Assembly: GCA_049976845.1 (NCBI GenBank)
Contig: JBMFHL010000001.1
Coordinates: 3,773 to 67,772, forward strand
Reading direction: 5' to 3'
Length of the DNA stretch: 64,000 nucleotides
From: Candidatus Micrarchaeia archaeon
GTDB lineage: Archaea > Micrarchaeota > Micrarchaeia > Micrarchaeales > CABMGC01
Shown: one piece after another, positions 1 to 64,000 of the stretch
Numbering within the stretch: position 1 is the first letter of the stretch
Layout: the number at the start of each line of letters is the position of its first letter
Notes under the pieces: model-generated
What the model was told of the DNA's origin: nothing
What the model saw: only the letters and a program-made list of their open reading frames with translations
The model's database searches: none
Program-made: the position numbers and the translations under genes

Positions 1-335
1 GATACAAAGTGAGGATGCTTGAGATGAAAGAGAGCATAAAGATAATAAGAGATGCATTCAAAAAAATGCCAGATGGCGACGAGCTTGGCTTGCCCATAAA
101 ACTTATTTCCCCTCCAATAAAGAACACAGAGGTTTTTGTGAAGAGGGAGCTGCCCAGGGGTGAAGGCTACATGTATATGCTTGCAGACAAGCAGAGGCCG
201 TATAGGCTTGCGATCAGGGCACCCGCATTTGTAAACCTATCTGCCCTCAGGTACCTGGCAAAAGGCAATAGGCTAGCGGATCTCTTTGCAATACTTGGAA
301 GTTTGGATTTGGTGATGGCAGATGTTGACAGGTAA
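1..335 (+). CDS. nuoD: NADH-quinone oxidoreductase subunit D, C-terminal fragment (5' end lies outside the window)
   Basis: The open frame runs from the window edge. The C-terminal sequence ...RAPAFVNLSAL...LADLFAILGSLDLVMADVDR matches the conserved NuoD/49-kDa terminus, and nuoH follows directly. Confidence 0.85.
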   Translation, partial: YKVRMLEMKESIKIIRDAFKKMPDGDELGLPIKLISPPIKNTEVFVKRELPRGEGYMYMLADKQRPYRLAIRAPAFVNLSALRYLAKGNRLADLFAILGSLDLVMADVDR

Positions 336-1311
336 TCTTGGCCCAATAGGCATTCAACTTGCGCCTGTAGGCACTGTTACAGGAATAATCGAGTATATTA
401 TAATTATATTTGTATTCATAGCTACATTCGATTATATTTTTGGCTGGTTTGAAAGAAAGACCATAGCAAAAGCGCAATTTAGGCACGGGCCTACATATGT
501 TGGTAAGTTTGGAATTCTGCAGAATCTGGCAGATATAGTAAAGCTAGTTGCAAAGGAGAACATAACCCCTAACAGTGCAGACAGACTGCTTTTCTCCACC
601 GCCATGCCACTCTTGCTTGCACTTTTTATATTTCTTGTTTTCCTAATACCTTTCTCTCCTAATTATGGGATTAGCATAAGCGTAGGGCTGCTTGCAATAT
701 TTGTAATGCTTTCGTTTGCTCCCCTTATTGTGTTCGTAAGCGGCGTATCAAGCGGAAACAAATTTGCCGGTATAAGCGCACAAAGGTCAATAATAATGAT
801 GTTGAGCTATGAGATGCCGTTAATTGTAGTTATTGCGTCTGTGGCGTTGTTTGCAGGAAGCTTCAACTTAGGAAATATAGTAAACCTGCAGAGTAACGCG
901 CCTTTCATTATCCTTATGCCTATTGGATTTTTGGTTTTTTTTATTGCTATGCTTGCAGAGCTTGAAAGGCCGCCTTTTGACTTGAGGGAAGCTGACAGCG
1001 AACTTATTGCAGGGTGGCTTACTGATTTCGGATCGCCATATTACGCAATTGCACTCTTCGTTGATTATACTAGAATGTTCCTAGGCTCATTGCTGATATC
1101 CTTGCTTTTCTTAGGTGGATGGCTTGGACCAGTGCTTCCGCCTGTGGTGTGGCTTCTTGCAAAGAGCTTTTTTGTGGCGTTTGTGATAGTGTTAGTAAGG
1201 GCAACTACAGTTAGAATGAGGCTTGATAGATTACTTAGGTTTGGGTGGTTCTGGCTCTTGCCTCTTGCTCTGGTTAATATTATATTAACCTTTTTATTGT
1301 TTGTAAGATAA
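322..1311 (+). CDS. nuoH: NADH-quinone oxidoreductase subunit H (membrane)
   Basis: A 329-aa polytopic protein. It carries NuoH/ND1 motifs (ERKxxAxxQxRxGP, LAELERPPFDLxEAxSEL) and overlaps the nuoD end by 14 nt. Confidence 0.9.
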   Translation: MLTGNLGPIGIQLAPVGTVTGIIEYIIIIFVFIATFDYIFGWFERKTIAKAQFRHGPTYVGKFGILQNLADIVKLVAKENITPNSADRLLFSTAMPLLLALFIFLVFLIPFSPNYGISISVGLLAIFVMLSFAPLIVFVSGVSSGNKFAGISAQRSIIMMLSYEMPLIVVIASVALFAGSFNLGNIVNLQSNAPFIILMPIGFLVFFIAMLAELERPPFDLREADSELIAGWLTDFGSPYYAIALFVDYTRMFLGSLLISLLFLGGWLGPVLPPVVWLLAKSFFVAFVIVLVRATTVRMRLDRLLRFGWFWLLPLALVNIILTFLLFVR

Positions 1312-1312
1312 G

Positions 1313-1684
1313 GTGTTTAATGTGATAGTTGAACCTTTCGTAAAAACTCTGCAAGGCCTCAAAGATAAAAGATTTACTACGAAGTTCCCTGAGGAGAGGG
1401 AGATCCAACCAGACAACTACAGAGGCATACATAGGCTTGACATAGAAACCTGCATAAGCTGCGGCGCTTGCGAGAGGATCTGCCCTAACAATACTATAAC
1501 AATGGTTGACACAAACACACAGAAGGGTAGGAGGAAGACTCCGGAGATAAATTTAGATAGATGCCTTTTCTGTGGGCTCTGCGAAGAGGTGTGCCCAACA
1601 CACTGCCTAACATTGACCAAAAATTACAAGCTTGAGGCGTTAGATAGGAGAGAATTCGTAAAGAGGCCTGAAGAATTGAAGTGA
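1313..1684 (+). CDS. nuoI: NADH-quinone oxidoreductase subunit I (2x[4Fe-4S] ferredoxin)
   Basis: Two CxxCxxCxxxCP clusters are present (CISCGACERICP and CLFCGLCEEVCP). The start is uncertain: GTG at 1313, or GTG at 1322, which has AGGTG 6 nt upstream. Confidence 0.9.
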   Translation: MFNVIVEPFVKTLQGLKDKRFTTKFPEEREIQPDNYRGIHRLDIETCISCGACERICPNNTITMVDTNTQKGRRKTPEINLDRCLFCGLCEEVCPTHCLTLTKNYKLEALDRREFVKRPEELK

Positions 1685-1688
1685 CAAG

Positions 1689-2174
1689 ATGATTAGCGAG
1701 ATTTTATTTGCATTGATTTCGCTGTTTACGCTAGCTTCTGCAATAGTCATGCTTTTGTCCAGGAAATTGCTTAGGGCGGTGATCGCATTGGCGTTCGCCT
1801 TTACTGGCAGTTCGCTGATTTTCCTAATGCTGCAACAGAGCATATTGGCGCTTCTCCAGCTCTTCGTATTTGTCGGTGGACTTTCAACTTACTTGATAGT
1901 AGCTGTAGCGGCAGAGCCTAAACTATCAAAGAATATGAATGCCAGGAATTTTGCTGCTGCTGCAACCGCCTTGCTTATTGCATTCTTTTTCATTGTATAT
2001 AAATTTGCATATGCAAATACTACCACTAGCACGTATAGCGGCAGCTTTGTCACGAGTGCAGGAATTGCTATAGGGCACTACTACGCTCTTCTTGGCATAA
2101 TAATTTTTCTTCCGTTTGCAAGCGCTATTGGAAGCATACTCCTCATTAAGAGGCTTACGAAGGTGGTGGTCTAA
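1689..2174 (+). CDS. nuoJ: NADH-quinone oxidoreductase subunit J
   Basis: A 161-aa hydrophobic protein in the J position of the operon, with a NuoJ-like LQLFVFVGG segment. Confidence 0.75.
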   Translation: MISEILFALISLFTLASAIVMLLSRKLLRAVIALAFAFTGSSLIFLMLQQSILALLQLFVFVGGLSTYLIVAVAAEPKLSKNMNARNFAAAATALLIAFFFIVYKFAYANTTTSTYSGSFVTSAGIAIGHYYALLGIIIFLPFASAIGSILLIKRLTKVVV

Positions 2175-2482
2175 TGCTGCAGTTGGTTTATTTTATGTAT
2201 TTGAGCTTCGCACTGCTCGCGGTAGGGCTTGCAGGTATAGTAGCTAGCAAGCATATTATTTTGATAGTGCTTTCTGTAGAGCTTTTGTTTGTCTCAAGCA
2301 TAATTTTGCTTGCCGCTTCTGCTTCATATGCAAGCACCGCAAATGGCGATGCTGCAGCAATGATAATCGCAGTTTGGGCTGCTGCTGCCTCTGACGTGAT
2401 TGTATTGATTGCATTATACATGGTAATAAAGTCGAGGGGAGCCAAATTTGACGTGACATTGTTCTCTGAATTGAAGGGATAA
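2174..2482 (+). CDS. nuoK: NADH-quinone oxidoreductase subunit K
   Basis: A 102-aa, 3-TM protein containing the conserved Glu in SVELLF. It occupies the operon position after nuoJ and overlaps it by 1 nt. Confidence 0.8.
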   Translation: MLQLVYFMYLSFALLAVGLAGIVASKHIILIVLSVELLFVSSIILLAASASYASTANGDAAAMIIAVWAAAASDVIVLIALYMVIKSRGAKFDVTLFSELKG

Positions 2483-2483
2483 T

Positions 2484-4223
2484 ATGATAGCTTTGTTCAT
2501 TATAGTGCCTTTCTTGCTTGCTCTGCTACTTTCAGTGTTCCTAAAAAGCGGAAAGTATATTGCATATGTTGCAATAGCTGCAAGTATTGCCAGCCTTGCG
2601 ATGCTACCTTTCATACAAAACGGAGAATATAGCGTAAGCTGGTTCTCTGTGAATGGGTTCAGCTTCAATATCTCCACTTATATAGCACAGTCAAATATTA
2701 TGCTGCTTGCGATAGTGCTCCTGCTTGCTCCCATTATATTCCTTTACTCTCTAGGTTTTATCTCTGTGCCAAGTGAGAGGAAGCGTTTTTACATAGAGAT
2801 GCTGAGCTTCACGGTAGCAATGCTTGCCTTTGCAATTGCTGGGAACTTCATAGTCTTCTTTATAGCCTGGGAATTCCTCAGCGTGATGAGCTATTTATTA
2901 ATAGGCTTCTGGTATAAGAATCCAAAAGCTGCAAGAGCTGCAAGGAAAGCCATAACTATTGTATTTATTGGAGACCTTTGCATTCTTGGTTCCCTTATCC
3001 TGTTTTGGAATGCATATAATTCGCTAGAATTTTCAAATATAATATATGAAGCTTCTTCAAATCCTACTACAATACCTATAGTGGCTGTAATGCTCTTGAT
3101 TGTTGCAATCTTTACTAAGTCTGCACAGTTCCCCTTCCATGAATGGCTGCCTGATGCAATGGAAGGCCCAGTGCCTGTATCTGCTTTCTTGCATTCTGCG
3201 ACAATGGTAAAGGCAGGAGTATTTGCCGCGATAGTATTATACCCTATCTTTTTCTATTCGAAGAGCCTTCAGTACTTCCTTGTGATAGGTATTTTGACCG
3301 CAATTATTGCAACAACTAATGCAATGAGAGAGAGGCATATAAAGAAGGTATTGGCATACTCTACAATCCAAGAGCTCGCACTGATGCTTGCAAGCATAGG
3401 GGTAGGTGCAGTTGCAGCTGCCTTATACTTCTTCTTCGCACAGGCTTTCTATAAAGCACTGCTCTTCTTCAGCTCTGGAGTTATGATGAAGTCTAACAAC
3501 AATACTGATTTATATTCTATTTATGGACTCAAACATAACAAGCTGATATATATAACAACACTTTTTGGAGTCCTATCCTTAGCAGGATTTATTCCTTTTG
3601 ACGGGTTCTTCTCTTCTGTTGTTGTTGGAGAGTCTTTCACAAGCAATATTCTTGCTTATGCAATAATTAGCATTATAGGTCTTGCTACAAGTTTCTATAT
3701 ATTCAGGTGGTTCTTTTTGTCTTCGAAGAGCACCAAGGACAGCAGCATTAACCTTTCATATGATTCACAGCCACACAGCATGGTTATTTCGATGGCTATC
3801 CTTGCTGCATTTACAATTATTGCTTCGCTTGTATTCTTCTTTACTAGTATTTACAGTAGTTTAAGGATTAGCTTCATTGATTCTGCTGTAGAAATTGCCA
3901 TGTTTTCCATAGGTTTTGCTGCAAGCTATTTTGTTTACGTAAAAGGTAGAACATATTTTAATCCTAAGCGTTTTGAAGGCATATTGCATAACAGCATTGT
4001 TACAAATGCGTTTTATCTTTATACGGCAATTTTCATTTACAAAATAGCCGAAGGGGTTGATTTGTTTGATCTTTACCTTAATGACCTGTTTGATTGGTTT
4101 GGCCATCTGGCTATGAAATTGGGGATCGGGGCAAATGATATTACAAACGGCCAAATTAGCCTTTACGCGGCTGCGCTGATATTGGGATTTGTTATCCTTG
4201 GGATTATAATGGTGATTACATAA
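2484..4223 (+). CDS. nuoL: NADH-quinone oxidoreductase subunit L (Mrp antiporter-like)
   Basis: A 579-aa polytopic protein with antiporter-like motifs (WEFLSVMSYLLIGFW, KSAQFPFHEWLPDAMEGPVPVSAFLHSATMVKAG). Confidence 0.85.
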   Translation: MIALFIIVPFLLALLLSVFLKSGKYIAYVAIAASIASLAMLPFIQNGEYSVSWFSVNGFSFNISTYIAQSNIMLLAIVLLLAPIIFLYSLGFISVPSERKRFYIEMLSFTVAMLAFAIAGNFIVFFIAWEFLSVMSYLLIGFWYKNPKAARAARKAITIVFIGDLCILGSLILFWNAYNSLEFSNIIYEASSNPTTIPIVAVMLLIVAIFTKSAQFPFHEWLPDAMEGPVPVSAFLHSATMVKAGVFAAIVLYPIFFYSKSLQYFLVIGILTAIIATTNAMRERHIKKVLAYSTIQELALMLASIGVGAVAAALYFFFAQAFYKALLFFSSGVMMKSNNNTDLYSIYGLKHNKLIYITTLFGVLSLAGFIPFDGFFSSVVVGESFTSNILAYAIISIIGLATSFYIFRWFFLSSKSTKDSSINLSYDSQPHSMVISMAILAAFTIIASLVFFFTSIYSSLRISFIDSAVEIAMFSIGFAASYFVYVKGRTYFNPKRFEGILHNSIVTNAFYLYTAIFIYKIAEGVDLFDLYLNDLFDWFGHLAMKLGIGANDITNGQISLYAAALILGFVILGIIMVIT

Positions 4224-4228
4224 TACCT

Positions 4229-5629
4229 TTGCTGATGTTACTTGTGCTGCTGCCTGTATTCGGGGCTCTTTTAGCTTTAGCGATTAGGAGAATGCCTGCA
4301 ATTATAAGTACTTCGACAGCCATTGTTGAACTAATCGTATTGTTGGCTGCCTTATATTACTTCGTTAGATATGGGTCGTTGCAGAATTCTTACAGTTATA
4401 TTTTGCCGCTAGGGATAAACTTTGGGTTTGCTCTTACTAATATAACGTTTGTATTTGCAATGCTTACAGCGATTGTTTTTTTGGCAGCCGCAATTGCAAA
4501 TATCGTTTTCATAAAGGAGGAGAAGCTTGGTTACAATTCTTTGTTTATGCTTGCTGAAAGCGCAGTTTTTGGAATCTTCCTTTCTGAAAATCTATTCTTA
4601 CTTTATCTATTCTGGGACACTGCAATTATAATATTCTTTTTCATGCTCTTCCATTTTGGAGGCTATGACAGGAGGTATGCTGCAGTGAAATTTGTATTGT
4701 ATTCCATATTCTCCAGCGCTATGCTGCTGATAGGTATAATGATGATCTACTTTTACATGCCTGTGCATACATTTAACATTTCGCAGGTAATCAGCTCAGC
4801 AGGATTGATTCCCCATACCGAGCAGCTTGAAGTACTTATAGTATTGATGCTTGCATTCATGGTGAAACTGCCAGTATTTCCATTTCATTCTTGGGCTCCC
4901 GATGCCTATTCAGAAGCGCCTGCTGGAAGTGCTATGTTATTGTCTGGAGTCCTGTCAAAATTTGGGGCATATGGAATGCTGCTTCTGTTTATTTCGTTGC
5001 CAATAGCAAAGACTTATTCAATTTATTTCGCAGAGCTTTTTGCTTTCTCTGCTATATACGCTGCCTTCGTTGCAATGAATCAAAAGGAATTAAGGAGGAT
5101 GCTTTCGTATTTGAGCATCAGCGAAATGGGAATTATTGCTTTTGGGATCTCCTCATTAAACTCTGTAGGAATCGCGGGAGCATTAGTGGGAATTTTTGGG
5201 CATGCTCTTATAATAGCGCTTCTGTTCCTGCTTGCTTTCTCTATAGAAAAGGCCTTTGGAACTTCGATATTGGCAAGGCTCAAGGGCTTGCTTAATGGTT
5301 CCAAGCTTATCGGTTATGTATTTATTTTTGGAGTGCTTGCCACACTGGGTCTTCCGCTTACAAGCGGATTCATATCAGACTTGCTGATACTGCTAGGTAG
5401 TGCAAAAAGCTTCGGACTGATTATACTGTTACCACTATTTGCCATACTAATAAATGGTGCGTACCTCTTCTGGGTCTATGAGAGGGTCTTCACAGCAAAA
5501 GAGGAACCACGTATATATGAAAAGCAGAATGGCTACATTTATGCGGCAATGGCATTATTGCTTGTATTTATTATAATTATAGGTATACTTCCTTCTATAA
5601 TCTTAAACAATCTTGGTGCTATAATATGA
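4229..5629 (+). CDS. nuoM: NADH-quinone oxidoreductase subunit M
   Basis: A 466-aa antiporter-like subunit (KLPVFPFHSWAPDAYSEAPAGSAMLLSGVLSKFG). The ORF opens at TTG 4229, and the first ATG is at 4235. Confidence 0.85.
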   Translation: MLMLLVLLPVFGALLALAIRRMPAIISTSTAIVELIVLLAALYYFVRYGSLQNSYSYILPLGINFGFALTNITFVFAMLTAIVFLAAAIANIVFIKEEKLGYNSLFMLAESAVFGIFLSENLFLLYLFWDTAIIIFFFMLFHFGGYDRRYAAVKFVLYSIFSSAMLLIGIMMIYFYMPVHTFNISQVISSAGLIPHTEQLEVLIVLMLAFMVKLPVFPFHSWAPDAYSEAPAGSAMLLSGVLSKFGAYGMLLLFISLPIAKTYSIYFAELFAFSAIYAAFVAMNQKELRRMLSYLSISEMGIIAFGISSLNSVGIAGALVGIFGHALIIALLFLLAFSIEKAFGTSILARLKGLLNGSKLIGYVFIFGVLATLGLPLTSGFISDLLILLGSAKSFGLIILLPLFAILINGAYLFWVYERVFTAKEEPRIYEKQNGYIYAAMALLLVFIIIIGILPSIILNNLGAII

Positions 5630-6993
5630 TAAGTTTAGTTTATATTTTCATCTTGCTCTTTGCCATTCTGGCACTAGGAAGCATGCTTGCTAGGATATTA
5701 AACAGAAAGGCACTGCTGTATGCTTTTTCTGTGCTTACTATTGCTGCAATTGCAGCCACTGCTGCAGATTTCATTTTTTCAGGCTCATTTGGAATTTATC
5801 TTGGTATTTTGTCGCTAAACCCATTTTCTTCTTTAATGATTATTCTTTTTGCTGCCGCAACAATACTTATTCTCTCTTACTCCCTAGAAGAAAGTACTTA
5901 CGAGGACTTTGCGCTTCTTCTTAGTTTTGACTTTATAGGAGCCAGTGTTGTGGCAATGGCAAATTCTTTAATTACTATCTTCCTTGGGCTGGAACTTGTG
6001 GCAATTCCAACTACAATAATGATTCTTCTTTCGAGAAAAAGCCTTGAGGCTGGAATAAAGTACTTTGTAATAACTGCAATTGCTTCATCCCTCTTGGCTT
6101 TTGGAATTGCGCTTGTTTACCTTTTTTCTGGAAATTTGCTTTTGTTATCGCAGCCTTATAGTGTGGGGCTTGCCTTTGCTTTGGTTATGTTCATAGCTGC
6201 AATTGGCATAGAAGCCTCTGTATTCCCTTTCAATCTTTGGGTCCCAGATGTATACCAAGGCTCCCCTTCTTTTGTAACATCGGTGCTTGGAGGAATAAAC
6301 AAAAAAGTAGGCCTTATAGCTTTGGTAGAAGTTGTGCTGATCATGTTTGGAACGTATACCATAGTAGCATACCTAGTTGCTGTACTTGCAATTCTTACGA
6401 TGTTTTATGGGAATCTTGGTGCATTAAGGCAACAGAACATTAAGAGGATGCTTGCGTATTCTTCAATATCACAAGCAGGCTATATTATGATTGGCTTAGC
6501 AACCTTAACTTCTTATGGAATCTCTGCGAGCATATTTCAAATATTTGCCCACATCTTTATGTTCGTTGGTGCATTCGCAATAGTCTCTTGGCTTGAGGGC
6601 AAAAACAGAGTAAATATCAATGAATATGTTGGCTTGAATAGTGAAAACAGGCTTGCTGCATTAGGTCTGAGCATTTTTCTTTTATCTATGGCAGGCATAC
6701 CGTTTACTGTGGGTTTCGTAGGGAAGTTTCTCCTCTTTTCAAGCGCGATATATGCAAACATGGCATGGCTTGCTATTCTAGGCATAATAAGCACTGTTAT
6801 TTCTATCTATTATTATTCGCGTGTGATAATTGCAATCTATACTAATAGAGCGGGCACAGTATATATTCACATGCATAGGAATGTGGCTGCTGTTGTTGCA
6901 GCATGTATAGTTATAGTGATTGCATTTGGCATATACCCGGGACCGGCAATCCATGCTGTTGAAAGCGCTGGCACTTATCTAATGCATGGCTAA
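5626..6993 (+). CDS. nuoN: NADH-quinone oxidoreductase subunit N
   Basis: A 455-aa antiporter-like subunit (FPFNLWVPDVYQGSPSFVTSVL, RMLAYSSISQAGYIM). It overlaps nuoM by 4 nt and is the last gene of the operon. Confidence 0.85.
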   Translation: MISLVYIFILLFAILALGSMLARILNRKALLYAFSVLTIAAIAATAADFIFSGSFGIYLGILSLNPFSSLMIILFAAATILILSYSLEESTYEDFALLLSFDFIGASVVAMANSLITIFLGLELVAIPTTIMILLSRKSLEAGIKYFVITAIASSLLAFGIALVYLFSGNLLLLSQPYSVGLAFALVMFIAAIGIEASVFPFNLWVPDVYQGSPSFVTSVLGGINKKVGLIALVEVVLIMFGTYTIVAYLVAVLAILTMFYGNLGALRQQNIKRMLAYSSISQAGYIMIGLATLTSYGISASIFQIFAHIFMFVGAFAIVSWLEGKNRVNINEYVGLNSENRLAALGLSIFLLSMAGIPFTVGFVGKFLLFSSAIYANMAWLAILGIISTVISIYYYSRVIIAIYTNRAGTVYIHMHRNVAAVVAACIVIVIAFGIYPGPAIHAVESAGTYLMHG

Positions 6994-7003
6994 ATCTAGA
7001 ACT

Positions 7004-9799
7004 TTATCTCTGACCATATGTTGACAAGAAGGAGAGGTACCTTCCTACCGCCATGCTTGGCGCAGAAGGTCTTGTCTTTTCTATCAGGTCTGTTAGATCC
7101 GACATTGTAATTTTAAGCTCTTTATTTGAATCCACACTTTTTTCCAATGCATTCATCTTAGCCTGTCTGCAGAGGTTCGCTATATCGGCACCTGTAAATC
7201 CTGGAGTCATTGAGGCAAGCACAGCAAAATTAATATTTGGTTCTAATGGTGCTTTCTTTAGGTACTGCTCGAATAAGCTTGCCCTGTCTTGTTCATTTGG
7301 AGGAGGAATAAATATGAGCTTGTCGAATCGGCCTGCCCTTAGTAGCGCAGAGTCTAGCGCATCTGGCCTGTTTGTCGCACCTACAAGCACTATATTATAC
7401 TTTGATTTCAGACCATCAAGTTCCTCGAGAAACTCACCTGTTAAGCTCACGCTAAGCTCACTTGCATTTTCTCTTGCAGGAACTACCGCATCTATCTCAT
7501 CGATAAATATTATAGACGGTGCATTCTCCTTTGCTCTATTGAATGCCTCTTTTATCTTTAATATTGACAAATTGGTGCCTGCTTTACTTATCTCTGAACC
7601 TGAAAGAAGTATCATATGCACATCCCCTATCTCTGAAGCAACTGCACGCATGAGCATGGTTTTGCCGGTGCCCGGAGGCCCAAAGAGCAGTATGCCCCTT
7701 ATGTTCTCTATGTCATATTTCTTGACAAGATCCGGATGCAGTATTGGTATCTCTACCGCTTCATATATTGCCTTCTTCGCTTCTTCAAGACCTACTACAT
7801 CATCGAGAGATACTGTACTGGTATCTTTATCTTCGCGCTCTGGATGCACCCTCCTTTCGTAATCAAGCTTGAATGTCGTATATTCTTCTATCTGACTCAG
7901 CGATGTTGAAGGTTTTGTAAGCTTTATTATCCTTACCATATCGCCCATTGTTATTTGCAGGATTTTGTTCATTGAGCTTGCTTCTTCTGCGGTCTCTCGT
8001 GCAGCCTCATCACATACATTTTTAATGTCAGCGCCAGAATATCTTTCGGATATTTCTGCAAGCTTGTGATAATCAATATCTTCCACTACAGGAAGCTTGG
8101 AGAGGTAGTATCTGAAGATCTTCTCTCTGCCGCTTGCGTCTGGAAGCGGCATGTATATTATCTTATCGAATCTGCCAGGCCTCATTATGCTTGGATCTAA
8201 TAGCTGTGGCGTGTTTGTTGCACCAACTATGACTACGCCTTCTATCTTCTGGAAGCCGTCCATTTCGCTTAGCAGTGTAGATAGGATCTGCTTACCAGAT
8301 TCTGACTCCTGTATCTCCCTGCTTCCTGCTATGCCATCAATCTCATCAAAGAACAACACGCATGGGGTATGCTTTTTGGCAGTGGCAAATATTCTTGAAA
8401 GAGTCTGAGCACTTTCCCCGGAGTATGGAGAGAGTATTGACGATGCTTTTACATAGAAGAATCCTGCCCTAATGTCATTGGCTAGAGCCCTCATTATCAG
8501 TGTTTTGCCAGTGCCTGGAGGCCCAAAGAGCAGTATACCTTTTGTTGGATTTATTCCGTATGCTCCGGACAGCTCACGGTGTTCTATTGGCGCAATTATT
8601 GCTTCCTTCAGCTCTGTTTTTGTTTCTTCGTAGTTTGCAACATCGTCAAGCGTTTCGTTCGTGCCACTTGTCAGATCCTCGAAGCCTTCACCAAAATGGG
8701 ACCTGAAATCGCGCTTCATCACTTCGAGAGCCTTGATTACTGGCACATCATTAAACTCCAAGAACAATATTATAAGAGGAGTAACTAGAAAGCCTAGCAA
8801 TGGGTAATAAACAAAGCTGTTTTTAGTTAGGTATGAAAGAATTATGTATGTGATAGGTATTATTATGCTAAAGAGGCTTGCTTCTGAGCCCTTGTATTTG
8901 GACCTGCTTTTTATTATATAATTGCTCATTACGAATACCACTATTATCCAAATAACGAGTTGCACTATCGCGATGTTACCTTCTATTGCAAGTGGCAGCA
9001 TTGCCAAATAGAAACTGGTAGGTATGCCCCCAGTTACCTTAAAACCAAAGAAATTATCTACTGAATTTGCCCATGCCGAACCTAAGGATGTTATGTTTGG
9101 CGCCGTCTTTGTTGGCATTAGGTATTGTGCATAGCTATTGGAGATTATAAACGAGTGGGCTAATGATGCGTTGAAGACTATACTGCCAGTATTTTGCATG
9201 TTCATTATGCCTGAGAGCATAATTACAATTAAAACTACTACAGCTACGCTTATAATGCCCCTCTTTGCCCCTACAAGCAGAACCATGAAGACAAGTGCAG
9301 GTATCTCAATAAAATAGCCCAAATAAGAGAATGGGAGGGCAATAAGCAGATAAGTCAATGTTATTATACGATAGTGCTTGAAGCCCAATAGGAGAGAGAC
9401 GCTTACGAAAATTGTGAAGAGCCATGCAAGCAGAGGAGCTTGATATATAAACATTGGTAATGTTTCAAAAAACAGAGTCATAAGCCCAAAGAGAGGATGT
9501 ATCATTGTTACAATAAAAGTAAGCACCAGCAATGGTATTATTATTATTGGAGGTAAAAACGGGAGGGCGATGGAGACGCTTGCTAATGTGAAAGTAGTTG
9601 CGATTGCATCAGGAAAATTTGGATGTGAAGTAAAATCTTTCAGTATGTCTTTGAGCCAGTAAGTCGAGAGAGGCAAGCTCCTTTTAATTGATACTTCGCT
9701 CTTTTGCTTTGGCCTTTTACCTAGTACTACACTTTTCTTTTTCTTTTTGTTCTGGGTACTGGGCGCCGCCTTAGTAACCGTGCTCTGACCATCGGGCAT
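7004..9799 (-). CDS. Double AAA+ ATPase (Cdc48/VAT-like D1-D2) fused to an N-terminal polytopic membrane domain
   Basis: Two complete AAA modules are present. Each has Walker A GPPGTGKT, a Walker B (FFDEIDGI / FIDEIDAV) and a second region of homology (ATNTPQLLDPSIMRPGRFD / ATNRPDALDSALLRAGRFD). They are preceded by about 350 aa containing a poly-Lys stretch and many hydrophobic helices. Confidence 0.85.
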   Translation of the reverse strand: MPDGQSTVTKAAPSTQNKKKKKSVVLGKRPKQKSEVSIKRSLPLSTYWLKDILKDFTSHPNFPDAIATTFTLASVSIALPFLPPIIIIPLLVLTFIVTMIHPLFGLMTLFFETLPMFIYQAPLLAWLFTIFVSVSLLLGFKHYRIITLTYLLIALPFSYLGYFIEIPALVFMVLLVGAKRGIISVAVVVLIVIMLSGIMNMQNTGSIVFNASLAHSFIISNSYAQYLMPTKTAPNITSLGSAWANSVDNFFGFKVTGGIPTSFYLAMLPLAIEGNIAIVQLVIWIIVVFVMSNYIIKSRSKYKGSEASLFSIIIPITYIILSYLTKNSFVYYPLLGFLVTPLIILFLEFNDVPVIKALEVMKRDFRSHFGEGFEDLTSGTNETLDDVANYEETKTELKEAIIAPIEHRELSGAYGINPTKGILLFGPPGTGKTLIMRALANDIRAGFFYVKASSILSPYSGESAQTLSRIFATAKKHTPCVLFFDEIDGIAGSREIQESESGKQILSTLLSEMDGFQKIEGVVIVGATNTPQLLDPSIMRPGRFDKIIYMPLPDASGREKIFRYYLSKLPVVEDIDYHKLAEISERYSGADIKNVCDEAARETAEEASSMNKILQITMGDMVRIIKLTKPSTSLSQIEEYTTFKLDYERRVHPEREDKDTSTVSLDDVVGLEEAKKAIYEAVEIPILHPDLVKKYDIENIRGILLFGPPGTGKTMLMRAVASEIGDVHMILLSGSEISKAGTNLSILKIKEAFNRAKENAPSIIFIDEIDAVVPARENASELSVSLTGEFLEELDGLKSKYNIVLVGATNRPDALDSALLRAGRFDKLIFIPPPNEQDRASLFEQYLKKAPLEPNINFAVLASMTPGFTGADIANLCRQAKMNALEKSVDSNKELKITMSDLTDLIEKTRPSAPSMAVGRYLSFLSTYGQR

Positions 9800-9854
9800 A
9801 ATTTTTATAGCTATCTATAGATATAATAATATTAACCTTGTATATTTTGATTCA

Positions 9855-9965
9855 CCCGTTGTAGCTCAATGGCTAGAGCGGCCGGCTGTAGTTTGGAAGC
9901 TTTTGATTTGTAGAAGTTGTCAAAAGGATACCGGCAGGTTGGGTGTTCGACTCACCCCAACGGGA
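9855..9965 (+). tRNA. tRNA-Tyr (GTA) with a 38-nt intron at the canonical 37/38 position (intron 9892..9929)
   Basis: Hand-folded cloverleaf:
- Acceptor stem CCCGTTG/CAACGGG, giving C1:G72, the archaeal Tyr identity pair.
- D stem GCTC/GAGC.
- Anticodon stem GCCGG/CCGGC.
- Anticodon loop CT-GTA-G|intron|A.
- T arm GGGTG-TTCGACT-CACCC.
- Discriminator A.
- No CCA is encoded. Confidence 0.85.
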
Positions 9966-9980
9966 ATTTATGGTGATTAT

Positions 9981-10253
9981 GTGTTTGTTGTATTGTTAGG
10001 CTACTTTGCCGGCACACTTACTACTATGGCAGTGTTGCCCGAGATCTTCAGGCTTAGGAAAACAAAAAGAGCTGGAGAGCTTTCATATGCATGGCTTTCG
10101 ATTGTATTTATAGGCCTTATCTCTTGGTCCATTTATGGATTTTTTATAAACAGCATGCCTTTAATTGTGCTTAGCTTATTACAATCCCTGCTTTATTTTA
10201 TACTTATAGCAATGAAAGCTTCATATACTAAGGGATTTAAATCTCAGCGCTAA
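9981..10253 (+). CDS. SemiSWEET / PQ-loop family sugar transporter (3-TM)
   Basis: LGYFAGTLTTMAVLPEIFRLRKTKRAGELS...WSIYGFFINSMPLIV aligns with the SemiSWEET pattern (TT.SFLPQ....K.TKST..IS...W..YG......PI). The ORF-track start at 9903 lies inside tRNA-Tyr, so I place the start at the in-frame GTG at 9981. ATG 10026 is an alternative. Confidence 0.75.
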   Translation: MFVVLLGYFAGTLTTMAVLPEIFRLRKTKRAGELSYAWLSIVFIGLISWSIYGFFINSMPLIVLSLLQSLLYFILIAMKASYTKGFKSQR

Positions 10254-10265
10254 ATATAATTGGAT

Positions 10266-10338
10266 GCCTCGGTAGTGTAGTGGTCCAGCATACGAGCCTG
10301 TCACGCTTGTGACCCGGGTTCGAATCCCGGCCGAGGCG
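10266..10338 (+). tRNA. tRNA-Asp (GTC)
   Basis: Acceptor stem GCCTCGG/CCGAGGC, anticodon stem-loop CGAGC-CTGTCAC-GCTTG, T arm CCGGG-TTCGAAT-CCCGG, discriminator G. Confidence 0.95.
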
Positions 10339-10442
10339 CTTTCCTATTAATTTCCCTACAGCATAGGTAAAAGAGCGCAAGTTTTTGTTATTAGCAAAAA
10401 TATTTAAGAATCCAACTTGCCAACTATTAATCACGTGGTTTC

Positions 10443-11198
10443 ATGAAACAATCTGAAGTATCAAAACTATTTGAAGAGAGATGGAATGAGCCTTGGAAGC
10501 TCAGGGAAGCGAGGGCAAATGCACTTAAAAGAAGTGGAGGCAAAATAGTTGAACTTCTCGCGAGCACGCCTCTTCCCACAGAGTATGGTTATTGGACATA
10601 CATGGTCTTTGGCGACTATACGACAGGGGAATTTCATACTGCAATTGTATACGGAGATGCCAGAAAGAGCATTAAAAAGGAAGGAATGCTTTTGAGAGTG
10701 CATTCCTCTTGCGCAACAAGCGAGCTTTTTCACGCAACAAACTGCGAATGCAGGGAAGAGCTTGAGGAGGCGCTGAAAAGGATAAGAAAAAACGGAAAAG
10801 GCTTGGTAATATACATGAACCAGGAAGGTGCTGGCAACGGCATAACGCCAAAAATAATGGCTTATTCCAAATCGCTTGTGTGGAAGAATGGCAAAATTGT
10901 CGAGGCAAAAGGTAAGCATGGCAAGGTCGTCAGTGTATATGATGGCTACAAAATGCTTGGCTATCCTCCTGAAAACAGGTCTCTTATCGCAGCTGCCGAG
11001 ATATTGAAGATACTAGGGATAAAATCAGTTGTGCTTATGACAAATAATCCGAAGAAGATTGAGGAGCTTGAGAAATATGGCATAAGCGTAAAGCCAATGG
11101 GCATACACATAAAACCTAAAAACAAAATTGTAAGGGAGCACCTCAGGGCTAAGGCTGAGATGCTAGGGCATAGGATAAGCGAGAAGGACATTGAGTGA
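10443..11198 (+). CDS. ribA: GTP cyclohydrolase II (RibA)
   Basis: LPTEYGYW...AIVYGD...LLRVHSSCATSELFHATNCEC reproduces the RibA zinc-site spacing (C, then CxC 10 residues later). Also present are QEG.G.GI..KI.AY, an ENR equivalent of the catalytic DER, and the C-terminal LMTNNPKK...GI.V motif. There is an extra N-terminal stretch of about 40 aa and an internal insertion. Confidence 0.8.
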   Translation: MKQSEVSKLFEERWNEPWKLREARANALKRSGGKIVELLASTPLPTEYGYWTYMVFGDYTTGEFHTAIVYGDARKSIKKEGMLLRVHSSCATSELFHATNCECREELEEALKRIRKNGKGLVIYMNQEGAGNGITPKIMAYSKSLVWKNGKIVEAKGKHGKVVSVYDGYKMLGYPPENRSLIAAAEILKILGIKSVVLMTNNPKKIEELEKYGISVKPMGIHIKPKNKIVREHLRAKAEMLGHRISEKDIE

Positions 11199-11335
11199 AC
11201 ATCTAGCTGAGGATTGAGTTTATATAATTACTGCTATGCATTCTCTAATTTTACTTGTTTTTCAGTTTTAACCTTGACTACCTTATTTTTTCAATAGGAT
11301 TTAAATCTTTGAGTTGCTACTTTTAACTGATAGTC

Positions 11336-11794
11336 ATGTATTCGGATACAAGATCGCTTATAGTAAGCGATGTAATGAGTAAGCCCGTGATAACTGCTAA
11401 CGGCAAGGATAGTATAAAGAGTATAGCCAACAAGATGAAAAGATATGATGTTAGCTCTATTGTGATAGTTGATAAGCAGAACAAGCCGATAGGTATAGTA
11501 ACAGAAGGAGACATCGTTAAAAGAATACTATCTAGGAAGAGGAACCTGCTTTTCGTAAAAGCTTCACATGTTATGAGCAAGCCTGTCGTAAGCGTCAAAA
11601 AGGACCTCTCGCTTGAAGCTGCTGCCAAGATGATGGTTAGCAAGAAGATAAAGAAGCTGTGTGTTGTTGGAGACGACGGCGTATTAACAGGGATAATAAG
11701 CGAAGGGGACATAGTAAAAAATGCAAGCTATCTTATAGACGTGCTCAAAGAGATTATTGAAACTGGTTACATAGAAAGGAAGGACGAAGGCTAA
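11336..11794 (+). CDS. CBS-domain pair protein
   Basis: Two CBS repeats are present (VMSKPVITANG...IGIVTEGDIVKRI and VMSKPVVSVKK...LTGIISEGDIVKN). Confidence 0.8.
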   Translation: MYSDTRSLIVSDVMSKPVITANGKDSIKSIANKMKRYDVSSIVIVDKQNKPIGIVTEGDIVKRILSRKRNLLFVKASHVMSKPVVSVKKDLSLEAAAKMMVSKKIKKLCVVGDDGVLTGIISEGDIVKNASYLIDVLKEIIETGYIERKDEG

Positions 11795-11823
11795 TTTTTC
11801 TGGTTCTGTGTTAATTTTAATTG

Positions 11824-12129
11824 CTAAGACATATCTATACTTTCTTCAGGATATCCGAGCGACAGCAAGGCTTTCTTTACCTCCTCTTTGTGCATCCCCT
11901 GCAGCTCTATAACCCCATTTTTATAGGTGCCTCCGCATGCAAGCATGCTCTTGAGTGACTTGGCAGTATTTTCAAGTTCGTCGCCTGAGAGGCCTGATAC
12001 CATTGTCATGTATTTCCTAAATTTCTTCTTCTCTATGTATACCCTTATCTTCTTCGATGTTTCCCTTTCCAATACATCGCATACACATAGTTCTTTAGGT
12101 AATCCGCATTTGGGACATATTTCTGACAT
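11824..12129 (-). CDS. Translation initiation factor aIF1 (SUI1)
   Basis: An N-terminal zinc knuckle (CPKCGLPKELCVC) is followed by a SUI1 fold (IRVYIEKKKFRKYMTMVSGL...LACGGT...IELQG). The gene sits at the end of the ribosomal operon. Confidence 0.9.
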   Translation of the reverse strand: MSEICPKCGLPKELCVCDVLERETSKKIRVYIEKKKFRKYMTMVSGLSGDELENTAKSLKSMLACGGTYKNGVIELQGMHKEEVKKALLSLGYPEESIDMS

Positions 12130-12335
12130 TAAAGTTTGACACCTCTCTCTTTGAGCAGCGTTAGTATTTGTGCAATGGTGCGCCTCAACTCCCTTGCCTT
12201 GACCTTCTTGCTTGAAACGCCTGTTGAAGCAATCTTTCTTTTCTCTATGTTAAGATCTAGTTTAACCTCTCCAAGCCTTGCCTTCAATGCCTCATTGGAT
12301 AGCGCTTTAAGATCTTTTATTTTCATTAGCATCAC
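12129..12335 (-). CDS. rpl29: 50S ribosomal protein uL29
   Basis: A 68-aa protein with the sequence LKALSNEALKARLGEVKLDL...ELRRTIAQILTLL. It occupies the operon position after uS3. Confidence 0.85.
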   Translation of the reverse strand: MMLMKIKDLKALSNEALKARLGEVKLDLNIEKRKIASTGVSSKKVKARELRRTIAQILTLLKERGVKL

Positions 12336-12342
12336 TCATTTA

Positions 12343-12969
12343 TTATTTGGCTGCAGCTATGCTCTTAGGCAGAGCCACTTCCTTTATTTCTCTGTCAGGG
12401 AAGACTGTGCCAGGCTGGACAATCCTTACCTTTATACCTATAGCACCATATTTTGGATATGCTGTCAGGTGGACTTCGTCTACGAAAGCCGTGACACCGC
12501 CTGCCTTTGGCAGATAGCCATGCCTCACCTTTATTGAACGCGCCTTTGCGCCTTTTGCGGCAAGCTTGCCTGCCACTATAATCTCGGCACCCAGTGCGCC
12601 GTTTGCTATCAAGTCCCTCAATATTGAATGAAGCAGACTTCTTGGATTTGCACCCCTCTCTAGTGAATTGGCTATATACCTTGCAATTATCCTTGGCTCT
12701 AATTTAGGATTCTTTACTTCTGCAACGCTTATTTGCGGATTGTCTATGTGAAACTTTGTCTTTAGGCTGTCGGTAAGTGCATTGATTGTTTGGCCACCGC
12801 TGCCTATGACCCTGCCAGGATTTGTCACATATACTGTTATTCTTGTTATCATTGGTGTTTTTTGAATATCTACTCTGGAGAAGCCTGCCCTTGTGAGCTC
12901 CTTCTCAAGGTATTCAGATATTCTCAGTTTTATCAACGCGTCACTGATAAATTTTCTTTCTACTACCAT
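12343..12969 (-). CDS. rps3: 30S ribosomal protein uS3
   Basis: KH-domain sequence (GRVIGSGGQTINALTD) and the conserved C-terminal half. Operon context supports the call. Confidence 0.95.
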   Translation of the reverse strand: MVVERKFISDALIKLRISEYLEKELTRAGFSRVDIQKTPMITRITVYVTNPGRVIGSGGQTINALTDSLKTKFHIDNPQISVAEVKNPKLEPRIIARYIANSLERGANPRSLLHSILRDLIANGALGAEIIVAGKLAAKGAKARSIKVRHGYLPKAGGVTAFVDEVHLTAYPKYGAIGIKVRIVQPGTVFPDREIKEVALPKSIAAAK

Positions 12970-12974
12970 AAATA

Positions 12975-13622
12975 TTACACCTTTGCCTTTGCCTGCACTT
13001 TTGTTTCTGCCACTCCTTCTTTTGCCGCTGGCTTGCTTGTTGTCTTGCTTTTATTCTTAGGCATTTCTTTTTGCACTGTTGCCTTTTGCTTGTGGTCCTT
13101 TGCTTTTATGAAGTATTTCATATTCCTTGTCAGCCACTGCTCATCCTTATTGGCAAGTCCTATTTCTATTTTAGCATATTCTAAATCGCTGTGGAGTATT
13201 GCTGATCTTCCATATCTTCCGCGCCCCCATGCCAATGACCCTTTTGATGGATACCTTCTTTCTATGTGCGTTTTGTTTGCAGTGGCATGGACTATATACA
13301 TTTCTTCTCCAGACATGCCTTTGTTGTTGGCGTTTGCAATCGCATTTATCAGTGTAAGCCTTACCTGCTTTGCTGCCCTCACAGGGTATGCACCTTTCCT
13401 TCCATGAAGCTCATGCCTAAGTCCCATGCCCTTGTTATGCCTTTTGTATTCTATTGGGATTTCCTTTGCTATGACACGATCGAGCAAATCAAGCGCCTTT
13501 ATTGAATTCATATATCTTATCTCGCCGCATATTGCCGATAGGTCCTTATGGCTGGCATTTATCTCGTATTTCTGTGCCATTACAGGGTTTGCGCCTTTTA
13601 TGTTAAATGAGTATTTCATCAC
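12975..13622 (-). CDS. rpl22: 50S ribosomal protein uL22 with a Lys/Ala-rich C-terminal extension
   Basis: The uL22 core is present (GRKGAYPVRAAKQVRLTLINAIANA...IVHATANK). The last roughly 60 aa (KDHKQKATVQKEMPKNKSKTTSKPAAKEGVAETKVQAKAKV) lie beyond the usual archaeal length. Confidence 0.9.
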   Translation of the reverse strand: MMKYSFNIKGANPVMAQKYEINASHKDLSAICGEIRYMNSIKALDLLDRVIAKEIPIEYKRHNKGMGLRHELHGRKGAYPVRAAKQVRLTLINAIANANNKGMSGEEMYIVHATANKTHIERRYPSKGSLAWGRGRYGRSAILHSDLEYAKIEIGLANKDEQWLTRNMKYFIKAKDHKQKATVQKEMPKNKSKTTSKPAAKEGVAETKVQAKAKV

Positions 13623-14011
13623 TTCACCGATAGGAACTTGCTTCCACGTGTAGCCCTTATTCCTGGGGCAGAATGCAATACACGCTTTGATGTAAATATG
13701 AATTCGCCAAGCCTGTGTGAGAGCATTTCAGGGGTTATTTCCAGCTCCTTAAATTCCTTGCCGTTATAAACTGCAAACTTCATGCCTACCCAAGATGGAA
13801 TTATTACGGCACTCCTTATATGCGTTCTGATTACTTTGCCATTGCCAAGCTTCTGCGCTTTTTCGACTTTTTTTATGAGGCTTTTTTCTCTTATGCTCAT
13901 TCTCTCAAGCGTTCTCCTCTGCCTTGACTTGAGAAGCTTTGAAAAACTCTCCAAGTCCATTGATTTCAATTCTTCTATTGTTTTGCCTCTAAATGTAAAT
14001 GTTCGTGCCAT
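13619..14011 (-). CDS. rps19: 30S ribosomal protein uS19
   Basis: The sequence VIRTHIRSAVIIPSWVGMKFAVYNGKEF...GHRLGEF is present, with a 4-nt overlap with rpl22. Confidence 0.95.
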   Translation of the reverse strand: MARTFTFRGKTIEELKSMDLESFSKLLKSRQRRTLERMSIREKSLIKKVEKAQKLGNGKVIRTHIRSAVIIPSWVGMKFAVYNGKEFKELEITPEMLSHRLGEFIFTSKRVLHSAPGIRATRGSKFLSVK

Positions 14012-14013
14012 CT

Positions 14014-14730
14014 TTAACCCCTCTTCTTCCTTCCTACACGCCTTGCTGCTATGTGGCCGACTTTTGCTCCTGGAGGTGCGCCTCTTGCAACCATGCTTGA
14101 TGCGCCTTTATGGTGCTGCTTCCCTCCAAACGGATGATCCACAGGATTCATCTTTACACCCCTGTTTACAGGCCATTTCGCGTTTATTGCGTGCTTTATG
14201 TAGAAGTTCTTGCCTGCCTTCATTATAGGCTGCATCTCCATGCCGCCTCCTGAAACAATCCCTATCTCAGCCCTGCAGTTGGGGTTGAGCTCTATTGCTT
14301 TTTTTGAAGGCATAAGGACTGTTACTTTGTCGATTGAGTGAGAAACTAATAAACCGTTGGCACCGGCTGCACGCACAAGCTTGCCGCCATCGCCTGGCGT
14401 TGACTCTATATTGTATATTGGAATTCCGTCAGGTATCTTTGAAAGTGGAACGACATTTCCAAGCGAGATTTTTGCATCAGACCCTTCTTCTATCTTATCC
14501 CCTATTTTTATGCCCTCTGGAGCTATAAGCATTGATTCGCTTCTATCATCATAGCGCACTAGCATTAATGGTGCAGTGTGCCCTGGATCATCTATGAAGT
14601 CTATTACCTCGCCGCTTATCTTGCTGGCTTGGCTAGATTTATATGCCACATCCGCTTTGAATGTGTTTGGTGGCTTTCGGAAGACATTGCTCCCTTTTCC
14701 ACGCCTTTGCTGTATCAGCTTCTTTCCCAA
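14014..14730 (-). CDS. rpl2: 50S ribosomal protein uL2
   Basis: The sequence GGGMEMQPIMKAGKNF...WPVNRGVKMNPVDHPFGGKQHH is present. Confidence 0.97.
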   Translation of the reverse strand: MGKKLIQQRRGKGSNVFRKPPNTFKADVAYKSSQASKISGEVIDFIDDPGHTAPLMLVRYDDRSESMLIAPEGIKIGDKIEEGSDAKISLGNVVPLSKIPDGIPIYNIESTPGDGGKLVRAAGANGLLVSHSIDKVTVLMPSKKAIELNPNCRAEIGIVSGGGMEMQPIMKAGKNFYIKHAINAKWPVNRGVKMNPVDHPFGGKQHHKGASSMVARGAPPGAKVGHIAARRVGRKKRG

Positions 14731-14740
14731 TCTCTCACCA

Positions 14741-14989
14741 TTATACCAACTTGAGCTTCAAAGCTATGTCGCTTGCCTTGTACCCCTTGCTGAGTTTTAT
14801 GTACGCTTTTTTCCTGTTTCTTGTTTCTCTTACTGTTGACACTTTGACTACTTTAACGTTAAAAGTTTTTTCGAATTCTTCCTTTATTTCTTTCTTCAGA
14901 GACCTCATGTCCACAATATATGTTATAATATTATCTCTCTCCACCATGTTTATTGCTTTTTCTGTTGCTATTGGGTATATTAATGCCAT
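14741..14989 (-). CDS. rpl23: 50S ribosomal protein uL23
   Basis: The sequence is MALIYPIATEKAINMVERDNIITYIVD...KKAYIKL. I chose ATG 14989, which lies 4 nt after the rpl4 stop. The ORF-track start at 15031 would overlap rpl4. Confidence 0.85.
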   Translation of the reverse strand: MALIYPIATEKAINMVERDNIITYIVDMRSLKKEIKEEFEKTFNVKVVKVSTVRETRNRKKAYIKLSKGYKASDIALKLKLV

Positions 14990-14993
14990 TTTC

Positions 14994-15794
14994 TTACCCC
15001 TTGATCCTCGCACTTGATACTGCTTCTGCAAGTTGCTTTACCGCACTTTCTGTCCAGATTACTATTCTCGGCTTCGCCGCAGGGGCCAATGCCTCCACGC
15101 TCATCTCCTTCACGTTGCAGAAATCTACGCCAGGTATATTCCTAGCTGACCTACTTATACCTTTGTCCTCTGCTGCAACGACAAGTATGCTCTTTCTGAA
15201 ATGGCGCAATTTTGAATTTCTTCTAAGCCCTTTCTTTATCTTTGGATCGTGAGATCTCTCGATATCTTCGCCGAGCTTCAGCTTTTCTATAAATGAAGCA
15301 AAATCCTTTGTCTTCGATATCTGTTCAATCTTATCTTCTACTATTATTGGCAACTTTATGCTTAGTACATGGCTTGCTTTTACAAGCTGCTCGTTAGAGG
15401 TGCCGGCTATTGCAGAAGCAAGCGCCTTCCTGTATTCTTTAAGATTTATCATTTCTTTTATTATTTTCTCAACTTTGTGAGGGTGCGCCCTCTTACCTTT
15501 CACGCTGGAAGGAATTCTCCTTACATCGCCCATTGCTCCGCCACCTAGCTTCTGCCTTGGCCTTATTGCTATACCCATGTGCCTTCCTGATCTATATGCA
15601 CCCATCCTTCCTACATATGTTGCTGTTGTCTGCATACCTGCCAAGGGAAAATGACCCTGTGATTGGTACTTTGTGCTCTGTTCTGCAAGAAGAGCTCTTT
15701 TCACTAAATCCTGTCTAAATTCTCCTTCGAAAATATTGGGCACTTCGACTTTTTTGAGAACCTCGCCATTAATCTGATAAATATTTGCTTCCAT
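14994..15794 (-). CDS. rpl4: 50S ribosomal protein uL4
   Basis: The sequence SQGHFPLAGMQTTATYVGRMGAYRSGRHMGIAIRPRQKLGGG is present. Operon order supports the call. Confidence 0.9.
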   Translation of the reverse strand: MEANIYQINGEVLKKVEVPNIFEGEFRQDLVKRALLAEQSTKYQSQGHFPLAGMQTTATYVGRMGAYRSGRHMGIAIRPRQKLGGGAMGDVRRIPSSVKGKRAHPHKVEKIIKEMINLKEYRKALASAIAGTSNEQLVKASHVLSIKLPIIVEDKIEQISKTKDFASFIEKLKLGEDIERSHDPKIKKGLRRNSKLRHFRKSILVVAAEDKGISRSARNIPGVDFCNVKEMSVEALAPAAKPRIVIWTESAVKQLAEAVSSARIKG

Positions 15795-15797
15795 CTA

Positions 15798-16763
15798 TTA
15801 TGCACCTTGCTTTGAAGCTGTTGATATGTAGAGAACCTTAGGGGCTTTTGCCTCCCTCTTGTTTCTCAATGCTTTCCTTATCCTTACAAGCCTTTTTGCA
15901 GGGCCTGGTATTGATCCATCAACTACAACAAAATCATTTTTTACTATACCATAATTTATAAAGCCTCCTTTGATGTTTACGCTCTTTGCTTCCGCAGCTG
16001 AGCCTACTTTTATTACGCGCTTGTTTATCTCTGTCCTATAATTGTAGCCCATGTGACCTGCTCGCGGCACCGTATACATGACCTTTGGAGGATGCCAGGG
16101 TCCAAGTGTACCTACATGCCTCACCTTTTGGGTTGCTTTCCTCATCTGTCTTGCAACTCCAAACCTTTTTATTACACCGGCCCAACCTTTACCTTTGTAG
16201 ATGCTCGTCACATCTATGTATTCGCCGTCTTTCAGTATATCGCTAACCTTTATTTCCTTGCCAACATATTTTTCAGCTGATTCTAGCTTTTTGGCTACTG
16301 AATCTCCCCCCACTGGCAGCTCAAACCTCATAATCCTCTTATTCCCGAAACCAAGATTTGAAGGATCTGAGAAAAGAAGGAGTGAAACGTCGCTGAATCT
16401 GCTAAGGTCTTTCTTCTCAGCTTCTAGCTTTTCAAGTGTGTTCTTGCTTTCTTTTATGCCAACCTTGGCAGACAGCTCTTTTGAATACAAATCAATGCTT
16501 GGCTCTTTGTAAGTTTCTTTCTTGTAAAATCTTATTCCGTACACAAACATCTTTGGCAGCTCCAATATTGTGACTGCCCTTGTAACTTCTGTCCCTTTTG
16601 AAGGCGATTCCGAATCGTCTATAAGTGATATGTGCGTCATGCCGGCCTTAAATGCAACTAACCCGAGCGGCAAAGGCTCCGCTGTTTTAGGCCAGCTTCT
16701 TACGCGTGGCATTTGCTTTACGGCTCTTCTGTGGGGCCAAAATTCAAGAGATCCTCTTCTCAT
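15798..16763 (-). CDS. rpl3: 50S ribosomal protein uL3
   Basis: The sequences RRGSLEFWPHRRA, FKAGMTHI and KGKGWAGVIKRFG are present. This is the first gene of the operon. Confidence 0.95.
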   Translation of the reverse strand: MRRGSLEFWPHRRAVKQMPRVRSWPKTAEPLPLGLVAFKAGMTHISLIDDSESPSKGTEVTRAVTILELPKMFVYGIRFYKKETYKEPSIDLYSKELSAKVGIKESKNTLEKLEAEKKDLSRFSDVSLLLFSDPSNLGFGNKRIMRFELPVGGDSVAKKLESAEKYVGKEIKVSDILKDGEYIDVTSIYKGKGWAGVIKRFGVARQMRKATQKVRHVGTLGPWHPPKVMYTVPRAGHMGYNYRTEINKRVIKVGSAAEAKSVNIKGGFINYGIVKNDFVVVDGSIPGPAKRLVRIRKALRNKREAKAPKVLYISTASKQGA

Positions 16764-16945
16764 AATATCAGCAGCATTTAATTCTATTGCTTCTCCTCAT
16801 TAAAGGTATCGACCTGGAACAGGAAGAAGTACTTAATTTATGTCGTGGTTATATTTATATTATTATCGTTGCTTTTCTTATTAGTGGAATAAGGCATATT
16901 AAATAATATTCTTTGCGTTTAGTGGCTCCTCTGTCAGTTGTGCTA

Positions 16946-17200
16946 TCAGAATATTCGTTGCTTCTCTTTTTCGCTAATTAAGGCGCTCGTGTTGCTTATT
17001 ATGCGGAGCTGCTTAGCCACGCTGTTTAGAGATGCCATGAGGGAGTGCGCGTCCTTTGCACTTATTCTTATTACCAGTGAATTGCCTGACTTCTTTATTT
17101 CTGTTCTGCTGCGCTCGTGGCTTTGCGGCTTGTCCATTATCTTTATGTACTCTTTCGGCTCTTTTGCCGATCCCATGTCAATCTTCATGTATATATTCAT
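16946..17200 (-). CDS. pcc1: KEOPS subunit Pcc1-like
   Basis: An 84-aa protein. The segment LVIRISAKDAHSLMASLNSVAKQLRII matches the Pcc1 pattern (ILDIKATDSSALRGTVNSYLRWI). Confidence 0.6.
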   Translation of the reverse strand: MNIYMKIDMGSAKEPKEYIKIMDKPQSHERSRTEIKKSGNSLVIRISAKDAHSLMASLNSVAKQLRIISNTSALISEKEKQRIF

Positions 17201-17513
17201 CTTCGCGCCTTGACGACCTATCTATTATAAAGTTATTATTATAAAGGCGCCATGGCCCTTTGTAACCCGGCGAGCCTTTTGAATATGCTGACAATTCTTC
17301 TACTATCGCATTGCTTTCTGCAGAGCTGTATTTTATTTCAGTTATGAAGGCTTTTATTTGCTCTTCATCTCCTTCAGCAAAGACTTCGACGCTGCCATTT
17401 TTGAGGTTTCTTACCAAGCCTTTTATGCTGAACTTCTTTGCCTTGCCCCTTACAAAATACCTATATCCTACGCCCTGTACTCTGCCTTTTATTATTATGG
17501 TTGCTTTTGCCAT
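17178..17513 (-). CDS. acyP: Acylphosphatase
   Basis: The sequence IIKGRVQGVGYRYFVRGKAKKFSIKGLVRNLKNGSVEV carries the acylphosphatase signatures. Confidence 0.85.
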   Translation of the reverse strand: MAKATIIIKGRVQGVGYRYFVRGKAKKFSIKGLVRNLKNGSVEVFAEGDEEQIKAFITEIKYSSAESNAIVEELSAYSKGSPGYKGPWRLYNNNFIIDRSSRREDEYIHED

Positions 17514-17520
17514 TCGAAGC

Positions 17521-18084
17521 TTACCTTATGTTTGATCTAACACTAGGCCTGTTTTTATTTGTTCCGAATCCCTTATCTGCAATGCCCCTATGCTTCTTCC
17601 CAGAACTAGTTAAGCCACGATACACGCGGCCCTTCTGATTTATTAATGCCGCATAGCCCTTATCATTCATTATAGATGGACTTGTTCTGTCGAGGAGTAT
17701 TGTTTCATAAAATGCGTACTCGCCATCCTCTCCGACATAATAAGAATTAAGTACTTCGCAATTTGAAAATTTCCTGCTTGCCCTTTCCTCTGCCATTGAT
17801 TGAAGAGATTTGCTGTATGCAAAAAACCTGGCATTCTTTGAAGGCTTTCTTCCTCCGAGAGGTTTCTCTCTCTTCCTTAGCCCTTTTCTTATCTTAACCC
17901 TCGCTACTATTACTCCTTGCTTTGCTTTATATCCGAGCTCCCTGGCTCTTACGATATTCATCGGCTTTGCTACCCTAACCACACTGCCTTCTTTCCTCCA
18001 ATTCATTATCCTGCTTTTTTGAAGCTCACTCCTTTCTTTGTACGTATTTTGGAAGGACTCTCGTATATACTTACTCATTCCCAT
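17521..18084 (-). CDS. rpl15e: 50S ribosomal protein eL15
   Basis: The sequence is MGMSKYIRESFQ...WRKEGSVVRVAKP...GYKAKQGVIVARVKIRKG. I place the start at ATG 18084, which has GGTG upstream. The ORF-track start at 18171 adds a non-homologous leader. Confidence 0.9.
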   Translation of the reverse strand: MGMSKYIRESFQNTYKERSELQKSRIMNWRKEGSVVRVAKPMNIVRARELGYKAKQGVIVARVKIRKGLRKREKPLGGRKPSKNARFFAYSKSLQSMAEERASRKFSNCEVLNSYYVGEDGEYAFYETILLDRTSPSIMNDKGYAALINQKGRVYRGLTSSGKKHRGIADKGFGTNKNRPSVRSNIR

Positions 18085-18177
18085 TTTAAACACCAGAAGC
18101 AAAAGGAAACAGATTATAGTTTGACTAGGAAAATATTTAATACATTGTGTTTCCAGGGAGCTATGCCGCACTTGCAG

Positions 18178-19323
18178 CTAATTAAAATCTACAATCTGGG
18201 CAAAGCCCTTTAGGTATAAGTATATTCCTACATATATTGGAACGGTAGTTTCAGCGTTTTCGTAAGGGCCAAATGTCATGCCCTTCATCTCTATTGATGG
18301 GCTTTTCGAAACTTTTATCTTCAATTCGCCTTTATCAAAAGCTATGCATTCCTTCATCGGATCGAACCTATTCAGCTCAGAAAATGCGACTTTTTTTGCC
18401 ACTAATCCGGTATCGCCGTGTATTGTGTTTGGCAGCCTTATTGTATGTGTTATTCCGCTTGTGACATTCCTATCGATAAGATCACTCTGCATTATCACCT
18501 GCTTATTTATGATGCTCTCCCAAAAATCGCTTTTTTTCTTTATATAGACCATGTCCCAATTTCCATTTTTTATGCCAAGCTCGACTAGTGCGCGTTTTTT
18601 GTAGAGGTTCCTTGCTATTCTGCCCTCTATACCTATCTGCATCAGTGCATCAGGGCCATTTTCAAGTGCCTTGACAAAGCTACGCGCTATCCTTCCGCCC
18701 CAGCCAGGATCATCAAGCTTGGGCCCCAGAAGCACTCCTCTCTGCTTGCTTGTAGGGAAGAATTCTGAGAAATTTAGGCCTTTACCTGCTATGTAGTCTG
18801 TTATCTCCTTTCTTGCTTCAACGCTCAGCTTGAACACTTCGCTAGAAAGCACATGAATGTGATACCCTCTGTTACCGCTGAAATTGATTTCTATCTCTTT
18901 CTTAGAGAAGCCAAAATCTGGAACTAGAAAGTCTTCTACCAATTTCGTTGCTTCCTCTTTTGCAGTGCCTAGACATATTGGGCATACGACATTTTTGCCG
19001 TGAACTTTTTGGCACGGCAAATTCATATCGGTTATGTCTATATCGAAGACAAGCTCGGCCCCTGTAAGCTCCTTTCTTTCCATAGGCCTTGCGTCAGGAT
19101 ATTTGTAGAACGCCTGTGAATAGTGCACATGCATTGGCGCATTCGAAACAAGAAAATTCTTTAGTTCGGAGCCATTTTTGAATGATAAATGTCTTTGTGA
19201 TATTTTATTTTCAAAGTCGCCTACCGCAAATTCCCTGTGCGATACCTCTATAGGTGCCAGGTCATAAGCTTGCTTGTAGAATTCGCGGACATTGTCCAAT
19301 ATCATAGTTTTGGGTTCAAGCAT
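18178..19323 (-). CDS. priS: DNA primase small (catalytic) subunit PriS
   Basis: Catalytic motifs are present: LVFDIDITD (DxD), FSGNRGYHIHV, and a zinc motif CQKVHGKNVVCPIC. Confidence 0.85.
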   Translation of the reverse strand: MLEPKTMILDNVREFYKQAYDLAPIEVSHREFAVGDFENKISQRHLSFKNGSELKNFLVSNAPMHVHYSQAFYKYPDARPMERKELTGAELVFDIDITDMNLPCQKVHGKNVVCPICLGTAKEEATKLVEDFLVPDFGFSKKEIEINFSGNRGYHIHVLSSEVFKLSVEARKEITDYIAGKGLNFSEFFPTSKQRGVLLGPKLDDPGWGGRIARSFVKALENGPDALMQIGIEGRIARNLYKKRALVELGIKNGNWDMVYIKKKSDFWESIINKQVIMQSDLIDRNVTSGITHTIRLPNTIHGDTGLVAKKVAFSELNRFDPMKECIAFDKGELKIKVSKSPSIEMKGMTFGPYENAETTVPIYVGIYLYLKGFAQIVDFN

Positions 19324-19398
19324 TTACTCAGCCAGAATGTTAGACAATTATGATATGCCACGTTAAGGTTTTAAAGGGTAATCATTTAAAGTAGTTGC

Positions 19399-20010
19399 AT
19401 GCGAAATGGCAAGTTTGTAGTAGGCATAGACTTCGATGGCACATTGGCAAAAACTGTGGATTACAAGCTAGAGCGCTTGTTTCCCATGAAGAACCAGAAT
19501 GTGCTTATGCTTGAGAATGCACTATTTCTGATTACGGACCTGCTTGGCCTGGGCCAGCATTCCTCAAAAAAGATACTTAATGATATAGGAGATGAGGGCA
19601 TAGACAAAGGCTTAAAGGATCTAATACAAAGGCTCACTGCTTCAGGAAAAATTGAGTTTGTAGTTGTTACTGCAAATACTGAAATTGAACTTATAAGGTC
19701 TTTCCTTAAAAGGAATGGACTTGATATAGAAGTACTACACTCGAAAAGAGGAGGAAAGAACGGCTTTAAGTTCATCGACCTCGTTGTAGATGATGGTTTT
19801 AGGGAGATTAAAAAGAATGTTTTTTGGGAGGCTGAACATAATCTTATTTTTGGAAGCATTTTCAGAGGGATTGGATTGAAGGTTGCCTCCAATTCAGAGC
19901 AGCTTGAATCGATTATAAACAATGAAGCAAAAGCTTTGCTTTTGCAAGTTAAGAGGGCGGGCAGCAATGACCCTAGTAAAGTATCTATGCCTGCAAAGGT
20001 TAAAGCTTAA
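19399..20010 (+). CDS. HAD-superfamily-like hydrolase (function unknown)
   Basis: An N-terminal HAD motif I (VGIDFDGTL), a later VVVTA segment and a DLVVDDG segment are present. The assignment is weak. Confidence 0.4.
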   Translation: MRNGKFVVGIDFDGTLAKTVDYKLERLFPMKNQNVLMLENALFLITDLLGLGQHSSKKILNDIGDEGIDKGLKDLIQRLTASGKIEFVVVTANTEIELIRSFLKRNGLDIEVLHSKRGGKNGFKFIDLVVDDGFREIKKNVFWEAEHNLIFGSIFRGIGLKVASNSEQLESIINNEAKALLLQVKRAGSNDPSKVSMPAKVKA

Positions 20011-20034
20011 AAGATGTAATGCATAAAAATAGGT

Positions 20035-20391
20035 GTGGAAGAAATAAAGCAAGTTATAGTTGTAAGAAACGACATAGACATGGGCAAAGGCAAGCTTGCT
20101 GCACAAGTTGCTCATGCTTCGCTAATGAGTTATTTTGAGGCCGAGAAAGCTGATCCTGATGTTACCAAGAGGTGGCTAGAAGAAGGTGAAAAAAAGATTG
20201 TGCTTAAAGTAAATGATGAAACTTCGCTTAAGAAACTCTTTGAAGCTTTTAAATACAAGCATGTCCCATGTGCACTTGTCTCTGATGCAGGATTGACAGA
20301 ATTGCCTCCCGGCACTATAACCGCATTAGGTATAGGCCCATGGCTAAGTGCAGAGATAGACATTTTCACAAAGGCGCTTAAATTATTGTAG
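20035..20391 (+). CDS. pth2: Peptidyl-tRNA hydrolase, archaeal type (Pth2)
   Basis: The sequence is KQVIVVRNDIDMGKGKLAAQVAHASL...KIVLKV...ALVSDAGLTELPPGTITALGIGP. The start codon is GTG. Confidence 0.9.
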   Translation: MEEIKQVIVVRNDIDMGKGKLAAQVAHASLMSYFEAEKADPDVTKRWLEEGEKKIVLKVNDETSLKKLFEAFKYKHVPCALVSDAGLTELPPGTITALGIGPWLSAEIDIFTKALKLL

Positions 20392-20395
20392 CTGC

Positions 20396-21298
20396 TTACA
20401 CATATGTGAGCCAGTCTAGAAACTCCTTTTCCTCGCCATGAACTATTTTATAGTATTTGTCGCTTATTGCAGTAGTTATTGCTCCTGGGGTGCCGCTACC
20501 TATCACTTTAGAATCCACGCTTACTATAGGGGTGATTTCTGCCGCTGTGCCGGCAAAGAATGCCTCTTCGCAGGTATATAGCTCCTCCCTATGGATATTT
20601 CTCTCCTCTACTTTAATCCCCATTTTACTAGCAAAGCTTATCACAGAATCCCTTGTTATGCCAAGCAGTATGTCTGCATCTTTAGGTGGGGTTACCAGTT
20701 TGCCGTCTTCCACTACAAAGATATTTTCTGCAGCGCCTTCCGCAATGTAGCCAGAAGACGATGTCAGTATTGCTTCGTCTGCGCCACTATGCTTCGCTTC
20801 TATTGATGCGATTATGGAATTTATGTAATTTCCACTTGCCTTTGCTTCGGGGGGAAGTATCAGCGAATTTATCCTATGCCACGATGAAATCTTGCATTTT
20901 AATCCTTTATTTTTGTTTTTGAAATAACTACCGAAGGGTACTGCTGCTACCACTACGCTTATCTTTTTGCCTTCGATGTTGACGCCTATATTTGAATCGT
21001 TGTAGAATGCAAATGGCCTTATATAGGACTCCTCCAGCTTGTTCTTCTTTACTATTTCTTTTATTGCGCTTGCTATCTCTTCTTCACTGAATCCTAGGTT
21101 CATGTCATATATTTTTGCGGTCTTGAAAAACCTCTTTACATGATCTTTTAGCCTGAAAATAGCTGGTCCTTTTGGAGTTTTGTATGACCTTATGCCCTCA
21201 AATATGCCACTACCATACTGCAGAGAATGCGTGAGCACATGGACTTTTGCTTTTTCAAAATCAATAAATTCACTATCAAACCAGATATACTGCCCCAT
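20396..21298 (-). CDS. ilvE: Branched-chain amino acid aminotransferase
   Basis: Fold-type IV motifs are present: LQYGSGIFEGIRSY, PEAKASGNYINSI, EGAAENIFVV and GITRDSVI. Confidence 0.9.
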   Translation of the reverse strand: MGQYIWFDSEFIDFEKAKVHVLTHSLQYGSGIFEGIRSYKTPKGPAIFRLKDHVKRFFKTAKIYDMNLGFSEEEIASAIKEIVKKNKLEESYIRPFAFYNDSNIGVNIEGKKISVVVAAVPFGSYFKNKNKGLKCKISSWHRINSLILPPEAKASGNYINSIIASIEAKHSGADEAILTSSSGYIAEGAAENIFVVEDGKLVTPPKDADILLGITRDSVISFASKMGIKVEERNIHREELYTCEEAFFAGTAAEITPIVSVDSKVIGSGTPGAITTAISDKYYKIVHGEEKEFLDWLTYV

Positions 21299-21461
21299 AC
21301 CATCACTGCTATTAAAAGACAGTAAAGGTATTTATGCTTTTTTTATTTACTGCGCTCTTTTCTTGAGAGTTTACAATTACATGGAGGTCTTGCAGTGGCA
21401 AGAAAAGTGATACGTTGCTATGATTTTGCAAGTTGGCATGCCGAAGCCAAGGTCTAGCTAC

Positions 21462-21800
21462 TTATACGCTTACAACTGAGAGTTCTTTATAGGCAAACCT
21501 TGAAGGGTTTTGGGTTGCTGCATGGCGCAGCATTTCTATACCCTGCTTTGTCAGCGCCAGAGGCCTGTATTCCTCTCCCTTTTCAGCGAAGTCTATGGCA
21601 CCTTTTTTCTTCATTTTTTTAAGGTTATACCATATTGCGCTTTTTGAAAAACTGTGCTTTTCAAATATGTAATCTACGAACCTTGATGCAGAGGTTATGT
21701 TATCATACCCTATTTCCATTATTATGAGGAGTTCTTTTTCTGTTACCTCTGACATTGATATAGAATATTGTGTATACTCGTCACGTTTTATTGCACGCAT
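21462..21800 (-). CDS. Winged-helix DNA-binding protein (putative transcription regulator)
   Basis: The sequence SAIWYNLKKMKKKGAIDFAEKGEEYRPLALTKQG resembles a recognition helix plus wing. Confidence 0.45.
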   Translation of the reverse strand: MRAIKRDEYTQYSISMSEVTEKELLIIMEIGYDNITSASRFVDYIFEKHSFSKSAIWYNLKKMKKKGAIDFAEKGEEYRPLALTKQGIEMLRHAATQNPSRFAYKELSVVSV

Positions 21801-22001
21801 AAGACACCACCTGAGAAGTTATTTGCGCCTTATGCGGCAGACAAAGGATTATTGTATGTGCAGCTGCCGCTAACAAAAATAGCTGTGTATATCCACTTAA
21901 TTATAGCGGCAATTTGCTTCATCTTAAACACTAACTCTGATATTTTTTATGTAATGAATCATATTTAAATCTTTTCTACAAATCTTTTATGTTTGATTTT
22001 T

Positions 22002-22847
22002 ATGGATTTATACATTATAAGGATTATATTGCTTCTGTCATTTACGTTTGCATATGCATTCTTCGATGTATATAACAAAAGGAACATACCTAGCGGTTTT
22101 GCATATGCAAGCCTTGCTCTAGCTATCGTATTTACTTTGTTATACCCTGTAAGTATTATTGTTTATTCAATTTTAGTGGCTGCAGTTGTCGGGATTTTCT
22201 GCTATCTGCTATATAAAACGGGCATGCTGGGGGCAGGAGACGGTTTCGAACTAATATTTATTTCACTTTTGATACCAATTCAACCTATGCCTCTCATAAA
22301 TGTTGCTCAGCTGAATCTTCCCTTCATACTTTCTATTTTCATATCTACTGGTATAGTAACAGTAGTTGCTGTGCCTGTATACTATCTTATAACTGCTAAA
22401 GAGAGATTGCATCTCCAAAAGGAGAATCTGCTGAAAGCGCTGACAATTTTCTTTGCTTATCTGATACTTCTGCTTTTTATGATTTATCTTTTTGGCGTCA
22501 GGTTGCTTCCAATGGTTATTGTTCTATTGCTCGCATTTTTCTCTACCATTATAATACTTTTTGAAAGTTCCATAAATATTAGGATGATCGAATGGATCTA
22601 CCCAAAGAGTCTTGATGATGGGGACATTATTGCATTGAATCTAATGAGTGCGAGCGACCTTAGTTTTTTCAATAAGAATTACAAGGATTTTGGAAAATTA
22701 GCTACAGCAAGCAGAATAAAAGGCATTAGAAATCTGAAGCGGAAGATACCTGTATACAAAAATGCTGTTCCGTTCTCGCTTTTTATATTTATAGGGGTAT
22801 TGATTTCGCTTGCCATTGGCAATCCGCTGTTTGCAATTTTTCTATAG
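22002..22847 (+). CDS. A24-family prepilin/preflagellin peptidase-like membrane protein
   Basis: A polytopic protein with two Asp motifs at FlaK/PibD-like spacing (FFDVYNKRNIP and MLGAGDGFEL). The ORF opens at TTG 21993, and the first ATG is at 22002. Confidence 0.55.
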   Translation: MDLYIIRIILLLSFTFAYAFFDVYNKRNIPSGFAYASLALAIVFTLLYPVSIIVYSILVAAVVGIFCYLLYKTGMLGAGDGFELIFISLLIPIQPMPLINVAQLNLPFILSIFISTGIVTVVAVPVYYLITAKERLHLQKENLLKALTIFFAYLILLLFMIYLFGVRLLPMVIVLLLAFFSTIIILFESSINIRMIEWIYPKSLDDGDIIALNLMSASDLSFFNKNYKDFGKLATASRIKGIRNLKRKIPVYKNAVPFSLFIFIGVLISLAIGNPLFAIFL

Positions 22848-22909
22848 GCTTATAGAGGCTATTTAGGAACGTTTTTATACTTTAGATTTGCTAATTAAGT
22901 GGAGATAAT

Positions 22910-23569
22910 TTGAAATATGCAAGACCTTACGTAAAAAGGTACTGGATTTTTGAGCATAAAAAGGCGCTGGGCTTGTCTTTCATAGTTTTTGCGGTAGTTT
23001 ATAGCATAGGCCTCATGTTTACAACAATATTGAACTCGTTTTTCCTTGTTAATATAACCAACATATTCACTATGGCTTTGCTTCTCTTCATACTTGCAGC
23101 ACTTGTGATAATAGGAAGCCTCGTTAATGCACACAATAAAAGCACGCATATAATGAGCAAGGAGGAGCATGCGAAGCACTCAAAGCATGTAGGTATATTT
23201 TTCATACTTATGATACTTAGCTCGATTGGATTTTTGCTTCCGCTGATATTTGATGTTTATCCTGGATCGCTTCTGCTGTTATTCAGTGCAGGAGGGATTC
23301 TACTGCTTTTATATGCTTTCCTTATTTTAATATTCGATTACAAGTTTTATGAAATTGCAATTGCTTCTATATTTCTTTGGGCAATATTCATCTTCAGCGT
23401 ATTTTTTGTTGCTCCTATCTATTATTTGAATGCACCTTTGTTTGAAGCAATATCTCTACTTGTATCTTCAGTTACCCTTGTAACAGTCTTTGCCGTGTCA
23501 GGGATAGTGATGCTTCACAGTGCAGCAAATGAATTTTTGAATGATTTTAAAATTAGGAACAAGATATAG
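22910..23569 (+). CDS. Hypothetical polytopic membrane protein
   Basis: A 219-aa ORF with about 6 hydrophobic helices. The TTG start has GGAG 6 nt upstream. I recognise no family. Confidence 0.5.
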   Translation: MKYARPYVKRYWIFEHKKALGLSFIVFAVVYSIGLMFTTILNSFFLVNITNIFTMALLLFILAALVIIGSLVNAHNKSTHIMSKEEHAKHSKHVGIFFILMILSSIGFLLPLIFDVYPGSLLLLFSAGGILLLLYAFLILIFDYKFYEIAIASIFLWAIFIFSVFFVAPIYYLNAPLFEAISLLVSSVTLVTVFAVSGIVMLHSAANEFLNDFKIRNKI

Positions 23570-23572
23570 TAG

Positions 23573-24457
23573 CTAAGCATATATCTCTTCGATTAGCTCC
23601 TTTTCAGAGTATATGCTGCTCATTCTATCTTTGCTTATAGTGGGTATACCAAATATGCTGCCTCCGGATCTTGTGTTGCTTATTATGAATGGGAAGTTAA
23701 ATTCGAATTTCTCTGAAATCTCTTTTAGTACTTTTGCCCTTTTTAATAAGGTTTTTGTATTTGTTTCAAGACTTGCTTCATAATAATTATTCTTGCCTTT
23801 TGCAATCACATTAAATGGCATCTTTATTGTCTCTAAAGAGCTTATATTCATGTGAAAGAAGTATCTAGACGATTTTAATTTGCCTGAAAACTCTTCGGTT
23901 TCACGATTCTCGCTTACTGCACCACCCAAAGCCTTCTCTAGTTTTTCAAAAGTATTTGAAGATGCGTACTTATTGTACTTTTCGTATCTGTAAATGGTAT
24001 CTTTTGAAACCCCAACTTCATTTGCAAGGAATGAAATGCTTAATCCATTAAGGTGCCTAAAATATCTTATCTTGTTTCCGTCAATTGGGACTTTTGATCC
24101 GACCGATTTTGCGGCAATTGGCTGTACTAAATCTGAAATAAATCCTTCAAGCGAACCTAGTGATATACAATCCGTAAAAAAGCGCTTGTAGACTATGTTC
24201 TCTTTTAAATCGCCATTTTTTGATTTCTTCCCTATTATTATTGGCTTTGCGCCTATGAATTGGGCTATGTCTGAGAGCTGCTTAGCTGTTTCTTTTTCTA
24301 TAGTATCTATATTTTCCACTACTTTTATTATCAATTTCTTCCCCTTATTCTGCGCGATTATATCAGAGCATGTGTGCATGTTTTTAATTATAACTGTAAT
24401 ATAATCGCTTTTTTCTAGGATTTTTTCTGCGCCTTTTATCAAGTGCTCGCGCTCCAT
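23573..24457 (-). CDS. Archaeal HTH (XRE-type) transcriptional regulator, COG1395-like
   Basis: A central helix-turn-helix is present (IRYFRHLNGLSISFLANEVGVSKDTIYRYEKY). The length and flanking domains resemble the conserved archaeal family. Confidence 0.55.
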   Translation of the reverse strand: MEREHLIKGAEKILEKSDYITVIIKNMHTCSDIIAQNKGKKLIIKVVENIDTIEKETAKQLSDIAQFIGAKPIIIGKKSKNGDLKENIVYKRFFTDCISLGSLEGFISDLVQPIAAKSVGSKVPIDGNKIRYFRHLNGLSISFLANEVGVSKDTIYRYEKYNKYASSNTFEKLEKALGGAVSENRETEEFSGKLKSSRYFFHMNISSLETIKMPFNVIAKGKNNYYEASLETNTKTLLKRAKVLKEISEKFEFNFPFIISNTRSGGSIFGIPTISKDRMSSIYSEKELIEEIYA

Positions 24458-24547
24458 GATACTATTTACTCGGATAAAAATAAATCTCTTTCATTTTTGT
24501 GTTATGATTAAAAGGTGTATTAATAATTTTTATGCTATATCTATATT

Positions 24548-25876
24548 ATGCCATCAAAAATAAGCAAAAGCAGTATTGGTGTTGGCACCGCTGCAGCAGT
24601 GGGACTCGGAGCCATAATAGGCGCAGGGATTTTTGTGCTGAGTGGCACGGCCATAGCGATTGCCGGAGCAGGGGCATTGCTGGCGTTTATACTTGTAGGT
24701 ATTGTTGCCGTGCTTGTTGCTTTAGAACTTGGGGAGCTTGGAGCGGTAATGCCCAATAAAACTGGCGCTTCATATTCTTTTGTTTACGGGGCATTTGGCA
24801 GCGAACTTGGTTTTATGACAGGCATACTGCTCTATTTTAGCTATGCTACAAGCATCTCTGCCATTACACTTGGTTTCGGTTCGTATATGGGAAGCCTGCT
24901 TTCATTAAACAGCTCATTTGCAATTCCGCTCGCCATCGCACTGATATTTGTACTTGCTGTCATCAACATATTAGGCATAAAGAAAGCTGCAAAAATTGAC
25001 TCTGTGCTCGTATATATAAAAATTTCAATATTGCTTTTATTTGTATTCTTTGCGCTGCTGGTTGTTTCTGCTCATGGAGGGTTTAAACCTCAAAATTTTA
25101 CGCTGCAGGGCGGTAACAACGGCATTGCAGCAATATTTGCTGCGAGCGTTGCAATATTCTTTGCTTATTCTGGGTTTCAGTCCATATCTACTTTTACTTC
25201 AAAGGTAAAGGGAGGTGCCAGGGGTGCAGCAAAAGCAATACTGATTGCTACTTTAGTAAGTATAATCCTCTATGTTGCGGTTATTTTCGCGCTTATAGCG
25301 CTTGTTCCTGCATCATCATATAAAATAAATGCTGACCCTCTTTCTTTTGCGTTAGCAACTTCGCATGCTCCGAATTGGCTTTTTATACTGGTGGATATTG
25401 GAGCTGTGATTGCAACCACCTCAGCATCTCTCGCGATGCTGCTTAGCTCATCGCGCATTCTCTACCAAGTCAGCAAGGATAAGCTTCTTCCGAAAGTATT
25501 TAGGAGCTATGACAAACACAGGAATGTCGCAATAAATGGCGTAATCGTTTCTGCTGTTATAGCAGTTATCATGCTCTTCTCTGGAAATATTTATATTATT
25601 GCAGCAATAAGCAACTTTGGCCTTCTTTTTTCTTATTTGATGTCGAGCTTTGCATTAATTCATTTTAGAAGGAATGGGGTAAAGGCAAGCTTCACTTCTC
25701 CATATTATCCTTATTTGCCTGTCATCACAATATTCCTACTTCTGATATTTATTTTGGGAATGCCCAAAGAAGCGTTGACAATAGGGGTTGTACTTATAAT
25801 ACTTTTATTGACAGTCTATTACTTCCTTAGAGAAGCAACTAAGAAAGAGCCTGTTAAAGTCAGGCTATTTAAATAG
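24548..25876 (+). CDS. APC-superfamily amino acid permease
   Basis: A 442-aa protein with about 12 TM helices and the N-terminal GAIIGAGIFVLSG motif. Confidence 0.85.
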   Translation: MPSKISKSSIGVGTAAAVGLGAIIGAGIFVLSGTAIAIAGAGALLAFILVGIVAVLVALELGELGAVMPNKTGASYSFVYGAFGSELGFMTGILLYFSYATSISAITLGFGSYMGSLLSLNSSFAIPLAIALIFVLAVINILGIKKAAKIDSVLVYIKISILLLFVFFALLVVSAHGGFKPQNFTLQGGNNGIAAIFAASVAIFFAYSGFQSISTFTSKVKGGARGAAKAILIATLVSIILYVAVIFALIALVPASSYKINADPLSFALATSHAPNWLFILVDIGAVIATTSASLAMLLSSSRILYQVSKDKLLPKVFRSYDKHRNVAINGVIVSAVIAVIMLFSGNIYIIAAISNFGLLFSYLMSSFALIHFRRNGVKASFTSPYYPYLPVITIFLLLIFILGMPKEALTIGVVLIILLLTVYYFLREATKKEPVKVRLFK

Positions 25877-25883
25877 CGCAGGA

Positions 25884-26255
25884 TCAATATACCCTTGAAC
25901 CTAATTTTGCTTCTTGCTCTGTAGTAAGCAATACAATTTCGCCATTTTCATTTTCTACGCCGAGAACAAGAACTTCTGATTTAAATCCTGCTATAGATTT
26001 GGAGGGGAAGTTTGTTACGCATATCACTCGTTTGCCAATGAGAGACTCTTTCTTATATAATTTTGTTATTTGTGCACTCGAACTCTTGATACCTATCTCC
26101 TTTCCAAAATCTATTTTTAGTTTGTATGCGGGCTTTCTTGCCTCTGGAAAATCTTGCGCTTCGATTATTTCTCCTACACGCATTTCAACTTTTTCAAAAT
26201 CTGCATAGGATATTTCTCCCATAATGTTAATCACTTCATTGCTAAGTATATTCAT
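25884..26255 (-). CDS. csaA: tRNA-binding domain protein (CsaA/EMAP-type OB fold)
   Basis: The sequence is [32 protein letters not shown]...[24 protein letters not shown]. Confidence 0.85.
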
Positions 26256-26404
26256 GTATTATCTTCTTATCTAAATTATTATTGCTTCTCTTATAAAGAT
26301 TTTTGCCATTAGCTTCTCCTCGTTTCAAATGGACAGGGAGGATCTGAAAATTAGAATTTCACTATATATCCATTTTCTATAGACGCATAGGCCCTGTTTG
26401 AATA

Positions 26405-27604
26405 TTAGTGTGTTGACCTCTTGGAGCTGCGCTTTTTGAAGAGTATTTTATAGCTTATTCCACTTGCAAGCTGGAATATACCTCCTATAAGCAAGGGCAT
26501 TGGCAATGAGAGATCCATCAAGTAGCCACTAGCCCCTGAGCTTAGCTGCGAAACCCTGCCTGCTATGCCCTGTACGCTTGTGGCTGTGCCATAGTCTTCA
26601 TTATTTATACCCCTCACGTTTACTGCGGTCCTGCTGGGGCTCCCAAAACCTGCGATTATTGCCCTTGCCACGTAAATCAACCCTGCAATTATCATTAATG
26701 GCGAAATTGCCATTGCAAAAAGCAATGCGCCGCCAATTATCCTAGAATTCGAAGCTGTGCCAAGCGCGGTGAACAGATGTGCGAAGCGCGATGATAGATA
26801 GGAACCCAGTGCAGTGGCAATATATACAATGCTGAAAAGTATTCCTATCTGAAGGGCACTTGCATTATACATCAACTTGAACCATAGAGGCAGTAAAGGC
26901 ATGAACACACCAACACCTATGCCACCAAGAGCGCTTGCTGTAACCACTTTTGCAGTGTAATTGAGGCTGCTCCTCTTCATGACCTTTGTGGTTTTCTTGG
27001 GTCTTTTAGCTTCGTTTAGGAGAAGTAGGAAGACGAATGACGCTGTGAGCATCAAAGCTGCTACCCCAAACATAAACCTGTATGCAAAGAGCATACCAAA
27101 CGCTTTGCCTATTGGTGTTACAAGACTAAACATTATACTGCCACCTATTGCAAATCCTGAAGCGGTTAGGGTTACAAGCGAATATTTCATGACACGGTCC
27201 CTTTCTTCTTTGTAATTGCTTGCTATGAATGCATTTGTGCCTGGAGAGAAGGCGCCGCGCATCCCTCCTGCACTGCCACCTAAACCACCTATGACCATGC
27301 CTATCACTATCGGTGCTACGCTTATGGAGAGTGCAATGATTACTGCGCCCGTTGTGGCGAAAAGTTCTGCAAGCAACAGCTCTTTTTTGAACCCGTATCT
27401 GTCTCCTATATAGCCAAGCAGAAGCGTCAGAAATACCATAAAAAGCATGGTAGCAGCAGCTATGAGGCCTATGTTTATTAATTTTACATTGAGTTCTGTC
27501 AAGTAAAGGGAAAACGCAAGGCTCATGTATATGAGTGCCATGCTCCTAAATGCCCTTGAATAAAGCAGGTATTTGAAAGTTCTGTCTATGCTAGTATCAA
27601 GCAT
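26405..27604 (-). CDS. MFS transporter
   Basis: A 399-aa protein with 12 predicted TM helices. A GDRYGFKK loop between TM2 and TM3 resembles the MFS signature. Confidence 0.75.
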   Translation of the reverse strand: MLDTSIDRTFKYLLYSRAFRSMALIYMSLAFSLYLTELNVKLINIGLIAAATMLFMVFLTLLLGYIGDRYGFKKELLLAELFATTGAVIIALSISVAPIVIGMVIGGLGGSAGGMRGAFSPGTNAFIASNYKEERDRVMKYSLVTLTASGFAIGGSIMFSLVTPIGKAFGMLFAYRFMFGVAALMLTASFVFLLLLNEAKRPKKTTKVMKRSSLNYTAKVVTASALGGIGVGVFMPLLPLWFKLMYNASALQIGILFSIVYIATALGSYLSSRFAHLFTALGTASNSRIIGGALLFAMAISPLMIIAGLIYVARAIIAGFGSPSRTAVNVRGINNEDYGTATSVQGIAGRVSQLSSGASGYLMDLSLPMPLLIGGIFQLASGISYKILFKKRSSKRSTH

Positions 27605-27825
27605 TTGCGCACCTTTGGAATAGAAGCTCTTTCTAAAATTAAGCCTCGTTGTTATTTATAATTTATCAAAACCAGGATATAGCGTGCTTCAATGTAATGC
27701 GCACTCTCTTAATTTTCAGGCGCAGTAGTAAGCTATGCAGTAATCTATTGTGGGAGTAATACTTAAAAAAAGCACGCTTAGTCCACTTGAAACTGTTGTT
27801 AGCGGCTTCTTCCTAAATAGGTAAA

Positions 27826-27900
27826 TGCTCCCGCCGGGATTTGAACCCGGGTTGCGGGGTTGAAAGCCCCACGTCCTTGGCCGGACTAGACGACAGGAGC
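27826..27900 (-). tRNA. tRNA-Glu (TTC)
   Basis: The reverse complement folds as follows: acceptor GCTCCTG/CGGGAGC, anticodon arm TGGGG-CTTTCAA-CCCCG, T arm CCGGG-TTCAAAT-CCCGG, discriminator A. Confidence 0.95.
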
Positions 27901-27907
27901 ACATGGT

Positions 27908-28507
27908 TTATATATATTTTCTGATTACATTTATAACCTTTTTATGCACAGCTTCTATGCTGCCCTCACCATTTATTTTCTCAAAGTTGTATTCCTTTGC
28001 CAGCTTTTTATACTCTTCCCTTACCTTGCTCAAAGAGTTTTCCTTTTCAAAAAGCTCAAAATTGAATCTCCCTGCAGATATTCTTTTAATGCTTGTCTCT
28101 GGAGAAACATCTATAAAGAAGGTTAGGTCTGGCATTAGGAATCTTCTGTTAATTTCGTAAAGCCACTTTGGATCAAGGCCAGAGGCTGTACCATATGCTA
28201 AAGAAGAAAAAAGATATCTGTCTGTTATTATTATAACACCATTTTTCAGTGCGGGTATTATTTGTGTTTTGAGGTGTTGGGCTCTGTCTGAAGCGAACAA
28301 GAGCTGAGTGGCTTCGCTCGATATTTTTAATTCCCCTGCAAGAGAGGATTTGATAATGCCGCCGATTATGCCTGTAGTCGGCTCCTTTGTTAATATGGTC
28401 TTTCTGCCCGCCTTCCTTAGATAAGTCTCCAACAGCATCGCTTGAGTTGAGTTGCCTGAGCCATCAAGGCCCTCAAATGCTACAAAAAGGCCTTTTGATT
28501 TTTGCAT
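27908..28507 (-). CDS. tmk: Thymidylate kinase
   Basis: A P-loop (FVAFEGLDGSGNSTQ) and a DRY motif (ITDRYLFSSLAY) are present. Confidence 0.9.
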   Translation of the reverse strand: MQKSKGLFVAFEGLDGSGNSTQAMLLETYLRKAGRKTILTKEPTTGIIGGIIKSSLAGELKISSEATQLLFASDRAQHLKTQIIPALKNGVIIITDRYLFSSLAYGTASGLDPKWLYEINRRFLMPDLTFFIDVSPETSIKRISAGRFNFELFEKENSLSKVREEYKKLAKEYNFEKINGEGSIEAVHKKVINVIRKYI

Positions 28508-28579
28508 GCCGTTACCTCAAAATAATTGTAGAGCAAATATATTTATTAGTGCTCAAAGAAAGTTATAGATGTGGTGGCA

Positions 28580-29119
28580 ATGATTCTTTCAGATTTTGAT
28601 TTGAAGAACTTGATAAAGGATAAAAGACTCATAGTGAAGCCATTCAACAGCGAAATAATAAGGGAAAATGGCATTGACCTGAGGCTTGCGAACGAGATAG
28701 CATATCATAATCCAATGCTTGGCGATGATTTCATAATAGATCCTTCAAATGCAAAGCATATAGAAAAAGAGTATGTGATAGAGAAGAGGAAAAAATATTT
28801 CATAGTAGAGCCCAAGCAGCAGATCCTGCTCTCAACAATCGAGTACTTGAAGATGCCTGATAACGTGATAGGATTTGTAGAGTTAAGGAGCACATGGGCA
28901 AGGCATGGCTTACTAATGCCCCCAACAATAATAGATGCAGGGTTTGAAGGTACGATTACTTTGGAGGTATTTAATGGATCGCCAAGCAGGATAAAGCTAG
29001 TGCCTAAAGTGAGGTTTGCCCACATAATCTTTGCAGTAACTATGAATAAAGTAAAGAATACTTACAAGGGTTCTTACAGCGGGCAGAAGGGTATATTCAG
29101 ACCTAAGGTCATTAGCTGA
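28580..29119 (+). CDS. dcd: dCTP deaminase / dUTPase-fold enzyme
   Basis: The sequence is MILSDFDLKNLI...NGIDLRL...GFVELRSTWARHGL...IDAGFEGTITLEV. I chose ATG 28580. An upstream GTG at 28571 is also in frame. Confidence 0.85.
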   Translation: MILSDFDLKNLIKDKRLIVKPFNSEIIRENGIDLRLANEIAYHNPMLGDDFIIDPSNAKHIEKEYVIEKRKKYFIVEPKQQILLSTIEYLKMPDNVIGFVELRSTWARHGLLMPPTIIDAGFEGTITLEVFNGSPSRIKLVPKVRFAHIIFAVTMNKVKNTYKGSYSGQKGIFRPKVIS

Positions 29120-29130
29120 CTATTTGCTAA

Positions 29131-38311: not shown

Positions 38312-39073
38312 TTATTCCTTCTCCTTTTTCAACTCAACGACTCCCCCTATCGACTTTATCTCTTTATTAAGTAAATCCTGCGCTTTTTTTATCCTATTTT
38401 CAGCATCAGGAAAGTTTGAATCCTCTGAAGTAAATTTGTAATGAGGGGCGCCCAAGTAAAGCACATTTACCCCTAGCTTAGAAACGTCGTTAAGCAGCTT
38501 TTTTATCTTATTTATTCCATCCTTTGTATCATATACAAGTATTTTTGCAGTATATGCCACTTTGTACCTCTTCGGCTTGACATTCTTTGCCACTATTTCA
38601 GATAGCGCGGACTTGAAGTTACTATCTACATTCCCTATATCCTTACCCTCCGAAACGCTTTCGATTATTTCGGAATAAGAGATAAAGGTACTTGAAAGGG
38701 TCTTTTCTATCTCCGCTTCCTGCGCTTCCTTCTTTGCGGCGACTATTGCTTGCTTGAATAGTTTCTCAGATCTTTTTTCTGTATTATACGAGTCTATCTT
38801 TTCTTTCTCTTCTTTCTTACTAACTTTTTTTAGTGATATGTCTACTGCCCTCTTCTCATGGTCTACAAATATAACTTTAGCTACAGCCTGCTGCCCTTCT
38901 CTTATGAATTCGTGTATATTCTTAATCCATCCTGGGGCAACTTCTTTTATGGGCAGATACGCTTCTATGTTTTTGTATTCAACAAATTCACAGTATGCTC
39001 CGAAAGGCATTACTTTTTTTATTTTTACTAAGACTATTTCTCCATTTTCAGGAAGTTCTTTATGCGTAAACAT
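38312..39073 (-). CDS. Translation initiation factor aIF2 alpha subunit
   Basis: An N-terminal S1 domain is present (LPENGEIVLVKIKKVMPFGAYCEFVEYKNIEAYLPIKEV...IREGQQAVAKVIFVD...DISLKKV), followed by helical and alpha-beta domains. Confidence 0.9.
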   Translation of the reverse strand: MFTHKELPENGEIVLVKIKKVMPFGAYCEFVEYKNIEAYLPIKEVAPGWIKNIHEFIREGQQAVAKVIFVDHEKRAVDISLKKVSKKEEKEKIDSYNTEKRSEKLFKQAIVAAKKEAQEAEIEKTLSSTFISYSEIIESVSEGKDIGNVDSNFKSALSEIVAKNVKPKRYKVAYTAKILVYDTKDGINKIKKLLNDVSKLGVNVLYLGAPHYKFTSEDSNFPDAENRIKKAQDLLNKEIKSIGGVVELKKEKE

Positions 39074-39078
39074 TCAGA

Positions 39079-39363
39079 TCAGCGTTTTATTTCTACCTTC
39101 TTTTTTGTCCTTTTGCCAAGGACCCTCTCTATGCTTTTGTTACATACTGTGCATGTCAGCAAAACTTTTTGCTTTTTTCCTAGCTTCTTTGGATGTGCTT
39201 TTGGCTCGACACTGCCTACATGACCTTTTATTGCCCTTGCGTGCCTTCTTGAACCTACATTTAGCCAGCGCTCAGGCTTTTTTGAATATATTTTTACTGT
39301 ATGTTTTGTATGCTTGTTGCAATATGGGCAGTAAGCCATTACCTCTTTTTGTATCTTCATCAA
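39079..39363 (-). CDS. rpl44e: 50S ribosomal protein eL42 (L44e)
   Basis: A zinc ribbon is present (CPYCNKHTKHTV...CTVCNK). The basic 94-aa protein reads KPERW..GSRRHARAIKG. Confidence 0.9.
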   Translation of the reverse strand: MMKIQKEVMAYCPYCNKHTKHTVKIYSKKPERWLNVGSRRHARAIKGHVGSVEPKAHPKKLGKKQKVLLTCTVCNKSIERVLGKRTKKKVEIKR

Positions 39364-39369
39364 ATCACT

Positions 39370-39849
39370 TCAATTTACTATTTCTCCGAGTTTATTCTTT
39401 AATATGAAGTCTGTGTCATTTTCATCTTCTACTTCTATCGTTTGGTTTTGCTTGAAAGGCCCGAGTTTGTTTCCTTTTGGTGTAATTACTTCTGGTATAT
39501 CTGAGAGTATTTTTACTCTCTTTAATGAAGGCTTCGTTGTACTTTCTGAAAGCATATTTTTAATTTTATTATAAATTTCTTCCTCTTCTGCTGTAGAGTA
39601 AGAAGGTAATTGTTTATTATATGCAATGTATATTAAAATCTTTTGCATTCTCCGCTCTTTTAGTATATTTAAAAGTTTCCTGAAGTTGTTTATATACTGC
39701 GTTTTTTGTGGATCTTTTTGCTGATTTTCTATGTTTTTTATGTATGTTTCTGCATCTTCAAAGAAGTTTTTAGGCAATGGCAATATTTCTCCTGTTTTCT
39801 TTTCCGCTTGCACTTTTTCGAATAAGAGTTCAGGAGAAATTTCTTCCAT
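39370..39849 (-). CDS. GINS subunit-like protein (Gins51/Sld5-type A domain)
   Basis: The sequence LLFEKVQAEKKTGEILPLPKNFFEDAETYI...LLNILKERRMQKILIYIA fits the archaeal GINS A-domain pattern. The assignment is by pattern only. Confidence 0.5.
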   Translation of the reverse strand: MEEISPELLFEKVQAEKKTGEILPLPKNFFEDAETYIKNIENQQKDPQKTQYINNFRKLLNILKERRMQKILIYIAYNKQLPSYSTAEEEEIYNKIKNMLSESTTKPSLKRVKILSDIPEVITPKGNKLGPFKQNQTIEVEDENDTDFILKNKLGEIVN

Positions 39850-40010
39850 GGCAATACCTGTATATATTTCAACCGCAAAGCAAATAAACTAAATGCACCA
39901 CCCTATACTTCCACTATTCGCTCTCTTTTATATATATAATAAAAAATAAATTATAAAACTTTGTTATAATTGCTTTTTTACAGAATAAAAAAATAGTGGA
40001 ACTGTGGTGT

Positions 40011-40085
40011 TAGCGAGGGATGGATTTGAACCACCGATCTCCGGGTTATGAGCCCGGCGGGCACTCCATGCTACCCTACCTCGCT
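40011..40085 (-). tRNA. Initiator tRNA-Met (CAT)
   Basis: The reverse complement folds as follows: acceptor AGCGAGG/CCTCGCT with A1:U72, anticodon arm CCGGG-CTCATAA-CCCGG with G29-31:C39-41, T arm GGTGG-TTCAAAT-CCATC, discriminator A. Confidence 0.9.
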
Positions 40086-40844
40086 TTAAGCATAAGTAAC
40101 AGCTTCTTTTTCAACTATTCTCTCAGCATCTTCCCTGCTTATCCTGACAAGTTTTCCTCCGCAATCGCACTTAAAATTCATCTCCATCGCAGTTTCAAAA
40201 GGGAATAGGGTCCTCTGCTTCTCAAAACAAGCTTCACAAATGAAAAAATCATTGCAGTTATCTGGCAATATATATGCAGAATTTTTAACTTCGGTTAGTA
40301 AGTTTTCTTTAACCTTTTTAATATTTTCAAAATTTATATACCATTTAAATGTAAGCCAACCCTTACTATCTTTATTTGTATCATATTTGGCAATACCATA
40401 AGTATTAAGCGTATTTAAAATCCTCCTAACCTCATTTATCTTTATATTCAGTGAAGTAGAGAGGTCATCATCAGTTTGTGGTTCCCTTAATGCAGACAAT
40501 ATATCCAAAGCCCTCTTGCCAACAGCCTTTACAATATAATTAGAAAAACTATTGTCTTTTATCATCTCATCAATAAGTGATGCATTATAAGAAGCCTTTG
40601 CTTCAGCTTCTATCAACCTATTTTTTTCCAAAGAAAGCTTCTTTTTATCTATAGCAACCTTTTTACTTATCTTATTTGATCTATTGGAAAGTTTGTGGTT
40701 AATGGACCTGTAACCTTTTCTAATATTCATAGACTTAGGTGCAATATGCCTCTTATTCATTTTTTTAGAGCCAGAGCTCTGCTTTTTATGTGAAAAATGA
40801 CGAGTTACCTTCTTTTTTATTTTTGATTTAGACAAGAGCATCAC
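40086..40844 (-). CDS. tfe: Transcription factor E (TFE/TFIIE-alpha homolog) with a possible 93-aa basic N-terminal extension
   Basis: A winged helix (VGKRALDILSALREPQTDDDLSTSLNIKINEVRRILNTLNTYGIAKY...WLTFKWYINF) and a zinc ribbon (CEAC...CDCGGKL) are present. An internal ATG at 40565 would give a canonical-length protein. Confidence 0.75.
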   Translation of the reverse strand: MMLLSKSKIKKKVTRHFSHKKQSSGSKKMNKRHIAPKSMNIRKGYRSINHKLSNRSNKISKKVAIDKKKLSLEKNRLIEAEAKASYNASLIDEMIKDNSFSNYIVKAVGKRALDILSALREPQTDDDLSTSLNIKINEVRRILNTLNTYGIAKYDTNKDSKGWLTFKWYINFENIKKVKENLLTEVKNSAYILPDNCNDFFICEACFEKQRTLFPFETAMEMNFKCDCGGKLVRISREDAERIVEKEAVTYA

Positions 40845-40973
40845 CTACCTTAAAGCAACACTATATTATATGTGGGTTTTAATATAAATATATTCCGTTT
40901 TTTAGAAAATTAAAATAAATAAAATAACAAAATAAACACGTTTTTTGTATTTTAACTTTTTCTCAGAATATCT

Positions 40974-41048
40974 CGGGCCCGAGGGGATTTGAACCCCTGA
41001 CTTACTGGTTAAGAGCCAGTCACTCTGACCAAACTGAGTTACGGGCCC
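40974..41048 (-). tRNA. tRNA-Lys (CTT)
   Basis: The reverse complement folds as follows: acceptor GGGCCCG/CGGGCCC, D arm ACTC/GAGT, anticodon arm ACTGG-CTCTTAA-CCAGT, T arm AGGGG-TTCAAAT-CCCCT, discriminator G. Confidence 0.95.
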
Positions 41049-41093
41049 AGTATAAGGACATTTGCGAATAAAGGCTTATATTAGTTTTGAGTA

Positions 41094-42239
41094 TTACAGA
41101 TCTAAAATCCTATTAACTGCATTTCTGACTTTTTTAATATTCCTTTTCTCACAAGCAATCAAAAGCTTTTTGTTCTGTGAATTTGCCTCTTCTAATCCTT
41201 TTATAATAAGCGAAGTATTCTCTAAAGTGCCTATCTTTTTACCAAATCTATTGAGTATTGGTGTGTTCTCTACTGTGTCTTTTGGGAAGATCTTAGTGAC
41301 AATTAGTTCTGTTTTATCCAAATCAACATACTTAAGTATTTCCTCCTCAATCTCCTTTTCGCTTAGGCTAAAATCTTTAGGCACTCTATCATAAAATACC
41401 CTCTTAAAAAGCTTCCTCTCAATTATTCTGTTTAAGAGAGGTGCAGATGGCTTATAAGACAACAATGTATTCATCATTTCAAAATCATTTAACGTTTTTA
41501 AAAGCGTCTTATCAAGATATCCATTATCTATTGCAGCTTCTACTGCACGCTCAAACATACCTTCTGCAATAAGTGTAGTATGGTGTAAATAAACAGATGT
41601 AAACATGAAATATCTTGCTAAAAGTATAGATTCAGCAGAAGGAATCCCCTGTGCATAAATAGACAGCTTGCCATTATACAGTGCAATCTTGCTTTTTAGC
41701 TGTTGATAGTCTATCACTCCATATGTGGCTCCTGTGTAATACGCATCCCGAAGCAGGTAATCTAATCTATCCGAGCCAAGCGAAGCGGTAATAACCTCTC
41801 CTCTCTCCTTGCCCTCTAGCATCTTCAATATTCTATTCAGCGAAAGTCCGCTATCGCTTATGACGTTTTTTATATCTGATTCTTTAATTATCTCCTTGCC
41901 TAGCTCTTCATGCGAAGTATGCAGATATCTTTTCAACAAGCGATCTAAACTATGCGAAAAGGACGCATGGCCAATATCATGCACAAGGCCCGCTACGCAA
42001 AGATCCTCCGCAGCATCTTCCTCTACCCCAATACTTTTCGTAAGCTCTTTGGTTATATAAAGTGTCCCAAGCGAGTGTTCAAAGCGCGAGTGGGTAGCCC
42101 CAGGGTATATAAGGTAAACAAATCCTGTCTGTCTTATATAGCGGAGTCGCTGCATGTGTTTGTCCTCTATAATCTTTTCCTCTGTTTCTGTCAAGTTTAT
42201 ATTTCCAAATATTGGGTCTTTTATGAACATGTTCACCAT
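41094..42239 (-). CDS. HD-domain metal-dependent phosphohydrolase (dNTP triphosphohydrolase-like)
   Basis: The sequence is HSRFEHSLGTLYI...AGLVHDIGHASFSH...DRLDYLLRDAYYTG. Confidence 0.8.
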   Translation of the reverse strand: MVNMFIKDPIFGNINLTETEEKIIEDKHMQRLRYIRQTGFVYLIYPGATHSRFEHSLGTLYITKELTKSIGVEEDAAEDLCVAGLVHDIGHASFSHSLDRLLKRYLHTSHEELGKEIIKESDIKNVISDSGLSLNRILKMLEGKERGEVITASLGSDRLDYLLRDAYYTGATYGVIDYQQLKSKIALYNGKLSIYAQGIPSAESILLARYFMFTSVYLHHTTLIAEGMFERAVEAAIDNGYLDKTLLKTLNDFEMMNTLLSYKPSAPLLNRIIERKLFKRVFYDRVPKDFSLSEKEIEEEILKYVDLDKTELIVTKIFPKDTVENTPILNRFGKKIGTLENTSLIIKGLEEANSQNKKLLIACEKRNIKKVRNAVNRILDL

Positions 42240-43546
42240 TTTTTAACAAAGTCCCTTATTATACCATCAAATTCCTTCCCAATAGGGGCAAGTTCATATG
42301 TTACCTGCACTATTGGCTTGTTTACTTTTACTATCTTCCTTAGGTCTGTAGGGGTTCCAGAAATAACAATGTCGCATTTCGCATTATTTATTACTTCGGT
42401 GAGCTCCTTTACCTGCATTTTGCTGTAACCTATCGCAGGAAGTATCCTCTCTATATTATACTTCTCATAGGTTTTCTTTATTGTTCCAATCGCATACCTT
42501 CTTGCATCAATTATCTCCCTGGCTCCATAATTCTTGGCTGCGACTACTGCCGCTCCAAACTTCATATTTCCATGGGTGACTGTGGGCCCATCTTCTATAA
42601 CAAGTGCCGTTTTCCCTTTTATCAATTCTTCAGGATCTGCATTTATCTTAGATTCTGCATATACTATTTTGGCTTTTGCATTTATACTTTTTAGGTTGCG
42701 TTTAATCTCGCTTAACTCCATCTTACTTGCAGAATTTACTTTATTCACAACGAGTACATCTGCCATTCTTGCGACCGTCTCTCCAGGATAATACCCAAGC
42801 TCATTTCCTACTCTGAGTGGATCTGCTACAGTTATCATAAGATCCGGTTTTATGAAAGGTGCGTCGTTGTTGCCACCATCCCATATAATAACATCTGCCT
42901 CTTTTTCAGCAGCTTTTAGTATTTTTCCATAGTCCACTCCAGAATAAACAACAGTGCCTTCCCTAATGTGCGGTTCATAATCTTCCCTCTCTTCGATGGT
43001 GCATTTCTGTTTGTCCAAATCTTCAAGCGCACCAAAACGCTGTACCTCCTGCTCTTTAAGATCTCCATATGGCATTGGATGCCTAATAACTACAGGCGTT
43101 TTTCCTAGTTTTTTTATTAACCTGGATATGTATCTGGATGTTGGGCTTTTTCCGCTTCCGGTCCTTACAGCGCATACTGCTATTACGGGTTTTACCGATT
43201 TTAGCATCGTGTGCTCTGGAGAAATAAGCCAGAAATCTGCTCCGTGTGAATTTGCAATGCTTGCTTTGTGCATTACCTCCGCATAAGGCAAGTCGCTGTA
43301 TGCTAGCAAGCAAGCGTCAATTTTATATCTGTCTATCAAGTCTCCAAGTTTAGACTCATCAAAAATTTTTATACCATTTGGGTAAAGTTTGCCTGCAAGT
43401 TCTTTGGGATATCTTCTGTCTACTATAAAAGGAATCTGGTTTGCAGTAAATGCAATAATTTCATAATCTGCATTGTCGCGGAAAAGCATATTGAAATCAT
43501 GAAAATCCCTTCCTGCAGCGCCAAGAATCAAGATTCTCTTCCTCAT
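42233..43546 (-). CDS. P-loop NTPase, COG2403-like predicted GTPase / cyclic 2,3-diphosphoglycerate-synthetase-like
   Basis: The N-terminal ILILGAAGRDFHDFN and the P-loop VRTGSGKS are present. It overlaps the downstream HD gene by 7 nt. The family call is from memory and is tentative. Confidence 0.5.
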   Translation of the reverse strand: MRKRILILGAAGRDFHDFNMLFRDNADYEIIAFTANQIPFIVDRRYPKELAGKLYPNGIKIFDESKLGDLIDRYKIDACLLAYSDLPYAEVMHKASIANSHGADFWLISPEHTMLKSVKPVIAVCAVRTGSGKSPTSRYISRLIKKLGKTPVVIRHPMPYGDLKEQEVQRFGALEDLDKQKCTIEEREDYEPHIREGTVVYSGVDYGKILKAAEKEADVIIWDGGNNDAPFIKPDLMITVADPLRVGNELGYYPGETVARMADVLVVNKVNSASKMELSEIKRNLKSINAKAKIVYAESKINADPEELIKGKTALVIEDGPTVTHGNMKFGAAVVAAKNYGAREIIDARRYAIGTIKKTYEKYNIERILPAIGYSKMQVKELTEVINNAKCDIVISGTPTDLRKIVKVNKPIVQVTYELAPIGKEFDGIIRDFVKKW

Positions 43547-43697
43547 GTAATCACAATTAAAACTTGCTTGAAAAGGATATTAAATTTAGATGGTTAAAAA
43601 CAAGACTTAATGTACTAATTACTCTCGTCATGCCATCCTCAAAAGGTTTATAAGGATTGAATTCAATATAATATAAAAACGGCCAGTGCTGATACCT

Positions 43698-45614
43698 ATG
43701 TCAAATGAATCAGAGGAGTATAACGCTTCTAAAATAATAGTGCTAGAAGGTGTGCAAGGAGTAAGGAAAAGGCCGGCAATGTATATAGGGTCAACAGGTT
43801 CAAGCGGAGTGTTGCACTTGCTATTTGAAGTAATTGATAATGCCGTAGATGAAGCTATCGCCGGCTACTGTAAAAATATTATAGTGCATCTAACCGAGGC
43901 AGAAAATGGTGACATTGCAGAAGTGATAGATGACGGCAGAGGGATACCTATAGACATAATGCCAAAGTATAACAAGAGTGCCTTAGAGGTAATAATGACC
44001 TCCTTGCATTCAGGCGCCAAATTTAGCAACGATGTATATAAAACTGCCGGGGGTCTTCATGGTGTTGGCCTTACCGTTGTAAATGCACTATCTTCAGTGC
44101 TTGAGGTCAGGGTCAAAAAAGGAGGAAAGGAGTACATGCAAACCTATAGTAGGGGACTTCCAACTTCTGAGCTAAAAGAAGTGGGAGTTGCCACGGATAC
44201 AGGAACTTCAATAAAATTTCAGCCGGATCCTGAGATATTCCCTTCTACAAAATTTGATTCTGATCTATTAAAAGAGAGGTTGAGATATACAAGTTTCTTG
44301 AATCCTGGGCTTAAACTATTCTTTATAGATGATAGGTTTAATTCCCACGAAGAAAGCCAGTACTATTCGCAAAATGGGCTTGCAGATTTTCTTTCAGAAC
44401 TAAATAAAAATACAACCACCATAACCAGTCCGATACATTACAAAAAGCAGGTTGATAATGTGATGGTTGAAATAGCATTGCAATACAACAACAGCTACGA
44501 CGAGAAAATAGAATCATTTGTAAATAGTATAAAGACAAACGACGGCGGCACGCACGTTATAGGTTTTCATGCAGCATTGACAAGGGCAATATCAAACTAC
44601 CTGTTGCAAAATAAAAATGCGAGCAGCAAGAAAGAGGTAAAAATTACAGGAGAAGATGTAAGAGAGGGCCTTTCAGCAATAGTAAATGTACTGATGCAGA
44701 ATCCAGAGTTCGAAGGGCAAACAAAAGAAAGACTTGGAAATACGCAAATAAAAAGCATAGTTGAAAGCAGCGTTTATTCTTTCCTTTCACAATACTTAGA
44801 AGAGCATCCTAGTGATGCAAAGGCAATAGTAGAGAAAGCGACAAATGCAAGTTTAGCTAGAGAGAGTGCAAGGAAGGCCAGGGAGCTAGTGAGAAAGAAG
44901 AGTATATTTGATGGCGCGATACTACCAGGCAAATTGGCAGACTGCATAGAATCTGATCCAGAAAAATGTGAAATATTTATAGTAGAAGGCGAGAGCGCAG
45001 GCGGCTCAAGCAAGCAAGGTAGGGACAAGAGGATACAAGCAATACTTCCATTAAGAGGGAAAATTCTTAATGTCGAAAAAGCAAGCGATGAAAGAATATT
45101 TGATAATGCGGAAATACATACAATGGTCACAGCATTTGGGACAGGAATAAAAGAAACGTTTAATGTGGAAAACATAAGGTACAAAAAAATAATCATTATG
45201 ACGGATGCTGATGTTGATGGGAGCCATATAAGGACGTTGCTCCTCACGTTTTTCTATAGGTACCTCAAAAAAATATTAGACCTGGGGTATGTATACATAG
45301 CGCAGCCTCCACTATATAAAATCTCTAAAGGGAAAGAAGAGTATTACTGCTACAGCGATGCAGAATTAGAAGCTAAAATGAAAGAACTGGGAGACAAAGT
45401 AAATCTACAAAGGTACAAAGGATTAGGAGAAATGAACCCTGAGCAATTGTGGGAAACTACAATGAATCCAGAAAAACGCATCCTCAAAAAAGTTCTTGTA
45501 AACAATGCCGAAAGGGCAGAAAGATTGTTCACAATACTCATGGGTATTGATGTTCAGCAACGTAGAAAATTCTTGGAGGAGCATTCAGGCGAAGCCGCCT
45601 TCCTAGATATATAG
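43698..45614 (+). CDS. gyrB: DNA gyrase subunit B
   Basis: GHKL ATPase motifs (LEGVQGVRKRPAMYIGS, HLLFEVIDNAVDE, GGLHGVG), Toprim motifs (EIFIVEGESAGGS, MTDADVDGSHI) and YKGLGEMNPEQLWETTM are present. I chose ATG 43698. The ORF track opens at GTG 43686. Confidence 0.95.
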   Translation: MSNESEEYNASKIIVLEGVQGVRKRPAMYIGSTGSSGVLHLLFEVIDNAVDEAIAGYCKNIIVHLTEAENGDIAEVIDDGRGIPIDIMPKYNKSALEVIMTSLHSGAKFSNDVYKTAGGLHGVGLTVVNALSSVLEVRVKKGGKEYMQTYSRGLPTSELKEVGVATDTGTSIKFQPDPEIFPSTKFDSDLLKERLRYTSFLNPGLKLFFIDDRFNSHEESQYYSQNGLADFLSELNKNTTTITSPIHYKKQVDNVMVEIALQYNNSYDEKIESFVNSIKTNDGGTHVIGFHAALTRAISNYLLQNKNASSKKEVKITGEDVREGLSAIVNVLMQNPEFEGQTKERLGNTQIKSIVESSVYSFLSQYLEEHPSDAKAIVEKATNASLARESARKARELVRKKSIFDGAILPGKLADCIESDPEKCEIFIVEGESAGGSSKQGRDKRIQAILPLRGKILNVEKASDERIFDNAEIHTMVTAFGTGIKETFNVENIRYKKIIIMTDADVDGSHIRTLLLTFFYRYLKKILDLGYVYIAQPPLYKISKGKEEYYCYSDAELEAKMKELGDKVNLQRYKGLGEMNPEQLWETTMNPEKRILKKVLVNNAERAERLFTILMGIDVQQRRKFLEEHSGEAAFLDI

Positions 45615-45622
45615 GTATAGAT

Positions 45623-48016
45623 ATGGAAAAAACAGAGCCAGTCCAATTGGATGAAGAATTGCAATCAAGCTATATTGACTATGCCATGAGTGTTATAATA
45701 GGCAGAGCCATACCTGATGCCCGAGACGGTCTCAAGCCTGCGCAAAGAAGAATACTTTATGCAATGTATAGCATAAACAATTTGCATGACCAGCCTACTA
45801 AAAAGAGTGCAAGAATAGTTGGAGAAGTAATAGGTAAATATCATCCACATGGGGACGTCGCAGTTTATGATACTTTAGTAAGGATGGCTCAAGACTTTTC
45901 AATGAACCACGTGATGGTTGAAGGGCAGGGAAATTTTGGTTCAATAGACGGAGATCCACCTGCAGCAATGAGATATACCGAGGTGCGTCTCACTAGCATT
46001 GCAGAAGAATCATTAAACGATTTGGATAAGAACACTGTGGAATTTGTATCAAACTTCGACAACACCGAAAAAGAGCCCATAGTATTGCCATCAAAAATAC
46101 CAAATCTTTTGATAAATGGTGCATCCGGGATTGCCGTGGGTGTAGCAACAAGCATACCCCCGCATAACCTGAGCGAAGTATGTGATGCAATAATACAGGT
46201 ATTAGATAAGGATACAACAATAGAAGATATACTAGAAATAATAAAAGGCCCTGATTTTCCTACAGGCGGCATAGCAATAATGTCTGGAAATGCCTATAAT
46301 GGGTATAAGTACGGCAAAGGGCAGATTACTGTAAAAGCAAAGGCAGAGATAAAAGAAAAAGAGAGAAAAATAATAGTAACAGAAATACCTTATAATGTCA
46401 ACAAAGCCATGCTCATACAAAATATAGCAGAGCTCGTAAGAGACAAAAAAATAAATGGCATAACTGACATAAAAGATGAGAGTGACAAAGAAGGAATAAG
46501 GATAGTAATAGAGTTTAGAAACGGAGAAAACGGCGAGAGTCTTTTGAACTCGTTATATAAGCACACGCAACTTGAAATAACATTCCCTATAATAAATCTC
46601 GCAATAGTTGGAAAGGAATTAAAGAATTTTAACATATTGCAGTTGATAAATACTTTCATCGAGCACAGAAGGGAAATAATAAAGAAAAGAAGCGAGTTTG
46701 AACTTAATAAGTCAAAAGACCGTGTTCACATATTAGAAGGCCTTCTAACAGCAATCAATAGCATAAATGAAATAGTAAAGCTAATAAAGGAAAGCGCTTC
46801 AGTAAGCGATGCAAAAGAGAGGTTGGTGAAAGCATACAATTTAAGTGAAAAGCAGGCATCTGCCATTTTAGAGATGAAGCTTAGCAGATTAACCCATCTT
46901 GAGTCAGACTCTATAAACAAGGAGAGAGCAGAGCTTGCAGGCAAAATAGATTATTACAATTCACTATTGTCAGATCCAAAGAAAATAGATTCAGTAATTA
47001 AGAACGAAATCAAAGAAATAAAAGAAAAATATGGCAGGAAGAGAAGAACGGAAATAATTAAAATGGAAGAGGAAATAACGCTGAAGGAAGAAGATCTAAT
47101 AAGCAATGAAAAAGTGACGGTCATATACACAAATTCCGGATATATAAAAAGACTTGGCATAGAAAGCTACAAAGAACAAGCAAGAGGGGGCAAGGGAGTA
47201 ATAGCAATAAACCTTAAGGAGGGAGACTATGCAAAGCAAATAATCACCTGCTACACTAAAGATTACCTGCTATGTATATCAGATAAGGGAAGAGCGTACT
47301 GGCTTAAGGTATACAGAATACCAGAAGGGAAGCGGTATTCAGAAGGCAAGAGTATAGTAAATTTGCTTAACTTAAAAGACGAGAAAATAGTTATAATAAT
47401 GGTACTGAATGACATAGAACGATCAAGCATATCTTTGCTAACAAAAAGCGGATTAGTAAAGAAAATGAATGCACGTCTATTCTCCAAGCCTAGGTCAAGC
47501 GGCGTTACCGCAATCGCCTTAAGGGAAGGCGACGCAATAATCGATGCAATAACTTATACAAATGAAAAGTATATCTTCATAACAACAAAGAAAGGCAAAG
47601 CAATCAAATTCGAAGATTCGAAAATAAGGTTTACTGGAAGATCTTCAATGGGTGTGCGTGGCATAAGGCTATCAAACAATGACGAAGCAAAAAACATAAT
47701 AGCAGCAGGAGATGTTGGCTATATACTTACTGTTACTGAAAATGGCTATGGCAAATTGACAGAAGTGCTTAATTACAGGCTGCAAAATAGGGGCGGCGGC
47801 GGCGTCCTAAATATCAGAATATCGGAAAAAACAGGTTATGTAGCAAAATCCTTATTCTTGAGTGGCGAAGCAAATATAATATTAATAAATTCCTCTGGCA
47901 TAACGATTTCATTCAATGCAAGTAGTATAAGGATTACAGGGAGAAATGCAAGTGGGGTAAGATTAATGAGAGTCGAAGAAGGGATGAAAGTAGTAGATGC
48001 AAAGATAATGCAATAA
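45623..48016 (+). CDS. gyrA: DNA gyrase subunit A
   Basis: The sequences YAMSVIIGRAIPDARDGLKPAQRRILY and GKYHPHGD, the catalytic region AAMRYTE, and the GyrA-box QARGGKGV in the beta-pinwheel C-terminal domain are present. Confidence 0.95.
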   Translation: MEKTEPVQLDEELQSSYIDYAMSVIIGRAIPDARDGLKPAQRRILYAMYSINNLHDQPTKKSARIVGEVIGKYHPHGDVAVYDTLVRMAQDFSMNHVMVEGQGNFGSIDGDPPAAMRYTEVRLTSIAEESLNDLDKNTVEFVSNFDNTEKEPIVLPSKIPNLLINGASGIAVGVATSIPPHNLSEVCDAIIQVLDKDTTIEDILEIIKGPDFPTGGIAIMSGNAYNGYKYGKGQITVKAKAEIKEKERKIIVTEIPYNVNKAMLIQNIAELVRDKKINGITDIKDESDKEGIRIVIEFRNGENGESLLNSLYKHTQLEITFPIINLAIVGKELKNFNILQLINTFIEHRREIIKKRSEFELNKSKDRVHILEGLLTAINSINEIVKLIKESASVSDAKERLVKAYNLSEKQASAILEMKLSRLTHLESDSINKERAELAGKIDYYNSLLSDPKKIDSVIKNEIKEIKEKYGRKRRTEIIKMEEEITLKEEDLISNEKVTVIYTNSGYIKRLGIESYKEQARGGKGVIAINLKEGDYAKQIITCYTKDYLLCISDKGRAYWLKVYRIPEGKRYSEGKSIVNLLNLKDEKIVIIMVLNDIERSSISLLTKSGLVKKMNARLFSKPRSSGVTAIALREGDAIIDAITYTNEKYIFITTKKGKAIKFEDSKIRFTGRSSMGVRGIRLSNNDEAKNIIAAGDVGYILTVTENGYGKLTEVLNYRLQNRGGGGVLNIRISEKTGYVAKSLFLSGEANIILINSSGITISFNASSIRITGRNASGVRLMRVEEGMKVVDAKIMQ

Positions 48017-48017
48017 A

Positions 48018-50807
48018 CTATGTTTCCTTCCAAAACCTGCGATTTTTTATATAATTTTTTTGAGCCTCTATTAGATCTATGACAAAAAAATTATACTCTG
48101 TTCTGAGCATTTTCAGAACCCTTGCAGCAGTCCTGACCCCTATCCCATAGGTTGAAAGCGCAACCAGGGCTTTATCACCATACTCCTGTATAAGACCCGC
48201 AGAGCTTAATGCTTCAGAGTAAATCTCCTTCTCGTGCTTTTTCAGTTTTACACCTTTAGTAACTTTATCTATGACTTCCCTGTACTCTGGTTTGAATATA
48301 GAAATCATTGTACTCCTACAATTTGGGCATGTGATGCCAGAACCCTCATTTAGTCCAGAAATCTTTCTTGAAAAGTTGAAACCACAAAACGTGCAGAGTA
48401 GATCAACACTCTTACTCTTCATTCCTTCAACAAACTGTCTTACTTCCTCGCTTCCAGGCAATAAAGGAAGCATCAGCTCTCTGTAATGGTATGATGATTT
48501 CAAGACCTCATTAGACATTGGGCTTAATTCTGGGAAAGAAAATAGCGCAAAATCTATAGTGCCCTCTTTTAGCCGTTTTGAAAAATCAAGGACATGTTCA
48601 AGATCATAATAATTTTTATATAGGTCTCTCAAAGTCTCATCGAAAACAGGCGTGCCTTTATAGAAGTCGATTAACCTATTTGCAATATTCTTAGTAACAG
48701 TTGCTTTCTTTTCAATAATCCCGAAAAGTTTTGCTATTTGTATGAATTTGTACCTGAATAACTCGGAAGAGTATATAAGTGAATTACTCTTCAAAATCCC
48801 TTCAAAATTCTGTTCCTTAAGTAAGGATAGGATCCTCTTTGTATTGGGCTTATGCCGTGCAGCACTCACATCAACAACAACAGCATATGCCATTGCCCGT
48901 GTGCTTACTCCAAAGCCTACTTCTGAAGTAAATATGGCTCCGATGATCCTAGAAAGCAGTTCATTCGCCAACTTTCCTAAAGGAAGATAAATTATAACAT
49001 AATCTCCAAATTCTTCAACAGCAATTTCGTTTTCCTTAGGAATAAAGTACTTCTTTTGTTCAGCCATAAAATTATTTATCTTGTTTAAAGTTGCAGAATC
49101 TACAAAACTTTCTATTTCACTAACATCATGTCCTGAAAGTAGTTTATATGTTGAATTAGCAACCTCATAAGAAACAGGGATGTCCTCCCCTTCCCAATCA
49201 GGTATTGCAGCTTCCAGATTGGTCGAAGGCTCTACAAATATTGTATCTTTTTCTATGCTAATTACATGCCATGGTAAACCTTTAGTTATAAAAATGGAGC
49301 CATCATCAATATAATTAGCGACAAAGTTTTCGTTTAATGAGGATATGATATTATTTCCTGTAGCGCTTCTTACAATGAATCTTGCAACATCAGGTATTAC
49401 ACTTATATTTTCTATAAAATATGAAATGCTCCTTCCACTTCTAAAAACAACTCCTTTATAAAATTTTATTAGGTGCAATTGATTTAGGAGATTAATTACC
49501 GATTTTAGAGTCTCTATTTTTAAATTTGCAAAAGGCTGAGACCGACTTATAATTTCAAATAGCTTCTCTTCTCTTATAGATTTGTACTCTAGTGCTATTG
49601 CAACGATCTGGTTTGCAAGCACGTCTAGCGGATTTTTTTCTATTCTCCTTTTTTCAAGCACCTTTTCGTAAGCAAGCTTAATTATTGCTGCAGATTCAAT
49701 CGATTCGATGACGCTAGCCACAACAATATCCCCAGAAGCCTTTCCATGTACGGCATGACCACTTCTGCCTACCCTCTGCAGCAATCTTGTAACTTGTTTT
49801 GGTGATCCATACTGTATAACTAAATCGATTCCCCCTATGTCTATCCCCAGCTCAAGGGAGCTCGTTGCGATTATGCTCCTTACCCTTCCGTTTTTAAAAT
49901 CCTCTTCAACTCTTATCCTCTCCATTTTGTCTAGAGAACTGTGATGCACTGCAATTGGTCCAAAATGTTCAGTTTTGTCCAAATACAAAAGTTTACTTCC
50001 TAAACTTTCAGCAACCTGCCTGGTATTTACAAATACAATGCTCTCGTTTGCACCCTCTATTAATTCTTTTAACCTTTCCACCCTAGCCGCAGTCTCAACA
50101 TCCAGTGCAAATACCTCCCTAAATTTTGCATAATCCTTTTTCATCACACTGGGCATCTCTAACCTCAGCTCAACTTTCTTCTCATTCTCATCAGAAATAA
50201 TTTTACACAGCCTGTTCCCACATAAAAAAAGCGCAGCAGTGTTCATATCACCTATTGTAGCACTTATCCCTACTCTTTGGAAGTTGCCTGCAAGCTCTGC
50301 GATCCTCTCTAAAGCAACAGCAAGTTGGGCTCCACGCTTGTTATAATATAATTCATGCAATTCATCAACTATTACCACCTCCAAGTTTTTCAAAGAGTCC
50401 CTTAAATTTTTGGTGAATAACAAATTTTGAATGCTTTCAGGAGTGGTTATAAGCAGTTGTGGTGGCTTCTTAGATTGGTTAACCCTGTCTTTTTTTGGGG
50501 TATCTCCATGCCTCACTCCTATGCTAATACCAAGCGTTTTGCAAAACAATTCCAACCTTTTCAGCAAATCCCTGTTTAGCGCTCTAAGTGGCGTAACATA
50601 AATAGCATTTATGCCTTTTTTATTTTCAACACTTATCCTCTTAAGTATGGGTAATATTGCAGCCTCTGTTTTTCCTGTTCCTGTAGACGCAGTTATTATG
50701 CAGTTCTCTCCCTTCTCCACTACTGGTATTGCTTTCTTTTGTATGCTTGTAAACTCTCCGAATCTATCTAGAAAAATCCTATAAATATCTTCCGGCAAAG
50801 ATACCAC
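48018..50807 (-). CDS. lhr: Lhr-family ATP-dependent DEAH-box helicase
   Basis: Walker A (ASTGTGKTEAA), DEAH-type motif II (VIVDELHE), SAT (ISATIG), motif VI (QRVGRSGH), a long Lhr-like C-terminal region and a zinc ribbon (CTFCG...CPNC) are present. The GTG start directly abuts the upstream stop. Confidence 0.8.
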   Translation of the reverse strand: MVSLPEDIYRIFLDRFGEFTSIQKKAIPVVEKGENCIITASTGTGKTEAAILPILKRISVENKKGINAIYVTPLRALNRDLLKRLELFCKTLGISIGVRHGDTPKKDRVNQSKKPPQLLITTPESIQNLLFTKNLRDSLKNLEVVIVDELHELYYNKRGAQLAVALERIAELAGNFQRVGISATIGDMNTAALFLCGNRLCKIISDENEKKVELRLEMPSVMKKDYAKFREVFALDVETAARVERLKELIEGANESIVFVNTRQVAESLGSKLLYLDKTEHFGPIAVHHSSLDKMERIRVEEDFKNGRVRSIIATSSLELGIDIGGIDLVIQYGSPKQVTRLLQRVGRSGHAVHGKASGDIVVASVIESIESAAIIKLAYEKVLEKRRIEKNPLDVLANQIVAIALEYKSIREEKLFEIISRSQPFANLKIETLKSVINLLNQLHLIKFYKGVVFRSGRSISYFIENISVIPDVARFIVRSATGNNIISSLNENFVANYIDDGSIFITKGLPWHVISIEKDTIFVEPSTNLEAAIPDWEGEDIPVSYEVANSTYKLLSGHDVSEIESFVDSATLNKINNFMAEQKKYFIPKENEIAVEEFGDYVIIYLPLGKLANELLSRIIGAIFTSEVGFGVSTRAMAYAVVVDVSAARHKPNTKRILSLLKEQNFEGILKSNSLIYSSELFRYKFIQIAKLFGIIEKKATVTKNIANRLIDFYKGTPVFDETLRDLYKNYYDLEHVLDFSKRLKEGTIDFALFSFPELSPMSNEVLKSSYHYRELMLPLLPGSEEVRQFVEGMKSKSVDLLCTFCGFNFSRKISGLNEGSGITCPNCRSTMISIFKPEYREVIDKVTKGVKLKKHEKEIYSEALSSAGLIQEYGDKALVALSTYGIGVRTAARVLKMLRTEYNFFVIDLIEAQKNYIKNRRFWKET

Positions 50808-52454
50808 TCAGCTAAAGAAATTAACAGTAGCATTGCCTTTCGACAATGCCGTAACATTATTTGAGGTATAGTTTAGGATGATCTTCAAATTCAAATTGAA
50901 TGGTAAACCAGAAATTATCTGGTTCATGCTGTAGCATTTGGCAGTAAGCAATGTATTGCTGCCCAAATTTACAAGGCTATCAATTTTTGTTGGCATGCCC
51001 GTACCATCTTCAGAGCACAAAACATTGTTTATTTTTACTGGGTAAAGTTTCTCATTCCCTAATCGGAATGTGATACTTCCACTAGCAAATGTTACGTTTG
51101 CGCATCCAAATCCTGCTATACTGCATTTGCTTGCAAATCCAGATTCAAAAGCAACAGACTTTCCAGAGAAATTGAGGAGCTTCAGCAGGTTTACATTTAA
51201 TGGAACAGCTTCCAATACTAGCGATTCATTGGTAAGGGCAAAGACGCTTAAATTATAAGGTGGTAAATACTCACTTGTCCTAACAAGGCCTACTGGCATA
51301 ATCTTTCCATAGGTCTGGAACAGGTATGTGCTGCAATAGCTCTGGTTGTTTACACTGCTTATTATGCCATAGCACTTATTATCTCCAATATTCTCATTTA
51401 TGCTTGGTGCAACAAATTCATTCCCATATTCAAATATCTTTTCTGCCGAAAAACTTGCCGTTGGGAAGTAGTACGAGTCATAGCTCGCAAGAAGAGTAGA
51501 ATTAGCCAAATCAAAATCTTCGAATTTAGAGGATTCTGTTGTAATTGGCATATAATTGCTGTTATTTGCTCCAATTAAGCCAATGCAGGAAGAAGGGCCC
51601 TTGTAGGCAACGCTCTTTATCCATCCATCTGAGTACCAGCTGCAAAGGCTCACATTTTTTGCCAATTCTGCTACAGTCACATTAGTACCATTTGCTTCAT
51701 ATGTGCTAATGCTTGCATTTGTGCCGTTCAGTGCTATCTTTACAAGGTCTGGATTTAGGTACCCTCTTATCCACACTGAATATATCGAGCTGCCATTAGT
51801 ATAATTAGCATAAGCAACATTAATTTGCCTTATGTATGGGCTTATCATTGTTATAAGCGAAGAGAAGAAAGTATATGGCAAGTTAATGTCTGTATAATCG
51901 AAAATCGGCAAAGAGTAATTCATGTTCAGGTAAAGCGCAACCAAACTTCCTTGCTGGCTCATGTTAATCTCAGTGAGGTATGTCAAGTTTCTTCCAGTTA
52001 TTGGAGAATATGCCTCAGCAGGCTGCGGCGCATTCACATAAACATATTTGGTTGCCTGTGCATTGCTTCTATCTACAATGTTGTAGAATTTTGCTGGGTC
52101 TGCTATTGCCATAACAGAATAGTTTCCAGGCTCAGTAGGGGTGAAATTAAAATATATAATTGCTTCTTTGCCTGCAGGCACAGTAATCCGGTAGTTTGTA
52201 CTTGAATTGTAAGTTAAATTTTCGCTGTTCTTTACCAAAACTTCAAATCCTATTTCATCTACATTGCTGCTGCCAGTATTGTTTATTATTATCGGCAAAT
52301 CTACCTGCCTTAGCGGGAAGAGGTTCTGCAGATTCGAAGTGCCAAAGCTAACATGCAAGTCTATGCCTGGCTGGTAATAATACCTAAAATAAAGTGCTAT
52401 TAAAACAATGAAAATGAAAAATACTACCAAAGCATAATCTATCTTTTCCATCAA
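50808..52454 (-). CDS. Membrane-anchored extracellular protein, CARDB-like beta-sandwich at the N-terminus, very rich in N-glycosylation sequons
   Basis: An N-terminal hydrophobic anchor (YALVVFFIFIVLIALYF) is followed by a CARDB-like block (LPIIINNTGSSNVDEIGFEVLV...VPAGKEAIIYFNFTPTEPGNYSVMAIAD). I hand-counted about 25 N-x-S/T sequons and saw several Cys pairs. Confidence 0.6.
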   Translation of the reverse strand: MMEKIDYALVVFFIFIVLIALYFRYYYQPGIDLHVSFGTSNLQNLFPLRQVDLPIIINNTGSSNVDEIGFEVLVKNSENLTYNSSTNYRITVPAGKEAIIYFNFTPTEPGNYSVMAIADPAKFYNIVDRSNAQATKYVYVNAPQPAEAYSPITGRNLTYLTEINMSQQGSLVALYLNMNYSLPIFDYTDINLPYTFFSSLITMISPYIRQINVAYANYTNGSSIYSVWIRGYLNPDLVKIALNGTNASISTYEANGTNVTVAELAKNVSLCSWYSDGWIKSVAYKGPSSCIGLIGANNSNYMPITTESSKFEDFDLANSTLLASYDSYYFPTASFSAEKIFEYGNEFVAPSINENIGDNKCYGIISSVNNQSYCSTYLFQTYGKIMPVGLVRTSEYLPPYNLSVFALTNESLVLEAVPLNVNLLKLLNFSGKSVAFESGFASKCSIAGFGCANVTFASGSITFRLGNEKLYPVKINNVLCSEDGTGMPTKIDSLVNLGSNTLLTAKCYSMNQIISGLPFNLNLKIILNYTSNNVTALSKGNATVNFFS

Positions 52455-52455
52455 A

Positions 52456-52917
52456 TCACGCAGACCTATTCTTTAATTCGTTTATGATCTCCTTTATTTT
52501 ATTTCTTACCTCTTTATATTCATCTTCGAATAAATTGTCAGCCCAAGAGGCTATGTCATATTTATCTCCTATGCTTGGTGCCTTGAAATAAAATTTCCCC
52601 TGGCTATTATCCAAAAAGCCCATGTTCTTCATCCTTAACAAATGGTACCTTAAGGTTTTTTCATTCATCTGCTGCCAGTTTGAATTTATATACGAAATAA
52701 TTTCACCCACATTCGGATCTGTTTTTTTTACGAATTGATAGTAAACCAATGCATCTAACACTGCCACAGCACTCAATCTGGATTCCCCAGGGTTTATTAT
52801 TCCAAGCGACAGCGCAAGCCACCTTACCATAGAGCGTCTTGTTTCAACTACCTCTTTAGTGAGCCTAAGATTTCGTATAGTTATCTCCCGTTCTATTAGC
52901 TCCGCTTCGTTCAGCAT
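52456..52917 (-). CDS. Hypothetical protein with winged-helix-like C-terminal half
   Basis: A 153-aa ORF. The sequence TLRYHLLRMKNMGFLDNSQGKFYF resembles a recognition helix plus wing. There is a 1-nt gap to the downstream gene. Confidence 0.35.
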   Translation of the reverse strand: MLNEAELIEREITIRNLRLTKEVVETRRSMVRWLALSLGIINPGESRLSAVAVLDALVYYQFVKKTDPNVGEIISYINSNWQQMNEKTLRYHLLRMKNMGFLDNSQGKFYFKAPSIGDKYDIASWADNLFEDEYKEVRNKIKEIINELKNRSA

Positions 52918-53273
52918 TAAAAACCCTCATTATAAATTAGAGTGTAATTATTAATATATATGTAAAGCAAGCAAACAAATAATAATCTATCAAAAATGCC
53001 CTTAGTAATGCATGCATATATAGGCATTCCTGGGCACGTACTTTGAAAAACCTTCAAGTAGCATATATCATAGAGCGCAGGGCAGATTAAATTGGAACGA
53101 CTATAAATACTCCAGCAGCGAACTCAAAGATGTGCTGCTTAATATATAGCAGAAAAAACCCAAAGAATTCCACGTTTCCTTTAATAATAATTACAATACG
53201 CTCGAAAATGATCGCAGTATGCTTAAGTATGCAAAGAATAAAGATTATTAAAGTATAGTTCAAAAGTAATTTT

Positions 53274-53642
53274 ATGCCAGATTTTAAAGTATCAATAACC
53301 AGCACACCAGAAACTATGAAATCTTTTAGAAGAAATGAGTTAGAGCTAATGCTTTCAGTGACTTCAGAAGAAAACCAGCCCCCTTTTAATTATTGGGTCG
53401 AAGCAATAGTGACAGTTCCCCATCTTACTTCGTTAGCTCCAGATAGACCACTGGAGAACGGCAAGCTCCTGTTGGGAATAATATCAAACGGATCTGCAAA
53501 AGAGAAAAGATTCAAGCTATTTGCAAACAACAACATATATCCAGATACCTATAAGATTATGCTTACAATTTTATTCTACGACTCAGAAGGTGCAGTAGCA
53601 GAAAGGCAGGATGTAACAAAAGAGATAGTGTGCAGTGACTAA
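53274..53642 (+). CDS. Hypothetical protein (122 aa)
   Basis: A clean ORF whose stop is immediately followed by the next ATG. I recognise no family. The alternation pattern suggests it is beta-rich. Confidence 0.4.
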   Translation: MPDFKVSITSTPETMKSFRRNELELMLSVTSEENQPPFNYWVEAIVTVPHLTSLAPDRPLENGKLLLGIISNGSAKEKRFKLFANNNIYPDTYKIMLTILFYDSEGAVAERQDVTKEIVCSD

Positions 53643-53876
53643 ATGCCCAAATACTTCAAAGTCTACGATTCAAATGAAGTCCTCTTCATAACTATAGATG
53701 ACAGTGGTGCAGTAATAATAAAAGACAAGGCTGGAAAGAAAATATTCCTCTCTAGATACCAGGCAAAACTAATGAGATTTAGCATAGATAACCTCTTCGG
53801 AGACAAATTCAAGAAATCTTCAGATTCTAACATACACATTGAGGAAATAAGCGAAGAAGATAGCAATAAAAAGTGA
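53643..53876 (+). CDS. Hypothetical protein (77 aa)
   Basis: The ATG directly abuts the upstream stop (TAAATG). I recognise no family. Confidence 0.35.
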   Translation: MPKYFKVYDSNEVLFITIDDSGAVIIKDKAGKKIFLSRYQAKLMRFSIDNLFGDKFKKSSDSNIHIEEISEEDSNKK

Positions 53877-53901
53877 AATTGCTATATTAATACTGATTTA
53901 T

Positions 53902-54270
53902 ATGGAAAATACTCCAAATCAACAGCAAAATGGTGAAATGCAAGGGCAAGAAATAGAGAAGATCATCAAAGAATATCAGCTCCTCCAAGAACAGCTGAGG
54001 GCATTCTCCCTGCAACTAGAGCAGCTGCAGCTACAAAAGAGCGAGTCTACAACAGCCCAAGCAGAGATAGAGAAAGCAACAGGCAAAATATACATAACAA
54101 TTGGCGGAGTCATAGTAGAAACAGACAAATCAACAGCATTGAAGAATCTAAAAGAGAAAATGGAAACTACAGACCTAAGGTTGCAGACTACAAGCAAACA
54201 GTTTAATGAGCTCAAAGCAAGGGAAAAATCACTAAGAGAAAAGCTGTCAAAAATGCAGCTACAGCAATGA
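53902..54270 (+). CDS. pfdB: Prefoldin beta subunit
   Basis: A coiled coil, beta hairpins and a second coiled coil are present: QLLQEQLRAFSLQLEQLQLQ...IYITIGGVIVETDK...LRLQTTSKQFNELKAREKSLREKL. Confidence 0.75.
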   Translation: MENTPNQQQNGEMQGQEIEKIIKEYQLLQEQLRAFSLQLEQLQLQKSESTTAQAEIEKATGKIYITIGGVIVETDKSTALKNLKEKMETTDLRLQTTSKQFNELKAREKSLREKLSKMQLQQ

Positions 54271-55265
54271 GTGATTCATTGACTGGGTTGAATTTTAATG
54301 ATCTGCAAGAATTCATAAAGGCAAACAGCCAGAGGAAATTTTTGCTAACATTTCATTCAATAGGGGATAGAGACGGAGTAGGCTCAGCAATCTCACTTTC
54401 AATGTATCTTAAAAATTCAATAGTGGGCACTCCAGATTTCATAACAAACAATGCAAGAAGGATGCTCGATCAAGTTGGCTATCAAAATAAGATAAATCCT
54501 GCATCTACAAAAGGTATAGATATAGTAATAGTGCTCGATGCAAATAACTTGGAGGCGCTTGGCAATTTTAAGGAAGAGGTGCAGTCATTCAAAGGCAAAG
54601 TAGTGTTTGTTGATCACCATTTGCTTCCTCCAGTGCAAAATAAAAAGCATCTTATGTTCTCCGATGAGTCCTATAATTCAACAGCGAGCATAATATATGA
54701 TCTGCTTAAATCCCTAGGTGCAGGTGTAAATAAAAAAGCAGCAATCCTTCTACTAAATGGAATAATATCAGATTCTGCAGATTTTAGGAATGCAACAGCG
54801 TATACCTTCAAACAGGTCAGTGAACTGCTTGATATAGCAAACATGTCATATTCAGACATATTAGAATATTTTCATGAGAGCATACCTCTTAACAGCAGAT
54901 ACAGCTTAATAAATGATTTATACTCTTCAAAAGTGGAAATAGTTGGGAAATATCTCTTAATCTATGGAAAAGCGTCAATGCATGCAAACGTTGCGGCAGA
55001 CATAGCAATGAAGCTTGGCGCAGATGCCTCATTGTTTTGGTCCGAATCAGAAAAAGAGGTATCAATATCATCTAGGCTAAGGCCCCCTCTCGACAAGAAG
55101 CTGCCAATGCATTTAGGTAGGGTTATGCAAGGGGTGTCTAAAATTCTTGGAGGAAATGGCGGAGGGCATCCTTGTGCAGCAGGTGCATATGGGCCGAAAA
55201 AAGAAATGATAGGAAAGGCGGTTGAAGAAGCTCTGATTTCAATAAAAAAGCAGCTTTCTGCCTAA
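54267..55265 (+). CDS. DHH/DHHA1 family phosphoesterase (NrnA/RecJ-like)
   Basis: DHH motifs are present (HSIGDRDGVGS, VLDAN, FVDHH, GIISDS), along with the DHHA1 motif GGNGGGHPCAAGA. It overlaps pfdB by 4 nt. Confidence 0.8.
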   Translation: MSDSLTGLNFNDLQEFIKANSQRKFLLTFHSIGDRDGVGSAISLSMYLKNSIVGTPDFITNNARRMLDQVGYQNKINPASTKGIDIVIVLDANNLEALGNFKEEVQSFKGKVVFVDHHLLPPVQNKKHLMFSDESYNSTASIIYDLLKSLGAGVNKKAAILLLNGIISDSADFRNATAYTFKQVSELLDIANMSYSDILEYFHESIPLNSRYSLINDLYSSKVEIVGKYLLIYGKASMHANVAADIAMKLGADASLFWSESEKEVSISSRLRPPLDKKLPMHLGRVMQGVSKILGGNGGGHPCAAGAYGPKKEMIGKAVEEALISIKKQLSA

Positions 55266-55297
55266 AATTTTTATATTATGGTATGCAATAAATAATC

Positions 55298-56503
55298 ATG
55301 AAGATTGCAATAGTCTCCGACTTCCATCTTGGATACGAAAAATTTTTTGAAGATGCATACAACCAAGCATATGAAGCCCTTAAAGAAGCGCGCCAAGAAG
55401 CAGACATGATAATAGTACCAGGAGACATATTCGATAACAGATCACCCAAGCCCGAAGTTCTTGCACAAGGCATAAACATATTCAGAAGTATAGGCAATTG
55501 GAAATGGGAAGCAAAGATAACCTCTTACATTGGAGAAAGGAAAATATACACTACAATACCAATAATAGCCATACCTGGGACACATGAGCGAAGGTCCGAA
55601 AAATCTGAGAATGCGGTGGAACTCCTAAGCCTTGCAGGCCTGCTTGCAAATGTTAGTGAGGCATGCGCCATAGTTGAAAAAAACGGAGAGAAAGTGGCAG
55701 TCTATGGAATAGGCGGCATTTCAGAAGAGAGATTTGGAGAAACTCTGAAGAAGCTTGATCCAAAGCCTGTAGAAGGAGCATTCAATATATTTGTATTTCA
55801 CCAGTCCGTATACGAGCTTATGCCTTTTAGCAAGGATTTTATCAAATTCGAAGAATTACCAAAAGGCTTCGACCTGTATATAGACGGGCATATACATAAC
55901 AAGGTAGAGGGTAAGGTGCACGGCAAGCCTTTTCTAATCCCTGGTAGCACTGTGCTCACCCAGCTAAAAGAGAGCGAGCTTGAAAAAAAAGGTTTTTTTG
56001 TCTTTGACACAGAAAAACTAAGCTATTCCTTCCATGAAATAAATTCGCGTGGCTTCCACTTGATAAAAGTAGACGTAACGGGCAGAACTCCAAACGAAAT
56101 AATAGAAGAAGCAGACAAAAAAATAAACAATACGTTAGAGCAGTACAAAGAAAGCGTGCCTATAATAAGGGTCGTACTTTCTGGAAATGCACCTGAGAGT
56201 TTCAGGCAGAACGACTTTGATATACGCGCCTTAATAAAAAAATATGAGAATAAAGTGCTATTGGACATAAGCAAGGACATAGATGATAGTGGCGTTAAAT
56301 TGGAGATCGATGGGCTCAGGAGCGGATCTATAGAAAATCTCTCTATAAAGGACTATGGCTTAAGCATATTCTTGGAGAAACTTGCCTCGAAAGGATATAA
56401 TCTAAGAGTAAAATCTTCTGAGCTCTTCGACATTCTGAGTTCTGAAAAAAATAAAGAAAAAGTTATTGACAAGGCGATGGAAGAGCTGTTTAGCAAAAAA
56501 TAG
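55298..56503 (+). CDS. mre11: Mre11/SbcD-family metallophosphoesterase nuclease
   Basis: Calcineurin-like motifs are present: IVSDFHLG, VPGDIFD, IPGTHER (a variant of GNHD), VFHQSV and IDGHIHN. Confidence 0.65.
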   Translation: MKIAIVSDFHLGYEKFFEDAYNQAYEALKEARQEADMIIVPGDIFDNRSPKPEVLAQGINIFRSIGNWKWEAKITSYIGERKIYTTIPIIAIPGTHERRSEKSENAVELLSLAGLLANVSEACAIVEKNGEKVAVYGIGGISEERFGETLKKLDPKPVEGAFNIFVFHQSVYELMPFSKDFIKFEELPKGFDLYIDGHIHNKVEGKVHGKPFLIPGSTVLTQLKESELEKKGFFVFDTEKLSYSFHEINSRGFHLIKVDVTGRTPNEIIEEADKKINNTLEQYKESVPIIRVVLSGNAPESFRQNDFDIRALIKKYENKVLLDISKDIDDSGVKLEIDGLRSGSIENLSIKDYGLSIFLEKLASKGYNLRVKSSELFDILSSEKNKEKVIDKAMEELFSKK

Positions 56504-56505
56504 GG

Positions 56506-57891
56506 CTATAAGTCTCTGTCTATATACTCCTTATACTTCAAAAGCTTGGTTAGAGAGGATGTTGCTGCCATAGGCGAATCATATACAGGTAGTCCAGAGC
56601 TTTCCATCATAGTCTTGTGCGTTTGCGTATAATCAGAACCCGCAGTAATGACTACCATTGGTTTTGAAATCTTCTTCTTGTAGTATATGAGCTTTGAAGC
56701 AACAGTCGAATCAGCGCCTGGCGTCTGGAATAATGCAATTACAATAAGCATATCTACATTAGGGTCATTTGTAACCAAGGACAACGCATTATCATATCTA
56801 ACCTCATCAGCATCTCCAGCCAGGTCTAGCGGATTTCTTATGTTTACAAGGCTCGGCAAAACCTTCCTCAAGGCCACTTTAGTGTTCTCGCTGAAATCTG
56901 CAAGTTCAAGTCCTTCTAAGTAAACAGAGTCTGCAGTAAGCACACCAGTACCACCGCCGTTTGTTATTATTGCAACTCTCTTTCCTAGCGGTAGGGGCTC
57001 TGTAGAGAAAGCCTTTGCAAAATAAAGGAGTTCGCTCAGATCCTTAGCAATTATAAACCCAAATTGTCTGAACACTGCTTCATATGCCTGGCTGTTTCCA
57101 GCAAGCGAAGCTGTATGCGAATGTGCCGCAGCAGCACCAGCATCAGTCATCCCTCCTTTTATTATAATGACTGGTTTTACCTTAGTGATTTTTTTTGCAA
57201 TCTCTATAAACTCCTTTCCCCTCTTCACGCCTTCTATGTACATGACTATTACACGGGTCTCCTTATCGTGCAACAAGTATTCTAATATGTCTACTTCATC
57301 TACATAAGCCGCATTCCCATATGAAATGAATTTTGCCAGACCAAAGCCCTCCTTTGCAATCAAATCAAGTACTGTGCTACCGACAGCGCCGCTCTGTGAT
57401 ACGAAGCTAACATTACCGCTTTTAGGTCTGCTTAGCTTATAAGTAGGCAAGAACAGCGTATCTACCCTAGATGAAGGGTCCATGATACCTAAGCAGTTTG
57501 GCCCAAGCATAGCAATATTGTACTTTTTTGCTATTTCGACAATCTTATCTTGAAGTGCAACCTCTCCTATCTCTGCAAATCCCCCACTTACCACGACAGC
57601 AGTTTTGACGCCAGCTTTCCCACACTCCTCGAGTGCATCTGGTACTGCTGGCGCCGGAATTGAAATAACTGCAAGGTCTATGCTCTTTTTCACTTCTAAA
57701 ACGCTTTTATAAACCTTCAAGCCAACAATAGTCTCTGAACCGGCGTTTCTATTTATTGGATATAGTGCACCAGAATAGCCCGCATCTATATAATTCTGAA
57801 GTATTATGTGTCCCACCTTATCAGGGTCTCTCGATGCTCCTATAATTGCAACACTCTTTGGGTTCATCATAGGCTTAAGGTCCATTCTCAT
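56506..57891 (-). CDS. acdA: ADP-forming acetyl-CoA synthetase, alpha subunit
   Basis: A CoA-binding N-terminus (KSVAIIGASRDPDKVGH), ligase-CoA domains and a phosphohistidine loop (AAAAHSHTASLAG) are present. Confidence 0.85.
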   Translation of the reverse strand: MRMDLKPMMNPKSVAIIGASRDPDKVGHIILQNYIDAGYSGALYPINRNAGSETIVGLKVYKSVLEVKKSIDLAVISIPAPAVPDALEECGKAGVKTAVVVSGGFAEIGEVALQDKIVEIAKKYNIAMLGPNCLGIMDPSSRVDTLFLPTYKLSRPKSGNVSFVSQSGAVGSTVLDLIAKEGFGLAKFISYGNAAYVDEVDILEYLLHDKETRVIVMYIEGVKRGKEFIEIAKKITKVKPVIIIKGGMTDAGAAAAHSHTASLAGNSQAYEAVFRQFGFIIAKDLSELLYFAKAFSTEPLPLGKRVAIITNGGGTGVLTADSVYLEGLELADFSENTKVALRKVLPSLVNIRNPLDLAGDADEVRYDNALSLVTNDPNVDMLIVIALFQTPGADSTVASKLIYYKKKISKPMVVITAGSDYTQTHKTMMESSGLPVYDSPMAATSSLTKLLKYKEYIDRDL

Positions 57892-57899
57892 GCAAACAC

Positions 57900-58517
57900 T
57901 TATTTTATTATTCTAATGTCGACAACATCATATCCGTCTTCTCTAACAATCACCGGATTCAAATCCAGTTCGCTAATACTATTCTCTTCAATCATCCTTG
58001 AAACCTTCATGAGCATGCTTGTAAGCTCATTTTCGGCTTTGCCATTATAAGTAACTATATCCTTAGATTTAAGTTGCCTTATCATCTCAACAGCATCATA
58101 CCTCGTGATTGGACAAACTCTAACAGCAAAATCCCTGAAAGATTCTACAAATATACCTCCAAGCCCTATAAGAAGCAGTTTTCCAAACTGCTGGTCCTCC
58201 CTTCCTCCTATTATTACCTCTATGCCAGATCCTGCCATCTTCTGTGCAAGAATCTTATACGGCGCATATGCATGCGCCCTCTTTGACAGCTCGCCAAAAG
58301 CCTTGCGTATACTCTCGCTGCCAGAAATATTCAACATAACAAGTCCTGCCTTCGACTTGTGCAATGCCTTTTCAGATATTGCCTTCAGGGCTATTGCACC
58401 TCCAACTTTGCTTGAAAATTCAATAGCCGATTCAGTATCTTTCACATATGCGCTCTCAATGCTACTAATCCCATATCTGTCTAGTAGCTTTTTTGCATTC
58501 ATATACTCCAAGAGCAT
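57900..58517 (-). CDS. acdB: ADP-forming acetyl-CoA synthetase, beta subunit (ATP-grasp)
   Basis: ATP-grasp sequence is present (AKKLLDRYGI...IALKAIS...HKSKAGLV...LAQKM...GIEVIIGG..D..FG). It lies immediately upstream of acdA. Confidence 0.8.
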   Translation of the reverse strand: MLLEYMNAKKLLDRYGISSIESAYVKDTESAIEFSSKVGGAIALKAISEKALHKSKAGLVMLNISGSESIRKAFGELSKRAHAYAPYKILAQKMAGSGIEVIIGGREDQQFGKLLLIGLGGIFVESFRDFAVRVCPITRYDAVEMIRQLKSKDIVTYNGKAENELTSMLMKVSRMIEENSISELDLNPVIVREDGYDVVDIRIIK

Positions 58518-58525
58518 GAAAATCC

Positions 58526-59197
58526 CTATATTATCCCATATTTGTAGAGGAACAAGGCAATTAATACTATTACTAGAACCAAAATAACAGCCACATTCTT
58601 CATCTTGCGCTTCGGCCTAGCTTTTGCGAGTGCTTCTTTTATTGCCGCCTCTTCGTCTACCTGCAATTTGTTATGATCCTTTGGCTCCTGTTTCTGCTGT
58701 GAATTTAAACCTCCAGCAACAACCTGTGCCTGTGGGGTCGCAGTTGTCTGGATTTTCAAAAATCCTTTCTCAGTAAGCATCATGTCGACGCTGCCATTTT
58801 TGAGTTCGTAAGTCATGTACTCCTGCTTGTACAGTTTGTATAATCTCAATGCCAGATCCTTAGGCCTTAGGTTTAAGGTAGTGCTTAGTTCATTTGGCAG
58901 CCTCTTGCCTGCAGAAAGCTGTGTGAGTATTGTGCCATCAAGATTGTCAAAGGGCTCGGCACTTCTCGTATTAGCTTCGTTTATAAGATTTTTCCCTGCA
59001 TCTGTAAGGACCATGCCATTTGGTCCAGGATAATTTGATGTAAAATCAATTAAGCCTTTTTGCTTAAGAGTTCCTGCTATGTTTGACGCATCGAAGAAAC
59101 TTGCATTTATGAGACTCCCAAATTTTTCAAGCACAGTATCAGGCGTAATCTTCAAAATGCAAGCTAAATCCATAAAATTTATTTCGTCGCTTGCCAT
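58526..59197 (-). CDS. Hypothetical tail-anchored protein with two winged-helix-like repeats
   Basis: A 223-aa ORF with a single C-terminal TM helix (VAVILVLVIVLIALFLY). It contains two helix-plus-wing-like segments (TLKQKGLIDF...MVLTDAGKNLI and LYKLYKQEYMTYE...MMLTEKGFLKI). Confidence 0.45.
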   Translation of the reverse strand: MASDEINFMDLACILKITPDTVLEKFGSLINASFFDASNIAGTLKQKGLIDFTSNYPGPNGMVLTDAGKNLINEANTRSAEPFDNLDGTILTQLSAGKRLPNELSTTLNLRPKDLALRLYKLYKQEYMTYELKNGSVDMMLTEKGFLKIQTTATPQAQVVAGGLNSQQKQEPKDHNKLQVDEEAAIKEALAKARPKRKMKNVAVILVLVIVLIALFLYKYGII

Positions 59198-59296
59198 GCA
59201 ATCAACATTACAATATATGGATAGGAAAAGTCTATGAATTTATCACACAACCTATGTGGGTTATGAGAATTCTAACTTCCTAAAAAATCAATGTAA

Positions 59297-60643
59297 GTGT
59301 TTACATATGAAAAAGGCATAAAAAGAAAGATTTTTAATAGAAAAGCGCAGAATAACATTATTGCATTAGTAGTGCATTGTCAAAGTGTTTTTTTGGAAAT
59401 ACAACTTCTTGGAGGAGCCAGCGAAGTAGGCAGGTCAGCGATACTGCTCAAAGACGAAAAGAAAATATTGCTGGATTATGGCATAAAAATTAACAATAAA
59501 ACAGAATATCCTATGCAGGCTGGAGATGTAGATTTATTCATACTTAGCCATGCACATCTGGATCACAGTGGCTTTGCCCCAGCACTATACTACTCTTCAC
59601 TCCCTACTACTATAACCACAGAGCCAACAATAAAACTAAGCGAATTGCTGATAAAGGACTCAATGAAGATAAGCAAGAGGCAGCATTCTAAGCAGAAATT
59701 TGTTAGGAGGCAGCTTCTCTCGTTCCTTGAGAAAAGTCTGCCATACGAATATGGAACGCAGATGCAGAATGACGATTATTATATAACATTATATGATGCG
59801 GGCCACATAACAGGCAGTGCAATATCATTAGTGGAAAAAATAAAGAACGGAAGGAGGCTTGTATATACTGGAGATTTTAAGATAGAACCGCAGATGCTGC
59901 AGGGCAGTGCTGACATAGTCGAAAGCGACATACTAATCACAGAATCAACATATGCAGATAAAGAGCACCCTGACAGGTCAGAGATAATCAAAAAGCTTGT
60001 AAATAATATAAGGGAAGTTCTTGATAATGGTGGCACAGCACTTGTACCTAGCTTTGCGGTTGGAAGGGCGCAAGAGATACTTGCAATTCTATATAGTCAT
60101 GGCCTTATAGACTATACTTATATAGACGGAATGGCAAAAGCTGCCACTGAAATAGTTATTAACTACCCTGAACAGACAAGAAACAAAGATCTCTTAATGA
60201 GTTCGGTAAAGAACGCCACGTGGATAGGCATGCATAGTGACAGGGCCGAAGCGCTAACAAGGCCAAGCATAATAGTTACAACTGCAGGCATGTTAACAGG
60301 GGGTCCTGTACTAAATTACATAACAAAACTAAATAACAAGTCAAAAATCTTTCTTACTGGGTATCAAGTTGAAGGTACAAACGGCAACAAGCTCCTCAAC
60401 GGCAAGCCGATAAATATAGATGGGAGGAACTATAAGATAAAAACTCCTGTGGAATTCTATGACCTTTCGGCACATGCCGGTAAATCTGACCTTTATGAAT
60501 ATGTAAGAAAAAGCAATCCAGAAACTGTCATATGCGTGCACGGAGACAAAGAAAAAACAGAATCATTTGCGGAAACCCTGAAGCTTGAAGGCTTCGATGC
60601 GCATTCGCCAAAAGTAGGAGATAAGATAGAAGTGGAATTCTAA
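59297..60643 (+). CDS. Metallo-beta-lactamase / beta-CASP ribonuclease (aCPSF2-like)
   Basis: The sequences LLGGASEVGRSAILL, ILSHAHLDHSG, DAGHITGS and ESTYA are present, with a C-terminal HGD. The start is uncertain (GTG 59297 or TTG 59393). Confidence 0.8.
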   Translation: MFTYEKGIKRKIFNRKAQNNIIALVVHCQSVFLEIQLLGGASEVGRSAILLKDEKKILLDYGIKINNKTEYPMQAGDVDLFILSHAHLDHSGFAPALYYSSLPTTITTEPTIKLSELLIKDSMKISKRQHSKQKFVRRQLLSFLEKSLPYEYGTQMQNDDYYITLYDAGHITGSAISLVEKIKNGRRLVYTGDFKIEPQMLQGSADIVESDILITESTYADKEHPDRSEIIKKLVNNIREVLDNGGTALVPSFAVGRAQEILAILYSHGLIDYTYIDGMAKAATEIVINYPEQTRNKDLLMSSVKNATWIGMHSDRAEALTRPSIIVTTAGMLTGGPVLNYITKLNNKSKIFLTGYQVEGTNGNKLLNGKPINIDGRNYKIKTPVEFYDLSAHAGKSDLYEYVRKSNPETVICVHGDKEKTESFAETLKLEGFDAHSPKVGDKIEVEF

Positions 60644-61015
60644 TTATTCCTCTCCAGGCTCAATACTGTCATCTTCTCCATCAATCTCCTCTGTTGAGCC
60701 AAGCTCCTCTTCGTTGCCCGTGCCTTTTTCAATTACTTCTATCTTGCCCCATTTGCCAGCTGAAAGCTGCGGGGTGCCTCTGAATTCACTCACATAACCA
60801 TTAGTAACCCTCACCTTGTCGCCAACAGCCACAGTTTCAATATCCTTGCCCCATACCGAGAGCACAATGCTTCCTGTGTCATCCTTCAAAGTAACATTAG
60901 CAACATTCAATCTTTTTCCATATTTTGTTACCACTTCTCTAGGCTCTTGTTTTTCTGCTACAGTAGCCTCAATAGTAACATTAGTTGCACCTGCCTTTAA
61001 CTCATTTATTTTCAT
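60644..61015 (-). CDS. ssb: Single-OB-fold ssDNA-binding protein with an acidic C-terminal tail
   Basis: An OB fold is present (NVTIEATV...RLNVANVTLKDDTGSIVLSVWG...VRVTNGYVSEFRGTPQLS), followed by the tail EEELGSTEEIDGEDDSIEPGEE. I chose ATG 61015, which has GGTGAG upstream. Confidence 0.75.
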   Translation of the reverse strand: MKINELKAGATNVTIEATVAEKQEPREVVTKYGKRLNVANVTLKDDTGSIVLSVWGKDIETVAVGDKVRVTNGYVSEFRGTPQLSAGKWGKIEVIEKGTGNEEELGSTEEIDGEDDSIEPGEE

Positions 61016-61039
61016 TAACTCACCAATAAGAACTAACAA

Positions 61040-61325
61040 GTTATATAAAAGGGATTAATTATAATAATCTTTGTTTCTGAAGAAGAGCCCAAAAAAGGTA
61101 AATTTGGTACGAACAGCAATATTTTACATCTGCATTCGAAATAAATCCCTCCATGTTATAAAACAATTCAAAATACCTATACCTATCAAAAACAATAATC
61201 AAAGCCCTTACAGGATTTCAATGCGATACATAAAGCAGCCATTTGAACCTTATTTGTATAATAAGCATACCTTCAAACAAATAGATAATTTATAATTGTT
61301 GCTTACAATTATTTAGTGGGGTTTT
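61040..61325. other. Candidate replication origin region (AT-rich intergenic spacer between ssb and orc1/cdc6)
   Basis: A 286-bp non-coding AT-rich gap lies directly upstream of orc1/cdc6. Imperfect inverted elements sharing GGATTT...AATGC (61131-61150 on the minus strand and 61211-61226 on the plus strand) flank about 60 bp of AT-rich DNA. A further AGGGATT is at 61050-61056. Confidence 0.3.
61289..61312 (+). promoter_or_regulatory. Putative orc1/cdc6 promoter: TATA-like TTTATAAT overlapping an 8-bp inverted repeat
   Basis: TTTATAAT lies at 61289-61296, about 30 nt upstream of ATG 61326. The inverted repeat ATAATTGT (61292-61299) / ACAATTAT (61305-61312) has a 5-nt spacer. Confidence 0.3.
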
Positions 61326-62573
61326 ATGGCTGAAGCATTCTCTGATTTATTAAAGGAATCAAGTATATTCGCAAACAGGGACGCACTGTCTCCGCACTAT
61401 ATGCCAAATAACCTCCTGTTTAGAGAAAAGCAGATAAGCAACATAGTCAAATATCTCACCCCTTCACTCAGGGGCGAAAGGGGCAGAAATCTCTTTATAT
61501 ATGGGAAGACAGGAACAGGGAAGACATCCTGCATGAAATACGTGATAGAGAAAGTCAAAGAGATTTCAACGGTAAAAGCAAAGATCTCCTATGTCAATTG
61601 TAGGATATACAACTCTAGATATAGGGTATTGAGTAAGCTGATGAGCGATCATTTACCTTCATATGCCAAGAGAGGCTACGGCATTGTAGACATCTATGAG
61701 AAACTCATAAACTGGATAGAAGAAGATGGCAAGGTGCTTATAGTTGTGCTAGATGAGGTAGATGTAGTAAAAGACTTAGATGACTTAATATATACGCTGA
61801 CAAGGGCAAACAGCGATATAAAAAGTGGAGGAGTAACAATTGTAGGTATATCAAACAAAATATCCTTCAAAGAAGAATTGGACCCAAGGAGCATATCAAC
61901 ACTTTATGAAAATGAACTAGTTTTCCCTCCATACAATTCTACCGAACTTGCAGCAATATTGAAGCAGAGGGCAGAAATAGGATTCAAACAGGGGGTCATA
62001 GATTCTGCTTCATTGAACCTAGCAGCCGCAATAGCAGCAAAGGAAAGCGGGGATGCAAGGCTTGCCCTAAAGATACTTTCAAAAGCAGGAGAGCTCGCCG
62101 AGGAGCACGGCATAAAGTTCATATCAACTGAAGAAGTGAACGAGGCATCAAAATCGGCAGATGAAGAAGTAGCATACGAGCTTATAAGCACATTGCCAGA
62201 ACACCAGAAACTTGTGGTCTATGCAATAGCAATCCTTACACTTCAGGGCAGCAAATACAAAAAGCTCATAGATGGAGCCGAAGCATATCTTTTCAGCGGA
62301 GAGGTATATGACAAGTATGTGGCAATAAGCAATTCAATGAACAAGGAGCCAAAGAGCTCCAGGTGGTACAGAAAATACATATCTGATCTGGAGATGCAAG
62401 GACTAATAAACACCTATGAGTCTGGTAAGGGCATAAGGGGCCACACCAAGCTGATAAAGCTAGCATATCCACCAGAAAAGATAAAATCAACAATAGAGAA
62501 AGGCCTTTTTAGGGAAAGCGAAGCGGATTCAACAGGGGGTTCTTCAGAAAGTCCAGATGACGCTTTGCATTAG
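61326..62573 (+). CDS. cdc6: Orc1/Cdc6 replication initiator
   Basis: Walker A (LFIYGKTGTGKTS), Walker B (LIVVLDEVD), sensor regions (ISNK, GDARLALKIL) and a C-terminal winged helix are present. Confidence 0.92.
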   Translation: MAEAFSDLLKESSIFANRDALSPHYMPNNLLFREKQISNIVKYLTPSLRGERGRNLFIYGKTGTGKTSCMKYVIEKVKEISTVKAKISYVNCRIYNSRYRVLSKLMSDHLPSYAKRGYGIVDIYEKLINWIEEDGKVLIVVLDEVDVVKDLDDLIYTLTRANSDIKSGGVTIVGISNKISFKEELDPRSISTLYENELVFPPYNSTELAAILKQRAEIGFKQGVIDSASLNLAAAIAAKESGDARLALKILSKAGELAEEHGIKFISTEEVNEASKSADEEVAYELISTLPEHQKLVVYAIAILTLQGSKYKKLIDGAEAYLFSGEVYDKYVAISNSMNKEPKSSRWYRKYISDLEMQGLINTYESGKGIRGHTKLIKLAYPPEKIKSTIEKGLFRESEADSTGGSSESPDDALH

Positions 62574-62587
62574 CGCAAGGAATTCAA

Positions 62588-63082
62588 ATGGAGTATTTTG
62601 ATATCTCTTATGCGAATGACAATTTGCCTAGCCTAGCGTTAAGGCTAGGATACAAGAAAATTTTTACCATAGGCAAAGAAGTTTTTTTAGTAGAGAAGGA
62701 ATCTGAAATTAAACAAAAATCGATAATCTACAGTAAAGATGCTCCAAAGCTTCTAAAGCAGAGCAAGGTTTTTGCAGTGGTAGCGGACAAGATAAATGAA
62801 GACCTAATCCAGAAGATAAAGGGCCAGGAGAAAATACTGATAATCGATGCCTCTGCAATAATACGAGCTTCTAGCGAGCCGCAAGCTGTGCAAAATATTA
62901 AGAAAGCTAGGAAGATAGTCTCCTATGCGCTGCGATCTAGGGTAAAACTGGCAATAGCATCATTCGCAAAGGACGCTCACGGGCTTATTTCAGCTGAGCA
63001 AATGATAGAGCTGGCAAAATTTTTGGGTGCAAACGAAGGGCATGCAAAAGCAATGCTCAAACAACTGGGTGCAGATCAATGA
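62588..63082 (+). CDS. rnp3: RNase P protein component 3 (Rpp30)-like, shortened
   Basis: The start is MEYFDI. The C-terminal pattern KARKIVSYALRSRVKLAIASFAKDAHGLISAEQMIELAKFLG resembles the Rpp30 TIM-barrel end. It lies directly upstream of Pop5, as in the archaeal superoperon. At 164 aa it is shorter than usual. Confidence 0.5.
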   Translation: MEYFDISYANDNLPSLALRLGYKKIFTIGKEVFLVEKESEIKQKSIIYSKDAPKLLKQSKVFAVVADKINEDLIQKIKGQEKILIIDASAIIRASSEPQAVQNIKKARKIVSYALRSRVKLAIASFAKDAHGLISAEQMIELAKFLGANEGHAKAMLKQLGADQ

Positions 63083-63423
63083 TAGCAAGGAAAAAAAGCA
63101 GATACATACTAATCGAGCTTTCAAGGCCGTTAGAAATTACATCGGCTCCAGCATATGATGAATTCATCGAAAGCATAAAAAGGAATATAGGCATGCTCGA
63201 CTTCTCAAGCATGGGCATTTACCCAATTAAAAGGTTAAGCGACAGTATATTCATATTCAAAGTGAACAGGGGATATGAGAAGAAATTCATACTTGCCTCT
63301 GCTTTTATAAGCTCACTCTCTGGATACAGCATAAGCATATATTCAATATGTACTTCAGGCACCATAAAAGCATTGCTGAAAAAATATGAAAGAAAGTATG
63401 TTGCATTAAAGCAAGCGCACTAG
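63079..63423 (+). CDS. rnp2: RNase P protein component 2 (Pop5)
   Basis: The sequences RYILIEL, IFIFKVNRGYEKKFILA and CTSGTIKAL match the Pop5 pattern (RYI.FE ... SGTIK). It overlaps the upstream gene by 4 nt. Confidence 0.7.
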   Translation: MIARKKSRYILIELSRPLEITSAPAYDEFIESIKRNIGMLDFSSMGIYPIKRLSDSIFIFKVNRGYEKKFILASAFISSLSGYSISIYSICTSGTIKALLKKYERKYVALKQAH

Positions 63424-63494
63424 CGCAGTGCCATTTGAGGCAAGCAAATTTTATTATTTTTTCATAAGCCTAATAAAATCCTCAAAACAAAAAG

Positions 63495-63502
63495 TTTATA
63501 AT
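63495..63502 (+). promoter_or_regulatory. Putative psmA TATA box (TTTATAAT preceded by an A-rich BRE-like tract)
   Basis: AAAAAGTTTATAATA lies about 50 nt upstream of ATG 63553. An AGGTGA Shine-Dalgarno motif lies 5 nt before the ATG. The same octamer occurs upstream of orc1. Confidence 0.3.
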
Positions 63503-63552
63503 ATTGCATAAACATAATTACTAAAGATTCTCATGCTTCTTAGGTGAATTTG

Positions 63553-64000
63553 ATGTATCCAAACATACAAGCATATGATAGAGGAGTGATGTTTAACCCA
63601 GACGGCAGATTATTCCAAGTGGAATATGCTAAGGAAGCTGTAAGGAAGGGAGCAACCTCAATAGGCCTTATAGCAAAAGACAGCGTTGTTTTTGTAGCGC
63701 ACAAAAACATAACAGAGCCTTTGGCAGTTCCAGATACAATACAGAAAGTTTTTAGGATAGACTCTCATATCGGCGCAACCTATAGCGGCATGGTGGCCGA
63801 CGGCCTGCACATAGTGGGCATTGCAAGAAACTCAGCACAGAATCACAGGCTTGTATACAATGAAGTTAAATCAGTAGAAGCAATAGCAAAGGATCTAGCA
63901 TCATACATGATGCAGGCGACGCAATATGGCGGAATGAGGCCTTATGCCGTTTCTGTGCTTGTTGGCGGTATAGATACTTCTCCGAGACTCTTCGAGATAG
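63553..64000 (+). CDS. psmA: Proteasome alpha subunit, N-terminal part (3' end lies outside the window)
   Basis: My own translation gives MYPNIQAYDRGVMFNPDGRLFQVEYAKEAVRKGATSIGL...VFRIDSHIGATYSGMVADG. This is the classic alpha-subunit N-terminus. The frame stays open to the window end, so it is absent from the ORF track. Confidence 0.9.
   Translation, partial: MYPNIQAYDRGVMFNPDGRLFQVEYAKEAVRKGATSIGLIAKDSVVFVAHKNITEPLAVPDTIQKVFRIDSHIGATYSGMVADGLHIVGIARNSAQNHRLVYNEVKSVEAIAKDLASYMMQATQYGGMRPYAVSVLVGGIDTSPRLFEI

Follow-up and report, generated by a model that had tools for sequence, protein, structure and literature searches.

The question raised by this locus is whether a tandem AAA ATPase resembling Cdc48 is genuinely fused to a large membrane domain and, if so, what such a protein would do. 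To our knowledge, FtsH is missing from most archaea, and the removal and remodelling of their membrane proteins are poorly understood beyond LonB; a Cdc48-like double ring joined to a large, undescribed membrane domain would represent a new design for membrane-protein dislocation. The gene lies in a 64-kb stretch of DNA (the window) and, as the first-pass annotation of the window had described, is one uninterrupted frame of 931 codons; its start codon is ATG. The product matches NCBI protein P0084 ('AAA family ATPase [Candidatus Micrarchaeia archaeon]') at 100% identity and is laid out as follows, with secondary structure and topology as predicted.

7004..9799, minus strand: complete ORF for the membrane domain and D1-D2 AAA ATPase, 931 aa, stop codon 7004-7006
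9674..9799, minus strand: Lys/Arg-rich, predicted disordered cytoplasmic tail, residues 1-42 (pLDDT <50)
8735..9673, minus strand: amphipathic helix 44-57 and ten-helix membrane domain, residues 43-355, predicted N-in/C-in with external loop 200-263
8555..8734, minus strand: conserved cytoplasmic linker (helix 357-377) and N-terminal helix of the D1 module, residues 356-415, secondary structure from AlphaFold
7850..8554, minus strand: D1 AAA module, residues 416-650, with Walker A 426-433, pore loop 1 457-463, Walker B 481-486 and Arg fingers R540/R543
8411..8431, minus strand: D1 pore loop 1, S-P-Y-S-G-E-S, residues 457-463, the intein insertion site in seven relatives
7007..7849, minus strand: D2 AAA module, residues 651-931, with Walker A 707-714, Walker B 763-768 and Arg fingers R821/R824

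The first-pass annotation had worried that the fusion might be an assembly or frameshift artefact uniting a membrane-protein gene and an AAA gene, and had left its conservation to be established. The artefact can now be given a negligible probability, as 27 independently assembled genomes have the same junction, many metagenomes and distant orders show it too, and the linker that spans it ranks with the most strongly conserved segments of the protein. The same full-length gene (907–967 aa) is present in 27 further species-level genomes, two Walker A and two Walker B motifs are found in 27/27 complete orthologous loci from other genomes, and the fusion is conserved across Micrarchaeota. The fusion is real and under selection.

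The membrane domain accounts for the hydrophobic windows that overlap across residues 65–355 (Kyte-Doolittle). Where "at least eight" hydrophobic segments and one Asn/Ser-rich loop had been noted from the letters of the sequence, two independent AlphaFold runs resolved ten membrane-length helices (residues 62–78, 84–100, 102–120, 122–138, 143–157, 161–176, 178–199, 274–297, 303–325 and 332–349); the model of this domain has pLDDT >90 in its core and a pTM of 0.80. The 64-residue loop 200–263 carries the Asn/Ser-rich stretch together with two sequons, N210-A-S and N235-I-T. The loop charges obey the positive-inside rule, placing three basic loops and the tail inward and the sequon-bearing loop outward; in this predicted N-in/C-in topology, the AAA modules would lie in the cytoplasm. 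Thus, the segments within residues 1–360, whose transmembrane nature the first-pass annotation had left to be checked, are modelled as transmembrane helices.

No characterized family matched the N-terminal region in Pfam or NCBIfam: residues 1–370 alone gave zero NCBIfam matches, and in Pfam just a sub-threshold match to YbjM (E 0.0098), which was rejected as it fails to recur in 14 distant members. The fold found no match in the PDB or BFVD, and an internal duplication was also rejected (hhalign of the two halves, probability 0.3%). The membrane domain is therefore a new, previously undescribed family that is without detectable relatives or a known fold match. Its mean identity among 28 orthologues is 47% over ∼300 residues, and polar or aromatic positions are invariant family-wide (Y119, Q120, F157, G177, K179 and N203), with Y-Q-x-P and G-x-K-R as its motifs; residues predicted to lie at the outer face (Y119, Q120, P122, W126, E165, P167 and N203) are among the most conserved. 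Because of this size, identity and invariance, the membrane domain appears to do more than anchor the ATPase.

The linker from the tenth helix to D1 is merely ∼35–65 residues long and has a mean identity of 70% across the 28 orthologues, matching that of the ATPase modules; D1 must therefore sit close beneath the bilayer. The AlphaFold model of the full-length monomer has a pTM of 0.55 and does not fix the relative placement of the domains.

For the ATPase half, the two complete type-II AAA modules recognized in the first-pass annotation were borne out by Pfam, which found two PF00004 modules (261 bits, two stretches) and two AAA_lid_3 domains (PF17862, two stretches), as well as by motif conservation. 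GPPGTGKT occurs at 426 and 707 and DEID at 485–488 and 767–770, and the Walker A Lys, Walker B Asp-Glu, sensor-1 Asn and both arginine fingers are invariant in both rings of 15 divergent members. Each module has the motifs, second region of homology and helical lid of the classic AAA ATPases, and both rings look catalytically competent from their residues. The aromatic pore loop is kept in the membrane-proximal D1 ring, where the S-P-Y-x-G-E-S motif has its Tyr in 23/28 orthologues and its Gly in 28/28, and the D2 loop is variable or degenerate (K-A-G in the window protein). Two further points of the initial reading stood equally well: the Pfam scan found no CDC48_N or CDC48_2, the N-domain with its double-psi barrel and beta-clam thus being absent, and neither a peptidase M41 nor a Lon protease domain was detected in Pfam or NCBIfam.

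Among known proteins, the ATPase half is nearest to the protein-threading unfoldases VAT, p97 and Cdc48. It aligned in a single stretch with yeast Cdc48 (query 5–524 versus Cdc48 203–718, E ∼1e-110, 32–34% identity), and Foldseek matched it to p97 over ∼572 aligned columns (E 4e-38). The tandem classic AAA modules, the catalytically complete pair of rings and the tail helix after D2 are common to both, whereas the double-psi-barrel N-domain of Cdc48/p97/VAT is replaced by the ten-helix membrane domain. The pore loops follow the opposite pattern to p97, being aromatic in D1 and degenerate in D2. The D1 module, which ends in a D2-type tail helix (KPSTS...EEYTTF), scored 173–176 bits with D1 of p97/CDC48A versus 194–197 bits with D2, making it slightly nearer to D2, and the D2 module, with 216 bits for D2 of VAT versus 169 for D1, is D2-type. 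The curated CDC48 model TIGR01243 gave 460.1 bits, below its cut-off of 802.65. With both modules nearer to the D2 of Cdc48 than to its D1 and the CDC48 threshold failed, these comparisons suggest that the protein is not, in any simple sense, Cdc48 with a swapped N-domain.

The C terminus was also considered as a docking site for the proteasome. The protein ends in ...S-T-Y-G-Q-R, a conserved C terminus whose final tripeptide is G-Q-R; 28/28 orthologues place the conserved Tyr/Phe/His at position −4, not at the penultimate position, and the HbYX proteasome-docking tail of archaeal PAN, Cdc48 and AMA was therefore rejected. As the protein has neither a protease domain nor a canonical HbYX tail, a hand-off of substrates to the 20S proteasome is unsupported.

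These similarities to Cdc48 raise the alternative that the protein is a general unfoldase tethered to the membrane, its ten helices serving just to localize or regulate a Cdc48-like motor that acts on cytoplasmic substrates at the surface of the membrane and that could replace soluble Cdc48/VAT in this lineage. Beyond the proximity of the ATPase half to VAT, p97 and Cdc48, CDC48 is the sole AAA subgroup reported in all archaea (PMC3493965), and a DPANN lineage might therefore have remodelled it. Consistent with such a replacement, no other Cdc48 or PAN gene was found within the 64-kb window. Against it, a conserved domain of 300 residues with invariant polar positions far exceeds what an anchor needs, the membrane anchors of AAA proteins known to us comprising one or two helices; furthermore, the tail expected of a proteasomal Cdc48 is missing, and the family falls below the curated CDC48 cut-off. 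We regard this alternative as quite unlikely.

Other AAA machines associated with membranes or with archaea share some of these features and lack others. FtsH and the mitochondrial AAA proteases, which are established as extracting membrane proteins and controlling their quality, respiratory-complex subunits among them, likewise have an N-terminal membrane segment followed by a classic AAA ring close under the membrane. In contrast to the ten helices, two modules and absent protease of the window protein, FtsH combines two transmembrane helices with a single AAA module and ends in an M41 zinc protease, and its model, TIGR01241, scored 405.7 bits versus a cut-off of 600. The PAN models (TIGR01242 and NF003069) also failed, at 416–438 bits versus 500 and with the AAA modules alone contributing; PAN differs in its coiled-coil and OB N-domain and its single AAA module. 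MBA1 and MBA2 of Sulfolobus, cited in PMC3493965, resemble the window protein in being membrane-bound AAA proteins of archaea that have ties to the Cdc48 clade and no protease domain; they form rings, as the window protein probably does. As reportedly described by Serek-Heuberger et al. in 2009, MBA has one predicted transmembrane helix in an extension of ∼50 residues and a single AAA module, and is confined to Sulfolobales; set against this description, the ten helices, two modules and micrarchaeotal distribution of the window family set it apart. Msp1/ATAD1 and Pex1-Pex6 are also protease-less AAA motors that draw proteins from membranes for re-use or degradation, and Pex1-Pex6 is, in addition, a type-II double ring at a membrane. 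Neither has a polytopic membrane domain, however: Msp1 has a single transmembrane anchor and a single AAA module, whereas Pex1-Pex6 is soluble and tethered through a separate membrane protein. Finally, archaeal LonB is a membrane-inserted AAA+ machine thought to serve membrane-protein quality control, but its two transmembrane helices lie inside one AAA+ module, which is joined to a Lon protease domain, and both features are missing here.

A role in defence was rejected. The match to the IetA-type anti-phage ATPase (NF042959), a type that also calls for an IetS protease gene as partner in a defence locus, reached 220 bits versus a cut-off of 510, and the PADLOC and NCBIfam IetA/IteA matches represent generic AAA similarity below cut-off, those from PADLOC being confined to the AAA modules of a gene with nuo, tRNA and ribosomal genes as neighbours. 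With ribosomal proteins, primase, gyrase and Orc1 nearby, the setting is a housekeeping region, not a mobile or defence island.

Two genes near the ATPase gene in the window encode subunits of complex I, as follows.

4229..5629, plus strand: nuoM (466 aa), the orthologue of which stays linked to the ATPase gene throughout the window's clade
5626..6993, plus strand: nuoN (455 aa), which closes the nuo operon and converges on the ATPase gene

The ATPase gene had been said to end 11 nt from the convergent nuoN stop; the convergence is correct, and the spacing is 10 nt (6993 versus 7004). Owing to this orientation, the window gene is not co-transcribed with the nuo operon. Across the window's clade, nuoM lies within 5 kb in 25 of the 28 loci, in three different arrangements, and in nine of these loci, from eight sub-clades, it is directly downstream of the ATPase gene at −14 to +62 nt, with ATGA overlaps included, an order that appears operon-like. 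In more distant lineages, the neighbours differ: a gene for an S-layer protein and one for a secreted protein of ∼700 residues (P700) adjoin the ATPase gene in four of the seven distant loci that have enough flank, and this pair stays linked although most of the other flanking genes differ. By tblastn, the 27 close loci and the surroundings of the window gene contain neither the S-layer nor the P700 partner, and three sampled loci (L036–L038) lack any conserved neighbour linkage, including that to the S-layer, which is hence no family-wide rule. These linkages, with nuoM in one lineage and the S-layer in others, may partly reflect inherited synteny.

The neighbourhood evidence is relevant to a second alternative: a dedicated biogenesis or maintenance factor that assembles, inserts or recycles one class of large membrane or envelope assemblies and has no part in general quality control. 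In the window's clade it would serve the antiporter-like NuoM subunit and the complex I membrane arm, and in other orders the S-layer, much as Bcs1 acts on complex III and the m-AAA protease on respiratory complexes. The overlapping or near-abutting stop and start codons of the ATPase gene and nuoM, the persistence of nuoM within reach in spite of its changing arrangement, and the linkage of the S-layer and P700 pair amid differing flanks are all in favour. On the other hand, the window gene is outside the operon with which it converges, and the partner varies by lineage and is absent in L036–L038; the high conservation of the protein itself over these lineages speaks for a shared activity of a more general kind. 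At least one cultivated member of the Micrarchaeota is also reported to have no complex I at all (PMC5498576). A factor dedicated to one such class of assemblies is, in our view, unlikely.

The same S-layer linkage could point to an exporter or importer driven by ATP, in which the hexameric membrane domain is a protein-conducting channel through which S-layer subunits are pushed out or external or host polypeptides pulled in. The S-layer and P700 genes that adjoin in four divergent loci encode signal peptides, a number of the best-conserved positions of the membrane domain are predicted to lie on its outer side, and the cultivated Micrarchaeota depend on a host (PMC5498576). The reading is nevertheless opposed by the S-layer linkage being missing from the window's clade and from L036–L038, and by the hypothetical nature of the channel. 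All classic AAA motors that we know to have been solved with substrate thread it from the N-terminal face to the C-terminal face; here, this would be from membrane to cytoplasm, opposite to export, which by the usual mechanism is therefore ruled out. Together, these points make an exporter or importer highly improbable.

We favour, with middling confidence, the reading that the gene product is a type-II AAA unfoldase built into the membrane, probably as a hexamer, and acting as a membrane-protein dislocase. The aromatic D1 pore loop, the short conserved linker and the membrane or envelope neighbours (NuoM or S-layer) make this function more plausible. Each subunit would supply a ten-helix membrane domain, so that a hexamer would hold ∼60 helices, directly atop the D1 ring, where soluble Cdc48/VAT has its substrate- and cofactor-binding N-domain. 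In the proposed mechanism, the membrane domain would recognize membrane or envelope proteins, with the 14-helix NuoM subunit among the likely clients in the window's clade, and pass a segment to the pore; the conserved D1 Tyr pore loops would grip it; and ATP hydrolysis in both rings would drive the chain from the membrane side first through D1 and next through D2 until it reaches the cytoplasm. A client dislocated in this way would then be degraded, or else be reset so that it can be re-inserted or assembled. Threading from membrane to cytoplasm is proposed by analogy with Cdc48, FtsH and Msp1, and we infer the hexameric state, as well as the identity and fate of the substrates. The structural claims of the first-pass annotation about the fusion thus hold, and the function that it proposed, membrane-protein extraction or dislocation by a hexameric machine, is still a matter of inference.

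Eukaryotic Cdc48 extracts proteins from membranes in ERAD, mitochondria and chloroplasts, and it depends on separate adaptor and channel proteins to reach them; in the window protein, motor and membrane part share one chain. It follows that a job elsewhere split between separate motor and membrane parts would be supplied by one gene. A dislocase of this kind would be a Cdc48-type motor acting directly at the membrane in archaea, with a bearing on the origin of ERAD-like systems, and, with no adaptors and no ubiquitin, it would lend itself to structural and mechanistic studies of the way in which AAA motors pull hydrophobic helices out of the bilayer. NuoM is a first concrete substrate candidate, given the operon-like link to its gene. 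A bolder version, which we consider doubtful, is a self-contained retrotranslocon, in which six ten-helix domains form a membrane gate and the Cdc48-type motor in the same polypeptide threads membrane or envelope proteins into the cytoplasm. If true, one prokaryotic gene would correspond to what eukaryotes have as the ERAD machinery (Hrd1/Derlin and Cdc48), and its product could conceivably be an uptake route for outside polypeptides in host-dependent DPANN archaea.

The extent of the family was assessed beyond the close orthologues. Word-indexed searches with the N-domain gave just five matches and one match, because the word pre-filter starves on hydrophobic sequence; exhaustive profile, genome-scan and full-length profile searches revealed a far larger family. 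The exhaustive N-domain profile search found 58 matches among 1.84 billion representative proteins, every full-length match carrying the domain at its N terminus, and two AAA modules were present in 8/8 distant members scanned. At least 120 further protein clusters have the architecture in common, all named just "AAA family ATPase". The members comprise a ten-helix N-terminal domain of ∼300 residues and two AAA modules, in a total of ∼890–970 residues, and constitute a new family; no paper describing this architecture was found in the literature, although the first-pass annotation had allowed for a prior description. Within Micrarchaeota (DPANN archaea), to which it is essentially confined, the family is very widespread and thus a candidate signature function of the phylum.

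Two smaller features vary within the family. The inteins of seven relatives (clusters) sit exactly in the D1 pore loop, between E462 and S463. The Lys-rich character ascribed to residues 1–45 at first reading is evident in a count of 12 K/R versus 2 D/E, with NKKKKK at 17–22; the tail has a mean net charge of +6.9 in the 28 orthologues, many distant members are without it, and it is specific to the window's clade, not a feature of the family.

The TM-AAA gene, which encodes a ten-helix membrane domain (N-domain) followed by a linker and two AAA modules (D1 and D2), lies in an ordinary archaeal core chromosome, facing the end of a nuo operon:

9-6993, convergent with the TM-AAA gene: distal part of the nuo operon, ending nuoL-nuoM-nuoN
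7004-9799, minus strand: TM-AAA ORF, 931 codons, ATG start, no interruption

The nuoN stop ends at 6993 and the TM-AAA stop codon occupies 7004-7006, leaving 10 nt between the convergent genes; the first-pass annotation had named the right neighbour but given the spacing as 11 nt. Its other descriptions held. The single 931-aa ORF begins with a Lys-rich stretch (12 Lys/Arg and 2 Asp/Glu in residues 1-45), and the eight or more hydrophobic segments proposed for residues ~60-350 correspond to overlapping hydrophobic windows covering residues 65-355 in a hydropathy scan and to ten TM helices in our reading of the AlphaFold2 model. Pfam placed two AAA modules (PF00004, 261 bits) and two AAA lid domains in the protein, matching the modules called from GPPGTGKT (at 426 and 707) and DEID (at 485 and 767). 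Pfam and NCBIfam also agreed that a Cdc48 N-domain and a protease domain are absent, and residues 1-370 gave no significant match in either collection.

An initial search with the N-terminal 375 residues returned five relatives, of which at least two end at contig edges and one, from a Micrarchaeota assembly, runs on into an AAA module. When the N-domain alignment was used to scan genomes, one for each species, 28 loci emerged, labeled nearly all Micrarchaeota and two Marsarchaeota; wherever the gene is complete (27/27), the ORF is 907-967 aa long and contains two copies each of Walker A and Walker B. Relative to the window protein, the orthologues average 47% identity over the membrane domain, 70% over the linker, 72% over D1 and 64% over D2, so the membrane/AAA junction ranks with the most conserved regions. 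Among 1.84 billion representative proteins, an exhaustive search with the N-domain profile gave only 58 matches; the domain is N-terminal in every match long enough to be complete, and all eight distant matches scanned carry two AAA modules. With the full-length profile, the window protein was recovered as P0084 (100% identity, "AAA family ATPase [Candidatus Micrarchaeia archaeon]") alongside at least 120 further clusters of the same architecture, ~885-990 aa long or 1072-1393 aa when bearing inteins. Cluster labels comprise Micrarchaeia, Micrarchaeales, Micrarchaeaceae, Anstonellales, Burarchaeum, Bilamarchaeaceae, one "ainarchaeum" and "VCP-like ATPase [uncultured archaeon]", and members have only generic names in all sources searched. 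Recurrence of the fusion in all 27 complete loci and at least 120 clusters rules out an assembly artefact joining two genes, to which we give practically no credence. TM-AAA is a real, strongly conserved protein family, essentially Micrarchaeota-specific.

The membrane domain was modeled with AlphaFold2 (residues 1-415, 31-sequence alignment; mean pLDDT 85, pTM 0.80, helical core pLDDT >90), and a full-length run reproduced its helices:

Residues 44-57: interfacial amphipathic helix
Residues 62-78, 84-100, 102-120, 122-138, 143-157, 161-176, 178-199, 274-297, 303-325 and 332-349: ten TM helices
Residues 200-263: 64-residue loop with short helices

An N-in/C-in topology, which would make both AAA modules cytoplasmic, fits the charge pattern across 28 orthologues: the N-tail has a net charge of +6.9 and loops TM4/5, TM6/7 and TM8/9 have +1.9, +2.0 and +2.7, with the alternate loops neutral or acidic. 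N-glycosylation sequons are located in the long loop 200-263, and the basic N-tail is confined to the window's clade (full-length identity ≥48%). Residues Y119, Q120, F157, G177, K179, N203 and P315 are invariant or near-invariant across the family; from the topology, Y119-Q120, F157 and N203 are predicted at the outer face and G177-x-K179 in a cytoplasmic loop. The domain contains no hydrolase-like pattern of conserved Cys, His or Ser-His and no detected internal repeat, no Pfam signal recurs in the membrane domains of 14 distant members, and Foldseek found no fold match in the PDB (best E 0.7, TM-score ≤0.17) or BFVD. The family is a type of membrane-associated AAA unfoldase built on a membrane domain without detectable relatives.

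Residues 371-931 matched the solved structures of VAT, p97 and Cdc48 at E ~1e-110, the yeast Cdc48 match forming one collinear stretch (query 5-524 against Cdc48 203-718), and the ~572 columns aligned between the full-length model and p97 cover D1-D2 only. D2 is clearly D2-type (216 versus 169 bits in the VAT comparison); D1 lies slightly nearer the D2 (194-197 bits) than the D1 (173-176 bits) of p97/CDC48A and terminates in its own D2-type tail helix, KPSTS...EEYTTF. No catalytic residue of either ring varies among 15 divergent members. Pore loop 1 of D1 is conserved as S-P-Y-x-G-E-S (Tyr in 23/28, Gly in 28/28), whereas that of D2 is variable (K-[Y/A/N/T/V]-G), placing the substrate-gripping aromatic in the membrane-abutting ring. 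Seven clusters (P0037, P0059, P0060, P0152, P0159, P0178 and P0197; for example at locus L033:8001-13739) carry inteins, 177-497 aa long and in some cases containing a LAGLIDADG endonuclease domain, precisely between E462 and S463 of this D1 loop (window 8411-8431 equivalent), and P0037 has a second before C480, just ahead of the Walker B strand. In essential proteins, inteins tend to be found where sequence constraint is strongest; we know of no earlier description of this pore-loop site. The C-terminus (residues 925-931, window 7007-7027) is conserved as [LF]-S-x-Y-G-x-R in all 28 orthologues, resembling the L-Y-G end of p97 but longer by two residues. By the published definition, HbYX has Tyr or Phe as its penultimate residue (PMC3493965); none of the 28 orthologues ends in this canonical form, leaving proteasome docking by the usual route unsupported.

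In 25 of the 28 loci of the window's clade, a NuoM orthologue (a 14-helix membrane subunit) is encoded no more than 5 kb from the TM-AAA gene; the other three loci extend hardly any distance on the side in question. Three arrangements occur:

Window and 8 loci: nuoM within the nuo operon convergent on the TM-AAA gene
7 loci: nuoM upstream on the same strand, at 1.1-2.1 kb (~4.7 kb in L015)
9 loci in 8 sub-clades: nuoM directly downstream on the same strand

Spacing in the third arrangement is -14 to +62 nt, with stop/start overlaps of ATGA in L012, L013 and L019 and TAAATG in L014. The linkage has survived rearrangement and is accompanied by these translational-coupling signatures, which together point to a functional link between TM-AAA and NuoM. 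In many Micrarchaeota nuoM lies outside the nuo operon, in which nuoN and nuoL remain; the relocated gene directly follows the TM-AAA gene (L011-L014, L017-L020, L022) or lies ~1.1-2.1 kb upstream (L023-L029), and L012-L014, L017, L020 and L022 have no further nuo gene within the available flank. Separately, a ~245-aa ORF (family F8), absent from the window, lies between the TM-AAA gene and nuoN in five close relatives: L004 (3482-4210), L007, L008, L010 and L021.

No nuo genes were found near the TM-AAA gene in more distant orders, where an S-layer gene (PF05124) and a gene for P700, a secreted protein, adjoin it in 4 of 7 loci with enough flank: L031:11009-17527, L033:14151-19076 and L034:11017-15910 (Anstonellales) and L035:25-5458 ("ainarchaeum"). 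Both genes are orthologous across the four loci, with the pair inverted in L035 and the surrounding genes mostly different; L036-L038 have no such neighbours. The S-layer protein is 841-1015 aa long, and P700 (signal peptide, ~700 aa, no Pfam match, 17-24% identity between loci) may be a second envelope component. Set beside the nuoM linkage, these neighbours could suggest that TM-AAA serves specifically to assemble or maintain NuoM/complex I and the S-layer, a role that we consider unlikely. A glycosyltransferase (GT5/GT4, glycogen-synthase-like) and GH57 pair also adjoins the gene, in both orientations, in three distant loci (L032:1303-3715, L034:5323-7738, L035:11244-13586).

The best-supported reading, held with moderate confidence, is that TM-AAA is a hexameric membrane-integrated dislocase, and the first-pass interpretation to this effect is plausible and now strengthened. 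The membrane domain would sit atop D1, in the position of the Cdc48 N-domain, recognise membrane or envelope proteins as its probable substrates and pass them to the pore, where the D1 tyrosines would hold the polypeptide while ATP hydrolysis in both rings threads the chain. By analogy with Cdc48, FtsH and Msp1, threading would run toward the cytoplasm; that TM-AAA instead exports or imports polypeptides seems very improbable. The analysis directly shows the architecture, the topology signals, the complete catalytic sites, the conservation and the gene linkage, and from these the hexamer, the threading direction, the substrates and what becomes of them are inferred. Its action would be most like that of FtsH, Msp1 or membrane-recruited Cdc48, and its sequence is closest to Cdc48/VAT, from which it differs in lacking the Cdc48 N-domain. 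The window holds no second Cdc48-like gene; a membrane-tethered general unfoldase acting in place of soluble Cdc48 is nonetheless, in our judgment, a doubtful account. TM-AAA has neither a protease domain nor HbYX and stands outside every curated family, falling below the cut-offs for Cdc48, FtsH and PAN (460 bits on TIGR01243, cut-off 802.65 bits). The Sulfolobus MBA proteins reportedly have just one TM helix and one AAA module. They are the only named archaeal "membrane-bound AAA" group that we found (PMC3493965). In the literature searched, no paper describes a polytopic membrane domain joined to a Cdc48-like double ring, and the family is unstudied.

Other genes in the window include tRNAs, ribosomal protein S3, primase, DNA gyrase B/A, Lhr helicase and Orc1/Cdc6:

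9855-9965, plus strand: Rfam tRNA, 111 nt, 54.9 bits
9903-10253, plus strand: family F4 ORF, small membrane protein (~85-116 aa in the family), no Pfam match
37433-37518, minus strand: Rfam tRNA, 86 nt, 46.4 bits
43686-48016, plus strand: DNA gyrase B and A, in a DPANN archaeal genome
48018-50807, minus strand: Lhr-type helicase, 929 aa, following the gyrase genes on the opposite strand
50808-52454, minus strand: 548-aa ORF directly downstream of the Lhr helicase gene, no Pfam match at E 0.001

ARAGORN reported neither of these tRNAs, which, judging by their lengths, may be archaeal tRNAs that contain introns. The 111-nt tRNA lies between the divergently transcribed genes, 56 nt ahead of the TM-AAA start codon, and covers the first 21 codons of the F4 ORF, whose TTG start is therefore probably over-called. 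A member of family F4 is found divergently upstream of the TM-AAA gene in 9 loci, a conserved placement, and by eye the F4 protein resembles the three-helix PQ-loop/SemiSWEET type.

Follow-up and report, generated by a model that had tools for sequence, protein, structure and literature searches.

Gene layout and expression signals

The stretch of DNA analysed here (hereafter the window; 64,000 nucleotides, GCA_049976845.1 JBMFHL010000001.1:3773-67772) comes from a metagenome-assembled genome of Micrarchaeia, a DPANN lineage, a symbiont lineage, which agrees with the possibility, raised in the original prediction, that the organism is an episymbiont. ORF calling confirmed that three minus-strand genes follow one another stop to start. 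The features of the locus are as follows.

48018-50807, minus strand: Lhr helicase gene, third of the three genes, 929 aa (ORF call)
50808-52454, minus strand: CARDB-like surface-protein gene, second of the three, 547/548 aa (ORF call)
52456-52917, minus strand: small wHTH gene, first of the three, 153 aa (ORF call)
52918-52970, minus strand: probable operon promoter with its 5' leader (read directly from the sequence, putative in function)
53012-53233, plus strand: DUF72 pseudogene relic, C-terminal ~75 codons left, with an in-frame stop (tblastn)
53274-53642, plus strand: p122, divergent neighbour, 122 aa, no known family

At the first junction, the TGA stop of the small gene (52458-52456) is separated by one base from a TTG at 52454, one codon past which lies an ATG at 52451. 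Because the NCBI model of the surface protein (P0001), with 547 aa, fits the ATG, the spacer is probably 4 nt. At the second junction, the TGA stop of the CARDB-like gene (50810-50808) directly adjoins the GTG start of Lhr at 50807, and an in-frame TTG is present at 50798. Such tight packing had been taken to imply one transcript, but close packing is the norm here: the window is 93% coding, and the 48 same-strand neighbour pairs have a median gap of 6 nt, with gaps of ≤5 nt in 23 of them and ≤1 nt in 15. Since compact same-strand spacing is common in the window, spacing alone is no evidence of a special link; the evidence for the three-gene link is the conserved gene order. The neighbourhood is rich in DNA-metabolism genes, including those for gyrase, a DHH/DHHA1 phosphoesterase and a Mre11-like protein.

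Upstream of the small gene are an A/T-rich, TATA-like stretch, TTTACATATATATTAATAA, at about -48 to -30 relative to the ATG, and a GAGGG about 7-11 nt before that codon. Among 81 orthologous regions, TATA-like hexamers at -55 to -20 precede the small gene in 67%; for the CARDB-like gene the figure is 9%, for Lhr 10% and for a coding control 0%, so that the internal signals are approximately seven-fold rarer than those upstream of the first gene. The k-mers enriched upstream of the small gene are all of the TATA type, and the k-mer search revealed no conserved operator-like motif besides these words. An SD-like motif precedes Lhr in only 10% of loci, and T5+ runs occur at the junctions in 3-5% of loci. 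In this window, a hairpin with a T-rich tract is present at 50850-50829, just before the Lhr start, and the region contains 4 terminator-like sites versus 3.6 in shuffles, showing no enrichment. A sigma-70 promoter scan, whose model is not applicable to archaea, stayed at background level, and an Rfam search of 47500-54000 gave no credible match. The conserved gene order, the concentration of TATA-like signals upstream of the first gene and the lack of oligo-T terminators at the junctions suggest that the three genes likely form one transcription unit, as had been proposed.

The gap upstream of the small gene (52918-53273) is indeed the largest intergenic space in the window (356 nt), as first described, but it is mostly occupied by the DUF72 relic rather than being non-coding. 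In a tblastn search of the whole window, residues 153-226 of the intact 232-aa DUF72 protein of locus L001 aligned with the relic at 39% identity (E 1e-10). The gene is intact at the same position in L001, and the corresponding space could accommodate a DUF72 gene in L007-L009, L013, L023 and L048. The relic rules out the gap as a regulatory RNA locus. For p122, BLASTP identified a 136-aa protein in L004 (E 5e-21) and a 119-aa protein in L089 (E 9e-18), both encoded divergently and immediately upstream of the wHTH gene. Because its homologs take this place in several distant lineages, p122 may share a regulatory region with the wHTH gene, although the association is partial: tblastn placed p122 next to that gene (<400 nt away) in no more than 6 of 78 loci.

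The three encoded proteins

The 153-aa protein, whose N-terminus is extended and whose C-terminal helix is long, represents an undescribed wHTH family restricted to Micrarchaeota and DPANN relatives. Searches of Pfam and NCBIfam returned nothing above cut-off. Its AF2 model (pLDDT 86) contains helices at 48-63, 70-80 and 86-98, a beta-wing at 102-111 and a helix at 131-150; the N-terminal extension, of ~45 residues, is conserved, and the protein has no membrane segment. Foldseek against the PDB gave generic winged-helix matches only (all E ≥ 0.02), MecI/BlaI, PadR and Fur-type proteins among them, and the best matches of the family profile to the PDB, MecI (E 4e-4) and BlaI (E 0.03), are weak and cover the winged-helix region. 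Neither Penicillinase_R (BlaI/MecI/CopY), with no Pfam match at E ≤ 0.1 and Foldseek E ≥ 0.1, nor PadR in Pfam accounted for the protein. A word-indexed search found 401 homologs, of which the 120 listed are 62-90% identical, and the family comprises only 107 clusters at 50% identity among 1.8 billion representatives. Judging from its predicted fold, the small protein probably binds DNA and acts as a regulator at its own promoter. Its median identity across the 81 loci (64%) is close to that of GyrA (63%); such gyrase-like conservation is unusual in a regulator that acts locally, and the protein could have a broader function.

The predicted features of the middle protein are those of a type-II membrane-anchored, N-glycosylated and disulfide-bonded CARDB surface protein. 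Its domains, in the numbering from the ATG, are as follows.

3-25: transmembrane segment
32-139: CARDB beta-sandwich
156-430: mixed alpha/beta region
440-543: C-terminal beta-sandwich

The N-terminal segment is the only hydrophobic one, leaving a cytoplasmic part of about 3-6 residues and placing the CARDB domain next to the membrane. The AF2 model (pLDDT 85, pTM 0.66) matched the CARDB domain of PF1109 in Foldseek (3idu/2kl6; E 2e-6 to 4e-6, target TM 0.75-0.87, rmsd 2.3-2.8 Å), and the family profile matched 3idu at E 4.8e-10. In Pfam, the window protein itself scored below the cut-off for CARDB PF07705 (17.0 versus 22.7 bits, E 0.0068, residues 32-121), while most of its homologs carry a precomputed PF07705 match. 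Full-length Foldseek matches to RseB, complement C3/C4 and transglutaminase, with rmsd above 20 Å, were dismissed as generic beta-sandwich noise. Pfam, NCBIfam, Foldseek and the family profile against the PDB revealed no nucleic-acid-binding domain, and no protease domain was detected with Pfam and NCBIfam.

Sequons are exceptionally dense in the surface protein. Its 25 N-x-S/T sites correspond to 4.6 per 100 aa, compared with 0-1.1 per 100 aa in 20 other window proteins, and shuffled versions average 9.3 ± 2.6 sites and never exceed 19 in 5000 shuffles. At 16 positions a sequon is present in ≥50% of 64 homologs; for N400, N408 and N527 the share is about 90%. All 8 cysteines are invariant in a 16-sequence alignment; when 65 sequences are aligned, 3 remain so and each of the other 5 is kept in ≥90%. 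Thus the hand count of about 25 sequons in the original prediction was exact, and the membrane anchor, CARDB-like sandwich and multiple cysteines that it described were all borne out. We infer from these features that the protein is glycosylated and exposed at the surface. No match emerged when genome contigs were scanned with the 548-aa protein alone, and a 65-sequence profile search retrieved at least 11 proteins, all from Micrarchaeota among the matches listed. The protein was also rejected as an S-layer protein or its stoichiometric anchor: it has the wrong size and domain, with no Pfam match to the S-layer domain PF05123, and the transcript of its ortholog is about 60-fold below that of the S-layer gene.

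The third gene, by its sequence, encodes an SF2 helicase of the Lhr family, of the archaeal aLhr1 type. Pfam identified DEAD (7e-38), Helicase_C (3e-23), WH_Lhr (2e-15) and DEAD_assoc (Domain 4; 6e-25), and the motifs GTGKT (43), DELH (148), SAT (182) and QRVGR (344) are present. A Cys4 zinc-ribbon-like motif lies near the C-terminus (C805-TF-C808 ... C827-PN-C830), and a C-terminal cysteine-rich, zinc-finger-like motif separates aLhr1 from aLhr2 (PMC8301817). According to PMC8301817, no aLhr1 had been biochemically characterised. The helicase shows no membrane or secretion feature. Its PADLOC matches (BrxHI 4e-98, SngC 2e-88, DpdJ 2e-70) are those of a generic Lhr-like helicase, and neither the two upstream proteins nor the divergent neighbours drew any PADLOC match. 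A defence system of the BREX (BrxHI), Shango (SngC) or Dpd (DpdJ) kind was rejected because PADLOC recognised no partner components beside the helicase.

Conservation of the gene order

Synteny was analysed in the best 80 of 222 loci, a set biased to closer relatives, and in it the CARDB-like gene follows the small gene in 78 of 78 related species loci. The refined spacing between the two has a median of 3.5 nt and is ≤10 nt in 67 of the 78, with the genes overlapping in 29. Lhr follows the CARDB-like gene in 68/74 loci (92%; median spacing 5 nt), matching the control pair gyrB-gyrA (44/46) and exceeding the other neighbouring pairs, pfdB-DHH (35/51) and DHH-Mre11 (21/34). The gene order, for which a check in relatives had been called for, is therefore strongly conserved, and neither this check nor the one for promoters inside the junctions went against the original reading. 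Abutting or overlapping stop and start codons are the rule across species at both junctions. The locus belongs to the core-genome synteny beside gyrase. The three genes stay together even where rearrangement has altered their flanks: gyrAB lies elsewhere in L012, L056, L074 and L084, and different loci have different upstream neighbours.

These data bear on whether the genes are mere neighbours, each with an independent promoter inside the upstream coding sequence and an order left by slow rearrangement. Synteny is general here, with even the unrelated pairs pfdB-DHH and DHH-Mre11 adjacent in 62-69% of loci, and both the internal TATA-like hexamers, found in about 10% of loci but not in the coding control, and the hairpin before Lhr would suit separate expression. 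Nevertheless, we regard this reading as improbable, given the scarcity of the internal signals relative to those before the first gene, the usual contact of stop and start codons, the lack of terminator enrichment and the retention of the triad where gyrAB moved and the upstream neighbours changed.

The conserved junction with Lhr would also suit a three-component machine, in which the surface protein, the DNA-binding protein and Lhr act on nucleic acid at the envelope, for instance when a symbiont captures and processes host-derived DNA or RNA and thereby scavenges nucleotides. Lhr, having no expression signals of its own in most loci, must be co-expressed, and DNA-metabolism genes are abundant nearby. 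We consider such a machine very unlikely, however, since the pair dispenses with Lhr elsewhere. It occurs without Lhr in 6/74 loci; it adjoins nuoH, without Lhr, in L004/L005 and Microcaldus ARM-1, and gyrA comes directly after it in L024, L037 and L041. In ARM-1, the small protein (ARM1_0198) is 41% identical, and the next gene encodes a protein of 539 aa with a full-length match to the family profile (E 4e-62), 8 Cys and 30 sequons. The genes Micr_00158-00161 of the cultured Ca. Micrarchaeum harzensis (Ca. M. harzensis) match the layout of L004, both in their order and in the lengths of their products (138/156/572/87 aa, with NuoH next), and it is by this layout that Micr_00159 and Micr_00160 were assigned to the pair. 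Their normalised TPM values in co-culture are 3.5/3.6/1.9/2.9, while the Lhr gene of this species (Micr_00044) is unlinked to the pair and has a TPM of 0.14, ~14-fold below Micr_00160. Lhr, first described as part of the string, is thus not an obligatory partner. Moreover, it carries no membrane or secretion feature, the surface protein has no detected nucleic-acid-binding domain, and PADLOC recognised only a generic helicase. We also judge it very improbable that the three proteins form a module coupling a glycosylated receptor or adhesin to cytoplasmic nucleic-acid handling, in which, for example, contact with the host would fall to the surface protein, binding of incoming or damaged nucleic acid to the wHTH protein and its processing to aLhr1; if true, the module would be a dedicated Micrarchaeota route for acquiring or repairing DNA or RNA during host contact. 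The Ca. M. harzensis Lhr gene adjoins another predicted surface protein, Micr_00045 (arCOG05471).

With a median identity of 32%, the surface protein is the fastest-evolving gene product of the neighbourhood. A conserved regulator (64%) beside such a fast ectodomain would suit a receptor facing a variable partner. The two proteins might be a sensor-regulator pair, by analogy with BlaR1-BlaI and MecR1-MecI or with PadR-type regulators encoded beside a membrane protein. The ectodomain would then perceive a signal, be it contact with the host, the state of the envelope or a ligand, and set the activity of the wHTH protein, so that operon output, including Lhr, would follow the surface state. The universal and tightly coupled pairing, the weak profile matches to MecI and BlaI and the MecI/BlaI, PadR and Fur-type proteins among the Foldseek matches agree with this. 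We nevertheless regard it as unlikely, because a membrane protein without a cytoplasmic or protease domain offers no evident signal route to a soluble protein, and the small protein has neither a membrane segment nor a Pfam match to Penicillinase_R or PadR.

A proposed regulator and surface-protein pair, and its comparison with known systems

We favour, with moderate confidence, a two-gene module of a regulator and a surface glycoprotein, with Lhr as a locked-in passenger. The functional unit would be the pair, a winged-helix DNA-binding regulator gene followed by the surface-protein gene. A single promoter in front of the small gene would drive both, and translation of the surface protein would begin at a start codon touching or overlapping the small gene's stop. 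In one large Micrarchaeota subclade including this genome, the housekeeping aLhr1 gene lies directly behind the pair. Since Lhr lacks a promoter and a ribosome-binding signal of its own there, it would be expressed by read-through and termination-reinitiation, and this dependence would lock the gene order without the helicase and the surface protein cooperating. The adjacency of Lhr thus more likely comes from compact-genome operon packing than from shared biochemistry; since it is as frequent as that of the obligate partners gyrB and gyrA, there is room for a functional tie. DNA binding and autoregulation by the small protein, co-transcription and the passenger role of Lhr are what we infer from sequence and synteny.

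Micrarchaeota and related DPANN archaea depend on hosts, and to our knowledge very little has been described of the surface proteins that mediate this contact or of their regulation. The present analysis defines a gene pair found in every one of about 80 species examined (the best 80 of 222 loci), and its presence in the cultured ARM-1 and the layout match in Ca. M. harzensis make it directly testable. It also offers a probable example of a housekeeping gene, aLhr1, becoming tied through genome compaction to an operon of unrelated genes, and cautions that adjacency in reduced genomes is a poor guide to function.

The pair resembles BlaR1-BlaI and MecR1-MecI in that the gene for a small wHTH protein with a C-terminal helix shares an operon with that of a membrane protein whose extracellular portion is large. 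In contrast to BlaR1/MecR1, the membrane partner here lacks a zinc-protease domain on the cytoplasmic side, where next to nothing of the protein lies, and we know of no BlaI or MecI with the ~45-residue N-terminal extension of the small protein. With the CARDB domain of PF1109 from Pyrococcus furiosus, the surface protein shares a membrane-proximal beta-sandwich of about 100 residues by fold and profile, whereas its remaining ~400 residues match no Pfam/NCBIfam family and no PDB chain lengthwise. [quoted passage not shown] SLP_Mh, with 979 aa (about 101 kDa) and PF05123, is among the highest-expressed genes (normalised TPM 124.8), whereas the surface-protein family has about 540 aa and no PF05123, and its layout-matched ortholog Micr_00160 shows an ordinary transcript level in co-culture (normalised TPM 1.9 versus 125). 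The role in host contact that the original prediction suggested for the surface protein is a candidate one. The helicase agrees with aLhr1 in its Lhr core and CxxC...CxxC motif, and its Ca. M. harzensis ortholog is assigned to arCOG00557; against the NCBIfam equivalog PRK13767 it scores 434 bits, with a cut-off of 849. Across archaea, aLhr1 has no known conserved gene neighbourhood (PMC8301817), whereas here it lies in a lineage-specific operon, downstream of two unrelated genes.

Gene order and spacing at the locus

The metagenome-assembled genome comes from a Micrarchaeia (DPANN) archaeon, and the window represents part of its core chromosome. Housekeeping genes surround the locus, including gyrB/gyrA, nuoL/M/N-like genes (2484-6993, ~45 kb away), a primase, a tRNA-intron endonuclease, a Cdc48-like AAA ATPase, prefoldin beta, a DHH/DHHA1 phosphoesterase and an Mre11-like phosphoesterase. 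A 437-aa ORF beside an HD-domain gene (42233-43546, minus strand) had no Pfam match at E <= 1e-5. Our ORF calls coincided exactly with the three minus-strand ORFs described in the original prediction. The features are as follows.

52456-52917, minus strand: small winged-helix protein, 153 aa
50808-52454, minus strand: CARDB-like surface protein, 548 aa
48018-50807, minus strand: Lhr helicase, 929 aa
52918-53273: 356-nt gap upstream of the small gene
53012-53233, plus strand: relic of a DUF72 gene
53274-53642, plus strand: p122, a 122-aa protein divergent from the small gene

An NCBI protein of a MAG from 'Candidatus Micrarchaeia archaeon' matches the 548-aa protein with 100% identity. At the first junction, TGA (52458-52456) is followed after 1 base by TTG at 52454, with an ATG one codon on (52451), a start consistent with the 547-aa NCBI model of the CARDB-like protein. 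At the second, TGA (50810-50808) runs without a spacer into GTG at 50807, with an alternative in-frame TTG at 50798. This tight spacing is nothing special, such packing being the norm here: 93% of the window is coding, and its 48 same-strand neighbour pairs have a median gap of 6 nt (<=5 nt in 23 and <=1 nt in 15). The convergent gyrA and Lhr genes (ends at 48016 and 48018) have stops 1 nt apart, and the single base between them leaves no room for terminators; elsewhere in the window, several convergent genes likewise overlap their partner or lie within 0-10 nt of it. Tight packing in this genome is therefore, on its own, uninformative about function.

Conservation of gene order was examined by scanning one genome per GTDB species with the small-protein profile and taking the best 80 of 222 matches, all from different Micrarchaeota species, to which further loci were added by contig look-ups; adjacency was counted at loci with enough flank. 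The three-gene order proved to be strongly conserved in relatives, with small gene and CARDB-like gene adjacent at 78/78 loci and CARDB-like gene and Lhr at 68/74. The corresponding counts were 44/46 for the obligate partners gyrB and gyrA, 24/25 for p77 and prefoldin beta, 35/51 for prefoldin and DHH, and 21/34 for DHH and Mre11. With refined starts, the gap between the small and CARDB-like genes has a median of 3.5 nt (<=10 nt in 67/78, with 29 overlaps, mostly ATGA), and that between the CARDB-like gene and Lhr a median of 5 nt (<=10 nt in 43/61). The flanks of the triad are less stable: gyrAB is moved or flipped in four orthologous loci (L012, L056, L074 and L084), and different genes lie upstream of the small one: prefoldin at 35/78 loci, p77 at 13 and p122 at 6. 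A published survey of archaeal Lhr genes in general saw no conserved neighbourhood (PMC8301817).

The winged-helix and surface-protein pair without Lhr

At six loci the pair has no Lhr behind it (L024, L037, L041, L084, L085 and L004/L005), and in L024, L037 and L041 gyrA directly follows the pair. The Micrarchaeum-like contig L004 agrees in layout and protein lengths with the gene table published for the cultured Ca. Micrarchaeum harzensis A_DKE, which lists Micr_00158 (138 aa), Micr_00159 (156 aa), Micr_00160 (572 aa, CARDB) and Micr_00161 (87 aa), followed by NuoH (PMC8975820 Supplementary Data S5); by these criteria Micr_00158 corresponds to the L004 homolog of p122 and Micr_00159 to the small protein. 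Normalised TPM values of Micr_00158 to Micr_00161 are 3.46, 3.61, 1.94 and 2.92, respectively, and the Lhr of this organism, Micr_00044, lies at a locus unlinked to the pair (TPM 0.14) and is adjoined by the 662-aa Micr_00045, another predicted surface protein (PMC8975820 Supplementary Data S5). Microcaldus variisymbioticus ARM-1, also in culture, encodes the small protein as ARM1_0198, which shares 41% identity with its window counterpart. The next gene starts 27 nt further on, and its 539-aa product aligns with the 548-aa family profile along its entire length (E 4e-62) and has 8 Cys and 30 sequons. No Lhr is present at this ARM-1 locus, and nuoH adjoins the pair. In L004 (5502-9620) and the ARM-1 contig L092 (7001-10446), the pair directly precedes nuoH-nuoI and the remaining nuo genes, which stand in the place of Lhr; Micr_00158-00162 correspond to L004 by layout.

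These data indicate that the core unit is the pair, not the triad. A three-way functional machine of small protein, surface protein and Lhr would accord with the 92% linkage between the CARDB-like gene and Lhr, but is disfavoured since ARM-1 and the lineage matching Ca. M. harzensis have the pair but no Lhr behind it. More distant homologs of the small protein, such as those in 'Ca. Diapherotrites' MAGs, are found singly or beside unrelated genes. In one such MAG, the winged-helix homolog has a convergent neighbour (L087, 6594-7568, minus strand) whose 324-aa product is Cys-rich, carries an N-terminal TM helix and had no match to the 548-aa family profile.

Properties of the encoded proteins

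The 548-aa protein has a single hydrophobic segment (residues 3-25), and the K/R residues in the short N-tail of its homologs suggest an N-in, C-out topology. Its AlphaFold2 model (pLDDT 85, pTM 0.66) comprises the TM helix, a CARDB beta-sandwich (32-139), a mixed alpha/beta region (156-430) and a C-terminal beta-sandwich (440-543). The CARDB domain is supported by fold (3idu/2kl6, TM 0.75-0.87) and by the family profile (E 5e-10), the window sequence alone falling below the Pfam CARDB cut-off; the remaining ~400 residues had no known match in Pfam, NCBIfam, PDB fold and profile searches. The protein contains 25 sequons, against 9.3 +/- 2.6 in shuffled sequence, or 4.6 per 100 aa versus 0-1.1 in other window proteins, and all 25 lie outside the N-tail and TM helix. 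Among 64 homologs, 16 sequon positions are filled in at least 50% and 3 in about 90%; sequon density in homologs is 3.5-6.2 per 100 aa, and their median Cys count is 8. Across 65 sequences, three of the eight cysteines never vary, and each of the remaining five is conserved in at least 90%. Sequons, cysteines and TM segment together are hallmarks of a predicted extracellular, N-glycosylated, disulfide-bonded protein, and a Micrarchaeota S-layer protein is known to be N-glycosylated (bioRxiv 10.1101/2021.04.28.441871). Identity with that described S-layer protein was considered and rejected: Micr_00292 has 979 aa, PF05123 and a TPM of 125, as against a TPM of 1.9 for Micr_00160. The surface-protein gene evolves fastest in the neighbourhood (median identity 32%), and its earlier proposal as a candidate host-contact factor is reasonable for a predicted surface glycoprotein that evolves this fast in an episymbiont.

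The 153-aa protein received no assignment from Pfam or NCBIfam. Its AlphaFold2 model (pLDDT 86) is a winged helix-turn-helix (helices 48-63, 70-80 and 86-98; wing 102-111) preceded by a conserved N-terminal extension and followed by a long C-terminal helix. Foldseek against PDB returned generic winged-helix proteins only (E >= 0.02), and the best PDB sequences for the family profile were MecI (E 4e-4) and BlaI (0.03). The family is small and narrow: at 50% identity, 1.8 billion representatives yielded 107 clusters. An alignment of 35 sequences shows no variation in the putative recognition helix, NEKTLRYHLL. The simplest reading is a DNA-binding regulator heading its own operon. However, only TATA-type words were found upstream of the small gene, with no operator-like motif beyond them, and its median identity within Micrarchaeota (64%; GyrA 63%, GyrB 70%, Lhr 49%, prefoldin 51%) is high for a local regulator. 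A sensor-regulator relationship within the pair is possible, although the surface protein has practically no cytoplasmic part.

The window Lhr has a complete core (DEAD, Helicase_C, WH_Lhr, DEAD_assoc), its motifs are intact, and it carries CxxC...CxxC at the C-terminus; it is thus of the aLhr1 type. The matches that PADLOC gave for it to BrxHI, SngC and DpdJ are explained by Lhr homology alone, and the genes beside it gave no defence-system match.

Expression signals and the proposed module

Signals upstream of each gene were compared across loci, with TATA-like elements scored at -55..-20.

Expression signals upstream of the triad genes
Small gene: TATA-like 67%, SD-like 28%
CARDB-like gene: TATA-like 9%, SD-like 42%, T5+ run 3%
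Lhr: TATA-like 10%, SD-like 10%, T5+ run 5%
Coding control: TATA-like 0%, SD-like 3%, T5+ run 0%

This pattern fits one putative promoter before the small gene and translation of Lhr by termination-reinitiation. The 3' end of the surface-protein gene contains a hairpin with a 9-bp stem, then a T-rich tract (50829-50850, minus strand), 20-40 nt upstream of where Lhr starts; across the region, terminator-like sites were not above shuffle frequency.

The 356-nt gap, previously called non-coding, contains the DUF72 relic plus a putative divergent promoter region. The relic retains the C-terminal ~75 codons with an in-frame stop, ~150 N-terminal codons being deleted, and is 39% identical (E 1e-10) to residues 153-226 of the intact DUF72 gene that the close relative L001 has at the same position. 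The gap is thus read as a pseudogene remnant with that promoter region and not as an unusual regulatory element, and an Rfam search of the gap found nothing. On its far side, p122 may share a regulatory region with the putative operon. Proteins like p122 (~120 aa, no known family) stand divergent beside the winged-helix gene in the window, in L004 (4988-5398) and in the more distant L089 (5607-5966), with weaker relatives in the same position on Diapherotrites-like contigs (L087, 5460-5819; L090, 5264-5608).

The original observation is confirmed, and its interpretation is supported in part. The best-supported picture is a conserved two-gene module of a putative winged-helix regulator and a predicted glycosylated surface protein, behind which an aLhr1 gene is added in a large subclade; there, aLhr1 lacks expression signals of its own, and dependence on the module would keep the gene in place. 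The main value lies in a clearly delimited candidate pair for DPANN surface biology that can be tested in culture, and the triad cautions against deriving function from adjacency in compact genomes. A winged-helix protein, a CARDB surface protein and an Lhr helicase are all known kinds of part; two of the three proteins come from undescribed families, and the putative lineage-specific operon that they would form was previously unreported.
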